DNA of 64,000 nucleotides, from IMG/VR virus record IMGVR_UViG_3300031852_000001, positions 1,107 through 65,106 of that record, one strand, 5' to 3'. Position numbers and translations under genes: made by a program. Below are positions 1 to 64,000 of this stretch, in pieces (positions within the stretch are counted from its first letter, which is position 1; the number at the start of each line of letters is the position of its first letter). The notes under the pieces were generated by a model. That model saw only the letters and a list, made by a program, of their open reading frames with translations. It had not been told where the DNA came from and did no database searches. Source of the DNA: a virus (Duplodnaviria > Caudoviricetes).

Positions 1-5
1 ACCTG

Positions 6-257
6 GTGTTCCTGCGCGACGGTAACCGTTGCGTCATCATCAAGGCTGACGGCCGGCGCTGCTGGGACCGTGAGTTTCTTGAGTGTGACCACATCGGGGA
101 CCGCGAGGACCATAGCCTGGCCAACCTCAGGACCATCTGCAAATGGCATCATGCCAGGCGCAGCGCCTCCCAGGGAGGCACGGCCAGCGCACAGCGCAAA
201 CGCCCAATGCTCAAACGCCCCCCGGAGGTTCATCCGGGACTCATACAGAAAAGGTAA
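6..257 (+). CDS. HNH endonuclease (probably 5'-truncated by window), packaging-associated
   Basis: CDHI...NLRTICKWHH HNH motif directly upstream of terminase genes. Confidence 0.85.
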   Translation: MFLRDGNRCVIIKADGRRCWDREFLECDHIGDREDHSLANLRTICKWHHARRSASQGGTASAQRKRPMLKRPPEVHPGLIQKR

Positions 258-259
258 CC

Positions 260-682
260 ATGCCCGGCCCCGCCCCGAAGAAGGACGCGGAGCGCACCAG
301 GCGCAATGCTCCCGAATCCGGTGTAGCCCGCCATGGTCAGCTCCGACCTGTAACCATGCCCAACGCCGACCGGAAGAACTGGCACCCCCGAGCCCTGGCT
401 TGGTACGAGAGCCTGAGGACTTCTGGCCAGGCTGATTTCTATCAGGATAGCGACTGGGCCATGGCCAAGGTCACTGCGGATTATCTGACCCGCTGGTACC
501 AAAACCCGAAGGCTATGGACATGGCCAACATTCTTGCCCTCATGGGCCGATTCGGAACCACCGAAGGTGACCGCCGGCAGATCCTCCGACTGGAGCTTGA
601 GCCCCAGGTTGAAGAGGACAAGAGCGCAACCCTCATTGCCATTGATGGCTACCGGGAAGCTTTGCTCAAGAAGCAGGCGTAA
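260..682 (+). CDS. Terminase small subunit
   Basis: MPGPAPK...W...WYESLRTSGQA...SDW pattern typical of actinophage TerS; RBS AAAGGT; position. Confidence 0.8.
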   Translation: MPGPAPKKDAERTRRNAPESGVARHGQLRPVTMPNADRKNWHPRALAWYESLRTSGQADFYQDSDWAMAKVTADYLTRWYQNPKAMDMANILALMGRFGTTEGDRRQILRLELEPQVEEDKSATLIAIDGYREALLKKQA

Positions 683-738
683 CTACCCAAATACTTATCG
701 GCGTAACCGCCCTTACCTAAGAAGGGGGGTGATTCCCC

Positions 739-2444
739 ATCCCTAAGATCATTGTTGAAAAACCCGAGCTTGAGCCCTCCCCCGAGAATGCCAAGAAACT
801 TTTCCCGCCCGTGACTATCGGCCCCGTCTGGCAAACAGACGAGGAAGGTAACTGGCTGCTGCCAGAGAAAACACTTGGCTGGGAGGTACTTGGCTGGTGT
901 GCTGAGTGGCTTGTAAACCCCGAAGGTGAGCCCTGGATTTTCACGCTGGAACAAAGCAGATTCATTCTGTGGATGTACGCGCTCGATGAGCGCGGCAGGT
1001 TCAAGTACCGCAAGGCGGTACTGCAGCGTCTAAAGGGATGGGGTTGAATGGCAAAGACCCCCTTGCCGCCGCAATCTGCGTCGTTGAGTTTATCGGCCCC
1101 TGCAAATTCTCCCACTGGGACCAGGATGGCAATCCTGTTGCGAAAGCAAACCCCACCGCCTGGGTACAAATTGCAGCCGTAAACGCCGAGCAGACCAAAA
1201 ACACGATGCTCCTAATTCCGACGCTGCTGCCGCAGCGGACGCGAACGCATTTCAACCTGGAAGTGCAAAAGCAAATCATTCAGGTAAAGGGCCGGCCAGA
1301 CCAGCGAATTGAAGCAGTTTCAGCTTCATATCGTTCCATGGAAGGCAATAGGCCTTCAATGGCCATTCTTAATGAAACGCACCACTGGACTCCTTCCCGT
1401 GGTGGAGCTGATTTGTACTTTACCATTCGTAACAACGTCGATAAACAAGACGGCCGTTACCTTTGTATTACCAACGCCTACCTCCCCGGCGAAGGATCTG
1501 TAGCTGAGGAAATTCGAGAAGCTTATGATCGTGAGCGCGATGGTTTAGCTGAGGACTCAGGCTGGTTTTACTGTTCACTTGAGGCCAACGCAGCAGCCCC
1601 TCTTACAAAGGACTGGGCTCCCTTTATCGTAGACACGATCAAAGGGGATGCGGTCTGGCTAAAGACGGAAGTCATTGTCCAGTCGCTTCAGGATACCTCC
1701 GTTCCCCCGTCCCGCCAGCGGCGAATGTGGTACAACCAAATTGTTGCTTCTGAAGATTCCATCTTCAGTGAGGCCGAATTTGACGCCATTGCCCTTTGGG
1801 ATTCCGATGAGCGCGGTTTCCGCCGTGCATTCAACCTTACGCCTGGTGACTCTATCGTCGTCGGTTTCGATGGTGGCAAGAGTGATGATGCCACGGCCCT
1901 TGTGGCAATTCGCGTCAGTGACCGCATGGCATTTCCCATTCAGATATGGCAGCGCCCCGAAGGGCCGGCCGGCGACAACTGGGAAATCAACAAGCAAGAA
2001 GTGGACAGCATGGTCCACTGGCTCCATCGCGTATTCGACGTGCAGGCAATGTACTGTGACGTCGCATTGTGGGAGAGCTGGATTGAGTCCTGGTCAAATC
2101 ATTACCGCGAAACTCTCCTAGTAAAGGCGAGCCCCCGCTCAGCCATGGGCTATGACATGCGTGGAAATCTTGAAAAGACCACGCGCTTTCACGAGGCACT
2201 TATTCAAAACGTGCTGGATCGAAAGATATTCCACAATGGCGATCCCCTCCTGCGCCGACATGCCCTTCACGCTAAGCGCCGTGAGAACAAGTATGGCCTT
2301 TCTTTTGGAAAGGACAGCCGCAGCTCAGGGGAAAAGATCGATGCTTACGCTGCCTTGCTTCTGGCATTCATCGCACTAAACGAGCTGGCCGAACGTGGCA
2401 AGAAAGCCCCGGTCATTTACGACTCAACACTATTTCAGTTCTAA
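739..2444 (+). CDS. Terminase large subunit, split in two frames (739..1047 and 1038..2444); needs recoding; inferred ATC start
   Basis: N-part ends QRLKGWG-stop, C-part continues GKDPL; Walker B-like ILNETHHW; nuclease GFDGG..D..KIDA. Confidence 0.85.
1032..1055 (+). other. Candidate recoding site (GGT-TGA-AT-GGC hop, or A_AAG_GGA -1 slip)
   Basis: Removing 8 nt (1042-1049) restores KGWGKD. Confidence 0.6.
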
Positions 2445-2453
2445 GGACTATCA

Positions 2454-4010
2454 TTGACCACCCTGCATGACTACGCCCAGGCTCAGTCCGCGTACCCCCT
2501 GGTTACGGCCGAAGCTGAACCTGGCACGTACGACGCGGAGCTGGTCCAGGAAATGTATCAGACGCTCCGCAAGGACCGCGCTGACGTTTTCGATATCTGC
2601 CACAAGTACTTTATGGGCGAGCACACACAGCCCTACGCCCCGCGTGAAGCATCCGATCAGATCCGCGATCTGCAGGAACGCTCCATTACTAACTGGGTGC
2701 CCTTGCTCGTGAATCTGCCCAGCCAGGTTTCTTTTGTGGACGGTTACCGCCGTGGTTCGTTTGGTGAAACAAACGAGGCCGATGGATCCTCCAAGCCGGC
2801 AGGCGGCGTGAAGCGCTTCTCCCCGGAATATGAGTGCTGGCAGCGAAATGGTTTTGACGCGAAGCAGGCGGTAATCTACCGCGCTGCCCTACAGTACGGC
2901 CACTCCTTTGTCCACGTCAACAACACCAATGAGGATAAGAAGAAGCTCAAGCTGGAGGTTCTTTCCACCCGGAACACCATCGCTTACTTTGAGGATCCGA
3001 TCAATGACGTTATCCCCGTCAACGTCCTCACCATCAAGTCCTACCCGCGCGATGAAAACCGCCCCGGCATTGCCGTGTACTGGGATGAAATCAACCGCTA
3101 TGACCTGGAATACACCAGCGCGGAAGAGTTCGTCCTAAAGAACACCACGCCCCATGAGATGGAAGTTTGCCCGGTTGTTCGGTACACATGCTACATCGAT
3201 GATGAGGGCGCGACGTCGGGCGTTATCCGCCCGATTATTGCAATGCAGGATCGAGTAAATCAGGCCGCATTCTCCACGAATATAACCGCCGATTTTGGCG
3301 CCTTCAAAGTTAGGACTGCCGCTGGCCTGCAGGTCAATTTCAAGATCGACCCCGCGACGGGCGAACCGCTGATAGATCCTGTTACTGGCAAGCCTGTTCC
3401 GGAACCGATTGCAATCAGCCAGGCTAAGCTTTTGGTCAGCGGCAATCCTGACACAAAATTCGGACAGCTGGACGAAACTCCGCTGCAGGGATATTTGCTT
3501 GCAGAGGATCAGGCAGTGCGTAACCTGGCAGCAATTGCACAGTTCCCGCTGCACGCTCTCCTGGGAAATGTTTCCAACCTTTCCGCCGAAGCGCTCAACG
3601 CGCTTGAGGCACAATTCATGCGCTTTCTCCAGCACCTTCACACGAGCTGGGGGGATTCGCACGAGCAGCTATTCCGCATGATCTGCATTGCCCTGGGCGA
3701 TAAGGCCGGCGCTGACTCCTTTGGTGGAGAAGTTCGCTGGCGCGATATGTCCAGCAAGGCATTCGGCGCAATGCTCGATGGCCTGGCCAAGGGTGTTGAA
3801 TCCCTGGGCGTCCCGAAGCGTGCCGCCTGGTCCCTCATCCCCGGAATTACTTCCGGCCAGTTGCAGGACTGGGAGGAACTGAGGGAGGACGAAATCTCCG
3901 AGATGCAGGAACTTGGTATGGATCCGGTATCGGAGGCCAACCGTGAGCTTGGAGCCAAGCCTGCCAAGCCCGCAGCCAAGCCTGCAGCAGCCGCAAATGG
4001 CAACAAGTAA
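2454..4010 (+). CDS. Portal protein (SPP1 gp6-like)
   Basis: 518 aa after TerL; NWVPLLVN, EEEVCPVVRY-like, SAEAL motifs; TTG start with AAGGA RBS. Confidence 0.9.
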   Translation: MTTLHDYAQAQSAYPLVTAEAEPGTYDAELVQEMYQTLRKDRADVFDICHKYFMGEHTQPYAPREASDQIRDLQERSITNWVPLLVNLPSQVSFVDGYRRGSFGETNEADGSSKPAGGVKRFSPEYECWQRNGFDAKQAVIYRAALQYGHSFVHVNNTNEDKKKLKLEVLSTRNTIAYFEDPINDVIPVNVLTIKSYPRDENRPGIAVYWDEINRYDLEYTSAEEFVLKNTTPHEMEVCPVVRYTCYIDDEGATSGVIRPIIAMQDRVNQAAFSTNITADFGAFKVRTAAGLQVNFKIDPATGEPLIDPVTGKPVPEPIAISQAKLLVSGNPDTKFGQLDETPLQGYLLAEDQAVRNLAAIAQFPLHALLGNVSNLSAEALNALEAQFMRFLQHLHTSWGDSHEQLFRMICIALGDKAGADSFGGEVRWRDMSSKAFGAMLDGLAKGVESLGVPKRAAWSLIPGITSGQLQDWEELREDEISEMQELGMDPVSEANRELGAKPAKPAAKPAAAANGNK

Positions 4011-5208
4011 GGACGATGAGGTACGGGCGATTGAAGAGGCTCACAGGGCCGCACAGGCCCGCCTGGGCATAGCCGGCGCGTACCTCGCAATGTCGGAATG
4101 GGGATCCGTGAACCCGCTGAATGCCAGTGAGTCCGGATCCTCATGGGTTGCCCGCAGCCTCATCCTCATCAACGCCATTCGGCGGAAGTCGTCCAGGCTG
4201 GCAGCTACCTACGTTCGCCTGGTGCGAGCCCTGGAGACTGGCTACACGCTGGACTACCCCGAGTACTCCGACAACCCCGACACCCTCACCCTTGGTGACC
4301 TCCGGACGCAGCTCCGCGATGTGCTGCTGGAGATTGCCAACATCGATCACGAGGCAACGGATACGGACAACGAGGCTGAGGAACGTTTCGAGGCTGAGCT
4401 ACGCCGAGCGCAGCGGGATCCCGAGCCCCGCCAGGATCGGATCAACTTCTCCGTCACAGAGATTGACGATCAGATTCAGAACTGGCTGGACAATGCCGAC
4501 GACAACGACGATGACCGGGTAACGGTTGAGGACTTTGACTGGGGCTCCGACATGGAGCCTGAGCAAATTCAAGACGCCTTCCAGAAGGCGCTGACCGAAC
4601 AGGTTGTTGAAACCTACGAGAAGCAAACAAAAGCCATCTGGCGCGACGAGGAACTAACCGGCCGGCAGGCACAAGCGAAAGTCGATAAGGCTTTCAGCGC
4701 TGCCGGATCCCTGGGTGGTGGCCGCGTTGATCGTTATGGCATCTCCGGTGGGCGTGAGGTCATTGACCGAGTAATTGCAATGGACCGCAGAGTTATGGCC
4801 TGGGCGCGTGGAACGCGGCCCAACTGCTGTGCATTCTGTGCGCTCCTGGCATCCAGGGGTTGGGTCTACAAAAAGAACGCCGGCACCCTGGCTAAAGACG
4901 CTGACGGCAATTACTACCAGGGCACGAGAAATAGAACTACCCGCGCCGGCAACGAGGCCAGCGCGGATTCATTCGATGCCAACGGCATTAGGAAATATCA
5001 CGATAATTGCAAGTGCTTCCTAATTGTCCGGTGGGTCGATAATCCCGATCTTCCCGAGCAGAGCAAAACATGGGCGAAAGATTACGCAGAGAAAATCGCG
5101 CCCAATTACAGCTACGGCAACGGAACTAATAACGCCTTGAACGCCTGGCGACGGTTATTGAATGACCAGCGCCGAGCTGACGGCACCTACGTACGAAAAA
5201 ACCGATAG
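3997..5208 (+). CDS. MuF-like minor capsid / capsid maturation protein
   Basis: CAFCALLASRG and YHDNCKC motifs; between portal and scaffold. Confidence 0.7.
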   Translation: MATSKDDEVRAIEEAHRAAQARLGIAGAYLAMSEWGSVNPLNASESGSSWVARSLILINAIRRKSSRLAATYVRLVRALETGYTLDYPEYSDNPDTLTLGDLRTQLRDVLLEIANIDHEATDTDNEAEERFEAELRRAQRDPEPRQDRINFSVTEIDDQIQNWLDNADDNDDDRVTVEDFDWGSDMEPEQIQDAFQKALTEQVVETYEKQTKAIWRDEELTGRQAQAKVDKAFSAAGSLGGGRVDRYGISGGREVIDRVIAMDRRVMAWARGTRPNCCAFCALLASRGWVYKKNAGTLAKDADGNYYQGTRNRTTRAGNEASADSFDANGIRKYHDNCKCFLIVRWVDNPDLPEQSKTWAKDYAEKIAPNYSYGNGTNNALNAWRRLLNDQRRADGTYVRKNR

Positions 5209-5224
5209 TCCCAGGAGGACATGA

Positions 5225-5737
5225 ATGGCCGACACCGGCACCCCTCAGGGCCAGGAGCCCGAGTCCAAGACACCCGCAGCCGAAGAAACCAAGGGATCTG
5301 ATCCCTACGCGGGCCTACCCGCTGAGTTCAACTGGCTCAAGGATGATCTTGAATCCACTCGCCGCGAGGCCGCAAGTCGGCGCGTCGCACTGCGTGAGGC
5401 TGAAGAAAAGCTCAAGGAGGCTAAGACCCCCGAGGACATTTCCAAGGCCGTTGCAGAGGCCGCGAAGAAAAGCGAACAGCTTGAAGCGGAGCTTGCGCGT
5501 GAACGCGCAGCCCGAAAGCACAAGCTCGATGACTCCCTGATCGAGTTCCTTACAGGAACCAACGAGGAACAGATCGAGGCTCAGGCCGCAAAGCTTGCAG
5601 CACTGGCCCCGAGCGCACCGCCTGCTGCCCCCGCCCCACAGCGGCCGGCACCGCGCGGCGGCGTTACCCCGTCTGACACCACACCCCCGGACCTTGATGG
5701 CCGTGAAGCGTGGCGGAAGTTCAAGGGTCGCCGGTAA
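5225..5737 (+). CDS. Capsid scaffolding protein
   Basis: RREAASRRV coiled coil, GTNEEQIEAQAAKL, Pro-rich tail; upstream of capsid. Confidence 0.85.
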   Translation: MADTGTPQGQEPESKTPAAEETKGSDPYAGLPAEFNWLKDDLESTRREAASRRVALREAEEKLKEAKTPEDISKAVAEAAKKSEQLEAELARERAARKHKLDDSLIEFLTGTNEEQIEAQAAKLAALAPSAPPAAPAPQRPAPRGGVTPSDTTPPDLDGREAWRKFKGRR

Positions 5738-5758
5738 CCCGGTAACACCAAACCCGCT

Positions 5759-5789
5759 AGGGAATAGCAATAAGGCTATTCCCTTTTTT
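5759..5789 (+). terminator. Intrinsic terminator-like hairpin between scaffold and capsid
   Basis: AGGGAATAGC/GCTATTCCCT stem followed by T6. Confidence 0.75.
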
Positions 5790-5809
5790 CATGCCCTGAA
5801 AGGGAAATC

Positions 5810-6964
5810 ATGACATACTCCCCGAGCCTGCGCCTCAAGCCGCAGGTTCTCGTTGACGCAGCTATTGAAGCGCTCGATGAGAAGCTGGTAATTTCCAACA
5901 CTGTTACAAAGCGTGCGGACGCAAAGACATTCTACGCCGCTGCTGGTGACACAATTTCTCAGCGCGTTAAGGGCACCGTTCCGGTACGCGAATACGCCCC
6001 GCGTAATGATCGGTCCGAGCCTATCCGAACCGATACATATGAAGAGACTTCAGTGTCTCTTACGATTTCTCAGAATCGTCCCTATTCTGCAATCAAGCTT
6101 ACTGATGAGCAGAAAGATTGGGATTTTAATGGCTGGGCCCCGATCATTGATTCTCAGGTTGACGCCCTTGGCGAATACCTGGAGCACGGTGTTCTCAATT
6201 CCATCCTGAACGCTCCTTACGAGCGTCGGATCCTGATCGACAATTCCGATGCTGCATTCACTGCTGCAAAGAACCGTAACCAGGATTTGTTCTGGAACGC
6301 AATCACCGAAGCTAAAACTTCGCTCAAGAAAATGCGTACCCCGGACACAACCTTCAACTGCCTGGTCGGTCTTGACCTGGCCGACGAGCTGGTCAAGTCC
6401 AACAAGCTTGTCAAGGTTCAGGGCACGGGCGATTCCGCTCTGGCTCAGTCCTCGCTGGGCACCATTGCCGGCGTGAACTTCATCCCCTCGGTTCACATTC
6501 CGGGTGACCAGGCATTTATGTACGCCAGCTCCGGATTCCTTTGCTTCACAGGCGTTGCCTCCATCCCCAACTCCGTACCGTTCGGCGCTTCCGCGTCCGC
6601 AAACGGATGGGCTCTCCGTTGGCTGATGGATTATGACACGGCTTACCTGACCGACCGTTCGGTATTTGACACCTTCATGGGCACCGCCTACACCAAGGAC
6701 CGCCTGAAGGTTGTTGACCAGCAGGGCATCTCCCACACCGGAACTGAAGAGTTCTTCGTGCGCGGCGTCCAGCTCGGCCTCAAGGGTGGCTCGCTCGGTA
6801 CTGTCGAGCGCAAGCCCGGCGACGGCGGCACGGACACCCCCGGTGGCTCCGTCAACTCCTGGCTGTCCAAGGTCTACAACCGCACTACGATCAACAGCCC
6901 GATCCCCGCTGGCGATTCTTTCCCGCTGGGTGGTAACTACCCTGAAGTTGTCGTAGGCCCGTAG
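5810..6964 (+). CDS. Major capsid protein (P22 coat-like actinophage family)
   Basis: AGDTISQRVKG, LTDEQKDWD, WLMDYD...DRSVFDTFMG motifs; position. Confidence 0.9.
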   Translation: MTYSPSLRLKPQVLVDAAIEALDEKLVISNTVTKRADAKTFYAAAGDTISQRVKGTVPVREYAPRNDRSEPIRTDTYEETSVSLTISQNRPYSAIKLTDEQKDWDFNGWAPIIDSQVDALGEYLEHGVLNSILNAPYERRILIDNSDAAFTAAKNRNQDLFWNAITEAKTSLKKMRTPDTTFNCLVGLDLADELVKSNKLVKVQGTGDSALAQSSLGTIAGVNFIPSVHIPGDQAFMYASSGFLCFTGVASIPNSVPFGASASANGWALRWLMDYDTAYLTDRSVFDTFMGTAYTKDRLKVVDQQGISHTGTEEFFVRGVQLGLKGGSLGTVERKPGDGGTDTPGGSVNSWLSKVYNRTTINSPIPAGDSFPLGGNYPEVVVGP

Positions 6965-6967
6965 TAG

Positions 6968-7420
6968 ATGACGCCTCTCGCAACAGTTGAGCGGCTGTCG
7001 GCTCGCGTTGGCGAACCGATTACCACTCCAGAAGAAATTGCCCTCGCTGAAGAGGTGCTTGCGGAGGCTTCTGCCCTGGTTCGACACTATGGCCGCGCAT
7101 GGCCAGACCCGAGTACGACCCCTGCCGTCGCCACAGCCATTACGGTTGCGGCGGCGGCTAGGGGTTACCTCAACCCCGCTGGTTTCCAGATGGAACGGTC
7201 TGACATGGCGACGTTCAACCGTGTGGATGAGTACGCTTCCGGCTGCTCACTCACGCGGGCTGAAATTGCTGCACTGAAGGAATACAACTTGAGCGGCGGG
7301 ATTACGGCCATCGGGTTCTCCAACCCGGATCGGCCGGCCCCCACTAGCCGGCGCTTTGTCGAAACGAACTGGACACCAGTGAATGACGGCGGCGACAAGC
7401 TGTTTCCCGGATGGTACTAA
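6968..7420 (+). CDS. Head-to-tail adaptor
   Basis: LATVERLSAR...AARGYLNPAG; position. Confidence 0.75.
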   Translation: MTPLATVERLSARVGEPITTPEEIALAEEVLAEASALVRHYGRAWPDPSTTPAVATAITVAAAARGYLNPAGFQMERSDMATFNRVDEYASGCSLTRAEIAALKEYNLSGGITAIGFSNPDRPAPTSRRFVETNWTPVNDGGDKLFPGWY

Positions 7421-7771
7421 ATGCTGAGGTCACGCCTGCTTGATGCAGGTACGTCCATCATTTACGTGTACCCCGAAGTGGCCGCACGCGACAGTCGAAA
7501 CAACCTGGTCAAAGTTCCCTCCGAAACGCCTATTGAAGTTCGCGCCACGACGACTGCAGACCGCAGCTCCACCGCTGAGCTGCCCGGTCAGATCGAGGTC
7601 AGTGTCATAAAGTGCATGACCCGAGATGCCCCCGTGGGGGCATGGGCTCGCGTAGTCCACGAGGGCAGGGAATGGGACTTGGCATCACCGCCACGCTTCT
7701 CCCCCGGCCGCTCCAAGGCAACGCGGTTCGTGTCCTTTACGCTCCGATCCCGCCCCGTTGGGAAACCCTAG
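7421..7771 (+). CDS. Head-to-tail stopper
   Basis: DSRNN, WARVVHEGREWD pattern; position. Confidence 0.7.
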   Translation: MLRSRLLDAGTSIIYVYPEVAARDSRNNLVKVPSETPIEVRATTTADRSSTAELPGQIEVSVIKCMTRDAPVGAWARVVHEGREWDLASPPRFSPGRSKATRFVSFTLRSRPVGKP

Positions 7772-8082
7772 TGCCACGGATCACCTGGTATGGCCCCAAG
7801 TTTGGCCACAACTCCACGGGTGACCGAGTGTCCCACACCTTTGCTGTAGCCAAGGCTCTCAAGGAGAAGGCAAACGAGATTGGCCACCAGGCCGCTTGGA
7901 ACCTGGACACTCGCCCGAAGGAACGAACTGGGGCGTCTCAGATTCGGACCAGGCACTACCCGATCACAGACATGGACTCCTACGTCTACCTTGAGGATCT
8001 TTCCCAGGGCGACTCCCAGTATGCAGCCATGGGCATTGAGATGGAGCACCACGTTCTGCAAGACGCCGTAGACAGCGTGTAA
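7771..8082 (+). CDS. Neck / minor virion protein
   Basis: GTG overlapping upstream TAG; DSYVYLED...AMGIE pattern; synteny. Confidence 0.6.
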   Translation: MPRITWYGPKFGHNSTGDRVSHTFAVAKALKEKANEIGHQAAWNLDTRPKERTGASQIRTRHYPITDMDSYVYLEDLSQGDSQYAAMGIEMEHHVLQDAVDSV

Positions 8083-8090
8083 GGAACACC

Positions 8091-8606
8091 ATGCCCGACA
8101 TTCAAATTCCCGTCTTTGGGTCCACTGACGAGCTTCTGCTGAAGCTCCTGCAGGACTTCTTTGAGGGGCAGAACATTCACATCGGCACTCTCTACTCAGA
8201 AGAGATTGAGCCGCCCATGATTCTCGCCCGTGCGGAACGCCGCTCCGGTGGCATTGCCGACAACGTAAGCGATGAGCGTTTCCTGCATCCAGTCCTGGTA
8301 TCCATTAGCACCATTACCTCCGGTATTGACGCTGATGAGGTAGCGGAGGAATTGCAGGAGGCAGTAAGAATCTGTTTGCGCCAGGCACAGATAAACCAAA
8401 CCGTTGTCCCCAACGGTGGGGTTATAAATCGGATCACTAATGCATCTTCCCCGTCCCGAGTTTCGGATTACGCGACAAGTTCCGGGGTCGTTCAATACGC
8501 GAGTTTGCCTCGCGGGTGGGTCCGATTTGAATCAATATGGCGCCTGATTCTCCGAAGTCCGCCCCAAAATACAATCACCAATCGCTTCCTAATCCCTAAG
8601 CCCTAA
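8091..8606 (+). CDS. Tail terminator
   Basis: Position before major tail; LPRGWVRFES motif. Confidence 0.7.
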   Translation: MPDIQIPVFGSTDELLLKLLQDFFEGQNIHIGTLYSEEIEPPMILARAERRSGGIADNVSDERFLHPVLVSISTITSGIDADEVAEELQEAVRICLRQAQINQTVVPNGGVINRITNASSPSRVSDYATSSGVVQYASLPRGWVRFESIWRLILRSPPQNTITNRFLIPKP

Positions 8607-8626
8607 CGGCTTGGGGATTTTCTTTT
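8591..8626 (+). terminator. Hairpin with T-tract immediately upstream of major tail RBS
   Basis: AATCCCTAAGCC/GGCTTGGGGATT then TTCTTTT. Confidence 0.65.
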
Positions 8627-8635
8627 AGGAGAAAC

Positions 8636-9205
8636 ATGACAACGAACGATGCAGCCACCCTCAAGGTTGGTAATGCACGCTTCTACACCGCTGTTGCCGG
8701 CACTCCCCGCCCGACAACTGTGGCCACTCTGAAGGCACCGCCCGTCGCCTGGACGGAAATTGGCAACACCACTTCCGAGAATATCGTAAACCTTACTTCT
8801 GAGGGTGGTGCCGTTACTACTCTGGCATCCCTGCAGAATAAGTCTCTGCGCCAGTCTGTTGAAGCCCGCATTGAATCGCTGGGCCTTAACTTGCTCGAAT
8901 GGACGACAGAAAGCTTGACCCTGTATTACGGTGCTAATGCCCTTATTACTGAGGATGAAGCTGTTGAAGTTCCGTCCGAGCCTGTTCCCGTAGAAAAGGC
9001 ATTCCTTGCCGTTCTGTTTGACGGTGAAAAGGTCGGCGGGTTTTACTGCGAAAAGGCGTCTTACTTTAGGTCTGACGATATCGCAATTGCCGATACCAAT
9101 TCCCTCGCCGCTCTGCCGATCAAGGTTACTGCCCTGAACGCTGCAGGCAAGGATTCCGCTCTGACGGTAATCACACCCCGCGCTACGGATCCCGTAGTCG
9201 TCTAG
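8636..9205 (+). CDS. Major tail protein
   Basis: WTEIGNTT..EGG..TTLASLQNKSLR motif of L5-like tail tube proteins. Confidence 0.9.
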   Translation: MTTNDAATLKVGNARFYTAVAGTPRPTTVATLKAPPVAWTEIGNTTSENIVNLTSEGGAVTTLASLQNKSLRQSVEARIESLGLNLLEWTTESLTLYYGANALITEDEAVEVPSEPVPVEKAFLAVLFDGEKVGGFYCEKASYFRSDDIAIADTNSLAALPIKVTALNAAGKDSALTVITPRATDPVVV

Positions 9206-9207
9206 TA

Positions 9208-9250
9208 AACCCCCGTGAGGGCCAGGTGCGGACCTTGGCCCTCACGGGTT
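9208..9250 (+). terminator. Strong hairpin after major tail gene
   Basis: CCCGTGAGGGCCA/TGGCCCTCACGGG 13-bp stem. Confidence 0.7.
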
Positions 9251-9318
9251 ACCAATTCCCCGTCCGCATTAGTTGAACATTCAACGAAACCTCGAGTCCG
9301 CAAACACAAGGAGTCCGC

Positions 9319-9660
9319 ATGCCTTCCATCAAACTTTCCGATATCCAGGCCGCCGCCGATAAGAAGTACGGCGACTTTGAAATCCATCTCCCCGACGCTG
9401 GGATTATCTCTTTCGTGCCGGCACTGCGCCTGCCCAAGGAGAAGCGCCGCACACTCGCAAAGGCGTTCGACGTCGAGACGCGCGTCAAAGGTGACGAGCC
9501 CGACCTTGATCTGTACGACATTTACCAGGACGTTTTCCGCGTAAGCGCCCGCCAGGCTGACGGCTTTGAAAAGCTCAAGGCCGCTGTCGGGGACGACCCG
9601 GCAGTGTGGGAAGAACTGGCCCGCGAGTTCATGCAGGACACGGCAGCGGGGGAAGCTTAG
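9319..9660 (+). CDS. Tail assembly chaperone (short form)
   Basis: IKLSDIQAAADKKYG, ALRLPKEKR motifs; position. Confidence 0.85.
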   Translation: MPSIKLSDIQAAADKKYGDFEIHLPDAGIISFVPALRLPKEKRRTLAKAFDVETRVKGDEPDLDLYDIYQDVFRVSARQADGFEKLKAAVGDDPAVWEELAREFMQDTAAGEA

Positions 9661-10124
9661 CCCTTGGGGATTTGATCGATTCTCATGGGGAAGCCCTCTA
9701 CATCGACCTGTTGAAGTACTACAACTTTGACCTGGTTGGCTTCCTGAGGGGTGAGGTTGCGGGATCCCCGCGCCTCATCCTTACCATGATTCGCCATCTC
9801 CCTGAGGGATCCATTTACGTAGCCACTCTCCAGTCCGCCCCTGTTGAAGAGTTGGCAGAACTACTCGGCACAGAGCCGCAAGAAGAAGAGATTGATCCCA
9901 TCCAGGAACACAAGACCTGGACCATGGACAAGCTCCTTATGGCTCAGCTCATCAACTCCGTAAACATGCTGGTCCGCCACACCATTCAGTGGCAGGACGG
10001 CAAAGCTCCCGACCTTCCCGTCATTGGCCCTGCCAAGTGGAGGGGTGAGGGACCGGAGGCAACTTCATCCAAACCCGAGAGTGTTGCTGACACTCTGAAC
10101 AGAATCATGGGGCACAAGAAATAA
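9319..10124 (+). CDS. Tail assembly chaperone, -1 frameshifted long form
   Basis: Slippery G_GGG_GAA at 9648-9654; -1 frame open to 10124. Confidence 0.85.
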
Positions 10125-13100
10125 ATGGCTAACCTGAGACTCGTTGGCGCTGTAGCAATCCGCGTCCGCCCGGACACCACCGGATTCCGTAAAGACACGC
10201 AGGACGATATTGACCAGGCACTCGGCAAGCGGGGCGAGAAGATTGAGTCCAAAGCCAAGGTAAAGGTGGACGTTGATGCGAACACCAAGCCCCTTGAAGC
10301 TAAGGTCACAAAGCTTTCCGAGGAACTGAAGAACAAGCAGATCCGGCTCAATGTCGGCGTCGATTACGACGGCGTAGCTAAGGCGAAAGAGCAGATCAAC
10401 CAGGCGCTCAAGTCCCTGGATAACAAGGTTCTCTCCTTTGAGATGAACCCGGAAAGCATCGCCTCTGCCAAGCGCGAACTGAAGAAGCTTGAGCAGAACG
10501 CCAAAGTCGAGATGAAGATCATTCGGGACGAGGCCGGCTTCAAGTCTGTCCTGAAAAAGATCCAGCAAATCCGCAACGAAAAGGGCATGACAAAGGTAGT
10601 CACCTTTGCCACCGATAAGGAGTCCCTGAAGAAAGCGGAGAAGGATGCCCTTGAAGGGCTCAAGCGCCTGGAGGCTCAGCGCACAGTCACCATTGGTTAC
10701 ACCAAGAACTATGACGGCCTACTCGCCGCTATCGGTGAAATCGATAAGCGCCTGGCCGACGTCCGCAAGCTGAAGATCGAAACCAAGCTGGACGATGCCA
10801 GCCTGGAGGCCACCAAGGCAAAGCTCCTGGAGCAGGCAAAGTCCGCCCCGGTGACGATCAAGTTCAACGAGGACAAAGAGGGCTACGAAAAGGTTCTCAC
10901 CCGGATCAAAGAAATCCAGAAGCAGCGGGCAGAAGTCGAAATCACGTTCGACACCGACGAGGCCACGCTTGCAGCTAAGACCCTGGAGATAAAGGAAAGC
11001 CTCAAGAAGCTCACCAACCTGGGCAGCGGTAACGACGCACTGTTCCGGATTGGTATCGAGGAAGCATCCCTCCTGGACGCCAAGCACAAGGCCGCAGAGC
11101 TGAAGAAGCAGATCGAGGAAACCAAGGCCAACATTGCCCTGGGCCTCACGGGCACCCTGCCCGTCCACGCGGAGCTGGCCTTCCTCGGCCGCGACCGCAT
11201 AGTCAACTACATTGCCCGCGTAAGCAACACGTCAGTTGCCGCAGCGGAAGGTGCCCTCAAGGGGCTTGGCGGCGTCAATATCCTAACTGGCTTTGGCAAC
11301 AACCTGGCCAGCATGATTACCAATTTCGACACCCTGGCACTGAAGGCTTCTACACTTGCAGTCGCGCTCGGCTCCCTGGCAAACACAGGCATCTACGCTG
11401 CCGGCTCCCTGGTCCGAATCGGGCAGGGCGTTGGTCAGAGCCTTGGCTTGCTGGCCGCAGCCCCGGCTGTACTGGGTGCAGCAACCATCGGCTACACGGT
11501 GTTTACCGCAGCGTTCAACAACTTCTTTGACAGCTTCAACAAGGATCCAGCAATCGCTGAAGCATCCCTCGCAAAGCTGCCGCCCCTGGCACGTAAGACA
11601 GTCGATTCCATCACTGGCCTTTACCGTGGCCTGGCGGATCCCATCCAGGAACGCTTTTGGGAGAAGGTGGGCACCACCCTTTCCACCGCCATCGAGAAGC
11701 TTTACCCCAACCTGAAAACCGGACTCATGCAGTCCACGGACGCGGTAGGTGAGTTCGTTGCTGGCTTCGGCCGCGCGATGACCAACCTCTCCCTGACAGG
11801 TGACTTTGACAAGATATTCGGCAACACTGCCAAGTTCTTTGAGAACCTGTCCGGAGCGTCGGAGCCCTTCTTCAACGGCTGGAACGCCTTCGGCGTCAAG
11901 GGCTCGGAACTACTCCCCCGGTTCGGTACCTACATCACTGACGCTGCAACGCGCTTTGAATCCTGGGCAAAGACTGCATCCGAAAGCGGGCAGATCATTG
12001 ACTGGATCGAGCATGGCGTCAACTCCTTCTCCAACATGGTCAAGGTGGGCGGCTCCGTTGGGGATATGTTCAAGGCCATCAACAGCGCTGCAGACATTGC
12101 CGGCTACGGCGGGCTCTCCCAATTCACCATCAACATGCGTGAAGCTGCAGACGAAATGCTGGGCGAACCCTGGCAGTCCCGCGCGGCCAATATCTTCGAG
12201 GGCGCACGCCTGGGAGCTGAGAAGCTGAGTGGCGGATTCCAGGATCTTACTGGCTCGCTTGGTGCATCCTCAGCCTGGCTCGGCACCGTGCTTACCCAGC
12301 TCGGCGGCATCGGCGGGGAAGGCCTCTCCCGGCTCTCGGATCTTCTCGGCCGGCAGACCTACCAGGACGGCGTAACCGCTGAGCTTGAAGGACTGCAGAC
12401 CCTTGTGGATAACCTCGGCCCCAGCTTCATGTCGCTTGGTGACATTATCGGCAACATGGGCCAAATCTCAGGCTCAGTCCTGGGATCCTTTGCTCCGGTC
12501 CTGAACCAAATCATGCAGGCCGTTGATCGGACCCTGACCACACTGACGGACAACCTGGTCAAAATTGCCCCCAAGGCAGTTGCCGCTTTCTCTGGCATGT
12601 TCGGCGCAATCGAGCCCCTGCTTGATGGACTGACATTTGCCCTAGATGGCATCCTCTCCGTGGTTGCCCTGGTACCAAACTCCTTCGTCACAGCCAGCGT
12701 TGCAGCGATGGCATTCTTCGGCCTCCGGGCCATGGCATCGAACTTCTTTGACACCCTCAGCCAGACCCCCAAGTTCAAGGAACTTGAGAACAACTGGATC
12801 GCCCAGCAGGTAGCAGCGGGTAACACTGTTGATAAGTACAAGATGGTCGATGGCGAGATGCGGAAATTCACCGTCCCGGCTGACAAGTTCAATGTCATGT
12901 CTGCAGGCTGGCAGACCATCGCCACTCAGGCAGGCACGTACGGGGATAAGCTCCGCGTCCTGAATGAGCAGATGCAGGTGGACGGCGCAAGTCGGTGGGC
13001 GCAAAACCTAAACACTGCCGGAACCATTGCCCGCGACGGCTTTGGTAAGGCACTGGGCGGACTCGTGTCCGCACTCGGTGGACCCTGGGGCATCGCTCTT

Positions 13101-15068
13101 GCTGGTGCCGCAATCGGCATCGGCATCTTCGCACAGAGCCAGGCGGACGCTAAGGCCCGCGTCGATGGGCTCACACAGGCCATCGATAAGCAGACCGGCG
13201 AAATGAACGAGCAAGGCTTAGCTCAGATCGCTAAGGAATGGACCGACATTGGCAAGGCTGGCGACAGCGTAGCCAACCTGACTCGCAACGCGAAAGCAGC
13301 CAACGAGACTGCAGCGGCACTCGGCCTGAGCGTAGCCGGCGTTACAAAGGCAATCGCCAACGGCGGACCTGAGTACGACAAACTGATTGGCCAGCTTGAC
13401 GGCATCTCGCAGGCAATGGACCTCCGCTCGGACTATGGCGGCTGGGACGCCGGCACGGCCAAGCTCAAGGAATTTGAGCAGCAGCTCGGCCTGGCTGACG
13501 GCTCGCTGACCAAGCTGAACGAGAAGGATATCAACCATCTCAAAGACAACATCGAGAAGGGCCGCGCTGAAGCAGCGCTAGCCAAGGCGGTGTTCGAGGG
13601 ACTAGCTGAAGCCACGGGAACCACCACGATCCAGGCGCAGCACATGGCTACAGCCATGCAGACCATTGGTGACAACTCCACCACCGCAGCAGCCAAGATC
13701 GGTGCCATCAACAAGGCTCTCGATTTGCTCAAGGGCGGGAAGCAGTCAGCCCGCGAGGCTGAAGTTGCAGCCCAGTCCACATTCCAGTCAGCAGTCCAGC
13801 AGGCAGCAGCTCTCAAGGAACAGCTCGCCGGCAACAATCACCTGATCGATCAGACAACCAAGCTGATTGATACCACCAACCCCGCAGGCCTGAAGCTCCA
13901 GCAGACGATGGCCGGCGCGGCGGACGGTATCAAGATCGCGGCCATGGCCGCGTACCAGGCAGCTAAGGATGCTGGCGCAGAGCCCGCAGAAGCAATGGCG
14001 GCGTCCAAGAAGGTTCTGGAATCCCATTCCGGTGACCTCCAGGCAATCGCTGACGCAGCGGGCGTAAACGTCCAGGATATCCAGGCTGAATGGGATGGAT
14101 TCTTTGGTAAGGAATGGGAGCTGAAGGCGGTCTTTTCCGCATCGGCTGTCCAGGTCCAGCAGGCTAAAGAGCTGGTTGAGGGCATGGGGCTTGAGTGGAA
14201 TGAGAGCGTCTTTGAGGCTCTGCTGAAAGCTCACCCGGACCCGGCCAAGCTGTCGGTTGATGAGGTCAAAGCATGGGCTCAGAACTACGCCAACGGCGCC
14301 TACGAGGCCCAGCTAAAGGCCATGAACCCTGAAGCCCTGGCCAGGATCCTAGAGGCCACAGGCCTCGCTCAGAGCTACAAGGACGGCAACTACACGGGCG
14401 TCATGAAGGCACTCAATGCCACGACTGACGGCGTGTCTGCCGCATGGCAGGCGCTCATGGGAGTGGTTGGTGGTCCTAGTGGTGCTGGTTGGGCAGCAGC
14501 GATGAAGGCATACCTTGACGCTGTATCCAAGGCCAACACTGAGGCTGCACTGAACCAGCTCGCACGCACGCGCGAAATGAACATTGCCGTGAACTACACG
14601 TCACTGAACAGCCCTCGCCCAGCCATGATCGATGGCAACTACAACGGCTCCCTCACCGGCAGCAAGTTCCGCCCCCAGCCAATGCAGTTCTTCGCTGACG
14701 GCGGGTTCTCTGGACTCGATTTCGTGAAGCCTGGTGGTGCCAAAATCTACGCACCTTCCACCACATGGAAGGTTTTTGCGGAAGAAACCACAGGCGGGGA
14801 GGCCTTTATCCCCCTCGCCGCCTCCAAACGCGATAGGTCCACTCAGATTCTTGCTGAAGTCGCACAGCGGTTCGGCTACAAGCTGAGCAAGGCCACGGCC
14901 TTTGAGGACGGTGGGATCACCATCGGCGGCAACTCGCGGGCGACTGGACTGAACGTCCACATCGACACATTCAACCAGAACGCGCAAGACACCATTGAGG
15001 ACGTCGGGCGCGGCATTATGCGCCAGGTCCGCAACGCGGGCGTGGTGGGAATCTTGGACGGCATCTAA
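10125..15068 (+). CDS. Tape measure protein
   Basis: 1647 aa, Ala/Gly-rich helical; AVAIRVRPDT N-terminus; FAEETTGGEAFIPL C-terminal motif. Confidence 0.95.
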   Translation: MANLRLVGAVAIRVRPDTTGFRKDTQDDIDQALGKRGEKIESKAKVKVDVDANTKPLEAKVTKLSEELKNKQIRLNVGVDYDGVAKAKEQINQALKSLDNKVLSFEMNPESIASAKRELKKLEQNAKVEMKIIRDEAGFKSVLKKIQQIRNEKGMTKVVTFATDKESLKKAEKDALEGLKRLEAQRTVTIGYTKNYDGLLAAIGEIDKRLADVRKLKIETKLDDASLEATKAKLLEQAKSAPVTIKFNEDKEGYEKVLTRIKEIQKQRAEVEITFDTDEATLAAKTLEIKESLKKLTNLGSGNDALFRIGIEEASLLDAKHKAAELKKQIEETKANIALGLTGTLPVHAELAFLGRDRIVNYIARVSNTSVAAAEGALKGLGGVNILTGFGNNLASMITNFDTLALKASTLAVALGSLANTGIYAAGSLVRIGQGVGQSLGLLAAAPAVLGAATIGYTVFTAAFNNFFDSFNKDPAIAEASLAKLPPLARKTVDSITGLYRGLADPIQERFWEKVGTTLSTAIEKLYPNLKTGLMQSTDAVGEFVAGFGRAMTNLSLTGDFDKIFGNTAKFFENLSGASEPFFNGWNAFGVKGSELLPRFGTYITDAATRFESWAKTASESGQIIDWIEHGVNSFSNMVKVGGSVGDMFKAINSAADIAGYGGLSQFTINMREAADEMLGEPWQSRAANIFEGARLGAEKLSGGFQDLTGSLGASSAWLGTVLTQLGGIGGEGLSRLSDLLGRQTYQDGVTAELEGLQTLVDNLGPSFMSLGDIIGNMGQISGSVLGSFAPVLNQIMQAVDRTLTTLTDNLVKIAPKAVAAFSGMFGAIEPLLDGLTFALDGILSVVALVPNSFVTASVAAMAFFGLRAMASNFFDTLSQTPKFKELENNWIAQQVAAGNTVDKYKMVDGEMRKFTVPADKFNVMSAGWQTIATQAGTYGDKLRVLNEQMQVDGASRWAQNLNTAGTIARDGFGKALGGLVSALGGPWGIALAGAAIGIGIFAQSQADAKARVDGLTQAIDKQTGEMNEQGLAQIAKEWTDIGKAGDSVANLTRNAKAANETAAALGLSVAGVTKAIANGGPEYDKLIGQLDGISQAMDLRSDYGGWDAGTAKLKEFEQQLGLADGSLTKLNEKDINHLKDNIEKGRAEAALAKAVFEGLAEATGTTTIQAQHMATAMQTIGDNSTTAAAKIGAINKALDLLKGGKQSAREAEVAAQSTFQSAVQQAAALKEQLAGNNHLIDQTTKLIDTTNPAGLKLQQTMAGAADGIKIAAMAAYQAAKDAGAEPAEAMAASKKVLESHSGDLQAIADAAGVNVQDIQAEWDGFFGKEWELKAVFSASAVQVQQAKELVEGMGLEWNESVFEALLKAHPDPAKLSVDEVKAWAQNYANGAYEAQLKAMNPEALARILEATGLAQSYKDGNYTGVMKALNATTDGVSAAWQALMGVVGGPSGAGWAAAMKAYLDAVSKANTEAALNQLARTREMNIAVNYTSLNSPRPAMIDGNYNGSLTGSKFRPQPMQFFADGGFSGLDFVKPGGAKIYAPSTTWKVFAEETTGGEAFIPLAASKRDRSTQILAEVAQRFGYKLSKATAFEDGGITIGGNSRATGLNVHIDTFNQNAQDTIEDVGRGIMRQVRNAGVVGILDGI

Positions 15069-15920
15069 TTGAGAATCGAGTTCAATGGGCTTGACCTGGC
15101 AGACGAAAATCTGTTCAACGTAACAAGCATCGACGGGCTGGATTCCCTTCCGGATCTGACAATCGGCATGGCCCCTAAGCCGCGACGGCATGGTTCGTGG
15201 CTTGGGGGCAAGCTGGCCCAAAAGCGGGTCATTGCGATAAACCTGCAGATCCTCGGGGATCCGGACGACGGCTACCGAACCACCAACGCAAAGAACAAGC
15301 TGGTCAACGCACTGCAGATCCAGGACGTAGAGCAGCCCCTTGTCTTTGAGCTTGACTACGGGGACCAGCCGGTCATGGTGTACGCATCGGTCACGGCGCT
15401 GGACCTGCCCATTAGGCAGGACTACGGCCGGATCCGCGAGGCCATTATTGAGTTCACCTGCACCGACCCAATGCGGTACTCCGCTGAGGCAAGGCAGGGG
15501 CAGGCAAGGCCCCCCTCAGATCCTCCCGCTGTGGAGTACGGCTTCAACTATGGAGTCCAGTACAGCGACGAGGAAGGGGCCACCAACGCCTTTACCGCCA
15601 ACAACGCGGGCAACTCCAACGCAGCAGCAATCTACACGGTGCGCGGGCCGATCAGCCGGCCATCGATCACGCTGCTGGACGGGCAGGGGTCACGAGCTAC
15701 CACGTTCAACCTGACCCTCACGGAATCCCAGGAGCTACGGGTGAGCACATCAGCCAACCGCGTCCTGGTGAACGGCTCGGATGCCTTCGGCTCAGCGAGT
15801 GGCGCACTCGTGGCAGACCTTGTGCTGAGGCCTGGGGAAACCATCATCTCCTTTGGTGGCGTGGTGCCGTCCGGTGCCAGCCCCACGCTCAGCGTCTCCT
15901 GGCGAGACGCATCCCGCTAA
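15069..15920 (+). CDS. Distal tail (Dit-like) minor tail protein
   Basis: Follows TMP; IEFTCTDPMRYS motif. Confidence 0.75.
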   Translation: MRIEFNGLDLADENLFNVTSIDGLDSLPDLTIGMAPKPRRHGSWLGGKLAQKRVIAINLQILGDPDDGYRTTNAKNKLVNALQIQDVEQPLVFELDYGDQPVMVYASVTALDLPIRQDYGRIREAIIEFTCTDPMRYSAEARQGQARPPSDPPAVEYGFNYGVQYSDEEGATNAFTANNAGNSNAAAIYTVRGPISRPSITLLDGQGSRATTFNLTLTESQELRVSTSANRVLVNGSDAFGSASGALVADLVLRPGETIISFGGVVPSGASPTLSVSWRDASR

Positions 15921-15932
15921 CCACACAACCAT

Positions 15933-15962
15933 GAGAGGCCCTGGCTAACGCTGGGGCCTCTC
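15933..15962 (+). terminator. Hairpin upstream of minor tail gene RBS
   Basis: GAGAGGCCCTGGC-TAAC-GCTGGGGCCTCTC. Confidence 0.6.
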
Positions 15963-15975
15963 CTGTTAGGAACAC

Positions 15976-16884
15976 ATGACCATCTACACCACAGGGGCAG
16001 GCACTCTCCCCGCGATTGCAGAGCGCAACCGCAACTCAATGATGCTTCAGGCTGGCAAGCGCGACACTAACCCGCTGTTTGTTTGGGATGGGGTCCACTC
16101 CGGTCTATATATCGAAAAGACAACCGGCATGGGCTTTGTGATCGGTGCCGGCCGCGCAGCAATCAATGGCGCATCTTCCGCTGAAGGTACTTTCACCGTA
16201 GTACTGACCGGCGATGAGCCCGGAACCTTTGAGCCCAACGATACGGCGGCAGACCGCCGCGACCTGGTTACCCTCAAGGCCTACCCCGGCAACCCTTCCG
16301 AGACTGGCGCAAAGGTGGAGGTAGTCAAGGGTGTACCTGGCGGCACCGACTGGCCAGTCGCACCCGCAGGCTCCATCCCCCTATACGGCGTCATCATCGG
16401 CGCTGGCATGAGCGCAGCAAACGGCGGCTGGAACCGCGCATGGACAACCGATCTTCGCAAGGACATTGGCATCCCTGAGTTTGAGGCATACACGCCGACA
16501 TTCGGCGGCTTCACTAGCCTTGGCACTGGCGCTGTCCGTGAAGGACGTTACCGCGTGGACGGTGACAAGGTGACCGTATTCGCCCGCCTCCGGGGTGGAG
16601 CTGGTGCCAGCATGGGCACCAACAACCAACTCTACTTCTCGCTGCCTATCCCCACTGAGGGATTCTTCGTGTACGGCGGACTCGGCAACCTGCACCACCC
16701 CAACGTTTCCGGCCTGGCATACTCGCTCCGCTTGCTGAGCGTCGGACCCAACGCTGCCATTTGGGCAGAGAAGAATGATGGCTCATCCCTTGGTGCCCTG
16801 GTTCAGCCGGGGCAGGTTGGCTACCCGTTCGGTGAAGGCACTGAACTGTTTCTCTCGCTTGAGTACTACACCAAGGTTCTCTAA
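15976..16884 (+). CDS. Minor tail protein
   Basis: GRAAING, RRDLV motifs; YTPTF...GRYRVDG C-terminal domain. Confidence 0.7.
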   Translation: MTIYTTGAGTLPAIAERNRNSMMLQAGKRDTNPLFVWDGVHSGLYIEKTTGMGFVIGAGRAAINGASSAEGTFTVVLTGDEPGTFEPNDTAADRRDLVTLKAYPGNPSETGAKVEVVKGVPGGTDWPVAPAGSIPLYGVIIGAGMSAANGGWNRAWTTDLRKDIGIPEFEAYTPTFGGFTSLGTGAVREGRYRVDGDKVTVFARLRGGAGASMGTNNQLYFSLPIPTEGFFVYGGLGNLHHPNVSGLAYSLRLLSVGPNAAIWAEKNDGSSLGALVQPGQVGYPFGEGTELFLSLEYYTKVL

Positions 16885-18083
16885 TGGCCCGGCCCTCATG
16901 GAGGGTTACGTTCGCCCTGACAGAGAACGACGCCACCGTTGCTGACTTTGACTGTGAAATCTCCCAGCTCTCCCGCTATGTCTCCCCCAAGGTTGGGGCG
17001 CTGCAGATTCAGATCCCCATCCCAAACGCCGACGTCGGACGGGATGCCTACCGCATCCTGAACGGCTCCGGTCGAATGTCGATGTACGTCTACCGGGACA
17101 ATGAAATTTGGTGGGGCGGCTTCATGGATGACGCCGTAGTCAATGGCTCCGGGGATTACCCGGTGCTCAACGTCTCGGGAGCAACCTTTGAGTCATACCC
17201 GGACAGGCGTGAGGCACGCGACGACGAGAACCTGAGCATGGAGCAGACCCACTTTGCCAAGTGGGCATGGGACTACATGCAGAGCAAGCGCGGCGGGAAC
17301 ATTCTCGTTGACACCCCCACCCCCCCAGCCTCCGGAAAGAACCGTGAGTTTGAGGTCAAGCGCTCCGATATCAAGACGGTTGGTTCCGTACTCAAGGAAG
17401 TAAGTAACCGCGCAGACGGCTTTGAGTGGATCATCGAAACATTCAACGATGACACCGGCATGCGGCGGCGGCAGCTCACCACGGGCTACCCCACCATCGG
17501 CCGGCCGGATAGCGGGATCACACTCACCTTCCCTGGCGACGTCATCAACTACGAGATACAGACGTCAGCCCTGGATGGAGCAACCAGCTTCCAGGCACGA
17601 GGCAAAGCCCCGGATCCGGTGGGCAGTCCCGGCAAGCCTGGCAACACTGACGGCTCTGGCGGTGGGGGTACGGCGGCTGAGAAGCAGCCCCCCATCATGA
17701 GTGAGATTTTCGTCAACGAGGATCTGCTAACCCAGGGCTACACGCTCACAGATACAACCATCGACCGCCCAACGGTCACTGAGGTTTCCACCTTGGATGA
17801 ATGGGCAAAGCTGGCCCGCGAACTTCGCAGCGGCCCGCTCACCCTCCCGAACGTTACTTGCCGGATCGACAACTTTACCCAATCAATCCTTGGCTCCGTC
17901 GTGACACTTCGGATCAACGACTACCTCTGGCCACTCGGCCCCAATGGCGAGCCCGGTTACTCAACCAATGCTCGCGTAATCGGCTACGAGGTAGACCCCG
18001 GCGAGTTCGGAGCTGACGATATCGTGCAGCTCATTTTCGAGGACAACGCAGACAAGGACAACCTCAAGAGGAGCCCCGACTAA
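16884..18083 (+). CDS. Minor tail protein (baseplate hub, Gp37-like)
   Basis: IWWGG, LSNRADGFEW-like, FPGDVINY motifs. Confidence 0.7.
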   Translation: MARPSWRVTFALTENDATVADFDCEISQLSRYVSPKVGALQIQIPIPNADVGRDAYRILNGSGRMSMYVYRDNEIWWGGFMDDAVVNGSGDYPVLNVSGATFESYPDRREARDDENLSMEQTHFAKWAWDYMQSKRGGNILVDTPTPPASGKNREFEVKRSDIKTVGSVLKEVSNRADGFEWIIETFNDDTGMRRRQLTTGYPTIGRPDSGITLTFPGDVINYEIQTSALDGATSFQARGKAPDPVGSPGKPGNTDGSGGGGTAAEKQPPIMSEIFVNEDLLTQGYTLTDTTIDRPTVTEVSTLDEWAKLARELRSGPLTLPNVTCRIDNFTQSILGSVVTLRINDYLWPLGPNGEPGYSTNARVIGYEVDPGEFGADDIVQLIFEDNADKDNLKRSPD

Positions 18084-18086
18084 ACC

Positions 18087-18806
18087 ATGGCACGTTTTCC
18101 TCGCACCCTTGCCGACGCACTGGCGGCACAGGCTGAGGCAGGACGGTCCACACGAACTGAAGCGCTCAGCGTGGATGGCCTTGCCCCAATCAGCCTGGGG
18201 AATTTGAACGAGGATCTGAAAAACAACCTCGACACGCTGAACACCGACCTGGAACAGGCCACGCTCGACCTTGTTGGGGTGGGCCAAAAGCTCACCGAAC
18301 TTGATGGCAGTCTCATCGCCCTAGATGGCGACATGACCCAGGCCAAGCAGGATCTTACTGGCCTAAGCACTGAACTGACCGGCATTGATGGGACCATCAC
18401 GGACCTCATTGCCGACATGGAAATAGCCCAGTCAAACCAGGCCTTGTTTCAGACCAACCTTGATGGGCTCAACGGCGACCTGGCCACCCTGGACACAGCC
18501 CTTACGGGCCATGGCCAGCAGCTCACAGAGCTGGACGCGAGTCTCACTGCAAACTCGCAAGAGCTGTCACAGCTTCAAGCCAACGTGGCCGGCGTGGACG
18601 ACAAGATTGCCCAGGCAATCGATGACGCGAACGCGCAGCCGATCACATCAGATCGGTTCACTGAGGACTCCCTGTCCATCTGGCCCTTTATCCAAGGCAC
18701 CATCCCCCACGGCGCACTGTCACCCGGAGCTGTCAGCTCCAACGACCTTGCCGACTTTGTTATCACGGCGCGGAAGTTCAACGACGACCGCCACCGCATC
18801 TACTAA
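18087..18806 (+). CDS. Coiled-coil minor tail / fibre stalk protein
   Basis: Heptad Leu/Asp repeats; ends ARKFNDDRHRIY. Confidence 0.6.
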   Translation: MARFPRTLADALAAQAEAGRSTRTEALSVDGLAPISLGNLNEDLKNNLDTLNTDLEQATLDLVGVGQKLTELDGSLIALDGDMTQAKQDLTGLSTELTGIDGTITDLIADMEIAQSNQALFQTNLDGLNGDLATLDTALTGHGQQLTELDASLTANSQELSQLQANVAGVDDKIAQAIDDANAQPITSDRFTEDSLSIWPFIQGTIPHGALSPGAVSSNDLADFVITARKFNDDRHRIY

Positions 18807-18826
18807 TTCCCGTCCCAGGAGGACAC

Positions 18827-19975
18827 ATGACCAAGCCCACTGCCGCCGAAAAGCTTGACGCTCGTATTGAAGCGATCATCAAGGAAAAGTTTGACCACTA
18901 CCTCACTGACCTCTCCTTCCGCATCGGCCAGGCCTATGACCTGATCGAGCGCGTAGGCGCTGGAGTCACTGCCACAGGCAAGGTCTACGCCGAAGATTTG
19001 AACCTGCCTGGCAAGGCAATCATGACCGGCTATACAACCACCCCCAATTCACCGGCCGCAGGATCCTTCGCCTGGGCAGATTTGCACATCGTATATGAAG
19101 GCACTGACTACCCGATCACTAACGGCAACACTGCCAACAAGTACGTATGGTGGAGCAAGACCACTACCAACACCGTCCTCCAGTCTGGCCCCACAAAGCC
19201 TGTTCTGAATGCCGCTGCTGGTGAAGTCCTGCTGTTCGTCAACAACGGCGGTACGCCGCTGGTCATGCTCTCCGACACCAACGCATCCATGCCGGCAGTT
19301 CTGCGCGATGGCGCTGTGGACTCGGGGGCCATCCTTGCGAACGCCGTGGGCTCCCTGGCCATCGCGGACAACGCCGTCACCGGCACGCAGCTTGCGGCCA
19401 ACGCGGTTGGCTCTGCCAACCTGGCTGACGGCGCAGTGGTCCGCGCAACGCAGCTCGCAGCGAATGTTGTGGGCGCGACTCAGCTTGCCGACAACGCTGT
19501 GGACACCGCAGCTCTTGGCGCTAACGCGGTAACCAACCTGAAGATCGCTGATGGCGCTGTGAACCGCACCGCCCAGCTCTCCGGTGCCATCGTGGCCACG
19601 GGCAACATCGTTGCCAACGCTGTCGATTCCACCAAGCTTGCCGATGGCGCTGTGGCAACAACCGCAAAGCTCGCCGCGAACGTTGTGGACGGCACCAAGA
19701 TTGCGGACGGTTCTATCCTCCGCACAGGCCAGCTCGCCGCAAACGTCGTGACTACGACCGCCATTGCGGACAACGCCGTGACAACCACGGAACTGAACGC
19801 TAACGCCGTGACCAGCACAAAGCTGGCCGACAACGCGATTGTCCGCACGGGGCAGCTCGGAACCAACGTGGTTTCCACCGCAGCCATTGCACCTAACGCG
19901 GTCACCACTTCCGAGATTCTGAACGGCGCTATCTCGCCCACCAAGCTCAACATCATGCGCCACATCATCTGGTAA
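18827..19975 (+). CDS. Tail fibre protein with about 10-aa LAANAV/LADGAV repeats
   Basis: Repeat array; ends PTKLNIMRHIIW. Confidence 0.7.
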   Translation: MTKPTAAEKLDARIEAIIKEKFDHYLTDLSFRIGQAYDLIERVGAGVTATGKVYAEDLNLPGKAIMTGYTTTPNSPAAGSFAWADLHIVYEGTDYPITNGNTANKYVWWSKTTTNTVLQSGPTKPVLNAAAGEVLLFVNNGGTPLVMLSDTNASMPAVLRDGAVDSGAILANAVGSLAIADNAVTGTQLAANAVGSANLADGAVVRATQLAANVVGATQLADNAVDTAALGANAVTNLKIADGAVNRTAQLSGAIVATGNIVANAVDSTKLADGAVATTAKLAANVVDGTKIADGSILRTGQLAANVVTTTAIADNAVTTTELNANAVTSTKLADNAIVRTGQLGTNVVSTAAIAPNAVTTSEILNGAISPTKLNIMRHIIW

Positions 19976-20000
19976 TCCAACAACCTAAAGGTCCGCAACC

Positions 20001-20675
20001 ATGAAGGTACTTCTCGCTACCCCCGCGTATGGGGGACAGGTCACTGAGGCCTACTTGCAATCCATCCTTGCCCTGGTTCATGCCAGCTATGCACGGGGGA
20101 TACAGATTGACGTAATGACCCTCACAAACGAGTCCCTGATAACCAGGGCTCGTAACGAGATTGTGGCTACTTTCATGGGTGGCGACTGGACGGATCTGCT
20201 CTGGGTTGATGCTGACATTAGCTTCAGCCCGGAGCACGTCTGGCGCTTGCTCGATGCACCGCACGACGTGTGCGCCACACCCTATGCAATGAAGGGACTT
20301 GACTGGGACAGCGCAGCCCTGGCGCAGGACGCGGCCACCGCTCGCGCAGCAGCCATCATGTCCGTTGTTAACTTCATCCCAGGCGTCCAAGTGCAGGACG
20401 GGTTTGCCCCCGTCCTTGACGCTGGCACTGGCTTTATGCGAATCAAGCGCTCCGTTCTGGAGAAGCTGATCGCCGCCCACCCGGAGGTTGAGTACCGATC
20501 CGAGAAGGACGGGAAAACCCGGTGGGCCATCTTCGACTGCATCATTCACGACGGCCGCTATCTCAGCGAGGACTATACATTCTGCCGACGCTGGCAAGCC
20601 CTTGGAGGGCAGGTATGGGTCGATGTTGCATCCCCAAACCTTGGCCACCAGGGCTCCTACACTTTCGGAAAGTAA
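20001..20675 (+). CDS. GT-A fold glycosyltransferase
   Basis: ATPAY, SLITRARN, WVDAD (DxD), GTGFM, SEDYTFCRR, HQG motifs. Confidence 0.85.
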   Translation: MKVLLATPAYGGQVTEAYLQSILALVHASYARGIQIDVMTLTNESLITRARNEIVATFMGGDWTDLLWVDADISFSPEHVWRLLDAPHDVCATPYAMKGLDWDSAALAQDAATARAAAIMSVVNFIPGVQVQDGFAPVLDAGTGFMRIKRSVLEKLIAAHPEVEYRSEKDGKTRWAIFDCIIHDGRYLSEDYTFCRRWQALGGQVWVDVASPNLGHQGSYTFGK

Positions 20676-20681
20676 CCTCAC

Positions 20682-23600
20682 ATGGCTCTCCCCACAATTT
20701 CACACAACACCCCCTCAGCCGGATCCATCTCTTGGACCGGCTTTTCTATTCAGTACGCGGGCGGCAGCTACACCATTGCCGCTGGCAGCACGCCCAACGC
20801 TTACGTTTGGTGGCTCTACAACGGCGGCGTAAGCCCTGCCCTGCAGAGCGGGAATGCCCTGCCAAACCTCGGCCCCGATGACATGATCCTGTTTCTCAAC
20901 AAGACCGGCACGGGCGTCCTGGTCCCCACCGCGGAATTGCTTGATGGCTCACTGATCGTCGGCGGGTCCATCCTTGCTGGTGCCATCGGCGCGAATCAGA
21001 TCCAGACCTCCCACCTTGACGCTGACGTGGTTACCGCAGACGAAATCGCAGCCGGCGCTGTCCTGGCGGAACACGTCTCCGCTGGTGCCATCACCACCGA
21101 AAAGCTCTCTGTCGGCACTGTCGGAAACGACCTGGTTGCTAACGGATCCTTTGAGGACACAAGCGAGGCCGGCCTCCCCCTGGGGTGGGAGTCGCTTGGC
21201 ACTCCCTACCTGGGATCCATCGCCCACATAACCGGCGTGTCCAGCTCGGGCAGGTATGCCATGCAGCTCTCAGCCACGGCCACCAACAGCAACATGGCTT
21301 TCAAGCAGACGCTCGACAAGCTCATCCCCGTATCCTCAGTCTCGGGCCGACGCTGGTATCTCGCAATGCGTGCCGGCGCTGGCACAGCATCCACCAAAGG
21401 TGCCTACCTCCGCGCAGCCTGGTACGACGCAAACAAGGTCCAGCTCACGACTGGCGGGTTCAACGACGCCGTAAGCAACGCAGCCCTCACTACGGCATGG
21501 ACCGTCCTGGAAGGGCAGGTAACCCCGCCCGCAGCGGCCCGCTACATGCAGATCCAGGTTCACCTGGCATCCCCCTCCGTGGCCACCAATATGTACGTCG
21601 ATGAGGTCATTGCTCGTGAGGTAGTCATTGCCGCGCAGATCGGTGACGGGCAGATCATCACTGCCAAGATGACGGCCAACACCATCGCTGGTGACCGCAT
21701 CACATCGAACACCCTGCATGCTGACAAGATCACTGCCGGCACAATCGCCGCAGACAGGATGATTGTCAGCGACTTCACCAACTACGCCCAGGACGGCAAC
21801 TTTACCGATGCCACCAAGCGCTCCTGGGGCGGCTCCGGAACCATCATTACGTCCAGCACTGAGCCCAACAAGCTCAAGGTAACCACCGCTGCTACCGGCA
21901 ACAATGACCAGCCCAACGTCTACTCATTCAACGTCACCCCCGGCGAAATGTACTACGGGGAATGCTACGTGTACGGCGAAACAACCAACGTGGGCGGCGG
22001 CGGGCCGAACATGCACCTAACCGTCCGACATGACAACGGCACCACAGCGTGGCCCGGCTTCCAATCCCTTACTCGCGCCGCAGTTCAAGGTCAGTGGGTA
22101 AAGCTTTCGGGCTTCATAACCATCCCGGCTGGTGCTCGCACTGCCAAGGTGGAGCCCGCAGTCGGATTCTCCGCTGACGCCGTGGGCAATATCTACTACT
22201 TCCGGAACGTCCAGGTTCGCCGCCTGAGTGGTGGAGAGCTGATTGTGGACGGCGCAATCACCACACTCAAGCTCGATGCTGAAGCAGTCACCGCAGACAA
22301 GATCCAGGCGAACGCAGTCACGGCAACAAAGATCCTGGCTGGTGCCATCGGCACCAACCATATGACGGCCAACTCGATCCACGCTGACCGAATCCTGGCA
22401 AACACCATTGCCGGGGACAAGATCATCGGCAACTCGATCCTTGCCGGCCATATCCTGGCGGGCGAGATTGGCACCGACCACATGGATGCCAACTCGATCA
22501 ACGGTGACAGGATCTTGGCCAACACCCTGACCGCTGCAAAGATCCAGGCAAACTCGATTACTGCTGATCGCATCCAGGCCTCGGCCATCACGGCGGACAA
22601 GCTCCTGGTCAGTGACCGAACCAACTACTGGGAAAACCCCGACTTTGAGCTTGACACCGTTGGGGGTATTCCCAACGGGACTACCAGCACCAACACCACC
22701 ACCTCACGAGTGGCCTCAGGCGGCGCTAGGGGATCGGGCAAGTGCCTTGAGCTGAACGCTCTCAATGGCTCCAACAACAGCGTCTACTCCACCAACCAAT
22801 TCCCGGTGGAGCCAGGGGATCAGTTCTATATCTCCTTCGACTACAAGTTCCTGAACACGGTTGGCACTGCCAACGCGGGCGTGGGCTTCCAGACGTTCGG
22901 TCCCACCAGGAACGCCATCACATGGGCAAAGGTGGACACCGGATCGGTTCGCCCCACCACATGGCAGGAGGGGGCTAGTGCCATGGTTGGCATCTACACG
23001 GTCCCCGCAGGAACCTACTACCTCACGCCATGGATCACCTTCCAGAACAACGCTGAAACCACCAACCGCTTCCATGTGGACAACATCATCATCCGACGCA
23101 TGAACGGCGGTGAGCTGGTTGTTGATGGGGCTATCACCACTAACAAGATGACAGCCAACACCATCAATGGTGACCGCATCCTGGCCAACACTCTGACTGC
23201 CGCAAAGATCGTGGCCAACTCGATTGGAACCACGCAGCTTACCGCTAACGGCGTTAACGCTGACCGCATCATCTCCAACACGATCACTGCCGCAAAGCTG
23301 CAGACAAACTCGGTAGTGGCGGACAAGATCCTAGCTGGTGCCATTGGTACCAATCACATGACCGCGAACACCATCCACGCGGATAGGTTGCTGTCGAATA
23401 CGATCACCGCCAATAAGATCCTGGCTGGCGAAATCAAGGCCGGCCTGCTGGAAACCAACCTGGTCCTGGCAACCAAGATCATTGCCGGTAACCCCACTGA
23501 GACGCACGCGGAGATGAGCCCTGAGGGCTTCCGCGTGTACGCCGACGACCCCTCGGATGGAGTCCCCAACGAGGTTGTACGCCTGGGCGTGGCTGGAACC

Positions 23601-24749
23601 AATGACTACTTCGCCATCACCAAGGCTGACGGCACGCTTGCAGCGTCCATCGATCAGAATGGCGTCGGATCGTTCACGGAACTCAACGCAACCAACAAGC
23701 TCTTTTACAAGGGTGTGGAGCTTCAGAAGAAGCTGGACGACCGTGGCAAGGGCATTGTGGGCGCGGGCTTCCGCTACAACAACAGCGTCAACAACGCATG
23801 GGTTGGTGGACCCTACATGCCCTACCTCCGCTTGGACGTAGACCTGGAGCCCTACCGGCTCTACAAGATTTGGTGCTCTCCCGTCCACATGGATCATGAC
23901 GGCGGCATTGGATCCACCGTTGCCATCACCTACGGCTTTGACGACCCTGCCAACGCCGGACAGATGCACTTGACCAAGACGCAGTTCCCGCCGCAGGCCT
24001 CGGGCTACAGGGCTACGCACACTGGCCTTACTGAACTGTGGGCCTATGGCGATGATGTGAACGCAACCCGCAAGGTTAGCTTCCTGGTTCAGTTCGGCAT
24101 TCAGACCGCGACCAACGGCGGCGGACAGTGCGGTATCCGCGCTACCGGCGACTGGCCTGTGCGACTCGTGGTTGAGGACGTTGGACCTACCGCAGCGTCT
24201 ATCGGCAACGGTACGCACATGGACGGCCCTCCCGGATCCAACCAGCCAGCACCGACACCGCCCCCTGCCAAGCAGACCTATGTGAAGCAGTACGGATGCT
24301 GGAACAGCGCCAACTACAACGGCAGCAATGGCCGCTACACCTACAACGACAGTGTGATGTACCAGGGCCTCAGCCCTGCCGGCCACGGCAACCTGAAGTC
24401 CTTGAGCCTACACAGCGATATGACGGCTGACCTCTCGGGGGCAGACATCAACTACATTCGCGTCTACTTCAACTTCCAGCACTGGTACTACAACTCGGGC
24501 GGCACCGCCCGTATCGGCCTGCATGGTCACACCGGCATCCCCGGTACATGGTCAAGCATGGGGCCGCAGGCCGTCGCCGTATCTGGCGGTTGGCCTAAGC
24601 CTGGCGCTCGATGGGTAGACATTCCCGCCGCCCACTGGGACGGCTTCAAGACCGGCGCATGGCGCGGCGTCACCCTCGAAGGTGACGGCACCTACGGAAC
24701 GTACGGCTACGCCGAACGTCCCACCATCGAAATCAGCTACAACAAGTAA
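20682..24749 (+). CDS. Large tail fibre / receptor-binding protein with three carbohydrate-binding-like modules
   Basis: Three NGSFE/DGNF/NPDFE-initiated beta-sandwich units separated by ANTI/ADKI repeats. Confidence 0.8.
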   Translation: MALPTISHNTPSAGSISWTGFSIQYAGGSYTIAAGSTPNAYVWWLYNGGVSPALQSGNALPNLGPDDMILFLNKTGTGVLVPTAELLDGSLIVGGSILAGAIGANQIQTSHLDADVVTADEIAAGAVLAEHVSAGAITTEKLSVGTVGNDLVANGSFEDTSEAGLPLGWESLGTPYLGSIAHITGVSSSGRYAMQLSATATNSNMAFKQTLDKLIPVSSVSGRRWYLAMRAGAGTASTKGAYLRAAWYDANKVQLTTGGFNDAVSNAALTTAWTVLEGQVTPPAAARYMQIQVHLASPSVATNMYVDEVIAREVVIAAQIGDGQIITAKMTANTIAGDRITSNTLHADKITAGTIAADRMIVSDFTNYAQDGNFTDATKRSWGGSGTIITSSTEPNKLKVTTAATGNNDQPNVYSFNVTPGEMYYGECYVYGETTNVGGGGPNMHLTVRHDNGTTAWPGFQSLTRAAVQGQWVKLSGFITIPAGARTAKVEPAVGFSADAVGNIYYFRNVQVRRLSGGELIVDGAITTLKLDAEAVTADKIQANAVTATKILAGAIGTNHMTANSIHADRILANTIAGDKIIGNSILAGHILAGEIGTDHMDANSINGDRILANTLTAAKIQANSITADRIQASAITADKLLVSDRTNYWENPDFELDTVGGIPNGTTSTNTTTSRVASGGARGSGKCLELNALNGSNNSVYSTNQFPVEPGDQFYISFDYKFLNTVGTANAGVGFQTFGPTRNAITWAKVDTGSVRPTTWQEGASAMVGIYTVPAGTYYLTPWITFQNNAETTNRFHVDNIIIRRMNGGELVVDGAITTNKMTANTINGDRILANTLTAAKIVANSIGTTQLTANGVNADRIISNTITAAKLQTNSVVADKILAGAIGTNHMTANTIHADRLLSNTITANKILAGEIKAGLLETNLVLATKIIAGNPTETHAEMSPEGFRVYADDPSDGVPNEVVRLGVAGTNDYFAITKADGTLAASIDQNGVGSFTELNATNKLFYKGVELQKKLDDRGKGIVGAGFRYNNSVNNAWVGGPYMPYLRLDVDLEPYRLYKIWCSPVHMDHDGGIGSTVAITYGFDDPANAGQMHLTKTQFPPQASGYRATHTGLTELWAYGDDVNATRKVSFLVQFGIQTATNGGGQCGIRATGDWPVRLVVEDVGPTAASIGNGTHMDGPPGSNQPAPTPPPAKQTYVKQYGCWNSANYNGSNGRYTYNDSVMYQGLSPAGHGNLKSLSLHSDMTADLSGADINYIRVYFNFQHWYYNSGGTARIGLHGHTGIPGTWSSMGPQAVAVSGGWPKPGARWVDIPAAHWDGFKTGAWRGVTLEGDGTYGTYGYAERPTIEISYNK

Positions 24750-24769
24750 CCCCAAAAGAAAGGACTCTC

Positions 24770-25129
24770 ATGAGTCTCATTGCAACAGCCCGTGCGATTG
24801 ACGATGCCCGCTTCGTCTGGCGCGTCAAAGCCGCTCTGCTCTCCACGGCAGCAACAAAGGTGACGGAGGCAGAAGGCCCGGAACAGTGGTTCGCTGAGCA
24901 CGTTCTGGACAACCCCATGGCTGAGAACAAGACAGCTATCGCCCTGGTTGCAGTCAATAGCGCAATCGCCAGCACCGTTGTTGTTGACGCCTTCAACACG
25001 GTCAACACTGAGGGAGTCACCGACGCCGACATTCTCTATGTCGTGGCCACCGAGTGGACCAAGCTGGCAACTCGCCACGATGAGCTGTCCAACCCTGCCC
25101 CCGCTGCTGGAGCAACAACAACCGTCTAA
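24770..25129 (+). CDS. Small virion-associated or fibre chaperone protein
   Basis: RBS AAAGGA; position after RBP. Confidence 0.55.
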   Translation: MSLIATARAIDDARFVWRVKAALLSTAATKVTEAEGPEQWFAEHVLDNPMAENKTAIALVAVNSAIASTVVVDAFNTVNTEGVTDADILYVVATEWTKLATRHDELSNPAPAAGATTTV

Positions 25130-25139
25130 GGACTAACCC

Positions 25140-25451
25140 ATGGCCGAATGGCTTCAATGGGTAGTCGCCCTTGGGGGACTCGCTGGACTCGGCGGGTTCC
25201 TCAAGGTTTTCTTTGAGCGGAAGAACAACGCTAACGCCCACTCCATAGCACTACTGGATCAGTACCAGGAGGACCGTGCTGCAGATCGGGCGCTAAACGA
25301 GAAGCTGCATACGAAAGTCGATCAGGTTCTCAAGCTGTACCACGATGAGCACGAGTACTCCACCGTCCTGCTTGCTTGGGGATTGGCCGGCGCACCGCCG
25401 CCCCCACCCCAGCGACAGCAGCGGGTCACCATCACAGCCACAACTGAATAG
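25140..25451 (+). CDS. Membrane protein (lysis accessory)
   Basis: N-terminal TM segment plus coiled coil, upstream of lysin. Confidence 0.6.
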   Translation: MAEWLQWVVALGGLAGLGGFLKVFFERKNNANAHSIALLDQYQEDRAADRALNEKLHTKVDQVLKLYHDEHEYSTVLLAWGLAGAPPPPPQRQQRVTITATTE

Positions 25452-25461
25452 CCACACCACC

Positions 25462-25493
25462 GGGAGGGCTCCTACGGGAGTCCTCCCTTCTTT
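25462..25493 (+). terminator. UACG-tetraloop terminator upstream of endolysin
   Basis: GGGAGGGCTCC-TACG-GGAGTCCTCCC-TTCTTT. Confidence 0.75.
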
Positions 25494-25510
25494 ATGCCCA
25501 GGAGGCAATC

Positions 25511-26362
25511 ATTAGCTACGTAATTGATGAATCACTGAACGACACAGAGTTCACCCCGGCCGGATCCGTTGCCGGCGTATTCGGCACACCCCGCCGCTAC
25601 GAGAGTATTACAGTGCATCACTGGGGCTCCTTCGGCCAGACGCACGACGGCATCAACGACTTCTTTGTGAACCGCAACCGCAACACTTCCGCTCACTTCG
25701 TTGCTAGCGATGGCCGTATCAACTGCCTGGTATCCCCTCAGGATGCAGCATGGGCGGCGGGCAATGCCTATGGCAATGCAACATCGATCCACATTGAGGC
25801 AAGGCCAGAGGCCACGGATGGGGATTACCGCACCGTGAGCTGGCTCATCTCATTCCTTCGGGAGCATTACGGGGCCAACCTGCCGCTGAAGCACCACCGC
25901 GAATGGTCCGCCACTGCCTGCCCTGGCAAGTGGGATCTTGCCCGCCTGGACCGCGAGGCTCGCGCGTGGAGCACTGCTGGAGCACCGGCCGCACCAACCC
26001 TCACGGTTGCACCTCAGAGCGCCACAGCGCCCGCAGCAATGCCCGGAGCTGGAGAGTTTCGCGTTGATCCAGGCGACACCCTTTCGGGGATTGCCGTCCA
26101 GTTTGGCTGGACTCTCCAGAGCATCATCGATGCCAACCCCGGAATTGATCCTAACCGGATCTACCCCGGACAGATCCTCAAGGATGGCAAGGCACCCTAC
26201 GTTGCGCCCAAGCCGACACTCCCCCCGTACTGCACTGTCGATCCGGGAGACACGCTTGGCGGCATCGCCGTCCAGTTCGGCGTGAGCCTTGAGCACATTC
26301 TGGCTCGCAACCCTGGCATCAATGCCAACCTCATCTACCCCGGCCAGCGAATCAATCTGTAA
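25511..26362 (+). CDS. Endolysin: Amidase_2 plus two LysM domains; inferred ATT start
   Basis: ITVHHWG, SAHFV, SIHIE, HHREWSATACPG; two VDPGDTL.GIA LysM repeats. Confidence 0.9.
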   Translation: MSYVIDESLNDTEFTPAGSVAGVFGTPRRYESITVHHWGSFGQTHDGINDFFVNRNRNTSAHFVASDGRINCLVSPQDAAWAAGNAYGNATSIHIEARPEATDGDYRTVSWLISFLREHYGANLPLKHHREWSATACPGKWDLARLDREARAWSTAGAPAAPTLTVAPQSATAPAAMPGAGEFRVDPGDTLSGIAVQFGWTLQSIIDANPGIDPNRIYPGQILKDGKAPYVAPKPTLPPYCTVDPGDTLGGIAVQFGVSLEHILARNPGINANLIYPGQRINL

Positions 26363-26375
26363 AGGAACTAAGTAA

Positions 26376-26639
26376 ATGGGCGAACACGTAAACGAGCAAG
26401 CACTTATCAAGGCTGACGCACTCAACCGCGCAGTCCGCACCCTTTGGCAGGGCTTCGGCTTTGACGCCGTAGCGGCCATTGGTGCCGGGACACTGATCCT
26501 GGTCAACGATATCCCCGTGGAATCTGCCCTCTTCTGGCAGTCCTTCGGAGCCCTGGCTTTGAAGTCAGTAGTGGTGTCGGCCGCGAGCTACATGGCTCGC
26601 CTGAAGCTGGCCCCCAAAACCCCTACTACTGGTGAGTAA
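26376..26639 (+). CDS. Holin
   Basis: RAVRTLWQG; two TM segments; follows lysin. Confidence 0.8.
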   Translation: MGEHVNEQALIKADALNRAVRTLWQGFGFDAVAAIGAGTLILVNDIPVESALFWQSFGALALKSVVVSAASYMARLKLAPKTPTTGE

Positions 26640-26675
26640 TTTCATAAGCCTGCTGATTGTCCGGTAGTATATTTC

Positions 26676-26762
26676 TCGGCCGGCTGGAGATTCCCCCAAG
26701 CGCTCGGCCGGCCGAACCTGGGGCGGGCGGGACTGTTTTCCCCCCGGATTGGGTTCCGTCCG
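26676..26762 (+). ncRNA. Candidate 6C-like small RNA (two hairpins with C-rich loops)
   Basis: 11-bp stem with C5 loop and 10-bp stem with C6 loop; G-U pairs favour + strand. Confidence 0.55.
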
Positions 26763-26779
26763 TCTCTTGTACCGGACAC

Positions 26780-26846
26780 ACAAAAAAGCCCCCCACCTGA
26801 GAGTCCTGTCTCTCGTCTGTCGCACAGATGGTGGGGGGCTTTTTGT
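26780..26846. terminator. Bidirectional terminator at convergence of the two arms
   Basis: ACAAAAAAGCCCCCCACC...GGTGGGGGGCTTTTTGT. Confidence 0.9.
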
Positions 26847-26853
26847 CGTTTAA

Positions 26854-27072
26854 CTAGAGCTTCGGTGAGGGGAACAGCACCAGTCGGGTAATGATTGCCA
26901 GGGTAATCATGGCGAGTCCCTGGAGCCAGGTGATGTGGACAGCTCCACCCGTTGCTGCCGGCACCAGCAGCATGAGGGCCATTGACAGCAGCGTAAGGAC
27001 GATTGCTGCCACAACGAATCCCAGGAGGATCTGACCGGCCGCGAGGGCAAGGATGGTTTTCACTTTAGACAT
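26854..27072 (-). CDS. Small membrane protein
   Basis: Two hydrophobic segments. Confidence 0.65.
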   Translation of the reverse strand: MSKVKTILALAAGQILLGFVVAAIVLTLLSMALMLLVPAATGGAVHITWLQGLAMITLAIITRLVLFPSPKL

Positions 27073-27649
27073 TGGTGAGGTCAGTCACTTTCACTTGGTG
27101 GAGCTTGAGGTTCAGGTTGTTGGTGATCCGTACCAGGGCACGGTCAGCGGTCATGCGTGACGCGGCATCGCTACGGTCAAAGGATTCGCCCAGGCCATAC
27201 TTGCGAAAGAGGATCTGCTTCTGATGCAAGCTCAGCTTGTCGAACTCGGTGCGGACGTCAATGCGTCCGTCGATATCCGGCACGTCCTCCACGTTGGCCC
27301 ACACGGCATCCTTGAGGTACGTCTCCACAATCTCCGGGGTGTAGATGAAGTTGCCCATGGCGTGCATCCGGTCAATGCGTTCCTTGACCAAGTACTTACG
27401 TGCTGACTTAGTTGCGAGGTCCGCAATACCCCTCTCGGTGTACCCGTCAAGGTGCTGCAGGTTCTCACCAATGAACAGCCAAATGGACTGGTTCACATCA
27501 TCAACCGTGCAGTACTCCGCGCCCTTGTGCTCGCGCTTGGCGATCTTGGAAACCATCTCCGCGTGCATCATGTGCAGCTCACGGAAACGAATGTTTTCAG
27601 GCATCTTCTTCTTTCGTCGGGCGAACATACGCCCGGTAGTGTTGGTCAT
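27065..27649 (-). CDS. Phage RNA polymerase sigma-factor-like protein
   Basis: Region 2-like (VSKIAKR..DDVNQSIWL) and region 4-like (KLSLHQKQILFRKY) segments. Confidence 0.65.
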   Translation of the reverse strand: MTNTTGRMFARRKKKMPENIRFRELHMMHAEMVSKIAKREHKGAEYCTVDDVNQSIWLFIGENLQHLDGYTERGIADLATKSARKYLVKERIDRMHAMGNFIYTPEIVETYLKDAVWANVEDVPDIDGRIDVRTEFDKLSLHQKQILFRKYGLGESFDRSDAASRMTADRALVRITNNLNLKLHQVKVTDLTNV

Positions 27650-27881
27650 CGCGCCACGCCTGTTCCTCCGCTGGGAGGATCATGGTTGCGCCAGCGTGTA
27701 CGTGGGACTGGTTGGCATAGCCCCACTCCAAGGCGTCCTGGGGAACAACCCATATGCGGCCGGCCTCGGGCTTCCACTCCGGGGGGAAGGGCTGGTCGAT
27801 GCCCAGCATGATCCGCGTCGGTTGGTTACTTAGTTCCGTGATTGTGTATTCGTGCGTTTCATCAAACGATGGAGTAGTCAC
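27597..27881 (-). CDS. Hypothetical protein
   Basis: ORF in operon. Confidence 0.55.
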   Translation of the reverse strand: MTTPSFDETHEYTITELSNQPTRIMLGIDQPFPPEWKPEAGRIWVVPQDALEWGYANQSHVHAGATMILPAEEQAWRDDQHYRAYVRPTKEEDA

Positions 27882-29025
27882 GGGCCTTGCCCCCTTCTGT
27901 GGTGAAGATCAGCGCACCAGGTGCGCCACGGTCCCCGGTGCGGTGCCGCCACCAGGTGGATTCCTGCTCTTGTGCCGGCGTCATGATCCAGGTCCGGTCA
28001 CCCTTGGTATCGAGCTGGAAACTGTGGCCGTGAGCGCTTACCGCCACGTCGGCCTGGTAAAGGTCCGGGTAGCGGCGGTCAAACGCTGAGCCCTGCCACC
28101 ACTGCCAGTGCTTACCTCGCGGGTGTTGATGCCCGTGGTAGTGGTGGATGACTGTCCCATTGACGTCCAGGGTTACGCCCAGTTCGTCCTTGCGGGGGAC
28201 GAATGTCTCTACGTGCCCATACACTGCAGGGTTGAGAGCCATGGCATCTGTCACTGCCACCAGTGCATCCACGGCAAAGCTGTCATCGTAGGTGGTCATC
28301 CCAGGACTACGGACAGCCTCATCATGGTTGCCAGGAACGCTTACAACCGTGAGCCGTTCCGTGTGCGGTGCGAACTGGTCAATCGCGTAGAGGAATACCC
28401 GGCGCGTAAGGCGTAATTGTTCAGTGAGGGTAAGCTCTGTCCGCCAGGCGTTCTTACCGCCCTGGCTGACGAATCCTTCAAGGCAATCTCCCATGAATGC
28501 GATGTGCGCGAACGCGGTTCGCTTCTTGCGAGACTCCCGAAACTCAGCCGCAGCGTTATCGATACTTTGGATAACACGGTCGATAGTTCCCGCAGTGCCG
28601 TCGCCATCTGCCTTACCAAACTGGTAATCGCCGTTCGCAAGGTTGAAAGTCCCTGCTCCACGCCCTGGCTTAGGCGCGGTCTTGCGTCGCTTGACATGAC
28701 TAAGTAGTTCCTCAATTGAGTGGTTACTAGGGGATATACGCTGGACATTGAACCGAAAGCTGGTCAGCTCTTGGATTCCGGAAGGGGTTTGAGCCTCCCA
28801 TGTGGAGTGTCGAATAGGACCGACAATTTCCCAGTCCTCTCCATCAAATCCAGCATTGGCAAGCAGGACGGGTCCGCGTGCGTCCGGATCCACTGAGCCA
28901 CGAGTCGTGACGGTACCCTTATCTCCAACGACTTCCTTCCCAGCCTGCCAGCCCTTGGGGGCTTGCCGCTGCACCGCTGCCAGCTCTACGGCTGGCTTAG
29001 TGGCCAGCATGTCTACAAGGCTCAC
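27862..29025 (-). CDS. Metallophosphoesterase (calcineurin-like)
   Basis: GDYQFGK, MGDCLEG, PGNHDE, HGH, AHGH motifs. Confidence 0.85.
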   Translation of the reverse strand: MSLVDMLATKPAVELAAVQRQAPKGWQAGKEVVGDKGTVTTRGSVDPDARGPVLLANAGFDGEDWEIVGPIRHSTWEAQTPSGIQELTSFRFNVQRISPSNHSIEELLSHVKRRKTAPKPGRGAGTFNLANGDYQFGKADGDGTAGTIDRVIQSIDNAAAEFRESRKKRTAFAHIAFMGDCLEGFVSQGGKNAWRTELTLTEQLRLTRRVFLYAIDQFAPHTERLTVVSVPGNHDEAVRSPGMTTYDDSFAVDALVAVTDAMALNPAVYGHVETFVPRKDELGVTLDVNGTVIHHYHGHQHPRGKHWQWWQGSAFDRRYPDLYQADVAVSAHGHSFQLDTKGDRTWIMTPAQEQESTWWRHRTGDRGAPGALIFTTEGGKARDYSIV

Positions 29026-29099
29026 AGCATCGCCAGCAATCCGGTGACGATCAGGAGTGCAATGCAGATGGGAATCTCATAGCCGGTAGTCCACTTCAC
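29022..29099 (-). CDS. 25-aa membrane peptide
   Basis: GTG overlaps upstream TGA; hydrophobic. Confidence 0.45.
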   Translation of the reverse strand: MKWTTGYEIPICIALLIVTGLLAML

Positions 29100-29335
29100 A
29101 GCGCCACCCGGCCCGTCTTGAGCTTGGTCCGGAAGTTCTGGATCTGATGCCCCTGAACCTCGTGGCCCATCTTGGTCAGCTCGGCCGCGATCTGTGGACC
29201 GGACCAAAGCTCATCCCGTACCAGGACTTTGAAAGCGTCCTGCTCTGCAGGGGCCAGTGCCTTGTAGATGGCCATGATCTTGTCGTGCTTGTGGCTGGCA
29301 GGCTTGCCCTCCTGCAGGAGTGTTGCCAGGCTCAT
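29096..29335 (-). CDS. Small HTH-like protein
   Basis: SGPQIAAELTKMGHEV pattern. Confidence 0.55.
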   Translation of the reverse strand: MSLATLLQEGKPASHKHDKIMAIYKALAPAEQDAFKVLVRDELWSGPQIAAELTKMGHEVQGHQIQNFRTKLKTGRVAL

Positions 29336-29910
29336 GCTGCCCACCGCGCAGCCCAGTTGTGATGGCCCAGTGCGTATTCAACCTCGTTGTAGAGCTTGTC
29401 CATTGATCCGTTGTTGTAGATCAAGTAGTCCTCGCCCATTCGGCCGGCCCAGCTCTCGGAGGCGTGGGTATCCTCCTTGTGCGCCAGGTGGCGCTCAACC
29501 TGCCAGAGGGATCCCCGGAGGTTGCCGATGCACTCTGCCTCATTGGGGAAACGTACGTCAGTGAATACGTATTTGCCCCGTTCCTTATCTAAGTCGTTGG
29601 TTGCCGCCTTGACCCAAAAGTCCTGGTCAATGCCACGGATACCCTCCGTGCCAAGCTGCTGCAGGAGACGCCGGTACTCGGGGAAGATTTTCTTTACCCC
29701 ATCCTCACCAATGTTCTGCAGCGCGTGGCTGAGCTTGATGGTGTGACCCGGCCGCATGGGGTCCATTCCCAGGATGGGATCCTGGGCAAGCAGTACGCGC
29801 TTGAGCGGGGCCGCAAAGGACCGCTTCTCAAACCCGTACCGGCTGACCAGGTAGTCGGCAACAGTGTCCTTGCCACTCTGAGCAAGGCCCGTAAGTCCGA
29901 TGAGGATCAT
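29332..29910 (-). CDS. Deoxynucleoside monophosphate kinase
   Basis: GLAQSGKDT, SFAAPLK, LQQLGTE, TDVRFPNE motifs. Confidence 0.9.
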   Translation of the reverse strand: MILIGLTGLAQSGKDTVADYLVSRYGFEKRSFAAPLKRVLLAQDPILGMDPMRPGHTIKLSHALQNIGEDGVKKIFPEYRRLLQQLGTEGIRGIDQDFWVKAATNDLDKERGKYVFTDVRFPNEAECIGNLRGSLWQVERHLAHKEDTHASESWAGRMGEDYLIYNNGSMDKLYNEVEYALGHHNWAARWAA

Positions 29911-30134
29911 GCGTTGGGCCTCCATTCGACCTCAACAAAGGTGCGGGTGAACTCCGAGTTTTCCCCGTAGGTCACGCGGAGCTGCCCCTTGGCCGGATCC
30001 ACACTGTGGCGCTCCAGTGCTGCAAGCACGTCGCTGATTGCGAACCGCGTGGCCAGAAGGTTTGACCCGCCCGTTGCCAGGAATGCGTTGCTCTCGGGGA
30101 GCGGGGCACGGCTGTAGTAAACCTGATCGGTCAT
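29907..30134 (-). CDS. Hypothetical protein
   Basis: Coupled ORF. Confidence 0.55.
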   Translation of the reverse strand: MTDQVYYSRAPLPESNAFLATGGSNLLATRFAISDVLAALERHSVDPAKGQLRVTYGENSEFTRTFVEVEWRPNA

Positions 30135-30478
30135 TTCATGACCCCCCGCAGCTCGGAGTCGATGAAGTTCAGCTCATCGTGAGCCAGGGGGATGACGTCC
30201 CCGGCATGGAACTGGGACAGGTCAATCTTGTCCGTGAGCCACGGGCCATTGGTGTAATCGTTTACGTATCCACGCAGTTGCGGAAATACTACCCCGTAGT
30301 CGAACAGGGTGTTGCCGATGCCGTGAAACTCAAAGTCCTTGGTGCCGGCAGTCTCAGCTCCGGTAACCTCCAAGTAGCCCTCGCGGTAGACCTCAACGAT
30401 AAGGCCCATGCTGCCAGGCTCAAGCGGCCCCAGCTTTTCCTTGAGTGACACGCGGTCACCCTTTGCATAGCTTTCCAT
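30131..30478 (-). CDS. Hypothetical protein (SH3-like N-terminus)
   Basis: KGDRVSL..GSMGLIVEV. Confidence 0.6.
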   Translation of the reverse strand: MESYAKGDRVSLKEKLGPLEPGSMGLIVEVYREGYLEVTGAETAGTKDFEFHGIGNTLFDYGVVFPQLRGYVNDYTNGPWLTDKIDLSQFHAGDVIPLAHDELNFIDSELRGVMK

Positions 30479-30483
30479 TTTCC

Positions 30484-31131
30484 CTACTTCATCTTCAGCA
30501 AGGCGCGTAGCTCAGCGGCTCCGTGCTTCACATAGAAACTGTTGACGTCCTCCCCCTCGGGGAGCTTGATGATTGCCGGGGCCGGTACCTCGCCGGCTAC
30601 CTTCTTTGCGAAGTCAGCGCCCGCGCCCTTGTCGTCGTTGTCCTGCAGGATGATGACTCGCTCATAACCCTCAAACAGGCTGGAGTAGTGGTCCTTCCAG
30701 GCACTCGCTCCAGGTATGCCGATGGCCGGTATCCCGGCCTGCACGGCGGTAATGCAGTCAATCTCTCCCTCGCACACAGCGATCCACCGCTGATGCTTCA
30801 CCAGCTCATTGACGTTGTAGATGGTGATGGTTGATCCTGGCGGTTGCCAGTACTTCGGTCCATCTCCGTTAGGCCCGCGCCTGAAGCGCAGCGCTACCGG
30901 GCCACTCCTGGTGATGTAGGGGATGGACACTTTCCCAAGTGCCTGCTCATCCCCACCTTCGGGGTTGACGACGGCTCCCAACTGGAACTGACTTAGCGTC
31001 TCGGGCTCCAGTCCCCTCGCGTCTATCAGATAGTCGAGTAGGTCTGTACCGCTGGGGCTGAATAGCTGCTCGTGATAGCTCTCCGCCCTTTTGGCCAGTG
31101 ATTTCCTCTGCGCGTTCGACAGAACGGCCAT
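30484..31131 (-). CDS. DNA primase, TOPRIM domain
   Basis: SIPY, VCEGEIDC, GIPGASAWK, LQDNDDKG. Confidence 0.9.
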   Translation of the reverse strand: MAVLSNAQRKSLAKRAESYHEQLFSPSGTDLLDYLIDARGLEPETLSQFQLGAVVNPEGGDEQALGKVSIPYITRSGPVALRFRRGPNGDGPKYWQPPGSTITIYNVNELVKHQRWIAVCEGEIDCITAVQAGIPAIGIPGASAWKDHYSSLFEGYERVIILQDNDDKGAGADFAKKVAGEVPAPAIIKLPEGEDVNSFYVKHGAAELRALLKMK

Positions 31132-31351
31132 AGTCCACCCCCTCTCTGTTTTGAATAAGATCCAGCGCGTCCCCAAAGAAGGAGCATGCGAAGCAACGAA
31201 ACTGCTGCTTGCTCTCGTTGAAGGACGCGCTGGCGTTTGAATCGTCATGGATGACACAGCGGATCTTTGCCCAGCCACCACGGCTGGGTAGGTGGTCAGC
31301 GCCGTAGAACTCCAGGACGGGCCGGATACTAAACTTCGTCTGCGTCTGCAT
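30947..31351 (-). CDS. DNA primase, zinc-binding domain (separate overlapping ORF)
   Basis: CVIHDD.NASA...FRCFAC...GDALDLI (CHC2). Confidence 0.85.
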   Translation of the reverse strand: MQTQTKFSIRPVLEFYGADHLPSRGGWAKIRCVIHDDSNASASFNESKQQFRCFACSFFGDALDLIQNREGVDYGRSVERAEEITGQKGGELSRAAIQPQRYRPTRLSDRREGTGARDAKSVPVGSRRQPRRWG

Positions 31352-31523
31352 TCAGGTCTTGCACCAGCCGTGTGAACTGCTCTCGCAGTTTTGCCAGGAC
31401 AGGAAAGTCCCAGCCGGATTCGTGCTCCGCGATGGAGCCCGCTTCAATCAGGTCAACCAGCTCGGCAATGGTGAGTGACACCTTTGCGCTCTGGCTAAGG
31501 AACTCGTCCCCGTAACCGTCCAT
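31329..31523 (-). CDS. Hypothetical protein
   Basis: ATG at 31523. Confidence 0.5.
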   Translation of the reverse strand: MDGYGDEFLSQSAKVSLTIAELVDLIEAGSIAEHESGWDFPVLAKLREQFTRLVQDLNADADEV

Positions 31524-31562
31524 TAGTCGCAACCCCCGCCGCTGCTGGAGCTGCTGGAGTCG

Positions 31563-31919
31563 CTACCCCCGGAGTAGCTCGATGAGTCCGTCCACTGTGA
31601 GGATGACCCACTGCTCACCTGGTTTACTGGTTCCACGGCGCTTAGCCACAACAAGGCCGACGTCGGCCCCGTCGTTGATTCGCTCTGCCTCGGCCTCTCG
31701 TACCCACTGGGGTAGTTCGAGCCTGCCGCCATAGTCCTTGCATTCGACCGCGACACGTCGGCCTTTCGCCGTCCGAACGTTCGCAATGTCGCCAGTATCT
31801 TTCGCACCCGTGCGAACCTTTCTATCAATGAACTCGGAGAGATGATCTTTCAGGTAATCGGCAGTGGTTCTCTCAAACCTGCTGCCGGCCTGTTTCGCAC
31901 TCGCGTTAGTCCTCGGCAC
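31563..31919 (-). CDS. Holliday junction resolvase (PD-(D/E)XK)
   Basis: GSRFE, DTGDI, VECKD, VVAKRRG. Confidence 0.8.
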   Translation of the reverse strand: MPRTNASAKQAGSRFERTTADYLKDHLSEFIDRKVRTGAKDTGDIANVRTAKGRRVAVECKDYGGRLELPQWVREAEAERINDGADVGLVVAKRRGTSKPGEQWVILTVDGLIELLRG

Positions 31920-32133
31920 CTCTATGGCCCTCTACTTCTGCCCAGGCGAGTTGGAATTGCTGGACGATGGTCCGGGCTACGTAGCCGTAGCCCACCACCC
32001 CAGCGCCCGCACTGAGCATCACGCAGATACCGCGCAGCTCGGAGGGGGTGAAGGTCATGCGTTGGAGTCGATGTAGGTTGCCTTCGTCGTCAAACTCAAC
32101 AACCAGCTCGCGCTCAAAGTATCTAGCCGGCAT
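31906..32133 (-). CDS. Hypothetical protein
   Basis: Coupled ORF. Confidence 0.5.
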   Translation of the reverse strand: MPARYFERELVVEFDDEGNLHRLQRMTFTPSELRGICVMLSAGAGVVGYGYVARTIVQQFQLAWAEVEGHRGAED

Positions 32134-32926
32134 ATTGCATTCGTCCCAGGTCTGCCAAAACTGGCAGTGTCCAGGCACCGGAGGCTTGCGCCTTACCGTT
32201 GCGGTTCTTCACGGGGGAAATGTTCAGATGGTTGGGCGTGCGGTGGAGGGTCCAAATTACAGCCGGCGTTTTCGACACCTTGCCCCGAAGTCCGCTGAGC
32301 GGAATGGGTTTCATTCCGTCCTCGTTCTCCCCGGTAACGTGGTGCAAAGCAACTACTGCTGCCCCGGTTTCCTTTGCCAATTCATGGAGAAATTCGCAGT
32401 TCCCTTCCAGGGCTTCAAACTCTCCACCGCCACCGGCGTACAAATTCTTGAGGTTGTCGATCACTACAATTTCCGGATATTCTCCGTGCTTAGTTAAGTA
32501 ACCACTCATTTGAGTATGTACGTCGTTGTCGTCGGGCGATGACCGGAAGCTCCACTCAAAGTGGCTTGCCGCCTGGTCAACAATGGCGTCCATCTCGGAC
32601 GCCCGCCCTTCCCTCAGTAGCCGCTCTACCTCAGACTGTTCCCAGCCTGTCTCGATGGCCACTGCCCTTTTGAACATGGTGTTGGCATCCGAATCCGCCG
32701 AGAAGTAGAAGCAGGTATTTACCTGTTTCTCATCCCCGGCCAACCCGTTGCCGCGCTGGATAATGTTCTGGATTACCGCGCTCTTACCCGTGCCAGGCCC
32801 GCCTGCAATAATGGCCAACTGGCCACGTCGTATATGCGATTCCGTTGAGTTGATGATCGAGAAAGGATTCTTGATCGGCTCGCCTGCATTGGAATCAATA
32901 CGCCTTGCTTGCGATAGCCTCAGCAT
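32123..32926 (-). CDS. DnaB/RecA-family helicase (ATPase domain only)
   Basis: GGPGTGKS Walker A, VVIDNL Walker B, LHHV, KNRNG. Confidence 0.85.
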   Translation of the reverse strand: MLRLSQARRIDSNAGEPIKNPFSIINSTESHIRRGQLAIIAGGPGTGKSAVIQNIIQRGNGLAGDEKQVNTCFYFSADSDANTMFKRAVAIETGWEQSEVERLLREGRASEMDAIVDQAASHFEWSFRSSPDDNDVHTQMSGYLTKHGEYPEIVVIDNLKNLYAGGGGEFEALEGNCEFLHELAKETGAAVVALHHVTGENEDGMKPIPLSGLRGKVSKTPAVIWTLHRTPNHLNISPVKNRNGKAQASGAWTLPVLADLGRMQYAG

Positions 32927-32929
32927 TTG

Positions 32930-33457
32930 TTAGCGGACGAACTTCCAGAACTTGTGGGTACCGCCAGCAAGTCCGGGGTGATTCGGATCGTCGGTCTTGA
33001 GCTTTTCCGGACCAGTCTCAGCCTGGCCGCGCGGGTCGGCCCAGGCCTTCCAGTTGCCCTTGTCGATCCACTTGGCAGGGATGCCCAGGATCAGGGGGAC
33101 GCCGGCCGGCGCTGCTGCTGCAGCGGGAGCTGCAGGTGCCGGGTAGGCAGCGGCAGGCTGGGGGTTCGGCGGGTAAATCTGAGTCGGTGCAGGCTGTGCC
33201 ATGGAGCCGCCGTTGTAGGCGGGTTCCGGAGTGGATACCGGAGCGGCCACGGTCTGTGCGCCGAGTCCCTTGCCCAGGTTGTACTGAGCGGCAGCGCCAG
33301 CGGCGATGCGGCCAAGAGTGGCGAACGTGCCGTTGCGCTCTGCAGTCTGCAGGTCCAGCTCGAACTCTGCTGCATCGTTGGAACGGACAACCAGCCAGGG
33401 TGCCTCGTGGCCCGGACCAAGCTTGATGGTCCCGGTGAACTTCGCTTCGTTAGTCAA
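32930..33457 (-). CDS. Probable ssDNA-binding protein
   Basis: GHEAPWLVV motif of cluster-A-like proteins next to the helicase; Pro/Ala linker. Confidence 0.45.
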   Translation of the reverse strand: MTNEAKFTGTIKLGPGHEAPWLVVRSNDAAEFELDLQTAERNGTFATLGRIAAGAAAQYNLGKGLGAQTVAAPVSTPEPAYNGGSMAQPAPTQIYPPNPQPAAAYPAPAAPAAAAAPAGVPLILGIPAKWIDKGNWKAWADPRGQAETGPEKLKTDDPNHPGLAGGTHKFWKFVR

Positions 33458-33489
33458 TGTTTCCTTCCAGCCCCGTAAGGCGTTGGTAA

Positions 33490-33505
33490 ATATACGCTTG
33501 ACAAT
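33490..33505 (-). promoter_or_regulatory. Copy of repeated motif ATTGTCAAGCGTATAT
   Basis: Near-identical copies at 28734, 33600, 47199, 55609. Confidence 0.6.
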
Positions 33506-33599
33506 CGGGGCAGGGGTATCCGGCCAGACTCCCTAGCAGGTAACCCTGCCCCCACAACCAAGCTCGCCCCCTTGAGGACGATGAACCTACAGTACACAT

Positions 33600-33615
33600 A
33601 TATACGCTGGACAAT
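33600..33615 (-). promoter_or_regulatory. Copy of repeated motif ATTGTCCAGCGTATAT
   Basis: Intergenic repeat. Confidence 0.6.
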
Positions 33616-33639
33616 CAAATCCAGCTTTTGAACCTTGGG

Positions 33640-33927
33640 CTAGAGGGTTACAAGCTCCAGGGTTGCCAGGACTTCGTAGTTGCCATCCTTGTCCTGGATG
33701 GTGCGGATCCCGATCACGCCGTCAGCCAGGGTAAGGCTGTGGCTCGCTGCCTGGACAGCAAGCGGCTGGAGCAGGCGGGGGGTGAGCGCCTGGATATCGC
33801 CATCGGTGGGCTTGTGGTTGAAGCGAGCCTTGGCGTAAATCTGCGCCTTGGGCTTGGGGGTTTCAACAGCCGGCCCCTTGGGAGCTGCCTTGCGGGTGCG
33901 CTTTACGGTGGCTACTTCTTCACTCAT
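33640..33927 (-). CDS. Hypothetical protein
   Basis: RBS AAGGAG. Confidence 0.65.
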   Translation of the reverse strand: MSEEVATVKRTRKAAPKGPAVETPKPKAQIYAKARFNHKPTDGDIQALTPRLLQPLAVQAASHSLTLADGVIGIRTIQDKDGNYEVLATLELVTL

Positions 33928-33943
33928 TTACTTATCTCCTTGG

Positions 33944-34972
33944 TTACTTGAGCACGACGAAAGGCACTGCGCCCTCGCCCTTTGCTTGACGTGCGGCAAT
34001 GACCTTGCCGTCTTTGTCCAGGGCCGTCTTGGCGGTCCCCATGTGTGCGAGCAGGTGTCCCTTTGCCCGGAGCATTTCAGACTCCGCGTGCGCCAGGTTC
34101 GCCTTGCTCGTCGCAACCAATTCAACAACCTCATCGTCAAGAGTGATCTTGACCTTGGGGTCGATGGACAGGTTACGCTCCCGCAGGTACGTGTAGGTGT
34201 CCTCGCCGCCATCAATCGGCGGGGGACTGTTGGTCTGCAGCGAGTAGGTGAATGCTGCCGCTGCGTCCCGCATCTCTGCAGTCTTGGCTGGATCGGCGTA
34301 GATCCGGTACTCCCGATAGTCTCCCAGGCCGATGAGCACAATGATGTGCGCCGAGTGCCAGCCGAACGTATCCAGGTACCAACGGACCTGGGCGACATAC
34401 TTTGCGGGAATGTCGTTCGGTCCCGGTCCCCAGCCCACGCCGGTCATGGAAGTCTTGACTTCCAGGATTTCGCACTCACCAGTTTCCCGGTTGAGCAGCC
34501 GGCCATCCGGGTTTGCGAGCTGGTACGGCCGATCCTTGTTGCGCCATGACGCACCCGGCAGTACCGCATATTCCGGGTGCGCCTCAGCGAACTTCTCAAT
34601 GATTACGGGCTCCAGCCTGTGGCCCCACTCGAAGAGAGGATTGTAATCCTCGTTCCTGGGGATGATGCCGGCCTTCTCCATCCACAGTATGTACCGTGAC
34701 TTGAAGTTGTTGATTCCCAGGATTGAAGCAATCTCGGAGCCGCCGATCCCCTTGAAGCGGGCGTCGTGCCACTCCTGGGATCCGTCCTCGAACTGCCCTA
34801 CAAGTACCGCATCGCCCAGCGTACTGGGCAACATTCGTTCGGGATCTGCCTCCGCGTCTGCTTCCTCAGCAAAGAACGCTGCAATCTCCGCGTCCGTTGG
34901 CTCCCGTACCTCCACGGGCAGGGGAGCATCCACGTAATCGTTTATGGACGTCTGTCCTTCAAGCTCAGGCAT
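33944..34972 (-). CDS. YqaJ/lambda-exonuclease-like recombination nuclease
   Basis: GIGGSE, WGHRLEP, ANPDG, ILEVKT, QVRWY. Confidence 0.9.
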   Translation of the reverse strand: MPELEGQTSINDYVDAPLPVEVREPTDAEIAAFFAEEADAEADPERMLPSTLGDAVLVGQFEDGSQEWHDARFKGIGGSEIASILGINNFKSRYILWMEKAGIIPRNEDYNPLFEWGHRLEPVIIEKFAEAHPEYAVLPGASWRNKDRPYQLANPDGRLLNRETGECEILEVKTSMTGVGWGPGPNDIPAKYVAQVRWYLDTFGWHSAHIIVLIGLGDYREYRIYADPAKTAEMRDAAAAFTYSLQTNSPPPIDGGEDTYTYLRERNLSIDPKVKITLDDEVVELVATSKANLAHAESEMLRAKGHLLAHMGTAKTALDKDGKVIAARQAKGEGAVPFVVLK

Positions 34973-35294
34973 AGGCCAGCTCTCTTTCCTTCTCTTGTTT
35001 CTGCGTTGCGATTTCGACCTTCGTTTCCGCTACCAGTTCATCCAGGTCTGCAAAGTCCCGGCAGAGGATTTCAATGACGCCATCCTCGTAAGCGATGGCC
35101 TCAGTGAGGGCATACCCCTCCGCTCCCAATTGGAAGTAGAGGTCTGACAGGTTGACAGGGCTGTTCACCTGGCCGGCAACAATGCCGTTGCGGCTGACAA
35201 CAATCAAGCCAGGTTCGTCAATAATGACCTTGAAGTCCTCGTCATCTTCCACGGTGACGGGGGCTGAAACTTCAAGGGTGGCTGCGTACACCAT
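34965..35294 (-). CDS. Hypothetical protein
   Basis: ORF coupled to exonuclease. Confidence 0.55.
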   Translation of the reverse strand: MVYAATLEVSAPVTVEDDEDFKVIIDEPGLIVVSRNGIVAGQVNSPVNLSDLYFQLGAEGYALTEAIAYEDGVIEILCRDFADLDELVAETKVEIATQKQEKERELAYA

Positions 35295-35379
35295 GGAGCG
35301 GGATCCTGACTCATAAAAAGACCAACGGAGAGTGTTTGTATGTCAAGTTCGGATATCTACAGCTCAACCTTGGTGAGCG

Positions 35380-35408
35380 AAAAAGCGCGGAGCCCCCGCC
35401 CCGCGCTT
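35380..35408 (-). terminator. Terminator after par/repressor operon
   Basis: AAGCGCGG/CCGCGC stem followed by T5 on minus strand. Confidence 0.75.
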
Positions 35409-35516
35409 CTGCAGAAATCTACTTGCTGGACATAGGTTACACAGTATCAGCACCTTGTGACAATTTATTGAAACGTGACCGAAACGCCGTAACCCCTAAG
35501 CCTGCTTACGATTCCT

Positions 35517-36062
35517 CTAGTTTAGGATCGGCCCAGTCAGGAGTTGTTCCACCACTGCGGGCGGCACGATCCTCTCCGTCATCCCCGATGAGGGCTCGGG
35601 GGTGAGGATGGGCTTGGCTTTTTTTTTGAGCGGAACCTTCGGCAGTCGGAAGATCCCCTCATCGGTGGGCTCCCGCTTGACGTAGAAGAAGCCTCCCTTG
35701 CGGCTGGCGTCGTTCGGCGGTGCCTCCGGGTGGTAGTCCAGAACCACGTCGGCGTCCTTCATTGCCTGCAGCCAGGTATCAAGAAGGTGCTGCTCGGTTG
35801 GGTTGAGCACCTGGCCCTTCTTCTGCCGCATGATGGCCCGGAGTCGCTGAGCGACTGCCGTGGACCTGTGGATGGGGTGGATGGGCCAGGGAATGTGGTC
35901 CTGGTATGTCTCTTTAGTTTCTGTGAAGCCGGCACGCTCCAAGGCCTTCCACACTGCAGCCTCGGTTACGTCATATTCTTCCGCGATGCGCTTCAGCTTC
36001 CACCCCTGCGCCCTGAGCTGACGCAGGACGGTGTTGTCTGGCAACTTTCTTGGTGCGGCCAT
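35517..36062 (-). CDS. Immunity repressor, L5 gp71-like
   Basis: N-terminal HTH (KRIAEEYDVTEAAV), IPW, QRLR, VVLDYHP..PP..GGFFYV.R pattern shared with cluster A repressors. Confidence 0.8.
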   Translation of the reverse strand: MAAPRKLPDNTVLRQLRAQGWKLKRIAEEYDVTEAAVWKALERAGFTETKETYQDHIPWPIHPIHRSTAVAQRLRAIMRQKKGQVLNPTEQHLLDTWLQAMKDADVVLDYHPEAPPNDASRKGGFFYVKREPTDEGIFRLPKVPLKKKAKPILTPEPSSGMTERIVPPAVVEQLLTGPILN

Positions 36063-36112
36063 TCTCTTATCTTCTCCCCGAATTGTTTTCTTGGATGGCC
36101 CCCGGCCCCCAA

Positions 36113-36141
36113 TACTTATCTACTTGAGTACGTCCCCACGT
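36113..36141. repeat. Candidate parS downstream of par cassette
   Basis: ACTT/ACTT/ACGT/ACGT at 36114, 36122, 36130, 36138 (8-bp period). Confidence 0.55.
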
Positions 36142-36159
36142 ACCTAAGGACAGTAGGTG

Positions 36160-36474
36160 TTACTTCGCGTCCGGACCATGCTTGTCCTCGACCCGCTCAA
36201 TAACCTTCTTCTGCAGTTCCTTGTTCTCTAGCAGCTCGTCTACCAGGGCTCGCATGACCCAAACATGCTGAATGCGAACCCTGCCAATCTCCATTGCAAT
36301 GTCCTGGCAGAAAGACATTAGTCCCCTGTAAGGTACGGGCTCAATATCAACGCTTAGACGAACGAGTTTAGAAAGTACTGGCGCTGCCTTCTTCTTCTCT
36401 GCAGCAGGCTTAGGTGCTTGATCTGTGTGTGCGAGCTTCGCCTTGAGGGCAGCAGCTCCAGTAGTGCGTGGCAT
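36160..36474 (-). CDS. parB: Type Ib partition adaptor, ribbon-helix-helix (ParG-like)
   Basis: Lys/Ala-rich tail then VRLSVDI...VMRALVDELL; directly after parA. Confidence 0.75.
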   Translation of the reverse strand: MPRTTGAAALKAKLAHTDQAPKPAAEKKKAAPVLSKLVRLSVDIEPVPYRGLMSFCQDIAMEIGRVRIQHVWVMRALVDELLENKELQKKVIERVEDKHGPDAK

Positions 36475-36476
36475 TG

Positions 36477-37100
36477 CTAAATCTTGCCTTTCATGAGTTC
36501 ATCAAGCTCCTTGGCTACCAGGTCGTAGCCGCCGAGTTCATTTACCGGGAAGCCCTTCGCCAGTGCGAACAGCTCCAGGCGCGTAATCATCGTGTCTAGG
36601 ACGCGATGCCCATCCTCGCGGATAAACTCGGAGATTACCTGGCCCGAGTTAGCGGACTTGTTGTTCCTGGTCATAAGGACGGCCATTGTCATCTCATCGT
36701 CCCGGTCATCCTGAATCCGGTGCAGCGTGTCCCACACGGCCGGCAGGCGATCCTTCTCCATCGTGGAGGGGGAGGTTGGGATGATTACAGCGTCCGCTGC
36801 CCTGATAGCCCCGTAGACAATGCCGGCCTCTTCGTCCAGCGGGGGAGTGTCGATAATAACAACGTCGAAGCGATCCCCAATGATTCCCGGCAGGACGCGA
36901 TGGAGCTTGGGTACGTCCTTGCGGAACACGGGAATCTCAAAGTCCGCCTGGTCCGCCCATTCAATGAGCGAGCCCTGAGGATCGGCGTCAACCATGATGA
37001 CGCGCTTACCCTCAGCGGCATAGGCGTGTCCGAGGAAGCAAGCGGTGGTGGTCTTTGCGGTGCCACCCTTGAGGTTCATCACCGTAATTATCTTCGTCAT
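36477..37100 (-). CDS. parA: Partition ATPase, type Ib
   Basis: KGGTAKTT deviant Walker A, VDADPQGS, IIDTPP. Confidence 0.95.
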   Translation of the reverse strand: MTKIITVMNLKGGTAKTTTACFLGHAYAAEGKRVIMVDADPQGSLIEWADQADFEIPVFRKDVPKLHRVLPGIIGDRFDVVIIDTPPLDEEAGIVYGAIRAADAVIIPTSPSTMEKDRLPAVWDTLHRIQDDRDDEMTMAVLMTRNNKSANSGQVISEFIREDGHRVLDTMITRLELFALAKGFPVNELGGYDLVAKELDELMKGKI

Positions 37101-37106
37101 GCTTCA

Positions 37107-37135
37107 ACAATAGCGTATCCAAGTGAATAAGTAAA
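37107..37135 (-). promoter_or_regulatory. parA promoter, probably leaderless
   Basis: TTTACT-17-TATTGT, 6 nt before ATG. Confidence 0.55.
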
Positions 37136-37164
37136 GACGTGACTAACCTGTTGCGTAGATCACT
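37113..37164. repeat. Candidate parS/operator upstream of parA
   Basis: GCGT, AAGT, AAGT, ACGT, AACC, GCGT, CACT at 8-bp period. Confidence 0.5.
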
Positions 37165-37262
37165 AAGAGCTTCAAGTTGACTTGCAGTAAACCGTTGCCC
37201 TGGGTAATGGTTGAAGTGCATATACATGATGGGTACGACATTTACGAGAGAAGAGTTTGCAG

Positions 37263-37454
37263 ATGATGATGAGTGACACCCTGACCACAGCGGAGGATCT
37301 TCTGAATCTGCCAATCAACACGGTTCTCAGCGGGGGGTTCAAGCGCCTCACCAACAGCGAGCCGGCCGGCCTGGATTGGTACCTGCCGGGCAGCGCTGTG
37401 GGCTACACCGCATACGAGATTCGTGTCCCGACTCGCGTACTGGAGTACGCCTAA
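37263..37454 (+). CDS. Small hypothetical protein divergent from parA
   Basis: RBS GAGAAGAG; followed by hairpins. Confidence 0.55.
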   Translation: MMMSDTLTTAEDLLNLPINTVLSGGFKRLTNSEPAGLDWYLPGSAVGYTAYEIRVPTRVLEYA

Positions 37455-37523
37455 GGTATAGTTGCACATAGCAGCATTGAGTAATCGATGTGGGTGTGCA
37501 AACCTTTCTGCTAACCAAAGACA

Positions 37524-37559
37524 GAGAGCCCTACCGGCCCCCCAATACGGTAGGGCTCT
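37524..37559. terminator. Hairpin between convergent genes
   Basis: GAGAGCCCTACCG/CGGTAGGGCTCTC. Confidence 0.7.
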
Positions 37560-37681
37560 CGTCGTCTGATAAACTTTCCTGAGCATTGGACAACGTGTGG
37601 TTGTGGAGACTACCCAATGTATTCAGCCCTCGCGGACTGAACTGATCCAGGTGCCCCGTCTCGCGGCGGGGCATCTGCCAT

Positions 37682-38143
37682 TTAACCGATCTTCCAGGGC
37701 TTCTCCACGCGGTGACTCTTCCTGGGCTTGGGCAGTCCCAGGATTCCCCGGCGCACATACACTGAGTTGAGGGACCGCCCCAGGACGATGGCCATGTTTT
37801 CGTAGCTCGTATCCAGGACGTGCTCCCGCAGGTAGTCGTCCTCTTCCTGGGTCCAGCGCCGATACTTGGAAGTCTGCAGCCGCTCCGGGGGGCGCTCCGA
37901 TGGGGGGAGGCCGATGCCCCGCTGGTCCCGGTCCTGCTTCTTCTTCGCGTTGGTGCAGTGGTGGCAGGTCTTGCGCCGTGCCTGGTTCTTTTTGCCGGCG
38001 TTCAACAGGGGGAAGGAATCCCCGTCCGCCAGCTCACCGCAAGCGATGCAGGTCCGGGCCAGGAGAAACCTGGGGCCGGCAGACCAGGGGGAGTTTGGCC
38101 CCTTCCGGGGGAGCCTGGACTGGCCCCGCCAGGTGTAGCTCAT
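37682..38143 (-). CDS. Zn-finger plus Myb/SANT-like HTH protein
   Basis: CxxC..CxxC, then RRWTQEEDDYL...IAIVLGRSLNSV-like. Confidence 0.65.
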   Translation of the reverse strand: MSYTWRGQSRLPRKGPNSPWSAGPRFLLARTCIACGELADGDSFPLLNAGKKNQARRKTCHHCTNAKKKQDRDQRGIGLPPSERPPERLQTSKYRRWTQEEDDYLREHVLDTSYENMAIVLGRSLNSVYVRRGILGLPKPRKSHRVEKPWKIG

Positions 38144-38553
38144 TCCTGGTACATATCCTTCAGTCGCTCCTGGTTGAAAACAAAGGGCTTGCCGTCGCGG
38201 TCATCCCAGGACTCAAGCTGATTGACGATGGCCCATATCTGCGCCAAGGCCCGAACCTTGCTGCTGGCCACAATCTCTGCGGTGAAGCTCACCACAGGCT
38301 CCGTGCGCTTCTCGTATCCAAGAATCTCCAGAGCCTTGTCCGTCAACTGCGGCGGCTCCCGGTGCGATGTGAACGGGGTAATGAGCCCGTGGCGGTTGCG
38401 CAACCGCGTGACGATGGTTCCCAGTGACTTCTGATCCATGTTCTGACGTCGAGCCATCTCCGCGTTGGGAGACGCCACGTCAGGATCGTTGGCAAGCTGA
38501 ACGTATTCCTCTGCCCACATGGCCCAATACTCAATCCCGAACCCTGCCGGCAT
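38140..38553 (-). CDS. Winged-HTH-like hypothetical protein
   Basis: AEMARRQNMDQKSLGTIVTRL..HGLI. Confidence 0.5.
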   Translation of the reverse strand: MPAGFGIEYWAMWAEEYVQLANDPDVASPNAEMARRQNMDQKSLGTIVTRLRNRHGLITPFTSHREPPQLTDKALEILGYEKRTEPVVSFTAEIVASSKVRALAQIWAIVNQLESWDDRDGKPFVFNQERLKDMYQE

Positions 38554-39730
38554 TCCAGATCACCTCTCCCGTCTCATCGTTTATTTTTGCATCTCCACGC
38601 GCAACCGCTTTACACACGGCTTTCCATTCGCTGGTCGTCCTGAGCTGCGCCTGCTGGCGGCGCTCCTGCTCGATGCCCTGGCGCTCCACTTCCACGCGGC
38701 GCTTAGCCTTCAACTCGCGGGCACGGACCAGCTCCCGCTGCGTCCGACTCATCATCGGCCGGCCGTCGATCATCCAGGCCTGCAGCCGGTGCTGCATCCA
38801 GCGGCCGACGTCGAGGATCCCGGTAGCGCCGTCGTGTGGCCACTTGCTGCCATCGGGCTTGGTGTCCAGGGCTCGGGCAATGTCGATGATGGTCCAGCCC
38901 TTCCGGAAGAAGGGGCGGCACCTGGTGGCCACGTCTGCCGTGGTGGTGCGCCGTAGCGCAAAAAACCTTAGCTGAAGCTCAGTTGCAGCTTGCAACTCAC
39001 TCTCCCGGCAGGCACCCTTGGCCCCTGCGCTTTTGGTCGTTCGGGAACCATGCCACCGCTCTTGCGGCCGAGAGGCTGTTGCTGCCACGCGCGGCGAGCC
39101 GCTAGGCGAGGCCTCAAAAGTCTGTCGTGGCGTAGCCACGTCCTTTATGGATTGTGGTACGCTCGCGTACGCCCGCGCCTGGGGGGCAATTACTTCGTAA
39201 TCGCCGGTAGCAGTGCCACTTTTATCCACAGACTTTAGAGGCGATGGAACCAGCAGTACGTAGATGGCGCGTTCGTTGATATCTTTCTGCGGCGTGTACT
39301 GAGCCTGCCGGCCCTTGGCCACGGTGCCCAGGAGTCCAGCCTTATGCAGCCTGGCACGGATGCGGTTGATGGTGCTGCGGGACAGTCCCGTCTCCCGAAT
39401 CAGATACTCCCACCCTGGGCTCACTGTCATTGATGTGTGGTCAACTGACCTGGCGATTACCCGGACAAAGGTGATGATGTTGCGACGGCACTGCGCGTTG
39501 GCAGACAGGTAGTCGTCATGCTGCATGACGTGCTTTACCCAGTACTCGGCGTACGCCGGCCGTGAGGCTCCCCTGGGGATGGCTTTGGCTACGGCCAGCG
39601 GGCCGCGCTCGAAGTTGCGGTTGACCCGCTTCTTGTACTTCTTCTCCGGGTACAGCCGTTCGCCTTTGCGGCGCCTTTTTCGGCGTGTCGGGAGGTCTTG
39701 TGGCAGCTCAAAGAGAGCATCTGCTAACAT
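38531..39730 (-). CDS. repA: Plasmid-type replication initiator
   Basis: PGWEYLIRETGLSRSTINR wHTH, ERAIYVL, KGWTIIDIARALD; resembles actinobacterial plasmid Rep. Confidence 0.8.
   Translation of the reverse strand: MLADALFELPQDLPTRRKRRRKGERLYPEKKYKKRVNRNFERGPLAVAKAIPRGASRPAYAEYWVKHVMQHDDYLSANAQCRRNIITFVRVIARSVDHTSMTVSPGWEYLIRETGLSRSTINRIRARLHKAGLLGTVAKGRQAQYTPQKDINERAIYVLLVPSPLKSVDKSGTATGDYEVIAPQARAYASVPQSIKDVATPRQTFEASPSGSPRVAATASRPQERWHGSRTTKSAGAKGACRESELQAATELQLRFFALRRTTTADVATRCRPFFRKGWTIIDIARALDTKPDGSKWPHDGATGILDVGRWMQHRLQAWMIDGRPMMSRTQRELVRARELKAKRRVEVERQGIEQERRQQAQLRTTSEWKAVCKAVARGDAKINDETGEVIWNAGRVRD
39222..39230 (+). promoter_or_regulatory. Perfect DnaA box inside repA
   Basis: TTATCCACA. 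Confidence 0.65.
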
Positions 39731-39736
39731 AGGGTT

Positions 39737-39832
39737 TACTTCCTGGCGAGGGAGTACAAATGGCTGAATCGTTTGGTGCGATTCGGTAAGAATTGAAGAG
39801 GCTCACCCCGGCAAGGGTGGGCCTCTTTCTTT
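39737..39832 (+). ncRNA. Candidate antisense RNA to repA leader
   Basis: Extended -10 TGCTAACAT (39722-39730); terminator hairpin 39796-39827 plus T-tract. Confidence 0.4.
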
Positions 39833-40049
39833 ATGCGGCTGGCAAGTCAAGCTCCTGTTGTGTGTCTGTGTGACCCGGTGCCGGCATTGGCATCAGATAG
39901 GAAAGTCCAACATATTCCGAAAGGATAGCAGAGATATAGTCCCCATACGGGACGCCTGCTGCCTTCGCTCGGGCGCGGATAATAGCGCCTACCTCCACTG
40001 GAGGCCTGGTCATCATAGGGTCGCGGTGACCCTTGAATTTCGGTGCCAT
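39831..40049 (-). CDS. CopG/RHH-like small regulator upstream of repA
   Basis: KGHRDPMMTRPP...GVPYGDYISAIL pattern seen upstream of actinobacterial plasmid rep genes. Confidence 0.6.
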   Translation of the reverse strand: MAPKFKGHRDPMMTRPPVEVGAIIRARAKAAGVPYGDYISAILSEYVGLSYLMPMPAPGHTDTQQELDLPAA

Positions 40050-40181
40050 ACAGCCATCTAACACCCTGTTGCAGCAACAGTATGGATTCCCTCGGCGTGT
40101 CGGTTGACCTGCGTGTTTGTTAAGTTCTGAGATGCGTGGAATAGACTATGCGGTAAGTAAGCGTAGAAAGAGGGGGAGCCC

Positions 40182-40427
40182 ATGCCATACCGAACCAAGT
40201 GCGTAAAGTGCCCAAAGGACACTGCCAAGGATGCGGCGTTGAAGTGGACGCTGTTCAATGGTCAGGTATCGGTCATCGCTCCGCTCTGCGTTGAGCACAT
40301 GGCTCCGCTGACTGAGCTGGTAAACATTCTCGGCCCCCGGCCGCTCCTGCAGACCGGCGCGATGGAGGTTGTGACCACCCGCAAGGTGAAGGTCAGCCCC
40401 ATCGAGGGCTGGGTCAAGCCTGAGTGA
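40182..40427 (+). CDS. Small Cys-rich hypothetical protein
   Basis: CxxC and LCVEH; RBS GAGGGGG. Confidence 0.6.
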   Translation: MPYRTKCVKCPKDTAKDAALKWTLFNGQVSVIAPLCVEHMAPLTELVNILGPRPLLQTGAMEVVTTRKVKVSPIEGWVKPE

Positions 40428-40930
40428 TGGAAGAGGGTAGCCCGGACTGGATTGAGGCTGAGGTAAACAAGGCCATCGCCAACATGGAGCGGGAGATTGC
40501 CGCTGGCATCTTCCTCCCGCCCGCGCCGTCGCCGTCAGTGACGGCCCAAATGCGGAAGCTGCGCGGCGACTACGGCCCCCGCTACTACAACATGGATGGC
40601 AAGCCCATCGACATGATGGAGTGGGCTGCGATGTACGAGCGGAACAATCGCCATGTTGGGGACACCTGCGTCAAATTCCGGGGGCACACCTACCGCGTGT
40701 CCACCGTCCTGCTGGGGCTGGACCATTCGTTCATGGGTGGCCCGCCGCTCATCTTTGAAACGATGGTGTTTGAGGATGGCGACATGGGAGGCTTGGACTA
40801 CATGCGCCGCTACTCCACCAAGGAGCAAGCCCGCAAGGGCCATCGTGAGGCTGTCCGATGGGTGCGCGGGATGATTCGGGAAACAACCATGCCGGCCAAG
40901 CCCCTCATCCACAATGGCCACAAGCCATGA
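40424..40930 (+). CDS. Hypothetical phage protein ending KPLIHNGHKP
   Basis: VSTVLLGLDH..PPLIFETMVF family motif. Confidence 0.7.
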   Translation: MMEEGSPDWIEAEVNKAIANMEREIAAGIFLPPAPSPSVTAQMRKLRGDYGPRYYNMDGKPIDMMEWAAMYERNNRHVGDTCVKFRGHTYRVSTVLLGLDHSFMGGPPLIFETMVFEDGDMGGLDYMRRYSTKEQARKGHREAVRWVRGMIRETTMPAKPLIHNGHKP

Positions 40931-41073
40931 AGCGGACAGTTACCGTCCACCTAGCCACGCTCGGCGTAACTATTCACGGGCTTACCATGCGTGAGTTCAA
41001 GCGACTCAAGACCCGGTATCAGCGCGAGGTTCTGCGTCGGAAGCCGCTTATTCACAACGGCCACAAGCCATGA
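40927..41073 (+). CDS. 48-aa protein ending KPLIHNGHKP
   Basis: ATGA overlaps at both ends. Confidence 0.65.
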   Translation: MKRTVTVHLATLGVTIHGLTMREFKRLKTRYQREVLRRKPLIHNGHKP

Positions 41074-41195
41074 GCCGCAAGGGCTGTTACATGATCGTGG
41101 ACTGGGATGCCAGCTACACCGTTTGCAAGAAGTGCGGGTTTGTCCGCCGCGCATGGTGGCATAAGCCACTGATCCACAAGGGGGGAAAGCCATGA
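41070..41195 (+). CDS. 41-aa Cys protein ending KPLIHKGGKP (not in ORF track)
   Basis: Manual translation; ATGA overlaps. Confidence 0.65.
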   Translation: MSRKGCYMIVDWDASYTVCKKCGFVRRAWWHKPLIHKGGKP

Positions 41196-41383
41196 AAGAC
41201 ATGATTGGGGATGCTATCTCCTGCACGCTGTGTGTGATCGCTGCGGCCACGCTTGCGCCGCTGTCCGCGACGATGCGGGACAACGGGGCTCCGGACTGGC
41301 TTGCCCTCACATTCCTGGTGATAGCCGGCGTTTCCGTCCTTACCGGCGCATTCTTCGCCTGGCGATTGGCGCGGCGAGCATGA
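41192..41383 (+). CDS. Membrane protein
   Basis: Two TM segments. Confidence 0.65.
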   Translation: MKDMIGDAISCTLCVIAAATLAPLSATMRDNGAPDWLALTFLVIAGVSVLTGAFFAWRLARRA

Positions 41384-41763
41384 CGAGCCTGAGCCCCCTG
41401 GTCATCCGTAAGCGTCTCGGCCGCGAGCACTGGGGACCGCCCATGCCATTCGGTGATGCCGGTTGGAGGCTGGATCACCGCGTGCTGAAGGGCCGGATCA
41501 TCGTCACCGAATCCGAGTTGACCAAGATTGGTGCCCCGGCAGGGCAGGAGTGGATCCACGCATCCATAAGCTGGGATGACGACCTGCCCACCTACTCCGA
41601 TCTGACGATGCTGCACAAGGCTGTTTGGGATAATGGCTACGCCTACCAGGTGTTTGCCCCGCCGTCACAGCATGTGAACATTGCCAAGCACGCACTCCAC
41701 CTTTGGGGACTGTCGGACGGCAGTCCCATTCTCCCTGAGTTCGGGAAGTTCGGCACGATATGA
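41380..41763 (+). CDS. Conserved hypothetical phage protein
   Basis: WIHASIS, HVNIAKHALHLW motif. Confidence 0.7.
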   Translation: MTSLSPLVIRKRLGREHWGPPMPFGDAGWRLDHRVLKGRIIVTESELTKIGAPAGQEWIHASISWDDDLPTYSDLTMLHKAVWDNGYAYQVFAPPSQHVNIAKHALHLWGLSDGSPILPEFGKFGTI

Positions 41764-42047
41764 CGCACGAATACATAGAGTCGGGATCCGGATTCTGCGC
41801 CCGCTGTGACGCGATGCCTGGTGAAGGCGTCCACGTTTCCGCCCGGATGATGAGCACAGGCGTTCCTAGCACCCTGGGTAACTGGTATGCCATGAGCAAG
41901 GCCTTCTTTGGCGAGGACTCCAAGGCAACCCTGTTCCTCAAGGAGAAGATGGACGCTCAGGGGCCGAATGAGGAAGTCATCTCAGACGAGGGGCAGCTAC
42001 TCCACGCGCTGGTGATGATGGACCGTGACGACGATGCACGTACCTGA
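41760..42047 (+). CDS. Hypothetical protein
   Basis: Coupled ORF. Confidence 0.6.
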   Translation: MTHEYIESGSGFCARCDAMPGEGVHVSARMMSTGVPSTLGNWYAMSKAFFGEDSKATLFLKEKMDAQGPNEEVISDEGQLLHALVMMDRDDDART

Positions 42048-42222
42048 GGAAAGCCTGGTCAAATACCGCGAGCTGATGAACGTAGCACGGCGATATGACA
42101 GCCTGGCCAACCGCGCGTCGGGCGTTGGGCATTATGGTGAGGCCAATAGGCTGTGGGCAATAGCCGGCCAACACAGAGCAAAGGCGCAAGAGTTGCGCGT
42201 GCCCGGTAAGGATGGAAAATGA
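42034..42222 (+). CDS. Hypothetical protein
   Basis: Coupled ORF. Confidence 0.5.
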   Translation: MHVPEESLVKYRELMNVARRYDSLANRASGVGHYGEANRLWAIAGQHRAKAQELRVPGKDGK

Positions 42223-42404
42223 CCTGGACCCAACCGTTTTGTGATCCGTGCTGGAAGGCGGAGGAGGGGGATCGGGAGCCCGTCCGACTGGCCCCGCATG
42301 TGAGGGCCATTAGGCGGTGCTGCATGTGCGGGAAGGATACCCTGTCTGGCATCTACGCTCGGCGGGATCCGGCCCTGGTCTACTTCCCCACCACCGATGA
42401 CTGA
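42219..42404 (+). CDS. Small Cys-rich protein
   Basis: CDPCW...CCMCG..SGIYARRDP. Confidence 0.65.
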   Translation: MTWTQPFCDPCWKAEEGDREPVRLAPHVRAIRRCCMCGKDTLSGIYARRDPALVYFPTTDD

Positions 42405-42624
42405 CGACCTGGACCGCGCTGAAGCCCTGGTCAAGAGGATCCTGGGAGGGGTTGTTGTGCTCCAGTCTGAGACGCCCATCTATGATGAGCTGATAAAGGC
42501 CGGCCACTGGAAGATCCAGACAGCCGGCCATCAGCACTTTTGGGAAGAGCACCGGAAGTGGGGTGGAACAGTGATTACCCGCTGCCTGCTGTGCTACCAC
42601 TACAAGGGGGATCGGAGTGGGTAG
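42397..42624 (+). CDS. Hypothetical protein
   Basis: Coupled ORF. Confidence 0.55.
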   Translation: MTDDLDRAEALVKRILGGVVVLQSETPIYDELIKAGHWKIQTAGHQHFWEEHRKWGGTVITRCLLCYHYKGDRSG

Positions 42625-42868
42625 GCTCAACCGCCACGTAACCGTGGCCATCGTCTCCAGCCCGGAGGGTGTCATGCCGGCCATCCGTCACTCCCTGGAG
42701 TCCCATGGGTACGGTGCCCACTCCAGACTTGCAGAGCACCTTGGCTGCAGCAAGAAGCACCTGAGCCAGATGATGCTGGGAAAGGCCGGCGTCTCCCTGC
42801 AGATGCTCTTTGAAATGCTCGAATACCTGGAGATAGCCATGGTACTTAGCCCGGAGGAAAAGTTATGA
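42617..42868 (+). CDS. XRE/Cro-like HTH protein
   Basis: SRLAEHLGCSKKHLSQMMLGKAGVS. Confidence 0.7.
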   Translation: MGRLNRHVTVAIVSSPEGVMPAIRHSLESHGYGAHSRLAEHLGCSKKHLSQMMLGKAGVSLQMLFEMLEYLEIAMVLSPEEKL

Positions 42869-43606
42869 ACCCAGGAGATGAGAGGGATCGCCCGGCCCAT
42901 CGAGCCACGGTCCCCCCTTCGCGTACACGCCTCGGTTTATGGCGGAAACCACCCCGCGAAAGCTCGGGCCAACCGCGACACCGACGAGATTCTTTGTTGG
43001 ATCGGGATGGGCGGCAAGGTCCATCACCGACGAGTCGGCCGGCGAGCCCGTAATCTTCAGATCCTTGCAGCGGGTGATGATATCCAGGTTGAACGCTACC
43101 GGCCCGTCCGGAGCTGGGCAGGAGTTCACCTGGTCAATCAGATCCTCAACGCGGTCAAAGATGCCAGGGCTCCCCTCCATCCCGGTAGTCAGATCCCACT
43201 CATCGCCGTCTGCCAGCTCTCCCAGGAAGTCCTCACCATACTGGACGATCATGGAGCGCTTGTGCTCAATGTCTACGCCCACCGCAGCGTCACGCGCGGC
43301 CGACGTCGAACGGATGGCTGAGCCCAGCTTGGTCAGGTCATCTACCAGGTCCGTCTTTTCCTGGTTCACGCCCAGGACTCGAATCTCCGCGTAGCCATCC
43401 TCGGTGCCAGACTCAACCTCCATCCAGTCCAGGCCGGCAGTGAATTGGCTGACGCCAATGGCCATGAGCTGGCCCTTCCCCCGGTCGGCGTCCCAGGTGT
43501 AGCGCAGGTAGACGAGTGGCTGGACGGGCTTCTTGCCCTTGGCCATGGTGAGCGCGTTGTGCAGGAGGTTGGCAAGCGCCTTGGGGTTGGCGCGGAAGCT
43601 CACCAT
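42863..43606 (-). CDS. Hypothetical protein
   Basis: 247-aa ORF with RBS. Confidence 0.65.
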   Translation of the reverse strand: MVSFRANPKALANLLHNALTMAKGKKPVQPLVYLRYTWDADRGKGQLMAIGVSQFTAGLDWMEVESGTEDGYAEIRVLGVNQEKTDLVDDLTKLGSAIRSTSAARDAAVGVDIEHKRSMIVQYGEDFLGELADGDEWDLTTGMEGSPGIFDRVEDLIDQVNSCPAPDGPVAFNLDIITRCKDLKITGSPADSSVMDLAAHPDPTKNLVGVAVGPSFRGVVSAINRGVYAKGGPWLDGPGDPSHLLGS

Positions 43607-43842
43607 AGCTGCCTCTGGAAGCCGGTCACCAGCTCTGGCTCCGAGTGCTCACGAGCAATACTTGCTTGAGTAAATACGTCGCCGCCCGGTTCCTCATTTA
43701 CGTCATCACTTGACTGCGTAGTGCAGTGCTTGTGTAGTTCAGTGAATGAGTGAATAAGTGAACGCCACTTCACTCGGTGGGACCGGCCGTCAATCCCGAT
43801 GAACGCGCCGCACTTGCAGTTCATGCCCACGGTGTACCTCAC
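43600..43842 (-). CDS. Hypothetical protein
   Basis: GTGA overlap; CKC...HC. Confidence 0.5.
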   Translation of the reverse strand: MRYTVGMNCKCGAFIGIDGRSHRVKWRSLIHSFTELHKHCTTQSSDDVNEEPGGDVFTQASIAREHSEPELVTGFQRQLW

Positions 43843-43952
43843 AGGCCGGCCTCTTCCCGGTCGGCCAGCTCGGCGCGGGAGAGCTGGTTGTAGTAGTACC
43901 ACTGTGCAGCCTCGTACTGCTCCTGCTCGGACAGGGTTACGTTCTTGCTCAT
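43839..43952 (-). CDS. 37-aa hypothetical protein (not in ORF track)
   Basis: MSKNVTLSEQEQ...; coupled at both ends. Confidence 0.5.
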   Translation of the reverse strand: MSKNVTLSEQEQYEAAQWYYYNQLSRAELADREEAGL

Positions 43953-44509
43953 GCGTAAGACCTCACTGTGTCTATCGCCCGCAGCTTCGCCTCGGCACGG
44001 CTTGCGCGGCCGGCCAGGTAGACAACGAAACGGTCATCAAATGTTTGGGGGAGGGTGCTCCGATGTGGAGCGTTGACGGCCCAGCGGAGCCGCTGGGTGC
44101 CGAAGAGAGCGGAGTTGTCGTACTCCAGGAGGCCGCAGCCCTCGGGCAGCTCATCCTTCCGGATCATGCCCTTGGGGGCCACGTACGCGAACCGATGCAC
44201 CATCGAGTGCCACGCCTGGCGCTTGCCAGGATCCCGCAGCTCCCGCTGGAAGTCTGCGCGGCTGACCTTCACTTCCAGGCCAATCCGTTCATACGGGATC
44301 TTCACGCCGCGAACCGACGTCTTGATAAGCAGCATGTCGATCCGGCGTACCGTGGGGCCGGCTACGCGGCGTCGGCCGCGACGGGAGAGAGCCTTCCCGC
44401 CCATCGCAGCCAGGTCATCGATGCTGACTTCCCGTAGGGCAATCCATCCGGTCTGCTCCACCAGGTACTTCTGGAACAGTGCAGCCTCAATGTCCTTGGT
44501 GACGCTCAC
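43949..44509 (-). CDS. MmcB-like PD-(D/E)XK endonuclease
   Basis: RRIDML, LEVKVSRADF, LPEGCGLL. Confidence 0.75.
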   Translation of the reverse strand: MSVTKDIEAALFQKYLVEQTGWIALREVSIDDLAAMGGKALSRRGRRRVAGPTVRRIDMLLIKTSVRGVKIPYERIGLEVKVSRADFQRELRDPGKRQAWHSMVHRFAYVAPKGMIRKDELPEGCGLLEYDNSALFGTQRLRWAVNAPHRSTLPQTFDDRFVVYLAGRASRAEAKLRAIDTVRSYA

Positions 44510-44838
44510 GCCTTCTTGCCTCCGAAGTAGGGCACTGCCAGCCCCTCGTTGACCAGGGACACGTTTACCGGGGGGCCAACAGGGGGCCACACAGCGGCCA
44601 GGTATCGGCCGTACTTGTCGCTCTTGCTGGTCTGAATGAACACGTCACTGCCGACAGGGGCCAGCACGCCGGCCCTTGCCGATGCGTCGTAATAGCCAGG
44701 GTGCCCGCGCTCGGGGGTGTCGATGCCGTCAAGCCTGAAATGGTCCTGGAACCGCAAGCGGAATCCCAGGTCTACATCAAGTTCTACGGTGTCTCCATCT
44801 ACCCAGCGCACAACCTTTGCGTTGTACTCATAGGTCAT
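44506..44838 (-). CDS. Thermonuclease (SNase-like)
   Basis: VDGDT, RLDGIDTPE, DKYGRYLA, GLA..Y. Confidence 0.9.
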   Translation of the reverse strand: MTYEYNAKVVRWVDGDTVELDVDLGFRLRFQDHFRLDGIDTPERGHPGYYDASARAGVLAPVGSDVFIQTSKSDKYGRYLAAVWPPVGPPVNVSLVNEGLAVPYFGGKKA

Positions 44839-45554
44839 ACGGCCACGTAGCCGTTCTTTCGGAACAGGTCCATCACGGTCGGGTAGTGGTCCTGAACGTG
44901 CGCGGCCACCTGGAGCGCTGCCAGCTCAATCTCATGCTGAGGCTTGGAGCGGTACGTTGCATCCTCGCCCCAGTCCACCCGCAGCGACAGGAAGTTCAGG
45001 ATTGAACGCAGGTTCGCCGTGTAGTAGATGGTGGAGAACAGGCCCACAGGCAGGGGGATCCTGGCAACCTCGCGGGAGATGCCGCCCTGCAGCATTCGCT
45101 GGTACTCGCCCCAGGCCACGGTGTAGACCTTCTCAAAGGAGTCCTGGACCAGGAGGAACTGTTCCACGGTGCCCAGCTCGAAGTCGTAGGCACCAACCTT
45201 GCCAACCTGAGTGATCTTGCGTTCGATGGCCGGCATGTAGAAGCGGCCCTCAAGCTCCCGGTAGCGGCCTGACTCTTCATTGAAGCTGGACAGGCGGTGC
45301 CGCAGCAGCTCGCGTGTCACGAAAATGGGCGCCTCAATGCGGAAGGTCATGGTGCAGTGCTCGAACGGGGATGCGTGCCCGTTGTTGTAGAGGTAGGCCA
45401 GGAGTCCCTTGGACTCAGTTGCCTCGGCCGCAGCGCCCAGGGTGGATACCCTGGCGGCACGGACGATGGATGCCTCAGTGCCCATGTGGTCGATGAGCTG
45501 GACTGTGACGTCGCTGGAGAATTGCGGTGCGGCTACTGCCGTAACAGTGGTCAT
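44835..45554 (-). CDS. thyX: Flavin-dependent thymidylate synthase
   Basis: HASPFEH, RHRLSSFNEESGRY (RHRx7S), QHEI. Confidence 0.95.
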   Translation of the reverse strand: MTTVTAVAAPQFSSDVTVQLIDHMGTEASIVRAARVSTLGAAAEATESKGLLAYLYNNGHASPFEHCTMTFRIEAPIFVTRELLRHRLSSFNEESGRYRELEGRFYMPAIERKITQVGKVGAYDFELGTVEQFLLVQDSFEKVYTVAWGEYQRMLQGGISREVARIPLPVGLFSTIYYTANLRSILNFLSLRVDWGEDATYRSKPQHEIELAALQVAAHVQDHYPTVMDLFRKNGYVAV

Positions 45555-45560
45555 GGTTCC

Positions 45561-46915
<1,355 letters not shown>

Positions 46916-46929
<14 letters not shown>

Positions 46930-47176
46930 CTGCCTGACTCTCCAAAAACTGCTTGAGGCCCAGTATGTATGCAGCCATGGGCGGCAGTGCTACCTCAACT
47001 ACAGAGGCCTTGCTGATGATGAGTGATTCATCGTCGTGGGCCAGGACAATCTCAGTCTGATCCTCGGTCTGGACGACGACGGCGAGGTTACCGGAGATGG
47101 TGCCTTCGGCAACCTCGAAGGACACGTTGGAGCCGATGTTGCGAATGTCGAGCTGGCCAGCAGTCATACTAGGCAT
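46916..47176 (-). CDS. Hypothetical protein
   Basis: RBS AAAGGAAAG. Confidence 0.6.
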
Positions 47177-47198
47177 GGTGGACTTTCCTTTGGTCAAT

Positions 47199-47214
47199 AT
47201 ATACGTTGGACATT
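47199..47214 (-). promoter_or_regulatory. Copy of repeated motif AATGTCCAACGTATAT
   Basis: Immediately before RBS. Confidence 0.55.
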
Positions 47215-47554
47215 ACAGGGAAAAAATATTCGTTGCAACCTTGGGGAAGAGGATCCTCCGCTGCTCAGCTACAACGTACCGCAGCTCCCTTGGGGAGAGC
47301 GGGATGATGACCAGGCGGGGCAGGTCATCGGGGTAGAACGGGATGGGAACAACGTCGGCGTACTCGTCGTGTTCCTGCAGCCAGTCATTCCTGGCCTTAG
47401 CCGGCCTTTTGCGAAGCTCTCTGGATGGTGGGCTGTACTTCAGCACGGTACGCCTGGACACGCTAAGCAGCGTGGCCACGGTGGCTACCGGGATACCCTC
47501 ATGTCGCAGCTCCGCTATCCGGGCTTGCTTATCTTGCGAGATTGGATCGGCCGT
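47213..47554 (-). CDS. HTH DNA-binding protein; inferred ACG start
   Basis: ARIAELRHEGIPVATVATLLSVSRRTV; AAGGAG 5 nt before ACG. Confidence 0.65.
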   Translation of the reverse strand, partial: TADPISQDKQARIAELRHEGIPVATVATLLSVSRRTVLKYSPPSRELRKRPAKARNDWLQEHDEYADVVPIPFYPDDLPRLVIIPLSPRELRYVVAEQRRILFPKVATNIFSL

Positions 47555-47621
47555 AACGTCTCCTTGTGGACAGCAAGACGCCCCGGCCCGTTACTGGACC
47601 GGGACGCCTCGGTATGTGGTG

Positions 47622-48545
47622 CTAAACGCCGGCAAGCTGGGCTTGCCCTGGCACTTCCTGCGAAGGTGCAGACTCGCCGGCAACGCGCTTACGCGGCTTC
47701 ACCTTGTGGCGGTCGTAAGACTCGTAGTCGAGCTTGCGGATCTTGGCAACGCCGTCCGCGAACTCATGGAACTCCAGCCTGCTAGCGGACTTGTTCTTGT
47801 TGTAGATGCTGAGAAGCACCTTGGCCACGCCCTGAGCCCCCGTGCCGCCCTCAAGATCCTTGGTGGAGCGGCCCTTGACGGCCAGGTTCTCGGCGGTGAT
47901 CGACTGGAGCGCCTTGACCAGCTCGTCGGCGTCTACACGCTTACCGAACACCTGAATGATGAGCCCGATTCCCATAACCGTATTGGCTTGGAATGCCTTA
48001 CGCTCCTGGGTACCGTAGGCCCGGACCAGGATGGCGAGTACCGCTTCAACCAGGTCAAGACGCGGCTCGGATGCGTAGCTCATGAACCCACGGTAGACGC
48101 GCTCCAGGGAGACGATGGCGGCGAACATGCCGCCCGCGTGCTGGCCACCAGGCTTGAGCCCGTAGCGCTCCAGCGCATCTTTCATGGCAACTGCCGCAGG
48201 GTCACCCTTGGTTGCTCGAACCAGGAACTTGTCCAGCGCAGACACGGGCCGGCTGTTGTTCAGGTCCAGGAACAACTCTGCTTCTTCAGCGAGTGTCAGA
48301 CCCTCATACAGTCGTGTGGCAATGTAGCCATCGAAGTTTTTGCGCCGGCAAGCAGCCATGCGATGCTGGCCGTCCACGATGTAGCAGCGGCCATCGAGTC
48401 GCTTGGATGCGGTGAAGAGTCCAAGCATCATGGGCTTGAAGTTCTTCACAATCTTTTCAACGCGCGGCTCGTTGAGCTGACGCTGCACTGCCGGATCAAC
48501 CGAAAATTCGCTGGCCTTCATATCGACCAGGCTTGCTTTAGACAA
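47622..48545 (-). CDS. ParB/Srx-like DGQHR-domain protein
   Basis: VDPAVQRQL, IVDGQHR, EEAELFLDLN. Confidence 0.75.
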   Translation of the reverse strand: MSKASLVDMKASEFSVDPAVQRQLNEPRVEKIVKNFKPMMLGLFTASKRLDGRCYIVDGQHRMAACRRKNFDGYIATRLYEGLTLAEEAELFLDLNNSRPVSALDKFLVRATKGDPAAVAMKDALERYGLKPGGQHAGGMFAAIVSLERVYRGFMSYASEPRLDLVEAVLAILVRAYGTQERKAFQANTVMGIGLIIQVFGKRVDADELVKALQSITAENLAVKGRSTKDLEGGTGAQGVAKVLLSIYNKNKSASRLEFHEFADGVAKIRKLDYESYDRHKVKPRKRVAGESAPSQEVPGQAQLAGV

Positions 48546-48589
48546 GGTGAAACCTTCCTAACGGGTGTGCATGTATGTGGTTGTAGTGG

Positions 48590-48847
48590 CTAAGCAGCCT
48601 TGCTGATTGGAAAGTCTACCGTAGGTATATCAATCCCAACCATTCGGAGTATGTCCAAGCAAGCGCTCCGCGCAGGTTCCTCCAGGGTGGAGAACGCTTC
48701 AACCGCACGACGCTGACGTATCTCTTGCTCAGTAGGACTTACCCATCCCGTCTCCCGAACATACATCAAGAACGACTCTTCGTCTTGAGTTTCGGCCGCT
48801 TCCTGCAACTCTTGTGTGTCTGTGTAGATCGCCTTCATCGCGCCCAT
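48590..48847 (-). CDS. Hypothetical protein
   Basis: RBS GGGAG. Confidence 0.6.
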   Translation of the reverse strand: MGAMKAIYTDTQELQEAAETQDEESFLMYVRETGWVSPTEQEIRQRRAVEAFSTLEEPARSACLDILRMVGIDIPTVDFPISKAA

Positions 48848-48906
48848 GGTGACTCCCTGTGTGTGTGTTTGTCTAGGTTCAATATATCGTACTTGACATT
48901 GGTGGC

Positions 48907-48949
48907 AAAGGAAAGGGGAGAGTCGGCGGGCAAGTGCCGACCCTCCCCC
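48907..48949 (-). terminator. Terminator
   Basis: GGGGAGGGTCGGC/GCCGACTCTCCCC then TTTCCTTT. Confidence 0.75.
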
Positions 48950-48957
48950 GCAGGAGT

Positions 48958-49293
48958 CTACCCCTCGGACTCGAACGCCTGCTCGTTGAACACGATGGTT
49001 GCCGACTCGGGCTGGCCGCTGGCGTCCAGGGTTACATACACCGGATAGATGCCATCGCCGGGGGTCTTGATGACGATTCCACCCCTGACACCCAGGGGCT
49101 CGGTGGCGACGTCGGGAACCTCCCCCTCGGCCTTGTACTCACCATCGAACACGCGCTCCACGAACTCATCCCAGCCACCTTCCAGCTTGGCCTCATCGCC
49201 GGATGGCTCGATGACGTAGCCCGGATCCCCGATCAGGATCAGGCCGGCGTCCACTCCAGCATGGCCGGCCAGGAAAGTCTTTTTCTTAGGCAT
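48958..49293 (-). CDS. Conserved hypothetical phage protein
   Basis: GVDAGLILIGDPGY...GDGIYPVY motif. Confidence 0.7.
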   Translation of the reverse strand: MPKKKTFLAGHAGVDAGLILIGDPGYVIEPSGDEAKLEGGWDEFVERVFDGEYKAEGEVPDVATEPLGVRGGIVIKTPGDGIYPVYVTLDASGQPESATIVFNEQAFESEG

Positions 49294-49364
49294 TGTGATA
49301 CTTCCTATCTCACGGACGAATAAGTGTTTGATACTTCACTTGATTACGTAATCAGCGTATCAAG

Positions 49365-49415
49365 AAAAGGGGCATGACCGCACTCCCCCCCAAGTGACAG
49401 GTGCGGCCACGCCCC
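49365..49415 (-). terminator. Terminator after lipoprotein cassette
   Basis: 15-bp stem plus TTTT on minus strand. Confidence 0.75.
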
Positions 49416-49419
49416 GGCT

Positions 49420-49554
49420 TTACTTCCCCCGCCGCTCGGACGGGGGTATTCCAGGACCACCACTCAATGGTGGCCACTGGTCACGATGAAACTCCGGATG
49501 GGAGTACGTGACTGGTGGATCCTCCCGCTTCCCCTCTAGCGGTTGGTCGCTCAT
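49420..49554 (-). CDS. 44-aa peptide coupled to lipoprotein (not in ORF track)
   Basis: TAATG overlap; MSDQPLEGKRED... Confidence 0.4.
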   Translation of the reverse strand: MSDQPLEGKREDPPVTYSHPEFHRDQWPPLSGGPGIPPSERRGK

Positions 49555-50171
49555 TAGAAGGCCCACTCCCAGCCAGCCAGGGAGCCCAGGGACTTGTAGA
49601 CCAGTGTGCCCGTGGTTTCCGGTACGTCGATGACTACCTTGGCCGCTACCTTCTCGGCCGGCCCCATGCCGTTCATGGGGAAACGCTCGGCGTCTGCCAG
49701 GCAGGAGTAGGAGCCAGCCGTGCCCAGGTTGCCGTTGAACGTGGTGCCATTGGCTCCCACAAACTGGAAGTTCGCGGGGTTGATATCGAACTTCGGGTAG
49801 GAGGATTCGGCCAGTTCCGGCAGCGTCTCAGCAACGACGTCCAGCACTACAAAGTGCCCGTTTTCGGACGGTGACGGGTAGGAGCCAGTGCAGGGTGCGT
49901 CAACCGTGATCGCGTTGACCGTGAAGTTCACGATCTGCTTCTTGGTGATCTGATCCGACTGGCCGGCAGGTTCACCAATTGCCTTGATGAGGTTGCCGCG
50001 CGGCGACTTCTTCGGCCCTTCACTGGCCGGCGCAGCAGCGGCCGGCGTAGCTCCGATGCCCTCAACACTGGGAGACGTGGCCGTTGCGGACGGGGTGCCG
50101 CCGCAAGCGGTCAGGCCCAGGCCAGCGGTGGCAATGAGGGCAAGGACGGAGAGGGTCTTGTTGAATTTCAC
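49554..50171 (-). CDS. Lipoprotein (DUF4352-like Ig fold)
   Basis: Signal peptide with lipobox LTA-C; low-complexity linker. Confidence 0.8.
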   Translation of the reverse strand: MKFNKTLSVLALIATAGLGLTACGGTPSATATSPSVEGIGATPAAAAPASEGPKKSPRGNLIKAIGEPAGQSDQITKKQIVNFTVNAITVDAPCTGSYPSPSENGHFVVLDVVAETLPELAESSYPKFDINPANFQFVGANGTTFNGNLGTAGSYSCLADAERFPMNGMGPAEKVAAKVVIDVPETTGTLVYKSLGSLAGWEWAF

Positions 50172-50269
50172 GGGGTGTGCCTTTCGTGCATGTTTGTATG
50201 GCGTGATTGTCTCACGTTGTTACAGATGATTTAGTTATTGACTGGATTATGACTTTGTGGCGTGCTAAC

Positions 50270-50479
50270 TCACACTGCAACCTTCTTCTGGAGCCCGCGA
50301 AGCGTGCCGCAGCGCTTCCTCATCGCGGCCGTTTCCTCCGGGGTGACCTCCGGGTTGTTCATGGCAAGGGAAAGCTCATCGAGTTGCCGCTTCCATTCCG
50401 TGCCCAGGGATTCCCAAATCAGCACCCGTTCCTCATCGGTCAGGACTATGGAGTCAAGCAGTACCGTTCCCTTGCTCAT
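50270..50479 (-). CDS. Hypothetical protein
   Basis: Coupled ORF. Confidence 0.55.
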   Translation of the reverse strand: MSKGTVLLDSIVLTDEERVLIWESLGTEWKRQLDELSLAMNNPEVTPEETAAMRKRCGTLRGLQKKVAV

Positions 50480-50874
50480 TTCCGATCCTCAGGCTTCCGG
50501 TAGTGGGGATCACCGGGCTCCCGGTACCCGATCTTGTTGACGGCGGTCTGTGCTTCCTCCAGCTCTTTCGCCATCTGTTCTGCCAGGCGTGCCGCATTGT
50601 TGATGTGCTGGTTCGCCTTCTTCACAGCATCGGCAGGGTTGGACTTGTCATCGGCGTAATTGTCGAAGTCGATCAGGGATCGGCTCAGACCATCGGCCAT
50701 GTCGGTAAGGAAGTCCCGCAGGTAGTAGCCGCTGGACAGTTTCAGGTTGCCAACGATGCTGTAGACCGTGGGAGCGGTCACGTTGTGCGGCAGCTCCCCA
50801 TGCATTGCCTGGGTTGCGTTGTAGACCTCGTTGGCAGCGTCCTTGACGGGCATCTCTCGTTCGACGTTAGTCAT
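50476..50874 (-). CDS. Hypothetical protein
   Basis: Coupled ORF. Confidence 0.65.
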   Translation of the reverse strand: MTNVEREMPVKDAANEVYNATQAMHGELPHNVTAPTVYSIVGNLKLSSGYYLRDFLTDMADGLSRSLIDFDNYADDKSNPADAVKKANQHINNAARLAEQMAKELEEAQTAVNKIGYREPGDPHYRKPEDRK

Positions 50875-51253
50875 CTGCGTTCTCCACGTAGTAGGAATCT
50901 ATGTTGAGCACCCTACCCTTGCGGTCCATCCACAGCATGACGTCAGCGTTGTAGTCAACGCCCTGCTGCTTGCGAACCACTGCCATCAGGTCATCCTCCG
51001 TGGGGGAGACGTAGACGGCCGGCCGCTGATTCTTGCCGTACTCGAACACCGTGGCCACCCACACCTTGGGCGGCAGCTCGCGGTCAGCCACGGCCGGCAT
51101 GGATGCAACCAGCGCCAGCGTGGCGTGGACCTGAGCCTGAGTGGCCCATGCCAGGCGTGTTGTGGCGTCCGCCGTGTCCGGGTAGTCGCACGCCCCATCC
51201 ACACTCTTGTTGACCAGGCGTTCGGCCTCCCGAACGTGCATTGCGTGTGTCAC
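50867..51253 (-). CDS. Hypothetical protein
   Basis: AQAQVHATLAL phage motif. Confidence 0.65.
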   Translation of the reverse strand: MTHAMHVREAERLVNKSVDGACDYPDTADATTRLAWATQAQVHATLALVASMPAVADRELPPKVWVATVFEYGKNQRPAVYVSPTEDDLMAVVRKQQGVDYNADVMLWMDRKGRVLNIDSYYVENADD

Positions 51254-51516
51254 TGCTCATCCTCCTTTGGAATCATGGCCAGCGCTGCCTCCAGCGCTTC
51301 AATGTCGGCCTCCCTGTTGTCCAGGGTCAAACGGTGGGCTCGAACCTTGCGGCTGACCTTCTCAACGTGGGAGTCAAGCCCCTCCTGCGCCGCCTCCAGC
51401 AGTTCCTCATTGAGGTTCCGGATGGTGTACGTCTCCAGGTCGCGGCCACGCTTGGCCAGGTCCAGCAGTCGCTCCAGCGTGGGCCGGTGTTCCTCGGTCA
51501 GCTCAGAGCTTGCCAT
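51250..51516 (-). CDS. Hypothetical coiled-coil protein
   Basis: RBS GGTGG. Confidence 0.55.
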   Translation of the reverse strand: MASSELTEEHRPTLERLLDLAKRGRDLETYTIRNLNEELLEAAQEGLDSHVEKVSRKVRAHRLTLDNREADIEALEAALAMIPKEDEQ

Positions 51517-51904
51517 GGAATCCACCGCCCGGATTGGTGCCACGGGCACCGAAGAACAGCTCACACTTGGCACTCAGCCGGGGTGTCGTGTCGCCCTGAG
51601 TCTGGCAGGTGTCGTCCAGGTTCCACTCATGCTTGGGGCCGATATCCTCAACCTCGGACACGCACAGCAGCGCCAGTGCCACCGCTGCCCGTGGATTCTC
51701 GGCACCCTGATTCTTGGCTTCCTCCAGCAGAGCGTTGATGAGGGTCTGCCGCTCAGTCTCGCGGCCATCCGACACCCCCACCCCCGGCACCGAATCCTCG
51801 AAAGCCAGGGTAGCCAGGCGCATTGCCACGGACTGGATGGTCAGGTACGTCTTGCCGTGCGCCTCGATCAGAATCTCGGCCGCGCGGGGATCTTTCACGT
51901 CCAT
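51503..51904 (-). CDS. Hypothetical protein
   Basis: AC-rich leader and AAGGA RBS. Confidence 0.6.
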   Translation of the reverse strand: MDVKDPRAAEILIEAHGKTYLTIQSVAMRLATLAFEDSVPGVGVSDGRETERQTLINALLEEAKNQGAENPRAAVALALLCVSEVEDIGPKHEWNLDDTCQTQGDTTPRLSAKCELFFGARGTNPGGGFHGKL

Positions 51905-51937
51905 GTCTGTTTGTTCCTTACTCGTGTGTTTGTGTGT

Positions 51938-52141
51938 TTACTTATTGCGCGGTGGGAGCTTGGGGACTGGAGCCCTAATGGCCTTTACCTGACTGTACTG
52001 GTCAACCCAGTAGGCGATACGCGCCGTGCCGTCAGCACTCCGGTAGTAGCAGTAGTGCATACCGTCGTGCCGCCCGTGAGCAAACTCGAACTGGCAGACA
52101 TACCCGCCGTTGCGGCCCGTGCAGACTCCAGTTGCCGCCAT
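51938..52141 (-). CDS. Cys/His-rich hypothetical protein
   Basis: TAATG coupling; C..C..H.G.H. Confidence 0.5.
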   Translation of the reverse strand: MAATGVCTGRNGGYVCQFEFAHGRHDGMHYCYYRSADGTARIAYWVDQYSQVKAIRAPVPKLPPRNK

Positions 52142-52404
52142 TACTCCCCCTCGTCCTTCTCGGTGTTGAACTTACCCCCATCGGGCAGGCCGGCAGTGCA
52201 GGGGAAGAAGTGGATGGGCCATGCGCCGCTGCCCTCGGCCAGGAAGTCGGAGTTGTAGTCAAGCCACAGCTCGCGCTTGCTCTCAACCTCATCCTCGAAC
52301 CAGTCATGCCCTTTCTTGGCTTTGGGGACGTCGGCGCAGTCGGCGCGGTGCGCTGACACGTCGTAGTCGTCCTGGCCGTTGCCGTTGATGGTTATCAGCT
52401 TCAT
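52141..52404 (-). CDS. Hypothetical protein
   Basis: HRADCADV...PCTAGLP. Confidence 0.65.
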   Translation of the reverse strand: MKLITINGNGQDDYDVSAHRADCADVPKAKKGHDWFEDEVESKRELWLDYNSDFLAEGSGAWPIHFFPCTAGLPDGGKFNTEKDEGE

Positions 52405-52406
52405 CG

Positions 52407-53159
52407 CTACGCCTCCCAGGCGGTGTAGGCGGTGACCTTCTTGCAGCGGACGGCCCGCGTCTTGACCTCGGGAACGTACCGCCCGTTAGCGGCGTCTTGG
52501 GCAGACTCGAAGGACTTGAAGCCCCCGTTGTAGGCGGTGTCCACATGGACCTTGCCATTCTGCGCGGTGACCTCCACGCCGTAGACCTCTTCCACCTTGC
52601 GCGGTGCCGCTGCCGGCTTGCCGGCGTCGGGCAGGAATCCCAGCCCCTCCAGCTCGGACTTCAGTTCCTCCGGGTCAATCTTGAAGTCGCTGTGCTGGTT
52701 GGTGAGGAACTTGTAGTAAGCCACCGCAGCCAGGTCAACCTGCGGCGTCGATTCGGTGTGCCGGTCGTAGATGGTGGAGTCATTCACGTTGACCCGGAAG
52801 TCACCGTTGCCGTCCACCTGGATTACCGGCTTGCTGTCAGTGTCACCCTTGTAGAAGGTGACCTCTAGGTGGTTCTCACCCATGCCGGCAATCTCCACGC
52901 CATCCCCCGAAGCGGTCAGGGCATGTCCGCTCCGCTTGTCCTGCCACTCCTTCCAGGCGGGAGGTTCGGAGGGGTACAGGTTGAATGCGTCGGCCACAAA
53001 CACCTGGCCCTTTTCATGGCAGACGTCGTTGCCGTAGAAGGATTGGATAACCTCAACGATGACGCCGGATTCCCCGTGGAGTCCCAGCACCTTCAGTTTG
53101 ACGTTGCCCTCAGTGGTGATGCCATCGGCCAGCATCCCGGCCCTGAACTCGTGTCCCAT
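52407..53159 (-). CDS. Hypothetical protein
   Basis: 250-aa ORF. Confidence 0.65.
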   Translation of the reverse strand: MGHEFRAGMLADGITTEGNVKLKVLGLHGESGVIVEVIQSFYGNDVCHEKGQVFVADAFNLYPSEPPAWKEWQDKRSGHALTASGDGVEIAGMGENHLEVTFYKGDTDSKPVIQVDGNGDFRVNVNDSTIYDRHTESTPQVDLAAVAYYKFLTNQHSDFKIDPEELKSELEGLGFLPDAGKPAAAPRKVEEVYGVEVTAQNGKVHVDTAYNGGFKSFESAQDAANGRYVPEVKTRAVRCKKVTAYTAWEA

Positions 53160-53461
53160 CAGTACCCAACCTCCGTATCTATGTTGTAGGTGACGGCCAG
53201 TGTGCCGTCCCAGCCGCGCGGGTCTTTCGCGTCGGCCACGTACTCATCCTCGATGCACTTGGCGAACTGGCTTGCCAGTGATTGGATCAGGTCTGTTGGA
53301 TCCTCGTTGGCCGGCGTCTCCACCTTGACCGTGATGATGGACAGGCCACGCTCCCCGAACAGCTCACCCCGCTTCACCCGGATATCGAACTCTTCCCGCT
53401 CAGCCTGGGACAGGTCTGCCCCTTGAATGCGGCGGATCATGTCATCTACCGACTGGCTCAT
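53159..53461 (-). CDS. Hypothetical protein
   Basis: Coupled ORF. Confidence 0.6.
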   Translation of the reverse strand: MSQSVDDMIRRIQGADLSQAEREEFDIRVKRGELFGERGLSIITVKVETPANEDPTDLIQSLASQFAKCIEDEYVADAKDPRGWDGTLAVTYNIDTEVGY

Positions 53462-53820
53462 TGCACGCTTCCTTTCAGCTTCAGCAGCGGGTGCATCTCG
53501 GACAGTGCGGTGGTCAGGTAGGTCTTGATATCCTCCCGGACCTCAGTGTGTGGGATGCCGTACTCAGTGGCCCACTCATCGAAGTCCACCAGCAGGTCAA
53601 CGTGTGCCCGAACAACCTGCCGCTTACTCTTCTTGGCCTGGTTGTAGTGGACACCCAGCCGGTGGCCGATGGTGTACTCCGACGCCCCCGCCCTGACGTC
53701 CTTGGCCAGCAGGTCGAAGATGACCCACTCGCCCTCCACTTCCATAACCACGCCCTCCAGCGTGCCCCGGTAGACCTCAACCGTGACCGGATCGCCGGGA
53801 ATGAATGGGTTAGCTGTCAT
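53458..53820 (-). CDS. Hypothetical protein
   Basis: Coupled ORF. Confidence 0.6.
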   Translation of the reverse strand: MTANPFIPGDPVTVEVYRGTLEGVVMEVEGEWVIFDLLAKDVRAGASEYTIGHRLGVHYNQAKKSKRQVVRAHVDLLVDFDEWATEYGIPHTEVREDIKTYLTTALSEMHPLLKLKGSVQ

Positions 53821-54419
53821 GACTTGTTCATCCTTTCTGCCACTATCTTGATTGCCCGGTCCAGCTCATTGCGGCCGGTGTCGTACTCGCAGCCATCATC
53901 GGCTGCTTTGCTCGCGGGGATGATGTACTCATCCAGCTCATTCAGCCAGCTTCCCGCAGCCTCCAGAACCGTCTTGAGCGCCGACTGGTAAGGGTTGGGC
54001 TCGGTCTTAGGTTCGGACCCCTCCGGAACTCCCGCCCACTCCAGAAGCAGGGTGTCGCCGGGGTCGATGTGCGGGGCCAGGTCTTGCAGCTCCGCTATCT
54101 CCGACGTGCTGATGCGCTCGGCCTCAATCTCACGCCGCAGGTACTCCAGCCGGATCTTGTACGGGCTTACGCCCCTGACTTCCACGGATTCAATGGGCAG
54201 GGTCACCACAAACAGCCCCTTGCCATCGGAGAATACCGGGAACTTGCCCACGGCAGACTGGGGATCCTTCTCCCAGTCGGTCACAAACAGGCTGACCCGT
54301 TGCACGCCAGCCTCATTCTGGAACCCCACAAGGCGCACGGGTTCCTCCTGGGCATCCTTGGTGGCCATGTCGATGGTGTAGGCGGTGCCCTTTTCGAGTT
54401 TGAGTCTTGCAGTTGTCAT
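53817..54419 (-). CDS. Hypothetical protein
   Basis: EIEAERIS..E..ELQ.LA..ID.GD..LLEWAGVPE phage motif. Confidence 0.65.
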   Translation of the reverse strand: MTTARLKLEKGTAYTIDMATKDAQEEPVRLVGFQNEAGVQRVSLFVTDWEKDPQSAVGKFPVFSDGKGLFVVTLPIESVEVRGVSPYKIRLEYLRREIEAERISTSEIAELQDLAPHIDPGDTLLLEWAGVPEGSEPKTEPNPYQSALKTVLEAAGSWLNELDEYIIPASKAADDGCEYDTGRNELDRAIKIVAERMNKS

Positions 54420-54745
54420 GCTGCTTCCCCTTCCTCTTCAGCGTCGGCCTTAGCCAGCTCGGCCTCTTCTGCCACCTCGTACTCATAGTGGCCATTGCCC
54501 CGCTCCGACAGCTCATCGAAGTCCAGGCCTAGCTCCTTGCACAGGTGCCGCAGGTCGCCCAGGAAGTCGCTAATCACTTCCTCCGCATGGTCACGCCCCG
54601 GCCATTCGTCGGGCGTAGTCATGTCAATTACCTGCTCGCTCGGGCTGTGGCGAGTCTCGGCGGCGTAGGCATTTACGCCAGTGCGTGCCCATGACGCGCG
54701 GTTGCCGTTGTTCGGTTCCTCGAACGCTCCATTTACGTATGGCAT
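54416..54745 (-). CDS. Hypothetical protein
   Basis: NRASWA, SDFLGDLRH motif. Confidence 0.65.
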   Translation of the reverse strand: MPYVNGAFEEPNNGNRASWARTGVNAYAAETRHSPSEQVIDMTTPDEWPGRDHAEEVISDFLGDLRHLCKELGLDFDELSERGNGHYEYEVAEEAELAKADAEEEGEAA

Positions 54746-54746
54746 G

Positions 54747-54875
54747 TCAGTTTTCCTCCATAAAGGTCAGGTCTAGCTTGTTGGCACAGCGGGTGCAGCA
54801 TGGCACCGCGCCCAGGATTGGATGGGACACCTTGCCCGCAGCGGGGTTGGTGCAGCGTGCGAACCATTCACACAT
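54747..54875 (-). CDS. 42-aa Cys-rich protein (not in ORF track)
   Basis: MCEWFARCTNPA...HPILGAVPCCTRC. Confidence 0.6.
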   Translation of the reverse strand: MCEWFARCTNPAAGKVSHPILGAVPCCTRCANKLDLTFMEEN

Positions 54876-55384
54876 CAGGACTCCAGCCCCATCGCTTGCA
54901 GGGTGTCCAGTGTCAGCAGGTGCGGGTTGTTCCGTAGAACGTCGTACGCATCCCGCATGTAGTTTTCCCAGCGCTCATCACTGGTCGGGGCCAGTAGGAC
55001 GTGAACCCACTCACCCTTGCCGTGGTACAGCTCGTACAGGTACTCGGCAAGCTCGCGCTGCTTCTCCTGGAACTCTTCCGGCAGCTCATCCCGCAGCTCC
55101 GGGGTCGGGTAGGACATGGGCTCCCACGGGTAGTCATCGTCTACCGGCACGCATTCCTCGGCGTCCCACTTGCCGCTGGCATCGATGTGGAGCCGCAGGT
55201 ACTTGTCGCCGGCCTTGACCGGATCAAGGTACAGCTCTACCGTGTCGCTCTGTTCATGCTCTACGACGTCGGCCTTGCCGTAGCGGTGCCGGCCCGCTGC
55301 TGCCGTGACAGCGATGGTGTTGAGCTGGTCGATGGTTAGGGCCATCTGCTTGCCCCATTCGACGGGGCTAAAGGTGATTTTCAT
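54875..55384 (-). CDS. Hypothetical protein
   Basis: Coupled ORF. Confidence 0.6.
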   Translation of the reverse strand: MKITFSPVEWGKQMALTIDQLNTIAVTAAAGRHRYGKADVVEHEQSDTVELYLDPVKAGDKYLRLHIDASGKWDAEECVPVDDDYPWEPMSYPTPELRDELPEEFQEKQRELAEYLYELYHGKGEWVHVLLAPTSDERWENYMRDAYDVLRNNPHLLTLDTLQAMGLES

Positions 55385-55592
55385 GTCTGTCTATCTCCTG
55401 GGCTTCATACCGCGCCTGCTTCGGGTGCCGTAGCACTGAGACGTAAGCGCGGGTTATGGGATCTGTTGCGATGATTCGGTGCAGCTTTTGGGTACTGAGA
55501 ACATGCTCGATGGCTTGCGTGGCAGTCACGCCCGGTTCATATTCCCGCTGGTCCCGTAGGATCAGCTCTACCGCTACTCGCATGACTGCCAC
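55368..55592 (-). CDS. Hypothetical protein
   Basis: RBS GGAGG. Confidence 0.55.
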   Translation of the reverse strand: MAVMRVAVELILRDQREYEPGVTATQAIEHVLSTQKLHRIIATDPITRAYVSVLRHPKQARYEAQEIDRHENHL

Positions 55593-55608
55593 TGCAAACC
55601 TCCGTTAG

Positions 55609-55624
55609 ATATACGCTTGACGAT
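55609..55624 (-). promoter_or_regulatory. Copy of repeated motif ATCGTCAAGCGTATAT
   Basis: Immediately before GGAGG RBS. Confidence 0.55.
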
Positions 55625-55629
55625 CCAGA

Positions 55630-56043
55630 CTATGCGACCTGCTTGGTGTTCAAGTCCAGGCGGTCCAGCACGGACGGATCCTGCCGCAGCGTGGCGATGG
55701 TGGACTCCCACGCAGCTTCCAGAGCCTTAGCGCTGTAGCGGGGGCAGGGGACGGACTGGAACCGCAGGTTATGGGCGCGGTTCATCGGCTCCCAGCGGCT
55801 CACAGCGAACGCGCTGCCGTCCGGGTTTTCCCGCGCTTCAATGTGGGCGGTGACGCTGAACGCCTTGCCCTCCTTGTAGTGGGACACGGACAGTTCAAGG
55901 TGGATGGTGCTCTTGCCATCCTCGCCGTCGCCCAGCTTGACGGACGCTTCCAGACGGCGGGACGCCTCACCCTTATAGTTGGGCCGGCCTTCCTTCTTGC
56001 CGGTGGCCAGTTCCTCAACGATGGCTGCAAAATCACGGGACAT
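55630..56043 (-). CDS. Hypothetical protein
   Basis: AC-rich leader plus AAGGAG. Confidence 0.65.
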   Translation of the reverse strand: MSRDFAAIVEELATGKKEGRPNYKGEASRRLEASVKLGDGEDGKSTIHLELSVSHYKEGKAFSVTAHIEARENPDGSAFAVSRWEPMNRAHNLRFQSVPCPRYSAKALEAAWESTIATLRQDPSVLDRLDLNTKQVA

Positions 56044-56080
56044 GGTTACTCCTTGTTTGTTTGTTTGTGCTGACCGTATG

Positions 56081-56123
56081 GCCACACCAACCCACGGGAT
56101 GACCCGTGAGTCAGTGAAGCTAG
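56081..56123 (-). other. Conserved intercistronic RNA stem, copy A
   Basis: CUAGCUU-CACUGACUCACGGG/CCCGUGGGUUGGUG-UGGC. Confidence 0.65.
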
Positions 56124-56491
56124 GCGGTGTAGTTGTAAACCCGGAAGGTCACCATGGCACTAACGCCATTGTGCGCTTTGGCCTGATCGTGGTGGAAGAA
56201 CCACACTTTGCCCTCCCGGACCTCATCCGTCAGGGTGAGTGCAGCCTTCTTGATGCTCGGATCGAGTGATCCAGAGTAGGAGACATACCCCTCACCCAAG
56301 TAGTAGGAGCCGTGAGGGAACAGCAGGTCGGAGGTCTGGATCGAGTCGCCCCAATCGTGGGTGAACCGTCGCAACTCAGCCTCGCCGGGGAACCTTACAA
56401 AGTCCCCAACGCGCGGCCCCTCCCGCTTATCCAGCTCGGCCTTTCGGAATGCCAGGATAAATGCGTCCCGCTCATCAAATTCCGGGCTCAT
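56120..56491 (-). CDS. Hypothetical protein
   Basis: GPRVGDFV...SYSGSLDP motif. Confidence 0.65.
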   Translation of the reverse strand: MSPEFDERDAFILAFRKAELDKREGPRVGDFVRFPGEAELRRFTHDWGDSIQTSDLLFPHGSYYLGEGYVSYSGSLDPSIKKAALTLTDEVREGKVWFFHHDQAKAHNGVSAMVTFRVYNYTA

Positions 56492-57135
56492 TTGGTTGCT
56501 CCTTTTGCTTTACGGATGAGTCGCTGCATGTTGTCCAGGACTGTTGCGGGGATTGGTGCCACCAGCCATGCGTTGCCGTACTTGTAGCCCGGTGCAACCT
56601 CGTGGCAGACAACCGTCTCACCCTTGTAGAAGCGCTCCATGGCATCAGCGGGCATGTGGCGGCACCCGGCGTGCATGTCGTTCAGGTGCCACGCCTTCCA
56701 TAGGCGGTGAACATGCTTGATGCCTTCCAGCGTCCAACCCTCGGCCGGCGTGGTGATGTTCAGCAGCTCATCGAGCATCTGCCCCGCGCCGTCCCAGTCA
56801 TCAGACCGCTTGCCCTTGAGCACGGTATGACCGGATGCACTGAAGCGGATCACGGTATCCGTGACATGCTCATGAGTGATAGTCCGCTGCGATGGGTAGG
56901 ACTCACGCTTGGACAGTTCCAAGTGGACATAGACCCGCGTCCCGTTCGCCGTCGTACCCAGCAGGGCATCGGCTTCCATGTCCTGCCACTCGGCAGGTTC
57001 GGTACCCCACCCCTCATCCTTGATGGCGAGGTCAACCGACTTAGTTTGGCTACGGAGAATGTAGGAAAACGCCTGATTCTCAGTGAATGGACCGGCCAGA
57101 AACTCGCCGTCACGAGTCACGTTTACAAAGTTCAT
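56488..57135 (-). CDS. Hypothetical protein
   Basis: WKAWHLNDMHAGC, YKYGNAW motif. Confidence 0.7.
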   Translation of the reverse strand: MNFVNVTRDGEFLAGPFTENQAFSYILRSQTKSVDLAIKDEGWGTEPAEWQDMEADALLGTTANGTRVYVHLELSKRESYPSQRTITHEHVTDTVIRFSASGHTVLKGKRSDDWDGAGQMLDELLNITTPAEGWTLEGIKHVHRLWKAWHLNDMHAGCRHMPADAMERFYKGETVVCHEVAPGYKYGNAWLVAPIPATVLDNMQRLIRKAKGATK

Positions 57136-57172
57136 TGCTACCCCTTGAGGTTGTTTGTGTGTTGATGTAGTT

Positions 57173-57202
57173 ACTCTACTACGTACTTACTTAGTTGGTC
57201 AA
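57173..57202 (-). promoter_or_regulatory. SigA-type promoter
   Basis: TTGACC-18-TAGAGT with AAGTAAGTACGT spacer. Confidence 0.7.
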
Positions 57203-57585
57203 GCCCACTGGACGCCGTAGTACTTGACGTTATGCCCCCGCAGCTCACCCTTGAGTGCATCTTGCATGATGGCATCGGCCCGGTCCAGGTCCGGGGCGTA
57301 CCCATCTATCTCATGCATCTCCCGGCCCCGCTTGATGGTGCCCTTGAATGCCCGGAGCCCTTCCCCTGTGTCAGAGTGCCAGCGGTAGGTACGGATGGCA
57401 CCGCCCACCCATATCTGGCAAGCCTCAGCACCAACCCACCTGAAGCCCTGGGAAAACAGGGCCGATGAGTGATCCAGCACCCGCTGCATCTTGGGCTGGC
57501 CCATATTGCCGCCCGGAATGAGTGCCCAGTAATACCCAGGCTTGGCACCCGTTGCCTTCATGTGATCTGCGAACGTCTCAGTCAC
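57199..57585 (-). CDS. Hypothetical protein
   Basis: Coupled ORF. Confidence 0.6.
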   Translation of the reverse strand: MTETFADHMKATGAKPGYYWALIPGGNMGQPKMQRVLDHSSALFSQGFRWVGAEACQIWVGGAIRTYRWHSDTGEGLRAFKGTIKRGREMHEIDGYAPDLDRADAIMQDALKGELRGHNVKYYGVQWA

Positions 57586-57953
57586 TTTGCAGCCTCCACC
57601 ATGAACACGTTGACCTTGCCGGGGGACAGTGCGGACGGAGCCGTGACGTAACCCGCGCCCAGCTCCACGCCCTCCAGAGCATGGCCCAGGTATGACACCC
57701 GGAAGCCTGACTCCTGCAATTCGGCCGGCACGGATTCAGCGCGGAATGCACCCCATGCCGCCGTACGTTCGATGGGATTGGTGCCGCACACCTTGTTACC
57801 GTGAATCCAGCAATCCCACCCCGGATCATCTTCCTGGATCTGGACCGATGCCACCGGCTGGACCGGCTGGACGTGCTGGACCGGCTCCGGTGCAGCGCAC
57901 CCCATCAGTGCAGCAGCTACAGCGATAACACTTGCAAGTACCTTGAGTTTCAT
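57582..57953 (-). CDS. Small lipoprotein
   Basis: Lipobox LMG-C; EDDPGWDC...GNKVCG motif. Confidence 0.7.
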   Translation of the reverse strand: MKLKVLASVIAVAAALMGCAAPEPVQHVQPVQPVASVQIQEDDPGWDCWIHGNKVCGTNPIERTAAWGAFRAESVPAELQESGFRVSYLGHALEGVELGAGYVTAPSALSPGKVNVFMVEAAK

Positions 57954-57997
57954 TGCATCCCCTTGAGTTTGTGTGTGTGTTTCATGCAGGCCATATA

Positions 57998-58044
57998 GCC
58001 ATACCAACCACCGGACATTGCAGCCCGGTAGCCAGTAAAGCTAG
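57998..58044 (-). other. Conserved intercistronic RNA stem, copy B
   Basis: CUAGCUU-UACUGGCUACCGGGC/GUCCGGUGGUUGGUA-UGGC. Confidence 0.65.
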
Positions 58045-58048
58045 GTGG

Positions 58049-58207
58049 TTAGTTCAAGCTCCCATCCCCGTTGATATCCCCAAAGTCCACGGCATACCGC
58101 CCTACCCAGTACGGATCAGTAGTGCCATAGCTTGACTGGCAATCATCCTCGCCAGCCTCCCGGAGCATTATGTCCCCAAGCTCCACGAATGACTTACCCG
58201 ATGCCAT
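58049..58207 (-). CDS. 52-aa hypothetical protein (not in ORF track)
   Basis: MASGKSFVELGD...; starts 3 nt after clamp stop. Confidence 0.45.
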   Translation of the reverse strand: MASGKSFVELGDIMLREAGEDDCQSSYGTTDPYWVGRYAVDFGDINGDGSLN

Positions 58208-58210
58208 GAC

Positions 58211-59452
58211 CTACGCACCCGGCAGACGTACGGGCATCAGCAGGTGGGAGATATCGGCCTGACCCGCTGCCTCGAACATGGCAGGCTTGGGAGCCGTGGT
58301 GTGGTGGATCTGGACTACCTGCCCTTTCATGTCCTTGAGGATATCGATCAGGTAGTGCGGGTTGAATGCCACGGCAAACCCACGCTGCCCACGTTCGGCG
58401 TGGTACGGCATGAACGCCTGGGCTTGAGCATCCTCACCCGTGCCAGCATCCACCCGCAGTGAGTCAATGCCGTTGTATGTCAGGCGGACCGGAGTGTTAC
58501 GTTCGGCCGTGACTGCCACACTCTGGACATTGGCCAGCAGCAGGTCAGCATCCATTTCAAACACGATGGGCGTGGTGTCCGGGAACAGGCTCCGGATCTT
58601 GGGGTAGTCCCCATCCACGGCCAGCGTACCCAAGCTCACGTCGCCCTGGTGGAAGCTCACACGGTACCCGTAGCCAGCCATGGCCTCATGGAAGTGCAGC
58701 TCAATCCTGCCACCCTTGGGGGACAGGTGACGCTTGAATGCCTTCCACGTCTTGGACCGGACCAGCACGGAGTACTCGCCAGCGTAGTCATGCTCACCAA
58801 GGGGACGCTCGATGAACAACTCAGCCAGAGTCAGCCGGTAGCGGTCAGTTGACAGCAAGGTCATCTCACGCCCCTTGACCTCAATCTTGATGCCGGTCAG
58901 GATCGGCAGGGTGTCATCCGTGGATGCACTAATCATGGCCGAATCCATGCGTCGGATGAACTCGGCAGCATCCACCGCAACCCACGTATCGCACTCCATG
59001 CTGGGCTGGACAGGGTACATTTCATCGTCCATGGGAGCCAAGGTGAACGTGGTTCCGTTGACATTGACCAGCACCTTAGTAGGCTCCAGCTCAAGCCTTT
59101 CCTGGCTAATGGTGACCTGCCATGCATCGCTCACCCGCTTGGTGGCACGCTTGCCCGCCGCAACCAAGATATCCAGCAGCATCTTGTGGTTGACCAGCGT
59201 CGAACGGTTGGCCGAACCGCTGGCACCGCTGACCTCGATCAGGGTTGCAGTCTCATAGTCGAACCGCGACACCGACACTACGCCCAGGGAATCGGCAGCG
59301 ATCTTGACACCTGCCAGCACCGGCACCGGGACGCGGGTAGCAATGCCAGCGCCAGCAGCCTTGACAGCGGCGATCCATGCACCCAGCGAGCCCGTAGCGG
59401 TGAACGTGGTTACTGCTACAGCGGACGGAGTTTCAACGGTGGTTACAGACAT
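58211..59452 (-). CDS. dnaN: DNA polymerase III sliding clamp (beta)
   Basis: ASTDDTLPILTG, TDRYRL, GDYPKIRSLFP, AFNPHYL, LLMPVRLPG. Confidence 0.9.
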   Translation of the reverse strand: MSVTTVETPSAVAVTTFTATGSLGAWIAAVKAAGAGIATRVPVPVLAGVKIAADSLGVVSVSRFDYETATLIEVSGASGSANRSTLVNHKMLLDILVAAGKRATKRVSDAWQVTISQERLELEPTKVLVNVNGTTFTLAPMDDEMYPVQPSMECDTWVAVDAAEFIRRMDSAMISASTDDTLPILTGIKIEVKGREMTLLSTDRYRLTLAELFIERPLGEHDYAGEYSVLVRSKTWKAFKRHLSPKGGRIELHFHEAMAGYGYRVSFHQGDVSLGTLAVDGDYPKIRSLFPDTTPIVFEMDADLLLANVQSVAVTAERNTPVRLTYNGIDSLRVDAGTGEDAQAQAFMPYHAERGQRGFAVAFNPHYLIDILKDMKGQVVQIHHTTAPKPAMFEAAGQADISHLLMPVRLPGA

Positions 59453-59498
59453 GGTTATCTCCTTGAAGATTGTTTGTGTGTTTGTGTTGACTCATCGA

Positions 59499-59540
59499 GC
59501 CATACCGGCCCACGGGTGTCCCGTGGACCAGTAAAGCTAG
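59499..59540 (-). other. Conserved intercistronic RNA stem, copy C
   Basis: CUAGCUU-UACUGGUCCACGGG/CCCGUGGGCCGGUA-UGGC. Confidence 0.65.
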
Positions 59541-59541
59541 A

Positions 59542-59733
59542 TCAGTAGACGTCGTTGAAGCAGTAGGCGTCCAGCACTTCCCCCGTGTCCGGATCCAGCG
59601 TGATCCGCCAATCTGACACATGCTCATCCTTGAAGCTCACCCGGTAGTTGCCACCCTCGATGACCTCGAACGATTCCACGGCATCCGATCCACCGTCTGA
59701 AAAGTACGCTTGCAGTGCTGCCATAAGTTCCAT
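59542..59733 (-). CDS. Hypothetical protein
   Basis: AC-rich leader plus AAGGGG. Confidence 0.6.
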   Translation of the reverse strand: MELMAALQAYFSDGGSDAVESFEVIEGGNYRVSFKDEHVSDWRITLDPDTGEVLDAYCFNDVY

Positions 59734-59771
59734 GCTGACCCCTTGAGGTTGTTTGTTTGTTTGTAGTAGCT

Positions 59772-59800
59772 ACTCTAGTACGTAACTAAGTAACTGTCAA
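59772..59800 (-). promoter_or_regulatory. SigA-type promoter
   Basis: TTGACA-17-TAGAGT. Confidence 0.8.
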
Positions 59801-59983
59801 TTACAGCGATGCGAGATAAGCCATGAACCCATCCCAGTTGGCAACCATCGCCCACACCACGCCCGGTATCGTCAGGATGACACCAGCGGCGCACGTTGCA
59901 TCCAGTTTGGACACCCCTTGCATATCCCGTTCAACCGACACCCGGACCCGTTCAACCCGTTCCCGCAGTTCAAGCAGCATCAT
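59801..59983 (-). CDS. Small membrane protein
   Basis: TGATG coupling; C-terminal TM. Confidence 0.5.
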   Translation of the reverse strand: MMLLELRERVERVRVSVERDMQGVSKLDATCAAGVILTIPGVVWAMVANWDGFMAYLASL

Positions 59984-60540
59984 TACTGACCCACCTGCAT
60001 CCGGCCAGCCTCAGATACGGTCAGGTTGAATACGCCAGCGTAGTACTCGCACTGACCCTGAGTCTCGCCACGGTCCCCAAGCCATGCCACAACCACCTTG
60101 CCATCGCGGCCAGTCTCGTTAGCACGGGACAGGTGGAGCAACTTAGCAGGCTCACCTCGGAAGCTGAGCACAGTATCCCCAATAGCCACCTCACGCTTGC
60201 AATCATCGTGAGCAACCAATGCCGGCTTTGTGGCAGGACGCTTAGCCAGGGTAAGACGCGGTTCCCCGGCCCGGACCAGTCCTGAGGCCTCGATGACCTC
60301 ACTGGCAGACAGTTCCCCGGCATCGATCATTGCCTGACGTTCGGCCGGATCCAGCGACATGATCCATTCGGCATCCTTCCTAGCACGGTAGGCAAACACT
60401 GCCTGGACTTCTTCAAGTGTGGCATGGAAGTACTCATCAGCGGACTCAGAGTAGTAACCATCCGTGCCAGTCATGGCAGCGAGTGCATCATCCGTGAAGC
60501 AAGCGAGTTCTTCAATGCGATCCTGAGAAATTTCTGACAT
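59983..60540 (-). CDS. First early-operon protein, hypothetical
   Basis: GDTVLSFRGE..KLL motif; RBS GGTGG. Confidence 0.6.
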   Translation of the reverse strand: MSEISQDRIEELACFTDDALAAMTGTDGYYSESADEYFHATLEEVQAVFAYRARKDAEWIMSLDPAERQAMIDAGELSASEVIEASGLVRAGEPRLTLAKRPATKPALVAHDDCKREVAIGDTVLSFRGEPAKLLHLSRANETGRDGKVVVAWLGDRGETQGQCEYYAGVFNLTVSEAGRMQVGQ

Positions 60541-60639
60541 GGTAACCACCATTCCCTTGAGTTTGTGTGTTTGTGTTGAATCCATAGATTCAAGGAAGCT
60601 CATGCTATCTGCCGTCCAGCCATTACTGGCCACTAATCG

Positions 60640-61275
60640 ATGGAACCTAATCCATATACAGACACCATGAGCAACCTAAATGCTATGCGTTCATTGTTTG
60701 TTTGTTTGCGGATACTGTCACTATCCAATTTTCAGAGTACCAACGCGCCTCGGAGGGCTTTTGCGTCTGGCTTTTATCCAGTAGGCAGTATTGTTCGCTA
60801 CGCAACTTACCTACATCAGAGATTCCACCTAGGGATTCTCTACTCTGGCTCTCTCGTTCCCATGCCGTTGCCTAACGCTTGCACTCACAGATCCGCTACA
60901 GACTTGCTATCCGGGCAGCTACGTCGTTTATCTAGGGGAATACTTTCACGCTACTAGCACTAGCCAGCGGGAGCCTGTATCGATAGTTCAGCTTACGAGG
61001 GTATCCCCGTATGGAAGCACCTAGCTATCACTCCTGTATCCCCCATGTATCACTTGGGGAGCCTTATTCAATTCTCAAACAACATGCGATTGAAGGAAAG
61101 TTTACCTAGCGATCAATCCCAGAGATACCCCCGGCCCAGATCATTGCTAGTACACCTACCCAACTACGCCCTACTTTTGTTCTGCTATTGGGACAGACAC
61201 CCTACCGTTCGGTAGCCCGCTAATCTGAGGCTCATAGCTGCCGTAAAAAACTTTTGGTTCCCGTGAGAACCGGTG
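60640..61275 (-). ncRNA. Candidate long structured leader / ncRNA
   Basis: No convincing ORF; several long stems with G-U pairs on minus strand. Confidence 0.45.
61064..61084 (-). promoter_or_regulatory. rrn boxA-like sequence
   Basis: TGTTGTTTGAGAATTGAATAA vs actinobacterial rrn leader TGTTGTTTGAGAACTCAATAG (recalled). Confidence 0.55.
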
Positions 61276-61280
61276 TTGCT

Positions 61281-61320
61281 GTTACTACTGTACCACACTT
61301 ACTGAACTACTTACTTACTT
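61281..61320 (-). promoter_or_regulatory. Early promoter P1 (extended -10)
   Basis: TGTGG-TACAGT; upstream (AAGT)3; 20-bp identity with P2. Confidence 0.65.
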
Positions 61321-61455
61321 AGCTAGACTGGCCAGAACTCCAACGTAGGGTTGGTAGTTTAGTCTCATGCAGCAGCTTCCCGTAGGTTGCCGGAGCATCC
61401 ACCCCTTGCAGGGTGGGATCTGTGAGCCCTGCCGGATATCCGGCCTGTCTTGCTG

Positions 61456-61490
61456 GTTACTACTGTACCACACTTGCTACTTACTTACTT
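61456..61490 (-). promoter_or_regulatory. Early promoter P2 (extended -10)
   Basis: Same 20-bp core and (AAGT)3. Confidence 0.65.
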
Positions 61491-61886
61491 ACCGGTTTAG
61501 CGGGGTCTTTCCACCGTTTGCCGCCTGCTGCCCTGTAGGTCTATGAGGTCTGGCTTTATGAGTGGCGAGTGCCGCCTGTACCGATATGACTAGCTTAGCA
61601 CTTACTTAGCTACTTACCTAATCGGCTGGCCTGCCCTGTCCTAGCGGCTGGCCTGTCCGGCCGGTCCTGCTGGCCTGACATCAACTAATCTACGCCGATG
61701 CTAAGTTACTCTCCAGTAGGTTACGTTTTATTACGTAACTACTCCACTACGTAGTTAGTCCTTAGCTCTAACGCATGTAGCGCGCGATCTTAGTGCATGG
61801 ATATGGATTGTGTCAAGCCCATGCATGGTTATGCATACCAATGCATAAGTATTCGGCCGGCATTGATCCTACTTGACAGTAACAAG

Positions 61887-61950
61887 GGTGGGGGGGTATA
61901 ACCCCGCGCGCGCACGCTGGCCCCCCGGTGGTTGTTAGCACCCCCCATCG
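61887..61950. other. Candidate cos region / physical genome end
   Basis: G7 and C6 runs flanking CGGTGGTTGTT; transcription diverges here. Confidence 0.4.
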
Positions 61951-62508
61951 CGTACGGGTTCAGAAGTTTCGGGGAAGGCATCCTGGGCTCGCCAAGGCTG
62001 TGTCCTGGTGAATAGTTATGCATCGCGGTTCCCGCGTAATCTCAGGGATCTTCATGCTTCCGTCCTGGCATTCCGGGTGCCGGCTAAGGCCGGCTGCAGC
62101 GGGGGGAACTTTGGGGGTATTTAGGTGCCTGGCCGGGGAGCGGTTGCCCTGGCTGGGGAGCAGGGGCTTTCGCAGTTGGATCCGGCCAAGCGGTATCAGT
62201 ATGCCACATTGGTTGACGGTTGGTTGACTGGAGAGTGTGACGACGATCACACGAGTAAAGTGTGCGCAAACCCCGATGTGAACACTCTTATACATAGTGA
62301 GAGGGGGGATAAGGGGGGAGAGCCCGGTGAGCGATAGCGAACCCACGCGGCCCCCTGGAGGGCCGCTTACCGGCCGACCGACCGATAGTAGAACCGCGTA
62401 GCCCAAGCGGAGCGGATCTACGCTGTGGCTTCGATCCACTCCGACCGATGTGTAGCAGCGCTACACCAACCCGGTGTGTTTGAGGTTCTTTAGTGCGGTT
62501 CCTTACCT

Positions 62509-62574
62509 AGCCATGGAAATCCTTCAGCCATGGACCATACCTCTCACTCAGCCATGGAACTAACCCAGCCATGG
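62509..62574 (+). repeat. Four AGCCATGG direct repeats
   Basis: At 62509, 62526, 62550, 62567. Confidence 0.75.
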
Positions 62575-62907
62575 TTCCCACCAGTTGCACTCCCATGTAA
62601 ATCGGTCTTAGCCAAGGAAACTTCCACTCCTTCCGTCCCTGGCTTTGTTGACGTCTTGGTTCCGAGTCCTGGTGGGTAAGCTTCCACCCCCGCTAACACG
62701 GCCGGCCAATGAAACCGGGTCCGTGGGGGTGGTCCTCTTTCCGGGGGGATAGCGGCAGTCGCGCAATGAAGCGGACAGCCCGCCCCCTGGGATCTAAACC
62801 CGGTACCGCCGCACCAGCGGCCCAGGGCCGGTCTTATACTCTCGCATCTGCTCATAGGCGCGGGAGCGCCGGCCACATTGGGATGATGCCCCTGGAGGCC
62901 GGCACAC

Positions 62908-62980
62908 GTTGAGGTAGCTCAGTTGGTAGAGCAGCGGTCTCCAAAACCGCAGGTCGTAGGTTCGAGCCCTGCCCGCAGCG
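62908..62980 (+). tRNA. tRNA-Trp(CCA)
   Basis: Cloverleaf; GCGGT-CT CCA AA-ACCGC; TTCGA loop; no encoded CCA. Confidence 0.9.
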
Positions 62981-63222
62981 CGAAGGTTGAGTTTGCACAA
63001 TCAGCCGAACATGGTTTAGTGTATATATCGCTGGTCCTTATCAGGGAGTCCTCCAAAACGCTCCCGTCATCTTCTATCAATTTACCTACTAAACAATTGT
63101 TTGACGCGGGGGGACCAGTACATTAGTTCGAAGCTAATAGAGGTGGGGAGTAGTTACCCCGAATGCAATAAGCAACAAGGTCACTAGGAACTGAGACGCC
63201 TGGTGGCCTTTGTTGTATCCAA

Positions 63223-63296
63223 GCCCCCTTAGCTCATCATGGCAGAGCGCCGATCTTGTAAATCGGAAGTGACTGGTTCGACACCAGTAGGCGGCA
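63223..63296 (+). tRNA. tRNA-Thr(TGT)
   Basis: CCGAT-CT TGT AA-ATCGG; TTCGA loop. Confidence 0.9.
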
Positions 63297-63345
63297 CTCG
63301 GGCGGGAGGTATCCAGATAGAAACGGTACGTCCCGCCCGGATCAA

Positions 63346-63418
63346 TCGTTACTAGCTCAATCGGCAGAGCACGCGACTGTTAATCGCGCGGTTCCTGGTT
63401 CAAGTCCAGGGTGGCGAG
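63346..63418 (+). tRNA. tRNA-Asn(GTT)
   Basis: CGCGA-CT GTT AA-TCGCG; TTCAA loop. Confidence 0.92.
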
Positions 63419-63423
63419 CAAAC

Positions 63424-63460
63424 AAAAAGACCCCCACGTTTCCACTCGCGGGGGTCTTTC
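63424..63460. terminator. Terminator after tRNA cluster
   Basis: AAAGACCCCC/GGGGGTCTTT. Confidence 0.75.
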
Positions 63461-63513
63461 TGCTACTACGGAATCATCCTGCAATTCAGCAACGTTGTGC
63501 CCGTTTCTGATAT

Positions 63514-63999
63514 TTACCCCTCAAGAGTACCACGTTCATTGAATGAGCCAACAATGCGCTCAAACTCTTCCTTCTCCCGCTCCAACCGCTGCGCTTCATT
63601 GCGCTCCCGGCGCAAGCGCTTGATTGCCTTGAGGGTCTGGATTGTCGCGTAGCCATACGCCGCCGCAATGACGGTGGTAAAGGCATCGCTCCAGTCCCAA
63701 TTCCACATGAACAGGGACAGGGTAAGCGTGAACAACTGCAGCAGGGTCACGGCCCCCATGAGCCCCAGGTTCCAGTAAGCGAGCTTGAGGGTTCGCGGAT
63801 TGGTAAAGGCCTGCTTCAGGAAGTGAACGAACACCGGAAACCCGGTCTTACCGCCCTGGGCTTGTACGAATGCGATGGCCGCGTAGTGGCCCATCCTGGC
63901 GTACGACTCATTGGGGAACGCCGTGAGCATGTTCGGGTGGTTTTCGCTGTGGATGAACGTTGAGAACGGGCATGGCATCGGCGCTTCACCACGGGCCAT
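63514..63999 (-). CDS. Membrane protein with C-terminal coiled coil (start uncertain, window edge)
   Basis: Two TM segments. Confidence 0.55.
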   Translation of the reverse strand: MARGEAPMPCPFSTFIHSENHPNMLTAFPNESYARMGHYAAIAFVQAQGGKTGFPVFVHFLKQAFTNPRTLKLAYWNLGLMGAVTLLQLFTLTLSLFMWNWDWSDAFTTVIAAAYGYATIQTLKAIKRLRRERNEAQRLEREKEEFERIVGSFNERGTLEG

Positions 64000-64000
64000 G

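Follow-up and report, generated by a model that had tools for sequence, protein, structure and literature searches.

An 8-nt interruption of the Walker A motif in a phage large terminase gene and its probable decoding by a short ribosomal stop-hop

How could one continuous large terminase be made from a terL gene that is broken within its Walker A motif by a stop codon and a change of frame? The gene lies in the window, the whole stretch of 64,000 nt analysed here, which covers positions 1,107 to 65,106 of the virus record IMGVR_UViG_3300031852_000001 (Duplodnaviria; Caudoviricetes); all features described below are on the plus strand. In frame 1, terL reads CTA AAG GGA TGG GGT TGA at 1030-1047 (L K G W G stop), and frame 3 reads ATG GGG TTG AAT GGC AAA GAC CCC at 1038-1061 and stays open until TAA at 2442-2444 (468 aa). 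The gene is therefore read as ...QRLKGWG-TGA in frame 1 up to 1047 and as KDPLAAA... in frame 3 from 1053. Full-length homologues of 548-567 aa align across this point as QRLKG[W/H/A]GKDPLAA with zero added residues. Because these unbroken homologues run G straight into KDP, the surplus in the window is exactly 8 nt, at 1045-1052 or, equivalently, at 1042-1049. The interruption of the Walker A motif by 8 nt, the first claim of the original prediction, is thus confirmed by the reading frames and by the alignment to full-length homologues.

The identity of the two pieces was settled by PHROGs profiles together with a fold search. The N-terminal part in frame 1 (739-1044) matches phrog_9, the terminase large subunit, at profile positions 69-135 (E 2.1e-17) and aligns to residues 1-98 of full-length homologues. 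The C-terminal part in frame 3 (1053-2444), which starts at the resume codon AAA 1053, the Lys of the P-loop GK, and ends at the stop TAA 2442-2444, matches positions 134-690 of the same profile (E 2.3e-47) and is 52% identical to Streptomyces phage large terminases. The halves match the profile in order and abut in it at 135/134. A Pfam profile search gave no significant match for either terL piece of the window, and a family-profile sequence search of the PDB gave zero matches. The structure model is that of the full-length homologue P0004 (65% identical; pLDDT 88) and not of the window protein. In this model, KGHGK is located between strand 88-92 and helix 99-112, so that the interrupted motif would correspond to a strand-loop-helix P-loop, and the best fold matches are HK97 TerL (6z6d, E 4.6e-20), T4 gp17, and Sf6 gp2. 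Since KGHGK sits between strand and helix and the model matches the HK97, T4, and Sf6 terminases, extra residues at the junction would be expected to fall inside the P-loop.

One explanation is that the 8 nt are missing from, or removed in, the DNA or RNA itself, whether by an assembly or sequencing artefact, by editing or slippage of the transcript, or because part of the genome population lacks the insert; it draws some support from the coexistence of close relatives that differ in gap presence (L139 with respect to L024 and L025). The same junction, however, is found in at least three independent assemblies from different samples and pipelines. The locus L147, from another sample, is 99.7% identical to the window across 4.5 kb and carries the same junction, and L001, an ENA contig with 75% nucleotide identity, has the same GGT TGA AT GGC. 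No homopolymer or repeat is present that would support polymerase slippage, 8 nt is below the size of any known intron, and the gap sequences evolve as inherited DNA, as illustrated by the TAG YY AGG series. A nucleic-acid origin is therefore scarcely credible.

The gap persists in relatives that have diverged substantially. Two sister loci of the window's clade, L149 and L290, with about 76% DNA identity, read GGA TAG CCT GGC, a gap of 9 nt that remains in frame. The single contig retrieved by a metagenome scan for further members of this clade is L290, whose junction is of the L149 type and whose leader sequence is shared. Differences between the window, L001, and L149 in the N-terminal part amount to 10-16, 4-8, and 35-43 at codon positions 1, 2, and 3, respectively, and those in the C-terminal part within the clade to 62-67, 37-42, and 224-230. 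The pattern extends to the codons that adjoin the gap, with 1, 0, and 7 differences in the last 20 N-part codons and 2-3, 0, and 6-9 in the first 20 C-part codons. This excess of third-position changes on either side of the gap indicates that purifying selection has acted on both halves of terL, in their separate frames, over about 24% divergence in DNA. The recurrence of the junction in L147, the retention of the gap in diverged phages, and the third-position evolution together argue against assembly error and gene decay, and the recurrence is well beyond what chance would give. A block of 75 nt upstream of the gap that is perfectly identical in the window and L001 was considered as an RNA signal and dropped because L149 carries synonymous changes throughout it.

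A second explanation holds that terL is truly split into complementing proteins of about 100 aa and 468 aa, the latter starting at ATG 1038, or that it is a pseudogene in a defective element. Gene callers do give the 468-aa protein from ATG 1038, many of the gapped loci are prophages within bacterial genomes, and the tree shows at least 15 switches of the gap state. The break, however, lies within the strand-loop-helix of the P-loop, and a loop divided between two chains is implausible. The ATG at 1038 directly abuts AAAGGG with zero spacing, and in other lineages the gap is not followed by a start codon, as in the (b)-type CTG GGG CTT ACC GGC and in L149, which has none past its TAG. The purifying selection on both halves also speaks against a dead gene, as does the genome itself: the virus record of 65,106 bp has direct terminal repeats and a CheckV completeness of 100%, and contains one terL and no second copy. 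Furthermore, the isolated phage GreenWeasel, a phiHau3-like phage of Streptomyces griseus, carries such gaps and reads GGC TTA CCCC GGT AAG at this position, which means that gap-bearing phages are viable. A split or dead terL is given little chance.

The N-terminal part is probably translated from ATC 739; among canonical start codons, GTG 811 is the first. Initiation at AUC was preferred over a +1 frameshift at CCC_C near the start, since L087 and L091 lack the slippery run but carry an equally spaced ATC. The start is preceded by an extended Shine-Dalgarno-like run, GAAGGGGGGTGATT (721-734), which is presumably complementary to the 3' end of 16S rRNA and is identical in the window, L001, L149, and L290 despite only about 76% overall identity.

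Alignment of the TerL genes of relatives, which bears directly on the predicted hop, reveals that 53 of 120 unique related loci are gapped at the same codon and share a design of matched take-off and landing codons. The gaps measure 5 nt (n = 1), 7 nt (n = 12), 8 nt (n = 23), 9 nt (n = 10), 10 nt (n = 5), 11 nt (n = 1), and 13 nt (n = 1), and thus include all lengths modulo 3; 36 distinct junction types are represented. The take-off codon is GGN or TGG. The codon that follows it is TTA in 18 loci, TAG in 17, TGA in nine, TAA in three, and AGA in two, so that a stop or rare codon lies directly 3' of the take-off codon in 49 of the 53. The other four have CCA (L118, L132, and L157) or GAT (L089), so either the rule is not strict or these copies are defective. 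Take-off and landing triplets agree at two or three positions in 49 of the 53 loci, and the remaining four pair GGT with AGC. In the clade with TGG TAG NN AGG, variation is confined to the two spacer bases (CC, TC, CT, TT), and the letters GGT TGA AT GGC recur in lineages that share only about 52% protein identity. A pattern scan of genome contigs returned mostly chance matches, with at least nine informative prophages among the matches listed.

The gap series bears on a third explanation, a -1 programmed frameshift within the 990-1047 overlap, for example at A_AAG_GGA (1032-1038), which would yield KGMGLNGKD with three added residues. Both the window and L001 contain a formally slippery X_XXY_YYZ heptamer, frame 3 has no stop from about 993 onward, and the frameshift products GMGLNGK, GLGLTGK, and GMVARGK are compatible with a loose GxxxxGK. 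The slip at this heptamer, listed by the original prediction as the alternative to a hop, is nevertheless contradicted within the clade, as L149 and L290 have T_AAG_GGG and an in-frame 9-nt gap that holds TAG; their terminase can be made only by a hop or by read-through with three extra residues. Other gapped lineages lack the heptamer and have G_AAG_GGC or G_AAG_GGA instead. A separate kind of shift would be required for each of the gap lengths 7, 9, 10, and 13 nt, of which the 9-nt gaps keep the frame and contain a stop. The 0-frame TGG GGN up to the stop remains Trp-Gly, which an upstream shift would not require; the frameshift product of L047, GLGLTSK, loses the Gly before Lys; and none of the unbroken homologues has added residues at the junction. 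With a heptamer that is not conserved and no significant downstream structure, a canonical -1 frameshift is very unlikely. On the comparison of the junctions, one hop could account for every gap length, whereas frameshifting would fail for the in-frame gaps.

The best-supported reading, considered quite probable, is a programmed short translational bypass, or stop-hop, during the decoding of terL. A ribosome with peptidyl-tRNA-Gly on the take-off codon GGU (1042-1044), the last Gly of KGWG, would meet UGA (1045-1047) in its A site. The skipped TGAAT (1045-1049) consists of this codon and a 2-nt spacer. In some ribosomes, the anticodon would detach ahead of release factor action, the mRNA would move forward by 8 nt, and the same tRNA would re-pair at the landing codon GGC (1050-1052) without a second decoding of glycine. 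A single tRNA-Gly(GCC) decodes both GGT and GGC. Decoding would restart at AAA 1053 to give a continuous large terminase with the intact family P-loop, ...QRLKGWG-KDPLAAA..., and termination at UGA would release a fragment of about 100 residues. The matched codons of the gapped loci thus lend comparative support to the predicted GGU-UGA-GGC hop by one tRNA-Gly, and we infer both its occurrence in the window phage and its efficiency. As UGA serves as a normal stop here, ending 33 of 93 crude ORFs of the phage, termination must compete with the hop, and the yield may be low. The suggestion that the hop provides a tunable late switch is speculation.

The closest known system is the terminase of phiHau3, the precedent named in the original prediction, and the junction there is the same: g6 ends with ...QRLKGWG, g7 starts with KDPLL..., and bypassing has been described there (PMC10732093). 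A g6/g7 cassette in which UUA was changed to UAA gave the junction peptide GWG-NDPLL in E. coli, and bypass at the g6/g7 junction is supported by mass spectrometry and reporters (PMC10732093). In that study, three of 100 genes were gapped, all with UUA, and a stop codon appeared only as the engineered UAA in E. coli (PMC10732093). The UUA-led gaps are those of phiHau3 (g6/g7/g8) and of the prophages StrepC.1 and S. catenulae (Smith et al. 2013 as cited; Antonov et al. 2023, PMC10732093).

The window shares with phiHau3 the gene family, the codon, the Gly take-off, a cognate Gly landing codon, a gap of a few nucleotides, the upstream Shine-Dalgarno-like AAGGG, and the KGWG peptide. Its insert sits between the GWG and KDP codons, deletion of the insert restores the contiguous consensus (KG[W]GKD in the 67 unbroken loci), and the landing GGC, cognate to the take-off tRNA, directly precedes the resume codon. 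The slow codon after take-off is equivalent in function, not literally: the A-site codon of the window is a true stop, UGA, whereas that of the phiHau3 type is the bldA-dependent rare UUA. The window also has an insert of 8 nt (-1/+2 frame), in contrast with 10 or 7 nt (+1 frame), and a single gap in place of two. With a G+C content of 58% and TTA at 1.8 per 1000 codons, which is not exceptionally rare, the host developmental-state sensor proposed for the phiHau3 type does not apply to this phage.

Gene 60 of T4 is an essential phage gene in which a bypass of 50 nt yields one polypeptide from two frames (PMC10732093, PMC5009743). The window resembles it in its matched Gly codons and in the stop directly after the take-off codon, but its spacer of 5 nt is too short for a T4-type take-off hairpin inside the gap. 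Nor does the window show significant structure at the junction, a linked homing-endonuclease cassette, or a sequence relationship to gene 60. An HNH endonuclease gene (3-257; phrog_333, E 3.5e-19), the 5' end of which is lost at the window edge, and the gene of the terminase small subunit (260-682; Pfam PF25673 Terminase_7, E 3.3e-36, profile positions 1-138 of 139) lie upstream of terL. A mobile cassette of the T4 kind built on this HNH gene was ruled out, as an upstream HNH gene is equally frequent in gapped (32 of 48) and gap-free (32 of 49) relatives and shows no association with the gap.

Two further bacterial systems share elements of the proposed hop. Weiss, Gesteland, Atkins and colleagues, and Gallant and Lindsley, reportedly described low-level stop-hops between matched codons in E. 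coli reporters, as well as bypassing at hungry codons. There too a stop or slow codon occupies the A site, and the peptidyl-tRNA detaches and re-pairs with a similar codon a few nucleotides downstream; the reporter hops are unselected, inefficient errors, whereas the hop proposed for the window would be the sole route to an essential protein and maintained by selection. In the +1 programmed frameshift of RF2 (prfB), an upstream Shine-Dalgarno-like element, re-pairing of the P-site tRNA, and an A-site UGA that competes with release factor 2 act together. The window would share these three elements, its Shine-Dalgarno-like element also lying a few nucleotides upstream, but the displacement would be 8 nt instead of 1, and no autoregulatory logic is known for it.

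Programmed bypassing is among the rarest decoding modes, with T4 gene 60 and the yeast mitochondrial inserts as well-studied cases. Terminase bypass has until now comprised three UUA-containing Streptomyces sequences and one engineered stop in E. coli, and to these the window adds a natural UGA-led case from a complete phage genome to which the Streptomyces TTA logic does not extend. The 36 junction types form a natural mutational series in length, trigger, and landing codon that can be used to derive rules for short hops. Annotation is affected as well: current gene calls divide such a terminase into two or three genes (GreenWeasel genes 6-8) or give a truncated protein of 450-468 aa. More tentatively, this family of actinophage terminases could have an evolutionary hot spot at its P-loop codon, with at least 15 gains, losses, or exchanges of inserts of 5-13 nt, an idea that is possible rather than probable. 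If it holds, short hops at any slow codon (UUA, UGA, UAG, UAA, or AGA) would be within the general abilities of actinobacterial ribosomes and would evolve readily. Persistence of the gaps could reflect a benefit to the phage, such as loss of the target of a site-specific nuclease, or error-prone end-joining repair after a cut at this conserved DNA; together with a weak AUC start, they could also throttle terminase output.

The sequence around the junction contains several candidate stimulators. The original prediction placed a GGGGUU/GACCCC hairpin across the site, and this pairing (1040-1045 with 1056-1061) is indeed part of the minimum-energy structure predicted for 1000-1085. The energy of this structure does not stand out from those of shuffled sequences (z = -0.96, no significant local structure), and the pairing is not specific to gapped genes. 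The GGGG/CCCC complementarity arises from the Trp-Gly and Asp-Pro codons, which are also present in unbroken relatives, and gapped and unbroken loci do not differ in mean folding energy per nt (-0.38 and -0.40, respectively). The hairpin was accordingly rejected as a stimulator. The internal Shine-Dalgarno-like AAAGGG (1032-1037), formed by the Lys-Gly codons, lies 4 nt 5' of the take-off codon. For phiHau3, an internal Shine-Dalgarno element has been proposed as a stimulator (PMC10732093). Like the GGGG/CCCC pairing and the KGWG peptide, AAGGG is present in unbroken genes too, and comparison with these genes yielded no gap-specific feature among the candidates besides the gap itself. A 5' stem-loop of 9 bp, AGTACCGC AAG GCGGTACT (1004-1022), is predicted in the minimum-energy and centroid folds 19 nt 5' of the take-off codon; L001 retains it in full, L149 has one mismatch that weakens it, and any role in the hop is putative. 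The AAAGGG element, this stem-loop, or the KGWG nascent peptide may assist the hop, which might in turn carry a regulatory meaning. A downstream stem also recurs among the loci, as GGCAAG with CTTGCC and, in the TAG clade, as CCAGGGG with CCCCTGG, and is partly coding-driven.

The window covers bases 1107-65106 of an IMG/VR record that is 65,106 bp long, with direct terminal repeats and a CheckV completeness of 100%, and the G+C content of the window is ∼58%. The left end of the window harbors genes for an HNH endonuclease (3-257) and the small terminase (260-682; Pfam Terminase_7, E 3.3e-36), followed by the large terminase gene, terL, and the portal gene (2454-4010). The terL N part is read in frame 1 (...YRKAVLQRLKGWG) and ends at TGA 1045-1047; the C part is read in frame 3 ((MGLN)GKDPLAAAICVVEFIGP...) and ends at TAA 2442-2444. 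The two pieces match abutting stretches of the phrog_9 large-terminase profile, positions 69-135 and 134-690, and no second terL is present in the complete genome. Full-length homologues of 548-567 aa, among them Streptomyces phage terminases with ∼52% identity, carry QRLKG[W/H/A]GKDPLAA with no intervening residue, and therefore exactly 8 nt are extra in the window terL. The junction consists of GGT (1042-1044), TGA (1045-1047), AT (1048-1049), and GGC (1050-1052), with AAA following at 1053; from the frames and the homologue motif, the 8-nt interruption described in the original prediction is exact to the base.

Alignment of terL genes from relatives bears out the insertion. The same junction is found in L147, a contig from another sample that is 99.7% identical to the window over 4.5 kb, and the identical eleven letters are found in L001, a 63 kb ENA contig with 75% DNA and 84% TerL protein identity. 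A JGI contig encoding the homologous terminase P0003 has the same ∼395 bp uncalled stretch from the small terminase gene to a truncated terL. The window, L001, and the sister phages L149 and L290 form one clade with 100% support, and the junction in L149 and L290 is GGA TAG CCT GGC, a 9-nt version that is in frame. Among the window, L001, and L149, each part compared in its own frame, differences at codon positions 1/2/3 number 10-16/4-8/35-43 in the N part and 62-67/37-42/224-230 in the C part, and the third-position excess is also seen within 20 codons on each side of the gap. This pattern in both parts indicates that both halves are translated and under purifying selection. Judged from these alignments, the gap has survived ∼24% DNA divergence while its letters changed.

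An IMG/VR similarity search returned 80 terL loci; the K[D/N]P motif that locates the junction is present in 71, of which nine are interrupted at this codon. IMG/VR and GTDB genomes were also scanned for AAGGGNTGG, 6-14 bases, and GCAARGAYCC, a pattern that requires GCAAR 3′ of the gap and thus misses GGT landings, such as that of the phage GreenWeasel, and inserts longer than 13 nt. Pooling both sources gave at least 120 unique terL junctions, to be read as counts and not as frequencies; among the matches listed, 120 unique junctions comprise 67 that are unbroken and 53 with an insert. The inserts in these 53 loci are of 5 nt (1), 7 nt (12), 8 nt (23), 9 nt (10), 10 nt (5), 11 nt (1), and 13 nt (1), and represent at least 36 distinct junction types. 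The take-off codon, the last one read before the gap, is GGN, or TGG where the insert sits one codon earlier. The next codon is TTA (18), TAG (17), TGA (9), TAA (3), or AGA (2), with CCA (3) and GAT (1) as exceptions; 0-7 further bases separate this codon from a landing triplet, which is GGC, AGC, AGG, TGG, or TGC and lies directly 5′ of the resume codon. Of the 53 listed loci, 49 have a landing triplet that agrees with the take-off codon in two or all three of its positions, and the other four are GGT to AGC.

Among the matches listed, TTA gaps are present in three Streptomyces prophages (L174, L175, L265), the S. albospinus prophage L264 carries GGT TGA CCC GGC, and a prophage in the Streptomyces sp. 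A5-4 chromosome (L281, ∼4329 in the locus) has the window's own letters, GGT TGA AT GGC. The junction is GGT TAG CCC AGC in Actinoplanes and TGG TTA C TGG GGC in Brevibacterium sanguinis. In a twelve-member TGG TAG NN AGG clade, variation is confined to the two spacer bases. The loci L118/L132 (TGG CCA AAAC TGC GGC, 10 nt), L157 (GGT CCA A GGC, 7 nt), and L089 (GGC GAT TTTTT GGC, 11 nt, on a very long branch) have neither a stop nor a rare codon after the take-off, and may be broken copies or hops with another trigger.

In the proposed mechanism, a slow codon in the A site would cause the peptidyl-tRNA to leave the take-off codon and re-pair at the landing triplet. This one rule yields the family KGWGKD in all 53 gapped loci listed, whatever the insert length modulo 3. 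Frameshifting, in contrast, would require a separate shift for each insert length, would always add 2-4 foreign residues to the loop, and cannot explain the ten listed 9-nt inserts, which are in frame and each contain an in-frame stop. The −1 slip at A_AAG_GGA that was first offered as an alternative finds this heptamer in the window and L001, but it falls away in L149 and L290, which read T_AAG_GGG, and in other gapped lineages, which read G_AAG_GGN. Synthesis of terL as two polypeptides is implausible: in the AlphaFold model of the full-length homologue P0004 (pLDDT 88), whose best matches are the HK97, T4, and Sf6 large terminases, KGHGK is predicted to form the loop from strand 88-92 to helix 99-112. 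Moreover, the gap is not followed by a start codon in several lineages, and ATG 1038 in the window lacks spacing from the preceding G-rich run. Because the single rule fits 53 of 53 listed loci and the two other readings fit less well, the window terL is probably expressed by a UGA-triggered 8-nt hop from GGU to GGC. The third-position pair of tRNA-Gly(GCC) is stronger on GGC, the landing triplet, than on GGU.

Three candidate elements might assist the hop: the SD-like AAAGGG (1032-1037), 4 nt upstream of the take-off, a stem-loop of 9 bp (1004-1022), and KGWG in the nascent peptide. Comparable helpers were proposed for phiHau3, a Streptomyces phage with published terL gaps (PMC10732093). All three are present in unbroken genes too. 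The local RNA fold around the window gap is not significant (z = −0.96), and the hairpin GGGGUU/GACCCC, noted at the site in the original prediction, is explained by the codons for Trp-Gly and Asp-Pro and is reduced to 4 bp in L001. The phage encodes no tRNA-Gly or suppressor tRNA.

A terminase bypass has indeed been proposed for phiHau3, as stated in the original prediction, and the first of its inserts is at precisely this junction, ...QRLKGWG | KDPLL... (PMC10732093). The phiHau3 terL has two 10-nt UUA-led inserts and two prophages have 7-nt UUA inserts, as described by Antonov et al. (2023, PMC10732093) and, cited there, by Smith et al. (2013). Of 100 terminase genes from Streptomyces phages and prophages in that study, only three were gapped, each with UUA, and when UUA was replaced by UAA in a cassette expressed in E. 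coli, the junction peptide obtained showed bypassing (PMC10732093). A 2024 preprint still places the terminase among 'strong candidates'. The window differs in having a natural UGA stop as the trigger, an 8-nt insert with a −1/+2 frame relation, and one gap instead of the two of phiHau3. TTA occurs at 1.8 per 1000 codons in the window phage, which is not exceptional, and therefore the bldA-based sensing of host development proposed for the phiHau3 type is inapplicable.

Some relatives appear to resemble phiHau3 in gap number. The C part after the first gap is only ∼109-126 aa in L175, L101, L126, L152, L281, L047/L094, and L159, and from this length they appear to be interrupted again at the g7/g8 position of phiHau3; L289 1620-1645 is listed with the second-gap sites. 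GreenWeasel, an isolated phage of the genus Hautrevirus, reads GGC TTA CCCC GGT AAG at the P-loop site and, at a second site, TCT TTA ACGG TCC ACG, a hop from one Ser codon to another. GenBank splits its terL into three genes, of which 6 and 7 are called hypothetical and 8 terminase. As this phage was isolated, gap-bearing phages are viable.

A maximum-likelihood tree built from 109 C-terminal parts requires at least 15 changes of the gapped or unbroken label; near-identical proteins occur in opposite states (L139 gapped, L024 and L025 unbroken), and identical gap letters are found in distant lineages. Together these argue that gaps are frequently gained, lost, or exchanged through recombination in the highly conserved flanking sequence. 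The L281 prophage terL belongs to a Streptomyces-type lineage whose members are ∼52% identical to the window's protein, and its sharing of GGT TGA AT GGC with the window would reflect either convergence or gap transfer by recombination. The upstream HNH gene shows no association with the gap; protection from a site-specific nuclease and selection of hop-competent repair scars are possible drivers.

Frame 1 of terL is open from 733, its first ATG, GTG, or TTG is GTG 811, which would lose ∼24 conserved residues, and no canonical start codon for the conserved N-terminus exists in this frame. The extended SD-like run GAAGGGGGGTGATT spans 721-734, with the in-frame ATC 739 following at a distance of 9 nt. 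An equally spaced ATC is present in L087 and L091, so terL likely starts at this AUC. Alternatively, GTG 729 with a +1 slip on CCC_C (735-738) would give MIPIPK, matching MIPIPE of L003. GAAGGGGGGTGATTCCCCATCCCTAAGAT is identical in the window, L001, L149, and L290 (∼76% identical overall), as is GGCGTAACCGCCCTTAC within the spacer (683-738) that separates the two terminase genes. Compared with the coding DNA on either side, this spacer is better conserved among the four sequences, and it may represent a site related to regulation or packaging.

According to a crude ORF map, TGA terminates none of the 24 late-operon ORFs (143-26639, plus strand), which end mostly in TAA and sometimes in TAG, and thus the terL-internal TGA may be the only in-frame TGA met by ribosomes there; TGA often ends genes on the minus strand at 27000-60000. 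The ∼1 kb at 60958-61959 has no ORF of at least 60 aa, and two short minus-strand ORFs (61960-62876) precede a cluster of tRNA-Trp(CCA) (62908-62981), tRNA-Thr(UGU) (63223-63297), and tRNA-Asn(GUU) (63346-63419).

Follow-up and report, generated by a model that had tools for sequence, protein, structure and literature searches.

The locus analysed here raises the question of where a phage endolysin begins when the first canonical start codon of its reading frame lies within the sequence coding for its catalytic domain. The window, by which we mean the whole stretch of DNA that was analysed, represents 64 kb of a virus record of 65,106 bp that carries direct terminal repeats and is rated complete. 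A frame on its + strand is open from 25448 to 26362 behind an in-frame TGA stop codon (25445-25447), and the first canonical in-frame start in the ORF list is GTG 25613. The first-pass annotation of this DNA had proposed that the endolysin starts at ATT 25511 instead, with no ATG, GTG or TTG in frame between the stop at 25445 and GTG 25613, a ribosome binding site (RBS) 5 nt before ATT AGC TAC GTA and a terminator just upstream. Each of these observations was recovered: the ORF list and the translation agree on the absence of a canonical start, the sequence reads AGGAGG (25500-25505), a CAATC spacer and then ATT AGC TAC GTA from 25511, and a scan found a hairpin at 25462-25487. The elements of the region are as follows.

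24770-25129: gene of an upstream protein of 119 aa, matching PHROG 31181 (unknown function)
25140..25451, + strand: ORF of an upstream protein of 103 aa with a hydrophobic N-terminus and a Pro-rich tail
25462..25495, + strand: intrinsic-terminator-like hairpin (stem 25462-25487) with T-rich tail, from the scan and RNA folding
25500-25505, + strand: Shine-Dalgarno sequence AGGAGG, read directly, 5 nt before the proposed start codon
25511..25513, + strand: proposed ATT start codon of the endolysin, aligned with the starts of relatives
25511..26362, + strand: proposed endolysin coding sequence, 283 codons plus stop, from translation, Pfam, PHROG 4018 and annotated homologues
25592..25930, + strand: Amidase_2 catalytic domain, residues 28-140, from Pfam
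25613..25615, + strand: GTG coding for V35, apparently a false start in public gene calls (249-aa product)
26060..26182, + strand: first LysM domain, residues 184-224, from Pfam PF01476
26234..26356, + strand: second LysM domain, about residues 242-282, from Pfam and PHROG stretches reaching residue 283 and the secondary structure of the model
26376..26639, + strand: putative holin of 87 aa with a hydrophobic central segment, an ORF 13 nt past the lysin stop
62908-63419: genes of tRNA-Trp (CCA), tRNA-Thr (TGT) and tRNA-Asn (GTT), near the right end of the window

The gene of the 103-aa protein ends 59 nt before the ATT codon, the terminator lying in between, and its product has no family match in Pfam or PHROG. 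Together with the gene at 24770-25129 it is placed between a 1355-aa tail fibre gene and the terminator, an arrangement that is syntenic in relatives, and the two genes might be part of the lysis or the tail module. On the other side of the lysin, the gene at the position of the 87-aa ORF is annotated as a holin in Arthrobacter phages HunterDalle and Hum25, and the sole family match of this ORF is a PHROG of unknown function; we infer that it encodes the holin.

A stretch of 55 open codons without a canonical start has an estimated chance of about 6% and is not rare by itself, and the AGGAGG motif is present in 22 copies in the window, 5 of which precede canonical starts, so that it is not diagnostic by itself either. 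Because both features are unremarkable when taken alone, the case for an ATT start rests on the comparison with relatives. A crude scan of the window for other genes devoid of a canonical start returned none that was convincing; the gap at 4011-5224, considered as a second start-less gene, was rejected as it holds an ordinary ATG-started ORF.

Family assignments were made on the translated frame. The lysin matches Amidase_2 (PF01510) with 46.7 bits (cut-off 26), residues 28-140 aligning with profile positions 3-131 of 131, and LysM (PF01476) in two stretches with 90.4 bits (cut-off 20.9). Its match to PHROG 4018 (amidase/lysis) has an E-value of 5e-57. Four residues, H36, E96, H129 and C137, do not vary among 43 homologues and have their counterparts in the alignment with XlyA (3hmb), where H36 falls on the histidine of the 'ITVH' motif. 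From what is known of PlyL and XlyA, Bacillus enzymes with the same Amidase_2 His, His, Cys and Glu set, we take these residues to be the Zn-binding His/His/Cys and the catalytic Glu. In an AlphaFold model built from the 43-sequence alignment (mean pLDDT 89.5), residues 1 to about 31 have a pLDDT of 89-94, a helix spans residues 17-24 and the first strand spans residues 32-37. The best Foldseek match of the model was XlyA 3rdr (153/153 columns, TM 0.64 normalised to the target), and PlyL, PlyG and AmpD were also matched by fold. Catalytic-domain identity amounts to 41-63% with phage enzymes and to about 21-24% with solved structures. As predicted from sequence and model, the lysin is an N-acetylmuramoyl-L-alanine amidase with two LysM wall-binding domains, and its N-terminus, hydrophilic in the translation, folds into the catalytic domain in the model. 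GTG 25613 corresponds to V35, within strand 32-37 and adjoining the invariant H36. Since V35 sits in strand 1 beside H36, a product starting there would lack part of the fold; the modelled strand and the XlyA alignment both agree with the earlier view that a GTG on the catalytic ITV-HH strand is an implausible start.

Relatives of the lysin identified by tblastn are Arthrobacter phage endolysins (223/397 records), and its best cellular match lies in a prophage of Arthrobacter sp. B2a2-09 (70% identity). Because the relatives sit in Arthrobacter phages and in this prophage, the host is most likely an Arthrobacter or a member of a close Micrococcaceae genus, as judged by protein similarity. Close relatives are few in the metagenomes and genomes that were scanned. 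A megablast of the lysin region against the phage collection gave no match, the relatives in that collection being related at the protein level only, and a scan of viral contigs for the RBS pattern matched the contig of L007 only.

When the lysin genes of these relatives were aligned, their start codons converged on one position. An IMG/VR contig (L007/L021, 58% amino acid identity) carries 'gcccaggaggcaatc' exactly as in the window, followed by ATG in place of ATT. ATG is likewise found at the codon equivalent to 25511 in L020 and L022, and AGGAGG-cacc-TTG ends at this codon in L019, L029, L030 and L031; in the Arthrobacter prophage L006, a TTG lies one codon downstream of it. The block 'gcccAGGAGGca' is kept in L007, L017, L018, L019, L020, L029 and L030, ahead of ATG, TTG, ATT or ATC. 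Curated SEA-PHAGES endolysins (HunterDalle, Hum25 and Swim) begin at most 2 residues from the position of 25511, and in phage Rings, whose amidase forms an internal part of a longer protein, the similarity opens at the same 'VIDES' motif. Furthermore, the lysin is in exact register with PHROG 4018, its residues 11-199 corresponding to profile positions 11-199. The presence of ATG or TTG at the same codon behind a shared RBS and the PHROG 4018 register thus designate 25511 as the start codon, and the alignment of homologues that had been suggested as a check, ATG against ATT, places the ATG, TTG, ATC and ATT codons of the relatives all at this position. We conclude that the endolysin is very probably translated from AUU at 25511; the start proposed in the first-pass annotation is well supported by the comparison.

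ATT is not confined to the window. In L017 (JGI 3300046160, lysin 84% identical in amino acids) the region reads AGGAGG-caatc-ATC ACT TAC GTA ATT GAT GAA, and in L018 (Logan ERR9903783, 78% amino acid identity) it reads AGGAGG-caaacc-ATT AGT TAC GTA ATT GAT GAA. Both come from other studies than the window and were found through public gene calls that looked truncated. L017 has ATT at the equivalent of 25613, and its first canonical in-frame start is the ATG of codon 46, past the Zn-binding histidine. In a maximum likelihood tree computed from the codon alignment after removal of the start codon, (L018_ATT,(window_ATT,L017_ATC)) group together as a clade (95/99 support), the other members lie 0.22 and 0.32 substitutions per site away from the window along the branches, and the nearest outgroups have TTG or ATG. 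As the three ATT/ATC lineages form one clade, the non-canonical start had a single origin and was then retained, rather than recurring independently; inside the clade, ATT (window and L018) and ATC (L017) have been exchanged.

The same comparison allowed us to examine the codons between ATT and GTG. According to Nei-Gojobori counts, codons 2-34 of the window and L017 differ by 10 synonymous changes and 1 non-synonymous change (pS 0.40, pN/pS 0.03), and those of the window and L018 by 9 synonymous and 2 non-synonymous changes (pS 0.36, pN/pS 0.08); in the rest of the catalytic domain (codons 35-150) pN/pS is 0.19-0.28. Since the changes in codons 2-34 are almost all synonymous, the stretch between ATT and GTG must be translated, and these counts show purifying selection on codons 2-34 within the ATT/ATC clade. 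A single T-to-G change would restore ATG, yet ATT has been retained, and is therefore not strongly harmful. It is to be noted that the persistence of ATT/ATC is tolerance and no proof of selection.

All of this presupposes that the ATT codon is genuine. A sequencing or assembly error hiding a true ATG could be suspected for two reasons: the window is a metagenome-derived viral contig that was compared with contigs only, and a close relative with the same RBS does have ATG. Read evidence for ATG had been proposed as a check on the ATT start, and this check, run on assembled contigs, which a minority ATG variant could escape, shows ATT. A Logan contig from run X1, the probable source sample assembled independently of the window record, presents 0 differences to the window over 25100-26400 at a depth of 13.6, and JGI contig L016 from a second sample (3300031548) has the same sequence as the window throughout the region. 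The truncated 249-aa call (P0002/P0122) is found on at least 8 contigs across JGI, ENA and Logan assemblies; such a call arises only if an upstream canonical start is absent, and its recurrence therefore speaks for ATT. Additionally, a contig of run X10 (2024 soil study, about 93% nucleotide identity) has ATC instead of GTG 25613 and, among the differences listed, none at 25461-25545, which suggests that it carries ATT as well. Diverged relatives from other studies, as described above, carry ATT and ATC. Because the X1 assembly, L016 and the recurring 249-aa call agree, an assembly error is extremely improbable.

Accepting the codon as ATT, we considered whether the protein could nonetheless start elsewhere or not be made. 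Translation from GTG 25613, or from further downstream, would give an N-terminally shortened enzyme, and this codon is both the first canonical in-frame start and the start of the public call P0002. Against it, a Shine-Dalgarno sequence is absent upstream, the loss of residues 1-34 would take away a helix modelled with confidence as well as half of strand 1, leaving the Zn-ligand H36 as residue 2, the codon itself is missing in L017 and in the X10 contig, and such a start would not account for the strong purifying selection on codons 2-34; we give this start almost no credence. Other initiation sites do exist, namely ATC 25508, ATT 25523, CTG 25535 and, if combined with a frameshift, the out-of-frame ATG 25527. 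ATC 25508 is a second near-cognate codon in frame, shared by the window and L017, but it lies 2 nt from the Shine-Dalgarno sequence and is ACC in L018; ATT 25523 and CTG 25535 are 17 and 29 nt away from this sequence, the frame of ATG 25527 stops after 3 codons with no slippery site evident, and the ATG and TTG codons of relatives are situated exactly at the 25511 position, which makes initiation at any of these sites very unlikely. About as unlikely is that the ATT represents a loss of function, that is a start-codon knock-out in a decaying or silenced lysin of a temperate phage. Such a reading would accommodate the single substitution that separates ATT from ATG, the very poor initiation at AUU in E. 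coli (10.1101/063800) and the position of the gene behind a terminator. The whole gene, however, including codons 2-34, is under purifying selection in the ATT/ATC clade, three lineages separated by 0.22-0.32 substitutions per site have retained an intact frame and all catalytic residues, and the genome is complete with its terminal repeats. Initiation at AUU 25511 thus remains our preferred reading.

Two further observations concern lysin alleles in the sequencing runs. Run X1 holds a second, L007-like phage with the same lysin RBS and an ATG start, on a contig of 204 bases at a depth of 8.8, so that ATT- and ATG-type relatives co-occur in one rhizosphere sample. In runs X3 and X4 the start codon is not spanned by any contig, and these runs were kept outside the ATT evidence. 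A contig of run X3 matches the window at 25430-25507 (terminator and Shine-Dalgarno sequence), diverges exactly at the start codon and continues past the RBS as 'CC ATG ATT ATT GAC GAA TCC CTG AAC GCA'; the contig appears to be a mosaic, joined at the RBS, of the same upstream module and a different, ATG-start lysin allele.

How the lysin would be expressed from such a start can be outlined from the elements upstream. The hairpin has 11 pairs (8 G-C) and a loop of 4, is followed by the tail TTCTTTAT and reaches z = -3.8 in RNA folding. A hairpin and a T-tract directly 5' of the lysin RBS are also present in L006, L007, L017-L020 and L029-L031, and the stems of relatives differ in sequence (GGGAGGGCTCC.., TAGGGGGCCTC.. 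and GGAGGCCCCG..); this recurrence suggests a conserved terminator or attenuator before the lysis cassette. With a hairpin located directly upstream there is no space for a promoter, and transcription of the lysis genes therefore probably depends on reading through the terminator. In the resulting transcript, the AGGAGG motif, a perfect Shine-Dalgarno sequence 5 nt upstream, would direct initiation at AUU 25511, a near-cognate codon that would be read by the initiator fMet-tRNA, so that the protein should begin with Met. IF3 would discriminate against the AUU complexes and reduce the output to a small fraction of that of AUG, and terminator read-through would represent a second damping step on the lysin. 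Together, the AUU codon and read-through probably keep the amount of endolysin low, which would be either tolerated, little enzyme being needed, or mildly favoured.

The weakness and IF3 sensitivity of AUU starts, invoked in the first-pass annotation, are established knowledge (10.1101/063800; PMC5472188). AUU and AUC give 1-2% of the AUG output in E. coli (bioRxiv 10.1101/063800), a value that may differ in Arthrobacter; in the actinobacterium Streptomyces, a non-canonical start is repressed by IF3 (PMC5472188), and mRNAs with AUU compete poorly in vitro at low temperature, under nutrient limitation or in the presence of ppGpp (PMC5499595). In the sister lineages the weak TTG is favoured at the same codon and GTG is found in none of them; the use of TTG fits with low initiation being tolerated or preferred. 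A search for a special initiator tRNA encoded by the phage found only the genes of tRNA-Trp, tRNA-Thr and tRNA-Asn.

The RNA fold of the start region was also considered. A CCUUCU motif is predicted to pair weakly with the Shine-Dalgarno AGGAGG (25486-25505), and a 7-bp A/U-rich hairpin to cover the AUU start (25509-25530), where the third base of the start codon forms a U-G pair (ATT) or, in L017, a C-G pair (ATC), and where ATG would give a G-G mismatch. The pairing is too weak, and the sequences showing it are too few, for a function to be proposed. Likewise, the distance of the lysin-holin junction varies from -1 to about 27 nt without any pattern that would distinguish ATT/ATC from ATG/TTG lineages, and a loss of translational coupling was dismissed.

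An AUU start is proven for infC of E. coli, and we examined this gene in 19 genomes (L032-L050) of the genus of Arthrobacter sp. B2a2-09. The arrangement AGGAG-7 nt-ATT AGC GAG CCA AGA ATC AAT GAG is present in 19/19 genomes of the genus in which infC was found, and IF3 homology opens at the ATT (Ile) codon. The likely host thus appears likely to start its essential infC routinely at a Shine-Dalgarno sequence followed by AUU. In-frame TTG codons are located upstream of the infC ATT and could mislead gene callers. ATT AGC are the first two codons of both infC and the phage lysin, a match that may be due to chance.

This parallel lends itself to a more ambitious reading, in which the AUU/AUC start is an adaptive sensor through which the translational state of the host (IF3, ppGpp, nutrients and temperature) gates lysin synthesis and hence lysis. 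The codon does persist in the clade without reverting to ATG, host infC uses AGGAG-ATT and shares its first two codons with the lysin, AUU competes poorly in vitro at low temperature, under nutrient limitation or with ppGpp (PMC5499595), and repression of a non-canonical start by IF3 is known in an actinobacterium (PMC5472188). However, persistence is explained equally well by near-neutrality, the infC match may be fortuitous, and the second codon is ACT in L017 and AGT in L018. Moreover, in canonical holin-endolysin systems it is the holin and not the level of endolysin, usually in excess, that sets the timing of lysis, as textbooks describe. We therefore regard a sensor role as unlikely, and the coupling of the codon to lysis timing and IF3, put forward in the first-pass annotation, as doubtful. 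It is just as hard to credit that selection keeps AUU/AUC as a physiological gate copying the logic of the host infC initiation region (AGGAG(G), short spacer, ATT AGC). Should such a gate operate, endolysin synthesis would follow temperature, the ppGpp level and the IF3-to-ribosome ratio of the host, cells that translate poorly would be spared lysis until recovery, and soil phages would have a translational route to delayed lysis.

Several known systems can be set beside the lysin. Like it, infC and pcnB of E. coli and infC of Streptomyces (ATC) and Arthrobacter (ATT) combine a Shine-Dalgarno sequence with an AUU/AUC start that is conserved in relatives. Streptomyces infC, which starts with ATC, is an example of the infC type, whose start is routinely mis-annotated by automatic procedures, as is that of the lysin (PMC5472188). 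The difference is that the AUU of infC closes an autoregulatory loop in which the product is itself the discriminating factor, whereas the lysin is a lytic enzyme with no known translation feedback. In sigR of Streptomyces, also actinobacterial, conserved and mis-annotated, a non-canonical start lowers the output (PMC5472188), but this start is GTC, the gene is a host regulatory gene and its repression by IF3 has been proven by experiment, while the case of the lysin is comparative. Also close to the lysin are the Arthrobacter phage endolysins HunterDalle gp21, Hum25 gp23, Swim gp25 and Rings gp41, which are Amidase_2 enzymes annotated with ATG or TTG starts; these phage endolysins resemble it in having their N-terminus in the same place and in being followed by a small, putative membrane protein. 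The Phage Annotation Guide lists TTG, CTG, ATT and ATC as alternative starts (PMC8785237) and, as a general statement only, describes ATT and ATC as rare phage starts missed by gene callers. Our literature search did not uncover any endolysin described as having a conserved AUU/AUC start, although one may exist beyond its reach. AUU and AUC starts are thus a known, rare kind, to which the lysin adds a phage lysis-gene case documented by comparison.

Every public gene call that we examined for the clade was wrong at its 5' end. P0002 is truncated and starts at V35, P0008 is truncated and starts at an internal GTG, and P0009 is truncated to codon 46; the calls for TTG-start relatives (P0015 and P0016) are over-extended upstream through the terminator. 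The truncated calls remove part of the catalytic domain, and cloning based on database entries would express inactive fragments.

For the phage, the retention of ATT/ATC indicates that a lysin can be kept, across substantial divergence, on a start codon expected to give a few percent of the output of AUG, which bears on how much endolysin a phage really needs. The likely host genus uses the same combination of a Shine-Dalgarno sequence and ATT for infC as the phage does for its lysin, and the lysin would offer a tractable system for studying IF3-dependent start-codon discrimination during infection.

Follow-up and report, generated by a model that had tools for sequence, protein, structure and literature searches.

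The window analysed here is a stretch of 64,000 nucleotides that makes up nearly the whole of a 65,106-bp IMG/VR virus record with direct terminal repeats, for which completeness was rated at 100%. Both this phage and the relatives that carry the element described below are known from metagenomes only. The genes are arranged in two arms. Terminase, portal, capsid and tail genes, an amidase/LysM endolysin and an 87-aa membrane protein are encoded on the plus strand (143-26639), while a 72-aa membrane protein, a 194-aa sigma-like protein, an exonuclease/phosphoesterase, a dNMP kinase, a primase and others are encoded on the minus strand from 26854. The element lies in a 214-nt gap at which the rightward arm, with the structural and lysis genes, meets the leftward arm, with the early and replication genes (Table 1).

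Table 1. Features of the element, its neighbouring genes and the copies of the repeated motif, in window coordinates
Feature	Position	Strand	Details and basis
Holin-like membrane protein gene, 87 aa	26376-26639	+	ORF list; phrog_32276; last gene of the rightward arm
TTCATA, weak -35-like hexamer	26641-26646	+	18 nt before the -10-like box; not conserved in more distant relatives
TAGTAT, -10-like box (TAGnnT)	26665-26670	+	Invariant columns of alignment A1
Hairpin 1	26676-26715	+	13 pairs; loop AUUCCCCCAAGCG (26690-26702), C5 at 26693-26697; folds
Hairpin 2	26720-26766	+	15 pairs, six of them G-U/U-G; loop GUUUUCCCCCCGGAUUG (26735-26751), C6 at 26740-26745
Linker CCGGACACAC	26772-26781	+	GGACAC core; conserved; between hairpin 2 and terminator; alignments
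Two-way intrinsic terminator	26782-26844	both	A6 (26782-26787), long GC-rich hairpin with arms GCCCCCCACC (26788-26797) and GGUGGGGGGC (26830-26839), U5 (26840-26844); folded on both strands
72-aa hydrophobic protein gene	26854-27072	-	Last gene of the leftward arm, converges on the element; syntenic in all relatives
194-aa sigma-factor-like protein	27065-27649	-	phrog_354 'sigma-K factor', E 6.6e-9
Copies of the repeated motif	33490-33503, 33600-33613, 47199-47212, 55609-55621	-	Motif scan
Variants of the repeated motif	48882-48898; 28734-28747 (inside a gene)		Motif scan

The closest matches to the endolysin were found in Arthrobacter phages, and homologs of the 87-aa holin-like protein were found in Arthrobacter phages and in one Arthrobacter genome. 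The 'membrane protein' genes of Arthrobacter phages that match the holin adjoin endolysin or endopeptidase genes. By its protein matches the phage, which is uncultured, is of the Arthrobacter type. A Pfam search with the 194-aa sigma-like protein gave zero matches. When the whole window was scanned with Rfam at gathering thresholds, only three tRNAs were reported; these genes lie at the right end of the genome (62908-63418, plus strand) and score 53-61 bits. No tyrosine or serine recombinase or integrase was found in the complete genome, so nothing here points to a role of the RNA in a lysogen.

The features that an earlier note had described in the gap, namely a promoter-like pair of hexamers, two hairpins with C-rich loops and a terminator, were all found where it had placed them. 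The two hairpins lie side by side within 26676-26766 on the plus strand and form a strong pair that carries AUUCCCCCAAGCG and UUUUCCCCCCGGAUU in the loops. Folding of the whole 210 nt gave -106.4 kcal/mol with a z value of -6.75, and none of 200 shuffles was as good. Runs of five or more cytosines occur 146 times on the two strands of the window, and in three of them all the cytosines were observed to lie unpaired in the loop of a hairpin whose closing stem has eight or more pairs. Hairpin 1 is among these three, and hairpin 2 is missed by the count solely because small pairs form within its loop. Two C-loop hairpins standing side by side are therefore not background. Beyond the linker, a GC-rich hairpin is placed between an A-tract and a U-tract, which is the arrangement of a Rho-independent terminator that works in both directions. 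As folded, this terminator would end the plus-strand RNA and the lysis operon and also the minus-strand operon.

Relatives of the element were located by using the holin as an anchor, and the holin homologs obtained are 98-57% identical to that of the window. Five contigs were read, with holin identities of 98% (L027), 79% (L028), 73% (L031), 70% (L029) and 60% (L032). All five show the gene order lysin, holin, a gap of 169-218 nt and a converging small membrane protein, and the sigma-like gene comes next wherever the contig extends that far. This gene is the second-to-last of the leftward arm, and homologs of its product were identified in L027, L028 and L029. Each gap contains, in the same order, a TAGnnT box, hairpin 1, hairpin 2, the GGACAC linker and a terminator composed of an A-tract, a GC hairpin and a U-tract; the A-tract, C-run, G-run and T-tract of the terminator are retained in all six sequences. 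The hairpin 1 loop follows the consensus (A/U)(A/U)UCCCCC(C)AA(G/U)G across the six and the hairpin 2 loop follows UUUCCCCCCGAAUU. In the relatives both loops contain C4-C6, and hairpin 2 of L032 reads CACCCC.

Beyond these contigs the element was not encountered. Model R1, which was built from the six sequences, scores those six at 77-102 bits, as expected by construction, and no further significant match was obtained with it elsewhere in the 64-kb window or in other loci. The element is absent from the more distant holin relatives, which comprise three proviruses and phages TripleJ and Shambre1. Zero matches were returned by a DNA-level search of isolated phages with the element region and by single-protein scans of viral contigs with the holin and with the sigma-like protein. 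Relatives found through the terminase and the phosphoesterase were either fragments that stop short of the element or phages, with a terminase about 50% identical, that do not carry it. An IUPAC pattern of hairpin 2 was also run against viral, metagenome and genome collections; among the matches listed, most were chance GC-rich stretches, and just two contigs that were already known were left after filtering. A match to this pattern in Arthrobacter celericrescens was rejected as an element, the stretch reading by eye like coding sequence. As far as these searches reach, the element belongs to a small clade of uncultured Arthrobacter-type phages.

Constancy was observed to be greater in the loops than in the stems, both in the alignment and in the loops of the individual sequences. 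The arms of hairpin 1 cannot be aligned among the window, L028, L029 and L032, yet 10-13 pairs are formed in each; the stem sequences of L028, L029 and L032 have been replaced with the pairing retained. In L031, the C-to-U changes relative to the window preserve G-U pairs. Covariation was measured on A5, a model-based alignment of the six sequences. In this alignment, which was fitted to the model, 92.8% of the pair cells hold standard pairs as compared with 36-52% when the partners are slid by 1-3 columns, nine pairs are changed on both sides as compared with 0-6 in the slid controls, and 2 of 500 shuffles attained the covariation score of 0.439. For helix 2, A5 shows 98.7% pairing and five pairs changed on both sides. 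Because the alignment was fitted to the model and because six related sequences, two of which (the window and L027) are nearly identical, give little statistical power, the slid controls and the replacement of the hairpin 1 arms are the stronger arguments. The earlier note had made its proposal depend on conservation of the stems in relatives, and in the five relatives these were found to change but to stay paired. Constant loops on changing stems are the pattern that would be expected of a contact surface.

The two-hairpin cores of all six sequences share one fold, with z values of -3.2 to -5.7 on the plus strand. The minus-strand fold, computed for four of the cores, is weaker by 5-16 kcal/mol and gives z values of -0.8 to -2.3. 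Hairpin 2 contains several G-U pairs in most of the six sequences, and these become A-C mismatches on the opposite strand. The G-U pairs together with the strand difference in z indicate that the functional molecule is plus-strand RNA. No shared open frame was found across the six sequences, even between the window and the near-identical L027. The element is a conserved, strand-specific, structured non-coding RNA of the plus strand. We consider it very improbable that the two GC-rich hairpins came together by chance, or that the element is instead a site acting at the DNA level, for example in replication, recombination or packaging. The hairpins do amount to cruciform potential in the DNA and the region is found at the strand-switch point of the genome, but, as RNA, the structure is confined to one strand by its G-U pairs, and a chance origin is opposed by the compensating changes, by the slid controls and by the finding of only three comparable C-loop hairpins in 128 kb (both strands).

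Upstream of hairpin 1, the TAG of the box, the G that precedes it and a T three bases further on were found to be invariant in all six sequences. The box reads TAGTAT, TAGCGT or TAGGAT and is always located 5-8 nt ahead of hairpin 1, and this spacing holds even where the flanks differ or where the holin stop is merely 7 nt away. The actinobacterial -10 consensus is TAnnnT and that of Streptomyces is TAG(Pu)(Pu)T, and the TAGnnT box fits both. No promoter was called by a sigma-70 consensus scan of the element region, where TTCATA-18-TAGTAT matches 8 of 12 positions by hand count. On balance, an independent promoter for the predicted RNA is somewhat favoured by this pattern. The predicted transcript would run from about 26677, at the base of hairpin 1, to 26844 and would measure 168 nt, and those of the relatives would measure 127-166 nt.

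The box also overlaps TGTCCGGTAGTATAT (26658-26672), which is a variant of the minus-strand repeat TGTC(C/A)AGCGTATAT; the box is found inside such a variant in the window and in L028. A repeated TGTC..TATAT motif had been noticed before in this DNA, and it proved to be real, as TGTC-N4-8-TATAT gave 9 matches as compared with 0.53 expected and the repeat takes the form (GAT)TGTC(C/A)AGCGTATAT. At the element, the motif is present with a different spacing. A start codon is located roughly 17-45 nt downstream at three of the four main motif sites, and at 33600 none is present within the stretch shown. The motif looks like a phage-specific promoter family for the leftward genes and is perhaps read with the phage sigma-like protein.

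The position of the element directly behind the lysis genes raises the question of whether it is no more than a structured 3' UTR of the late lysis operon, which would serve for exonuclease protection and operon insulation with no action in trans. It starts 1-37 nt after the holin stop, there is no conserved -35 and the consensus scan calls no promoter, the terminator is common to both arms, and in a read-through transcript of the window and L027 an outer helix of UGUCCGGUA with UACCGGACA would enclose both hairpins. The other four sequences have not retained this outer helix: UGUCCGGUA, ahead of the -10-like box, can pair with the linker in the window, as its fold shows, and in L027, whereas by eye this pairing is weak or shifted in the rest. 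Protection moreover needs stems and not constant loops, whereas here the loops are kept and the stems are replaced, and for such a purpose one terminator hairpin would suffice. The TAGnnT box is also invariant at the key -10 positions and stands at a fixed distance from hairpin 1. Taken with these points, a purely untranslated end is possible but unlikely. A 3'-UTR origin is itself compatible with the release of a stable fragment that acts in trans, and a stable RNA processed from the holin message would be predicted to present the same loops. Pairing of the GGACAC linker with the stretch that precedes hairpin 1, which would form a closing helix, had also been considered as a feature of the family and was dropped, being strong only in the window and L027.

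The small RNA 6C is the best understood chaperone-free small RNA of Actinobacteria, and its mycobacterial targets include replication (dnaB) and secretion genes. The earlier note had called the element 6C-like, and the architecture agrees with this, there being two C-loops and an end-to-end alignment with RF01066, but the Rfam cut-off does not (21.3 as compared with 47 bits). Like 6C, the element has two adjacent stem-loops with a C-run in each loop (C5 and C6 in the window). At relaxed thresholds, all 75 positions of RF01066 align to 26674-26768 with 21.3 bits, which corresponds to an E value of 1.6 against all families and of 0.05 for one family in the phage genome. The best RF01066 score in the relatives is 29.3 bits (L029), so that the gathering cut-off of 47 is not reached by the window or by the relatives. 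RF02833 (Scr3202) aligns in full length at the same coordinates with 21.7 bits in the window and 25.6 bits in L028, where the gathering cut-off is 52 and is not reached either. As scores below 47 and 52 bits do not show family membership, the element is to be described, from its sequence, as 6C-like and not as a demonstrated 6C member.

The 6C family (RF01066) includes B11 of mycobacteria and cgb_03605 of C. glutamicum. In common with it, the phage element has two adjacent GC-rich hairpins with a C-run of 5-6 in each loop, its loop motifs resemble the Micrococcaceae 6C loops CCCCCAAUG and CCCCCCAAAUU, and its C-rich loops would likely act on G-rich ribosome sites, as in PMC6486639. Unlike 6C with its chromosomal locus, it is phage-encoded and is located between the holin and 72-aa genes, it carries two additional parts, namely a conserved linker and a long terminator hairpin that stands apart, and its predicted length is 127-168 nt where the Rfam model has 75 positions. 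The conserved chromosomal context of 6C, which adjoins Ms1 in mycobacteria (PMC9569102), is thus not shared by the phage element. Extra copies of 6C occur on mycobacterial chromosomes and plasmids and have been ascribed to horizontal transfer (PMC9569102), and because of the plasmid copies this context is not an absolute criterion for 6C. Scr3202 of Streptomyces (RF02833) has the same two-hairpin C-loop consensus, but the element falls below its cut-off.

True 6C genes of the likely host family were recovered from at least four of 61 Micrococcaceae genomes at 40.7-51.9 bits, with a first-look filter that scores few candidates, so that the count is no measure of prevalence. Their loops, for example UCCCCCAAUG and UCCCCCCCAAAUU in L281, are alike to the phage loops by eye. 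When R1 was run unfiltered on four 3-kb host loci, the best match in each was the host 6C, at only 10-17 bits (E 0.004-0.23); the four Micrococcaceae 6C sequences themselves align poorly with one another. The likeness between the phage element and 6C, as judged from these scores, is reciprocal but weak and stays below threshold. In two Arthrobacter genomes, no 6C was found among 150 of more than 1000 candidates, a search in which the C. glutamicum control was also below the cut-off, and no additional copies turned up in a BLAST search with one host 6C. Either the phages captured a host 6C gene long ago or they converged on the same design; the likeness would fit both origins. At 1450-1500 in both L281 and L282, we noticed what looks by eye like an additional C-loop hairpin immediately before the 6C as delimited by Rfam, and the host 6C RNA of Micrococcaceae may carry three C-loops.

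Mycobacterial 6C represses translation with no chaperone by pairing its C-rich loops with G-rich ribosome sites and other unpaired G-runs, and its overexpression arrests growth via targets such as dnaB and panD (PMC6486639). By analogy, the phage RNA probably acts on G-rich ribosome-binding sites. The G-run ribosome sites of the phage itself had been put forward as targets, and these were surveyed in the region -20 to -3 of start codons chosen by anti-Shine-Dalgarno pairing. GGGG was found at 6 of 29 plus-strand genes (background 3.5%) and at 14 of 76 minus-strand genes (background 5.7%), and GGGGG at 1 of 29 and 8 of 76 genes respectively, the background for the latter being 1.1%. Such self-targets are not specific, as 18-21% of the genes carry GGGG in this region and the two arms are about equal. 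G-run sites precede the primase (31131) and the genes at 30134, 31523, 42900, 43465 and 27881, and beyond the G-run these sites show no extended match to the loops. At the primase site, which had been named as an example, the five G's can pair but nothing further pairs. The GGGGGG at 724-729, which had been ascribed to the large terminase, is followed by no ATG, GTG or TTG that opens a frame of at least 40 aa within 3-15 nt. The run is part of a gap (724-1040) of about 355 nt that separates the small-terminase-like ORF (143-682) from the large terminase, whose first canonical start is at 1038.

In-silico duplex scans of the phage genome gave no significant target. The best match in a start region was observed between loop 2 and CAAUUCGGGGAGAAGA, where 15 of 16 positions are paired by hand alignment with -23.2 kcal/mol. 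This site is located upstream of a repressor-like gene on the minus strand (36062-35517, start region 36062-36088; phrog_357, E 3.4e-17) and ranks second among all sense-strand sites genome-wide. Start regions make up 6.8% of positions and the chance expectation for the site is estimated at about 13%, so it is not significant alone.

Two further observations were made in the leftward arm. A third C-loop hairpin is present at 37524-37560 (plus strand) with 13 perfect pairs and a loop, CCCCCCAAUAC, that resembles the hairpin 1 loop; it could be the hairpin of an antisense RNA or, read on the minus strand, a terminator whose loop is G-rich. An AC-rich leader, ACAAACAA(C)CUCAAGGGG or AAGGAG, is found right before the starts of several early genes at about 55600-59750 (minus strand), for example before the starts at 59733, 57953, 57135 and 56043, and also at 48847. 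The linker GGACACACAAAAAA resembles these leaders in the same sense and not as their complement.

That no convincing mRNA target was found would also suit an RNA that binds a protein or serves as a decoy, with C-loops that titrate or recruit a host or phage protein, for example Rho, a KH-domain protein or the neighbouring phage sigma-like factor. Two similar and constant loop motifs on variable stems would be understandable in such an RNA, as would the strict synteny of the element with the sigma-like gene. We consider it improbable, as no test here indicates a protein partner and the only studied RNAs of such design, 6C/B11, act by loop-to-mRNA pairing. Rho prefers unstructured C-rich stretches of RNA.

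The reading that we prefer, with a probability of about 0.55, is that the element is a separate plus-strand small RNA whose C-loops pair with G-rich ribosome sites and which has been kept by this phage clade. Transcription would start about 7 nt after the TAGnnT -10 box and would yield an RNA of about 127-168 nt. Its two stable hairpins would hold out the C-rich loops (A/U)UCCCCC(C)AA(G/U)G and UUUCCCCCCGAAUU, and a short single-stranded GGACAC linker would follow before the RNA ends at the two-way intrinsic terminator. As described for 6C/B11, translation would be blocked, with no chaperone involved, when the loops base-pair to unpaired G-runs in ribosome-binding sites. The RNA might be directed against the host 6C regulon or against those phage genes whose ribosome sites contain GGGG(G); these targets, action in trans and transcription from the RNA's own promoter are what we infer. 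It is considerably less likely, and we put it forward as tentative, that the phage RNA is a mimic or diverged copy of the host 6C. Expressed from a promoter of its own in the course of infection, it would take over the host 6C regulon by means of the same C-rich loops. Phage ribosome sites with G-runs, among them that of the repressor-like gene at 36062, might be silenced by it as well.

Several other systems can be compared with the element. The RsaE/RoxS RNAs and RNAIII hairpins of Firmicutes also expose C-runs in their hairpin loops, which mask G-rich Shine-Dalgarno sequences, but their hosts belong to a different phylum. Base-pairing small RNAs of enterobacterial phages and prophages are Hfq-dependent and belong to Gram-negative hosts. 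In the part of the literature that we drew on for these RNAs, they are like the element in being phage-borne small RNAs with a proposed role in the regulation of host or phage mRNAs, but are unrelated to it in sequence and structure. Among the loci of actinophages, the highest transcription can come from non-coding stretches between genes, as seen for nc_1-3 of WC1 and for the genome ends of D29 and Kampy (PMC10986025). The positions of these transcripts differ from that of the element, and no C-loop design has been reported for them. The WC1 nc_2 region was rejected as an analogue, being the integrase-excise gap.

No report of a phage-borne 6C-like RNA and no phage small-RNA regulator in Actinobacteria was found in the literature searched. 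To our knowledge, work on regulatory RNAs of phages has dealt almost exclusively with enterobacteria, and Actinobacteria are without Hfq. A phage gene of the 6C design whose loops are under selection would be a natural test of whether phages use the pairing of C-loops with G-rich sites, and the element would offer a compact and portable module for silencing translation. If the tentative reading as a copy or mimic of the host 6C is true, it would represent an RNA-based host takeover or temporal switch in Actinobacteria.

What the first reader, a model, noticed from the sequence alone, without database searches (positions are those of the whole stretch)
40424..41195. Three unrelated tandem proteins share the C-terminal tag KPLIH(N/K)G(H/G)KP-stop
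Seen: tags at the ends of the 40424, 40927 and 41070 ORFs. Codons differ synonymously (CCC CTC ATC; CCG CTT ATT; CCA CTG ATC), suggesting selection on the peptide rather than the DNA. Each ends CCA-TGA overlapping the next ATG, and two of the downstream genes lack a clear RBS. Established: Pro-stop slows termination. Inference: a nascent-peptide re-initiation or coupling signal, or a portable degron or targeting tag for a common host partner.
Basis: partly seen in the sequence, partly recalled or inferred. Interest (0 to 1): 0.78.

Follow-up and report, generated by a model that had tools for sequence, protein, structure and literature searches.

The report
Portable C-terminal tag of Arthrobacter phages
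Three unrelated neighbouring early proteins of this Arthrobacter-type phage end in the same ten-residue peptide, which also ends at least 35 unrelated small proteins of related phages and prophages and is conserved as a peptide, so it behaves like an address label whose reader is unknown.

Summary
ORFs 40427-40930, 40927-41073 and 41070-41195 end KPLIHNGHKP, KPLIHNGHKP and KPLIHKGGKP. These are the only three copies in the complete 65-kb phage (0 expected by chance), the protein bodies are unrelated, and each TGA overlaps the next ATG.

The tag is not private to this phage. A motif [KR][PQ]-L-[IL]-H-[NK]-G-x-K-P ends 58 non-redundant ORFs in 35 unrelated body clusters, in phages and prophages of Arthrobacter, Pseudarthrobacter and Paenarthrobacter. 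There are usually 1-2 copies per genome, at most 5. Every carrier family examined keeps it, in particular the homologues of all three window ORFs.

Synonymous sites are at codon-bias level, so selection acts on the peptide. The 3' half also carries an ordinary Shine-Dalgarno sequence for the overlapping downstream gene (GGA and AGG codons enriched). The two NGH tags of the window have none.

The Pro-stop/re-initiation idea is not supported: about a fifth to a quarter of tags are followed by 1-19 further residues. No host chromosomal gene outside prophage clusters, Pfam, PHROG or NCBIfam family, PDB chain or paper holds the motif, and this scan had not noted it before.

Best reading (about 0.5): a short linear docking or degron motif read by one common partner, probably a host protein. 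No partner was identified.

The parts
40182..40427 (+). First gene of the rightward early operon (81 aa, Cys/His-rich). It has a strong SD and no tag. Context only.
   Evidence: SD pairing -12.0 kcal/mol. Homologues sit at the same place in L006 and L008.
40427..40930 (+). ORF1, 167 aa. It belongs to a large uncharacterised phage family with the core VSTVLLGLDHSF..GPPLIFETMVF. Residues 158-167 are the tag.
   Evidence: AF2 mean pLDDT is 89, about 70 over the tag, with a tight turn at N163-G164.
40898..40930 (+). Tag 1, KPLIHNGHKP plus TGA. The TGA shares ATGA with the ORF2 start. No SD for ORF2.
   Evidence: Homology with the related contigs L006 and L008 breaks at or just after this stop.
40927..41073 (+). 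ORF2, 48 aa. A conserved small protein whose three homologues all carry the tag, as KGG variants.
41041..41073 (+). Tag 2, KPLIHNGHKP plus TGA, overlapping the ORF3 ATG. It differs from tag 1 at 4 synonymous bases. No SD for ORF3.
41070..41195 (+). ORF3, 41 aa. A divergent member of the Arthrobacter phage Kukla gp77 family ([C/H]..CxxC..tag).
41163..41195 (+). Tag 3, KPLIHKGGKP plus TGA. AAG GGG GGA doubles as the SD for the next gene.
   Evidence: (-10.9 kcal/mol).
41192..41383 (+). Downstream 63-aa hydrophobic (membrane-type) ORF, translated from the SD that lies inside tag 3. No tag.
41380..41763 (+). DUF7694 gene, where synteny with L006 and L008 resumes. It marks the right edge of the variable slot that holds ORF2, ORF3 and the membrane ORF.

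Best explanation
The shared ending is a portable short linear motif, [KR]-[PQ]-L-[IL]-H-[NK]-G-x-K-P, optionally followed by a few basic residues. It sits on the flexible C-terminal end of many unrelated small, basic early proteins of phages and prophages of Micrococcaceae (Arthrobacter, Pseudarthrobacter, Paenarthrobacter).

Shown:
- It is conserved as a peptide while its synonymous sites have randomised.
- It is inherited stably within each carrier family.
- It is found on at least 35 unrelated bodies.
- It occurs only in phage-derived genes.
- Its 3' half is additionally shaped by the ordinary need for a Shine-Dalgarno sequence and an ATGA/GTGA overlap for the next gene.

Inferred:
- The peptide folds as a short extended stretch (L-I-H) followed by an Asn/Lys-Gly turn and K-P.
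- It docks into one pocket of a common partner, most probably a host protein of this bacterial lineage. That would let a phage plug any small protein into the same machine, or mark it for the same protease (degron).
- New carriers arise when recombination at gene ends places a different body in front of an existing tag-plus-junction.
For: 1. Peptide-level selection.
- Tags 1 and 2 differ by 4 synonymous changes only.
- In 1,638 between-genome tag pairs, third-base identity at same-residue codons is 0.49. That is about what codon bias alone gives (about 0.45 by hand from the background).
- L, I, H and P2 codons follow background usage.

2. Conservation without pattern bias.
- Among the 120 best ORF1 homologues found through the body, 45 carry the motif: L 96%, G 100%, K 100%, P 98%.
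- All 3 ORF2 homologues and all ORF3-family members keep it.

3. Portability.
- 58 non-redundant tagged ORFs fall into 35 body clusters.
- None has a Pfam, PHROG or NCBIfam match.

4. Lineage restriction.
- In the genome scan, the matches that end an ORF of GC-rich DNA are all Arthrobacter or Pseudarthrobacter. The rest are short-frame, mostly low-GC matches taken as chance.
- Named protein hits are Arthrobacter, Paenarthrobacter and Arthrobacter phages Kukla and AbbyDaisy.
- In four host genomes the only significant hits are 1-3 per genome, seven of the eight in three tight clusters of two or three. IMG/VR classes matching records as proviruses.

5. Flexible end. In the ORF1 model (mean pLDDT 89) the tag scores about 70, has no regular structure, and H162 and H165 are bridged around N163-G164.

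6. Tolerance of short extensions fits an internal linear motif rather than a signal read at the stop codon.
Against: - No partner was identified. No gene recurs next to tags in more than 12 of 64 loci.
- Most genomes have only 1-2 tagged proteins. That is fewer than in the classic cases where many proteins dock on one hub.
- 52 of 58 tagged genes overlap the next ORF by 4 bases, against 53% background. Some link to the gene junction is therefore real and is not explained by docking alone.
- Within-genome tags are slightly more alike at the DNA level (22.9 against 21.4 of 30, permutation p = 0.0045). Copying contributes to the spread.
- In Cys-containing carriers the tag His may simply be a zinc ligand.
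- Nothing here measures binding, stability or localisation.
Confidence: 0.5

Rival explanations
1. Nascent-chain signal. Inside the ribosome, the last ten residues ending in Pro slow termination at UGA, so the ribosome re-initiates efficiently at the overlapping AUG.
For: - 52 of 58 tagged genes share NTGA with the next ORF, and CCA is used for the last Pro in 64% against 21% background.
- The invariant residues G, K and P lie within 4 residues of the end, and 10 residues is about the length of tunnel between the peptidyl-transferase centre and its constriction (own knowledge).
- The two NGH junctions of the window and those of L006 and L008 have no SD.
- Pro-stop is known to slow termination (own knowledge: Hayes, Bose and Sauer 2002).
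Against: - 12 of 58 tags, and 13 of 45 in the ORF1 family, are followed by 1-19 more residues.
- Kukla gp77 ends KPKH-TAG and does not overlap the next gene.
- Most tags already carry an SD of normal strength: mean -8.4 against -8.2 kcal/mol at ordinary overlaps.
- Only 1-2 junctions per genome use the tag, although about half of all early junctions overlap.
- The CCA preference follows simply from needing ATG.
Confidence: 0.07
2. Nucleic-acid anchor. The basic tail (with G, K/R and P) lies in a DNA groove or on RNA, like an AT-hook, and gives small Zn-ribbon or other early proteins extra affinity.
For: - Carriers are small (median 74 aa) and basic (K+R 17% against D+E 9%), and 14 of 35 have 2 or more Cys.
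- A subclade of the ORF1 family extends the tag with V/N-G-R-P-T-x-R-K, which contains the AT-hook core G-R-P.
Against: - The residues that never vary (L3, G7, K9, P10, plus H5 and the I/L at 4) are not those of an AT-hook.
- Arg at position 8 is present in only about 40% of tags.
- A generic DNA anchor would not be expected to be confined to phages of one bacterial family.
Confidence: 0.15
3. Gene-junction cassette. The 30 bases plus ATGA are a piece of DNA that spreads by recombination because it supplies a ready translation start for the next gene (or serves as a recombination joint). The peptide would be a passenger.
For: - Homology with L006 and L008 stops at or just after the ORF1 stop and resumes at the DUF7694 gene, so the tag sits at a mosaic boundary.
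- GGA is used for Gly7 in 48% against 19% background, and AGG in 14 of 22 Arg8.
- Within-genome tags are more alike.
- Related contigs L006 and L008 encode a YqaJ-type exonuclease, and Kukla encodes RecE/RecT.
Against: - Synonymous sites are randomised while residues are kept, also in the 5' half, which has no SD role.
- The NGH variants have no SD at all yet keep the peptide.
- SD strength in tags equals that of ordinary junctions.
- Families keep the tag over 40-60% body divergence.
Confidence: 0.08
4. Structural element acting within the carrier itself. The tag folds back on its own protein, for example with His5 as the fourth zinc ligand, and needs no external partner.
For: - The ORF3/gp77 family has only three other conserved ligands ([C/H]6, C19, C22).
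- The WCSN...CxxCG[WF]E..DH family would complete a C2H2-like site with the tag His.
- The one tag with K instead of H (L048) has an extra His right after its CxxC.
- The low-confidence AF2 model puts tag residues 35-37 in a strand.
Against: - The ORF1, ORF2, AYETF and IPPKTRREKR families have no Cys pair.
- 21 of 35 clusters have fewer than 2 Cys.
- An identical ten-residue stretch is not needed to supply one ligand.
- In the confident ORF1 model the tag is not packed on the domain.
Confidence: 0.1

Closest known systems
Acidic C-terminal tails of phage T7 gp2.5 (SSB) and gp4 (helicase-primase), which dock on T7 DNA polymerase, and the C-terminal clamp-binding peptides of T4 gp43, gp33 and gp55 (own knowledge)
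   Same: One short peptide at the end of unrelated phage proteins. It is conserved as a peptide and located on a flexible tail.
   Different: This tag is basic with an L-I-H..G..K-P core, not acidic or aromatic. The carriers are orphan small proteins, not replisome parts. There are usually only 1-2 per genome. No partner is known.
C-terminal recognition tags of AAA+ proteases (ssrA ..LAA, MuA ..RRKKAI for ClpX) (own knowledge)
   Same: A short portable C-terminal peptide that works on any body. A basic variant (MuA) exists. Timed removal of early proteins would make biological sense.
   Different: There is no sequence likeness. The last residue here is Pro, Arg or Lys rather than hydrophobic. 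Extensions of up to 19 residues are tolerated. Proteolysis was not tested.
Pro-stop termination pausing and arrest peptides (TnaC, SecM ..RAGP, hCMV uORF2 ..PP-stop) (own knowledge)
   Same: A conserved stretch of about 10 residues ending in Pro directly before UGA in most copies, with Gly and a basic residue close to the end.
   Different: The distance to the stop is not fixed. The motif sits on functional proteins of up to about 170 aa rather than on leader peptides. No regulated downstream gene is shared.
Start-associated sequences of cluster K mycobacteriophages, and boundary or linker sequences proposed for mosaic phage genomes (own knowledge)
   Same: A repeated element placed just before gene starts, in one orientation, at mosaic joints.
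   Different: Those are conserved as DNA in non-coding spacers. Here conservation is at the codon level with free third bases.
AT-hook (R-G-R-P core)
   Same: Gly, a basic residue and Pro in a short basic tail. A true G-R-P follows the tag in one ORF1 subclade.
   Different: The core Arg is not conserved and the hydrophobic L-I-H part is foreign to AT-hooks.

Membership tests
Shared C-terminal docking tails / short linear motifs (T7, T4, SSB-Ct type) | Same short peptide at or near the C-terminus of proteins with unrelated bodies | tested here: met
   35 body clusters among 58 tagged ORFs. The three window bodies are unrelated.
Shared C-terminal docking tails / short linear motifs (T7, T4, SSB-Ct type) | Conservation acts on the peptide, not the nucleotide sequence | tested here: met
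   Third-base identity is 0.49 between genomes, at codon-bias level. Codon use for L, I, H and P2 matches background.
Shared C-terminal docking tails / short linear motifs (T7, T4, SSB-Ct type) | A common partner that binds the peptide | not testable with these tools
   No recurrent neighbour gene, no PDB chain with the motif, and no complex prediction available.
Termination-stalling / arrest peptides (Pro-stop, TnaC, SecM) | Fixed position of the motif relative to the stalled codon (here the stop) | tested here: not met
   12 of 58 tags, and 13 of 45 in the ORF1 family, have 1-19 residues between the tag and the stop.
Termination-stalling / arrest peptides (Pro-stop, TnaC, SecM) | Ribosome pause at the motif | not testable with these tools
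   Needs toeprinting or ribosome profiling.
Bacterial sliding-clamp binding motif (QL[SD]LF / QLxLxL) | Hydrophobic residues at motif positions 4 and 5/6 after Q-L | tested here: not met
   The tag reads Q/P-L-I/L-H-N/K-G. Positions 4-6 are H, N/K and G.
AT-hook | Invariant R-G-R-P (or at least G-R-P) core | tested here: not met
   Position 8 is R in 22 of 58 and 19 of 45 tags, and a Lys separates it from Pro. G-R-P occurs only in the extension of one ORF1 subclade.
DNA-level start-associated / junction repeats | Nucleotide conservation independent of codon position | tested here: not met
   Variation is concentrated at third codon positions. The flanks are unrelated.
ClpX-type C-terminal degrons | Tag-dependent proteolysis by an AAA+ protease | not testable with these tools
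   No sequence likeness to ..LAA or ..RRKKAI. The function was not assayed.

The most novel reading that the evidence does not exclude
The peptide is a host-lineage-specific address label. One protein of Arthrobacter-type bacteria (a protease, or a replication, transcription or translation hub) reads L-I-H-x-G-x-K-P, and phages of this lineage attach the label to any newly acquired small early protein by recombination at gene ends. Label, ribosome-binding site and overlapping start would then travel together as one gene-end module.
Probability: 0.35. Interest if true: 0.75.

Novelty: new variant of a known kind. Interest (0 to 1): 0.6.

Why it matters
Most early genes of actinobacteriophages are orphans with no clue to their function. 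A ten-residue ending shared by dozens of unrelated orphans gives a handle on them. A single pull-down with the peptide in Arthrobacter globiformis could name the machine that these proteins address, and so assign a working context to whole families at once.

It is also a clean natural example of two layers of selection on the same 30 bases: a peptide motif, and a Shine-Dalgarno sequence plus start overlap for the next gene. It shows how such a module can move between genes at mosaic joints. If the partner is a protease or an essential hub, the peptide would be a ready-made tag for protein control in Micrococcaceae.

Tried and rejected
- One search used a mistyped pattern (one codon too many), so its zero result is void. 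The corrected scans are.
- Pfam, PHROGs and NCBIfam found nothing for the three ORFs or for 18 other carriers.
- The tag profile gave no hit against PDB sequences at E up to 10.
- Full-text searches for the motif strings, and for shared C-terminal motifs in (Arthrobacter) phages, gave nothing relevant.
- Partner search by clustering all ORFs of 64 tag loci: no family is present in more than 12 loci, and those that recur are ordinary early genes such as SSB.
- Downstream genes are unrelated to one another.
- Host mimicry: the tag profile finds no further hit at E below 0.6 in four host genomes beyond the eight that lie 1-3 per genome.
- Fold search of the ORF1 model: best Foldseek E is 0.16 and best VIA Z is 5.8, so no assignable fold.
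- The profile search of the 5.8-billion-protein set could only list 11 hits, because a 10-residue motif barely reaches E of 10 or less.
- The promoter/terminator scan of 39.5-43 kb was at chance level.
- Clamp-binding motif and AT-hook were considered and rejected on sequence.

Full report
**What is in the window**

Reading 39.8-41.9 kb and listing ORFs shows a tightly packed rightward operon. It starts at 40182 with a strong Shine-Dalgarno (SD) sequence.

| ORF | Coordinates | Length | Ending |
|---|---|---|---|
| ORF1 | 40427-40930 | 167 aa | KPLIHNGHKP |
| ORF2 | 40927-41073 | 48 aa | KPLIHNGHKP |
| ORF3 | 41070-41195 | 41 aa | KPLIHKGGKP |

- Each ends CCA TGA, and the TGA shares ATGA with the next start.
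- A six-frame regex scan and a degenerate DNA pattern find exactly these three copies in the window. Expectation is 0.00 in 100 shuffles.
- There are exactly three copies in the whole genome. It is a complete 65,106-bp IMG/VR phage record with direct terminal repeats.
- With the tag removed the three proteins share nothing.
- DNA identity is 22-26 of 30 inside the tag and at random level on both sides.
- Tags 1 and 2 differ at four bases, all synonymous. About 21% of single-base changes in this stretch are synonymous, so by hand four in a row has a chance near 0.002.
- The starts of ORF2 and ORF3 have no SD (pairing -1.5 and -1.7 kcal/mol). Tag 3 (AAG GGG GGA) gives -10.9 for the next gene.

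**The tag is not private to this phage**

Homologues of ORF1 were found through the body of the protein (976 at E of 1e-3 or less).

- Down to 42% identity they end in the same motif, for example KQLLHNGHKP, RPLIHNGRKP, KPLIHKGGKP and RQLIRNGGKP.
- Among the 120 best hits, 45 carry it: L 96%, G 100%, K 100%, P 98%, H 80%.
- More distant homologues lack it. These include L004, L005 and the hits in Rhizobium, Mesorhizobium and Pseudomonas phages.
- All three homologues of ORF2 (76-94% identity) carry the tag, as KGG variants.
- ORF3 is a divergent member of a family that includes gp77 of Arthrobacter phage Kukla. All its members carry the tag.

My first collection scan had a typing error and is void. 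Corrected scans gave the following.

- The eight-codon core plus TGA retrieved 41 IMG/VR loci.
- The full ten-codon tag without a stop retrieved 19 loci.
- In nearly all GC-rich loci the match is the end of an ORF and is preceded by the unforced residues [KR][PQ].
- Pooled with the related metagenome contigs L006 and L008 and with host loci, this gives 58 non-redundant tagged ORFs. They fall into 35 body clusters.
- Carriers are small (median 74 aa) and basic, and 14 of 35 have two or more Cys.
- None of the 18 carriers tested, nor the three window ORFs, matches Pfam, PHROGs or NCBIfam.

**Host lineage**

- In the scan of one genome per prokaryotic species, the matches that end an ORF in GC-rich DNA are all Arthrobacter or Pseudarthrobacter. 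The other matches are short-frame, mostly low-GC hits taken as chance.
- tblastn with ORF3 finds five Arthrobacter phages plus one unannotated faecal phage record.
- The named hits of the profile search are Arthrobacter, Paenarthrobacter and Arthrobacter phage AbbyDaisy gp93.
- In four host genomes the tag profile finds only 1-3 significant places each. Seven of the eight lie in three tight clusters of two or three. The next hits have E above 0.6.
- IMG/VR classes matching records from isolate genomes as proviruses.
- Complete or near-complete tag-bearing phage records have mostly one or two tags, at most five. With three, the window is at the high end.
- Other notes of this scan also call this genome an Arthrobacter-type phage. 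None mentions this motif.

**Peptide or nucleic acid?**

Two layers of selection are visible.

Layer 1, the peptide:
- In the 5' half (K-P-L-I-H) codon choice equals the background of the carrier genes.
- Over 1,638 between-genome tag pairs, third-base identity at codons for the same residue is 0.49. That is about what codon bias alone predicts, about 0.45 by hand from the background frequencies.
- The residues are kept while the DNA has randomised.

Layer 2, the SD and start overlap in the 3' half:
- Gly7 uses GGA in 48% of tags against 19% background.
- Arg8 is AGG in 14 of 22 tags.
- The last Pro is CCA in 64% against 21%.
- This is the signature of an SD plus an ATGA overlap for the next gene.
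- Its strength is ordinary. Mean pairing is -8.4 kcal/mol in tags against -8.2 at annotated four-base overlaps and -8.5 at other starts of phage Kukla.
- The NGH variant (the window's tags 1 and 2 and the ORF1 homologues in L006 and L008) has none, at -1.85.

The SD layer therefore explains the choice among allowed residues at positions 6-8 (N/K, G, G/R/K). It does not explain the motif itself.

**Link to the gene junction**

- 52 of 58 tagged genes share NTGA with a downstream ORF of at least 30 codons.
- By my count, 19 of 21 GC-rich loci from the scans that did not force a stop do so as well.
- Background in the annotated right arm of Kukla is 23 of 43. By hand the binomial probability is about 3e-4, inflated by relatedness among loci.
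- The downstream genes are unrelated to one another.
- Homology between the window and its nearest relatives L006 and L008 stops at 40930-40936, at or just after the ORF1 stop. It resumes at 41394-41397, the start of the DUF7694 gene. ORF2, ORF3 and the small membrane ORF therefore fill a variable slot.
- Tags within one genome are slightly more alike than tags of different genomes: 22.9 against 21.4 of 30, third-base identity 0.61 against 0.49, permutation p = 0.0045. In three prophages the pairs are nearly identical.

My reading is that tag, SD and overlapping start move together as a gene-end module when recombination exchanges the body in front of them. That is how the motif reaches new carriers. 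Its retention afterwards is due to selection on the peptide.

**Why the Pro-stop / re-initiation idea is not supported**

- 12 of 58 tags are followed by R, RK, RR, KK, KH or RG before the stop.
- 13 of 45 tagged ORF1-family members have 2-19 further residues, for example KP-VGRPTKGKR and KP-TANGRPTARK.
- In a 63-kb relative, ORF1, ORF2 and ORF3 homologues all have extensions.
- Kukla gp77 ends KPKH-TAG, with a 16-base gap before the next gene.
- A signal that must sit in the tunnel when the stop codon is in the A site would not tolerate this.
- About half of all early junctions overlap, yet only one or two per genome carry the tag.

The idea is not excluded for the copies that do end in Pro-UGA. 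I give it 0.07.

**Structure**

- The ORF1 family alignment gives a confident model (mean pLDDT 89). The body is four strands packed against a long helix, plus an N-terminal helical part.
- The last ten residues score about 70 and have no regular structure. H162 and H165 are bridged around N163-G164, which is a tight turn.
- No solved structure matches convincingly (Foldseek E 0.16 or worse, best VIA Z 5.8).
- The ORF3-family model is poor (pLDDT 64).
- In the Cys-containing families the tag His would complete a four-ligand zinc site (notebook idea). Families without Cys, including ORF1, ORF2 and the AYETF and IPPKTRREKR families, rule this out as the general role.

**Verdict**

The finding is real and larger than reported. 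It is a lineage-specific, portable C-terminal peptide of Micrococcaceae phages. I did not find it described in the libraries or papers searched.

- Shown: its existence, spread, peptide-level selection, SD overlay, junction association and tolerance of extensions.
- Inferred: it is a docking or degron motif for one common partner, probably a host protein (0.5).
- Rivals:
  - nucleic-acid anchor, 0.15;
  - structural or zinc role within the carrier, 0.10;
  - passenger of a junction cassette, 0.08;
  - nascent-chain signal, 0.07.

The principle of unrelated phage proteins sharing a C-terminal docking tail is known from T7 and T4 (own knowledge). I therefore class it as a new variant of a known kind, with moderate to high interest because it offers a one-experiment route to the function of dozens of orphan families.

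Noticed in passing
window 40427-40897 (body of ORF1): ORF1 belongs to a large uncharacterised phage family: 976 homologues at E of 1e-3 or less, core VSTV[WL]LGLDHSF..GPPLIFETMVF..RYST..A..GH. It has no Pfam or PHROG match. The AF2 model is confident (four strands plus a long helix) but no solved fold matches convincingly. Distant members occur in Rhizobium, Mesorhizobium, Pseudomonas and Dolichospermum phages.
   Followed up: partly
window 41070-41192; L006:7631-7780; L014; L020; L052; L088:7153-7353: In the ORF3 / Kukla gp77 family only [C/H]6, C19 and C22 are conserved as possible metal ligands, so the tag His would be the fourth. A second family (WCSN..CxxCG[WF]E..DH-KPLIH) would form a C2H2-like site in the same way.
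   Followed up: partly
window 39831-40064 (- strand) and L008:9206-9436 (- strand): A conserved 76-77-aa ORF lies on the opposite strand just upstream of the operon start. It has a pattern I would expect of a ribbon-helix-helix type regulator (..RPP.EVG.I.RARA..AGVP.GD.VSAILSEYVGLS.L). It is a possible regulator of the divergent early region.
   Followed up: no
window 40936-41394 compared with L006:7482-7988 and L008:10242-11078: There is a variable cassette slot between the ORF1 stop and the DUF7694 gene. Each of the three related phages holds different small genes there, most of them Cys-rich, and all are joined by 4-base overlaps.
   Followed up: partly
L088:3791-4612, L090:3575-4006 and proteins P0021-P0057: A subclade of the ORF1 family extends the tag by a second basic stretch with a G-R-P core (for example ..KPTANGRPTARK). 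This resembles an AT-hook.
   Followed up: no
L058:1049-1077 and L059:6613-6641: Two MAG contigs (a Pseudomonadota bacterium and a Cypionkella sp.) share the stretch CKPLIHNG[PR]KPVHAWT[TN]RP in very short open frames. It is probably a conserved non-coding or repeat element that matches the pattern by chance.
   Followed up: no
P0125-P0131 (for example Arthrobacter phage AbbyDaisy gp93): A further tagged family of 105-123 aa has the conserved stretch IPPKTRREKR.R.AF.RL before the tag. It is present in Arthrobacter and Paenarthrobacter genomes, and the copy in Arthrobacter sp. EpRS71 lies in the tag cluster of G001.
   Followed up: no
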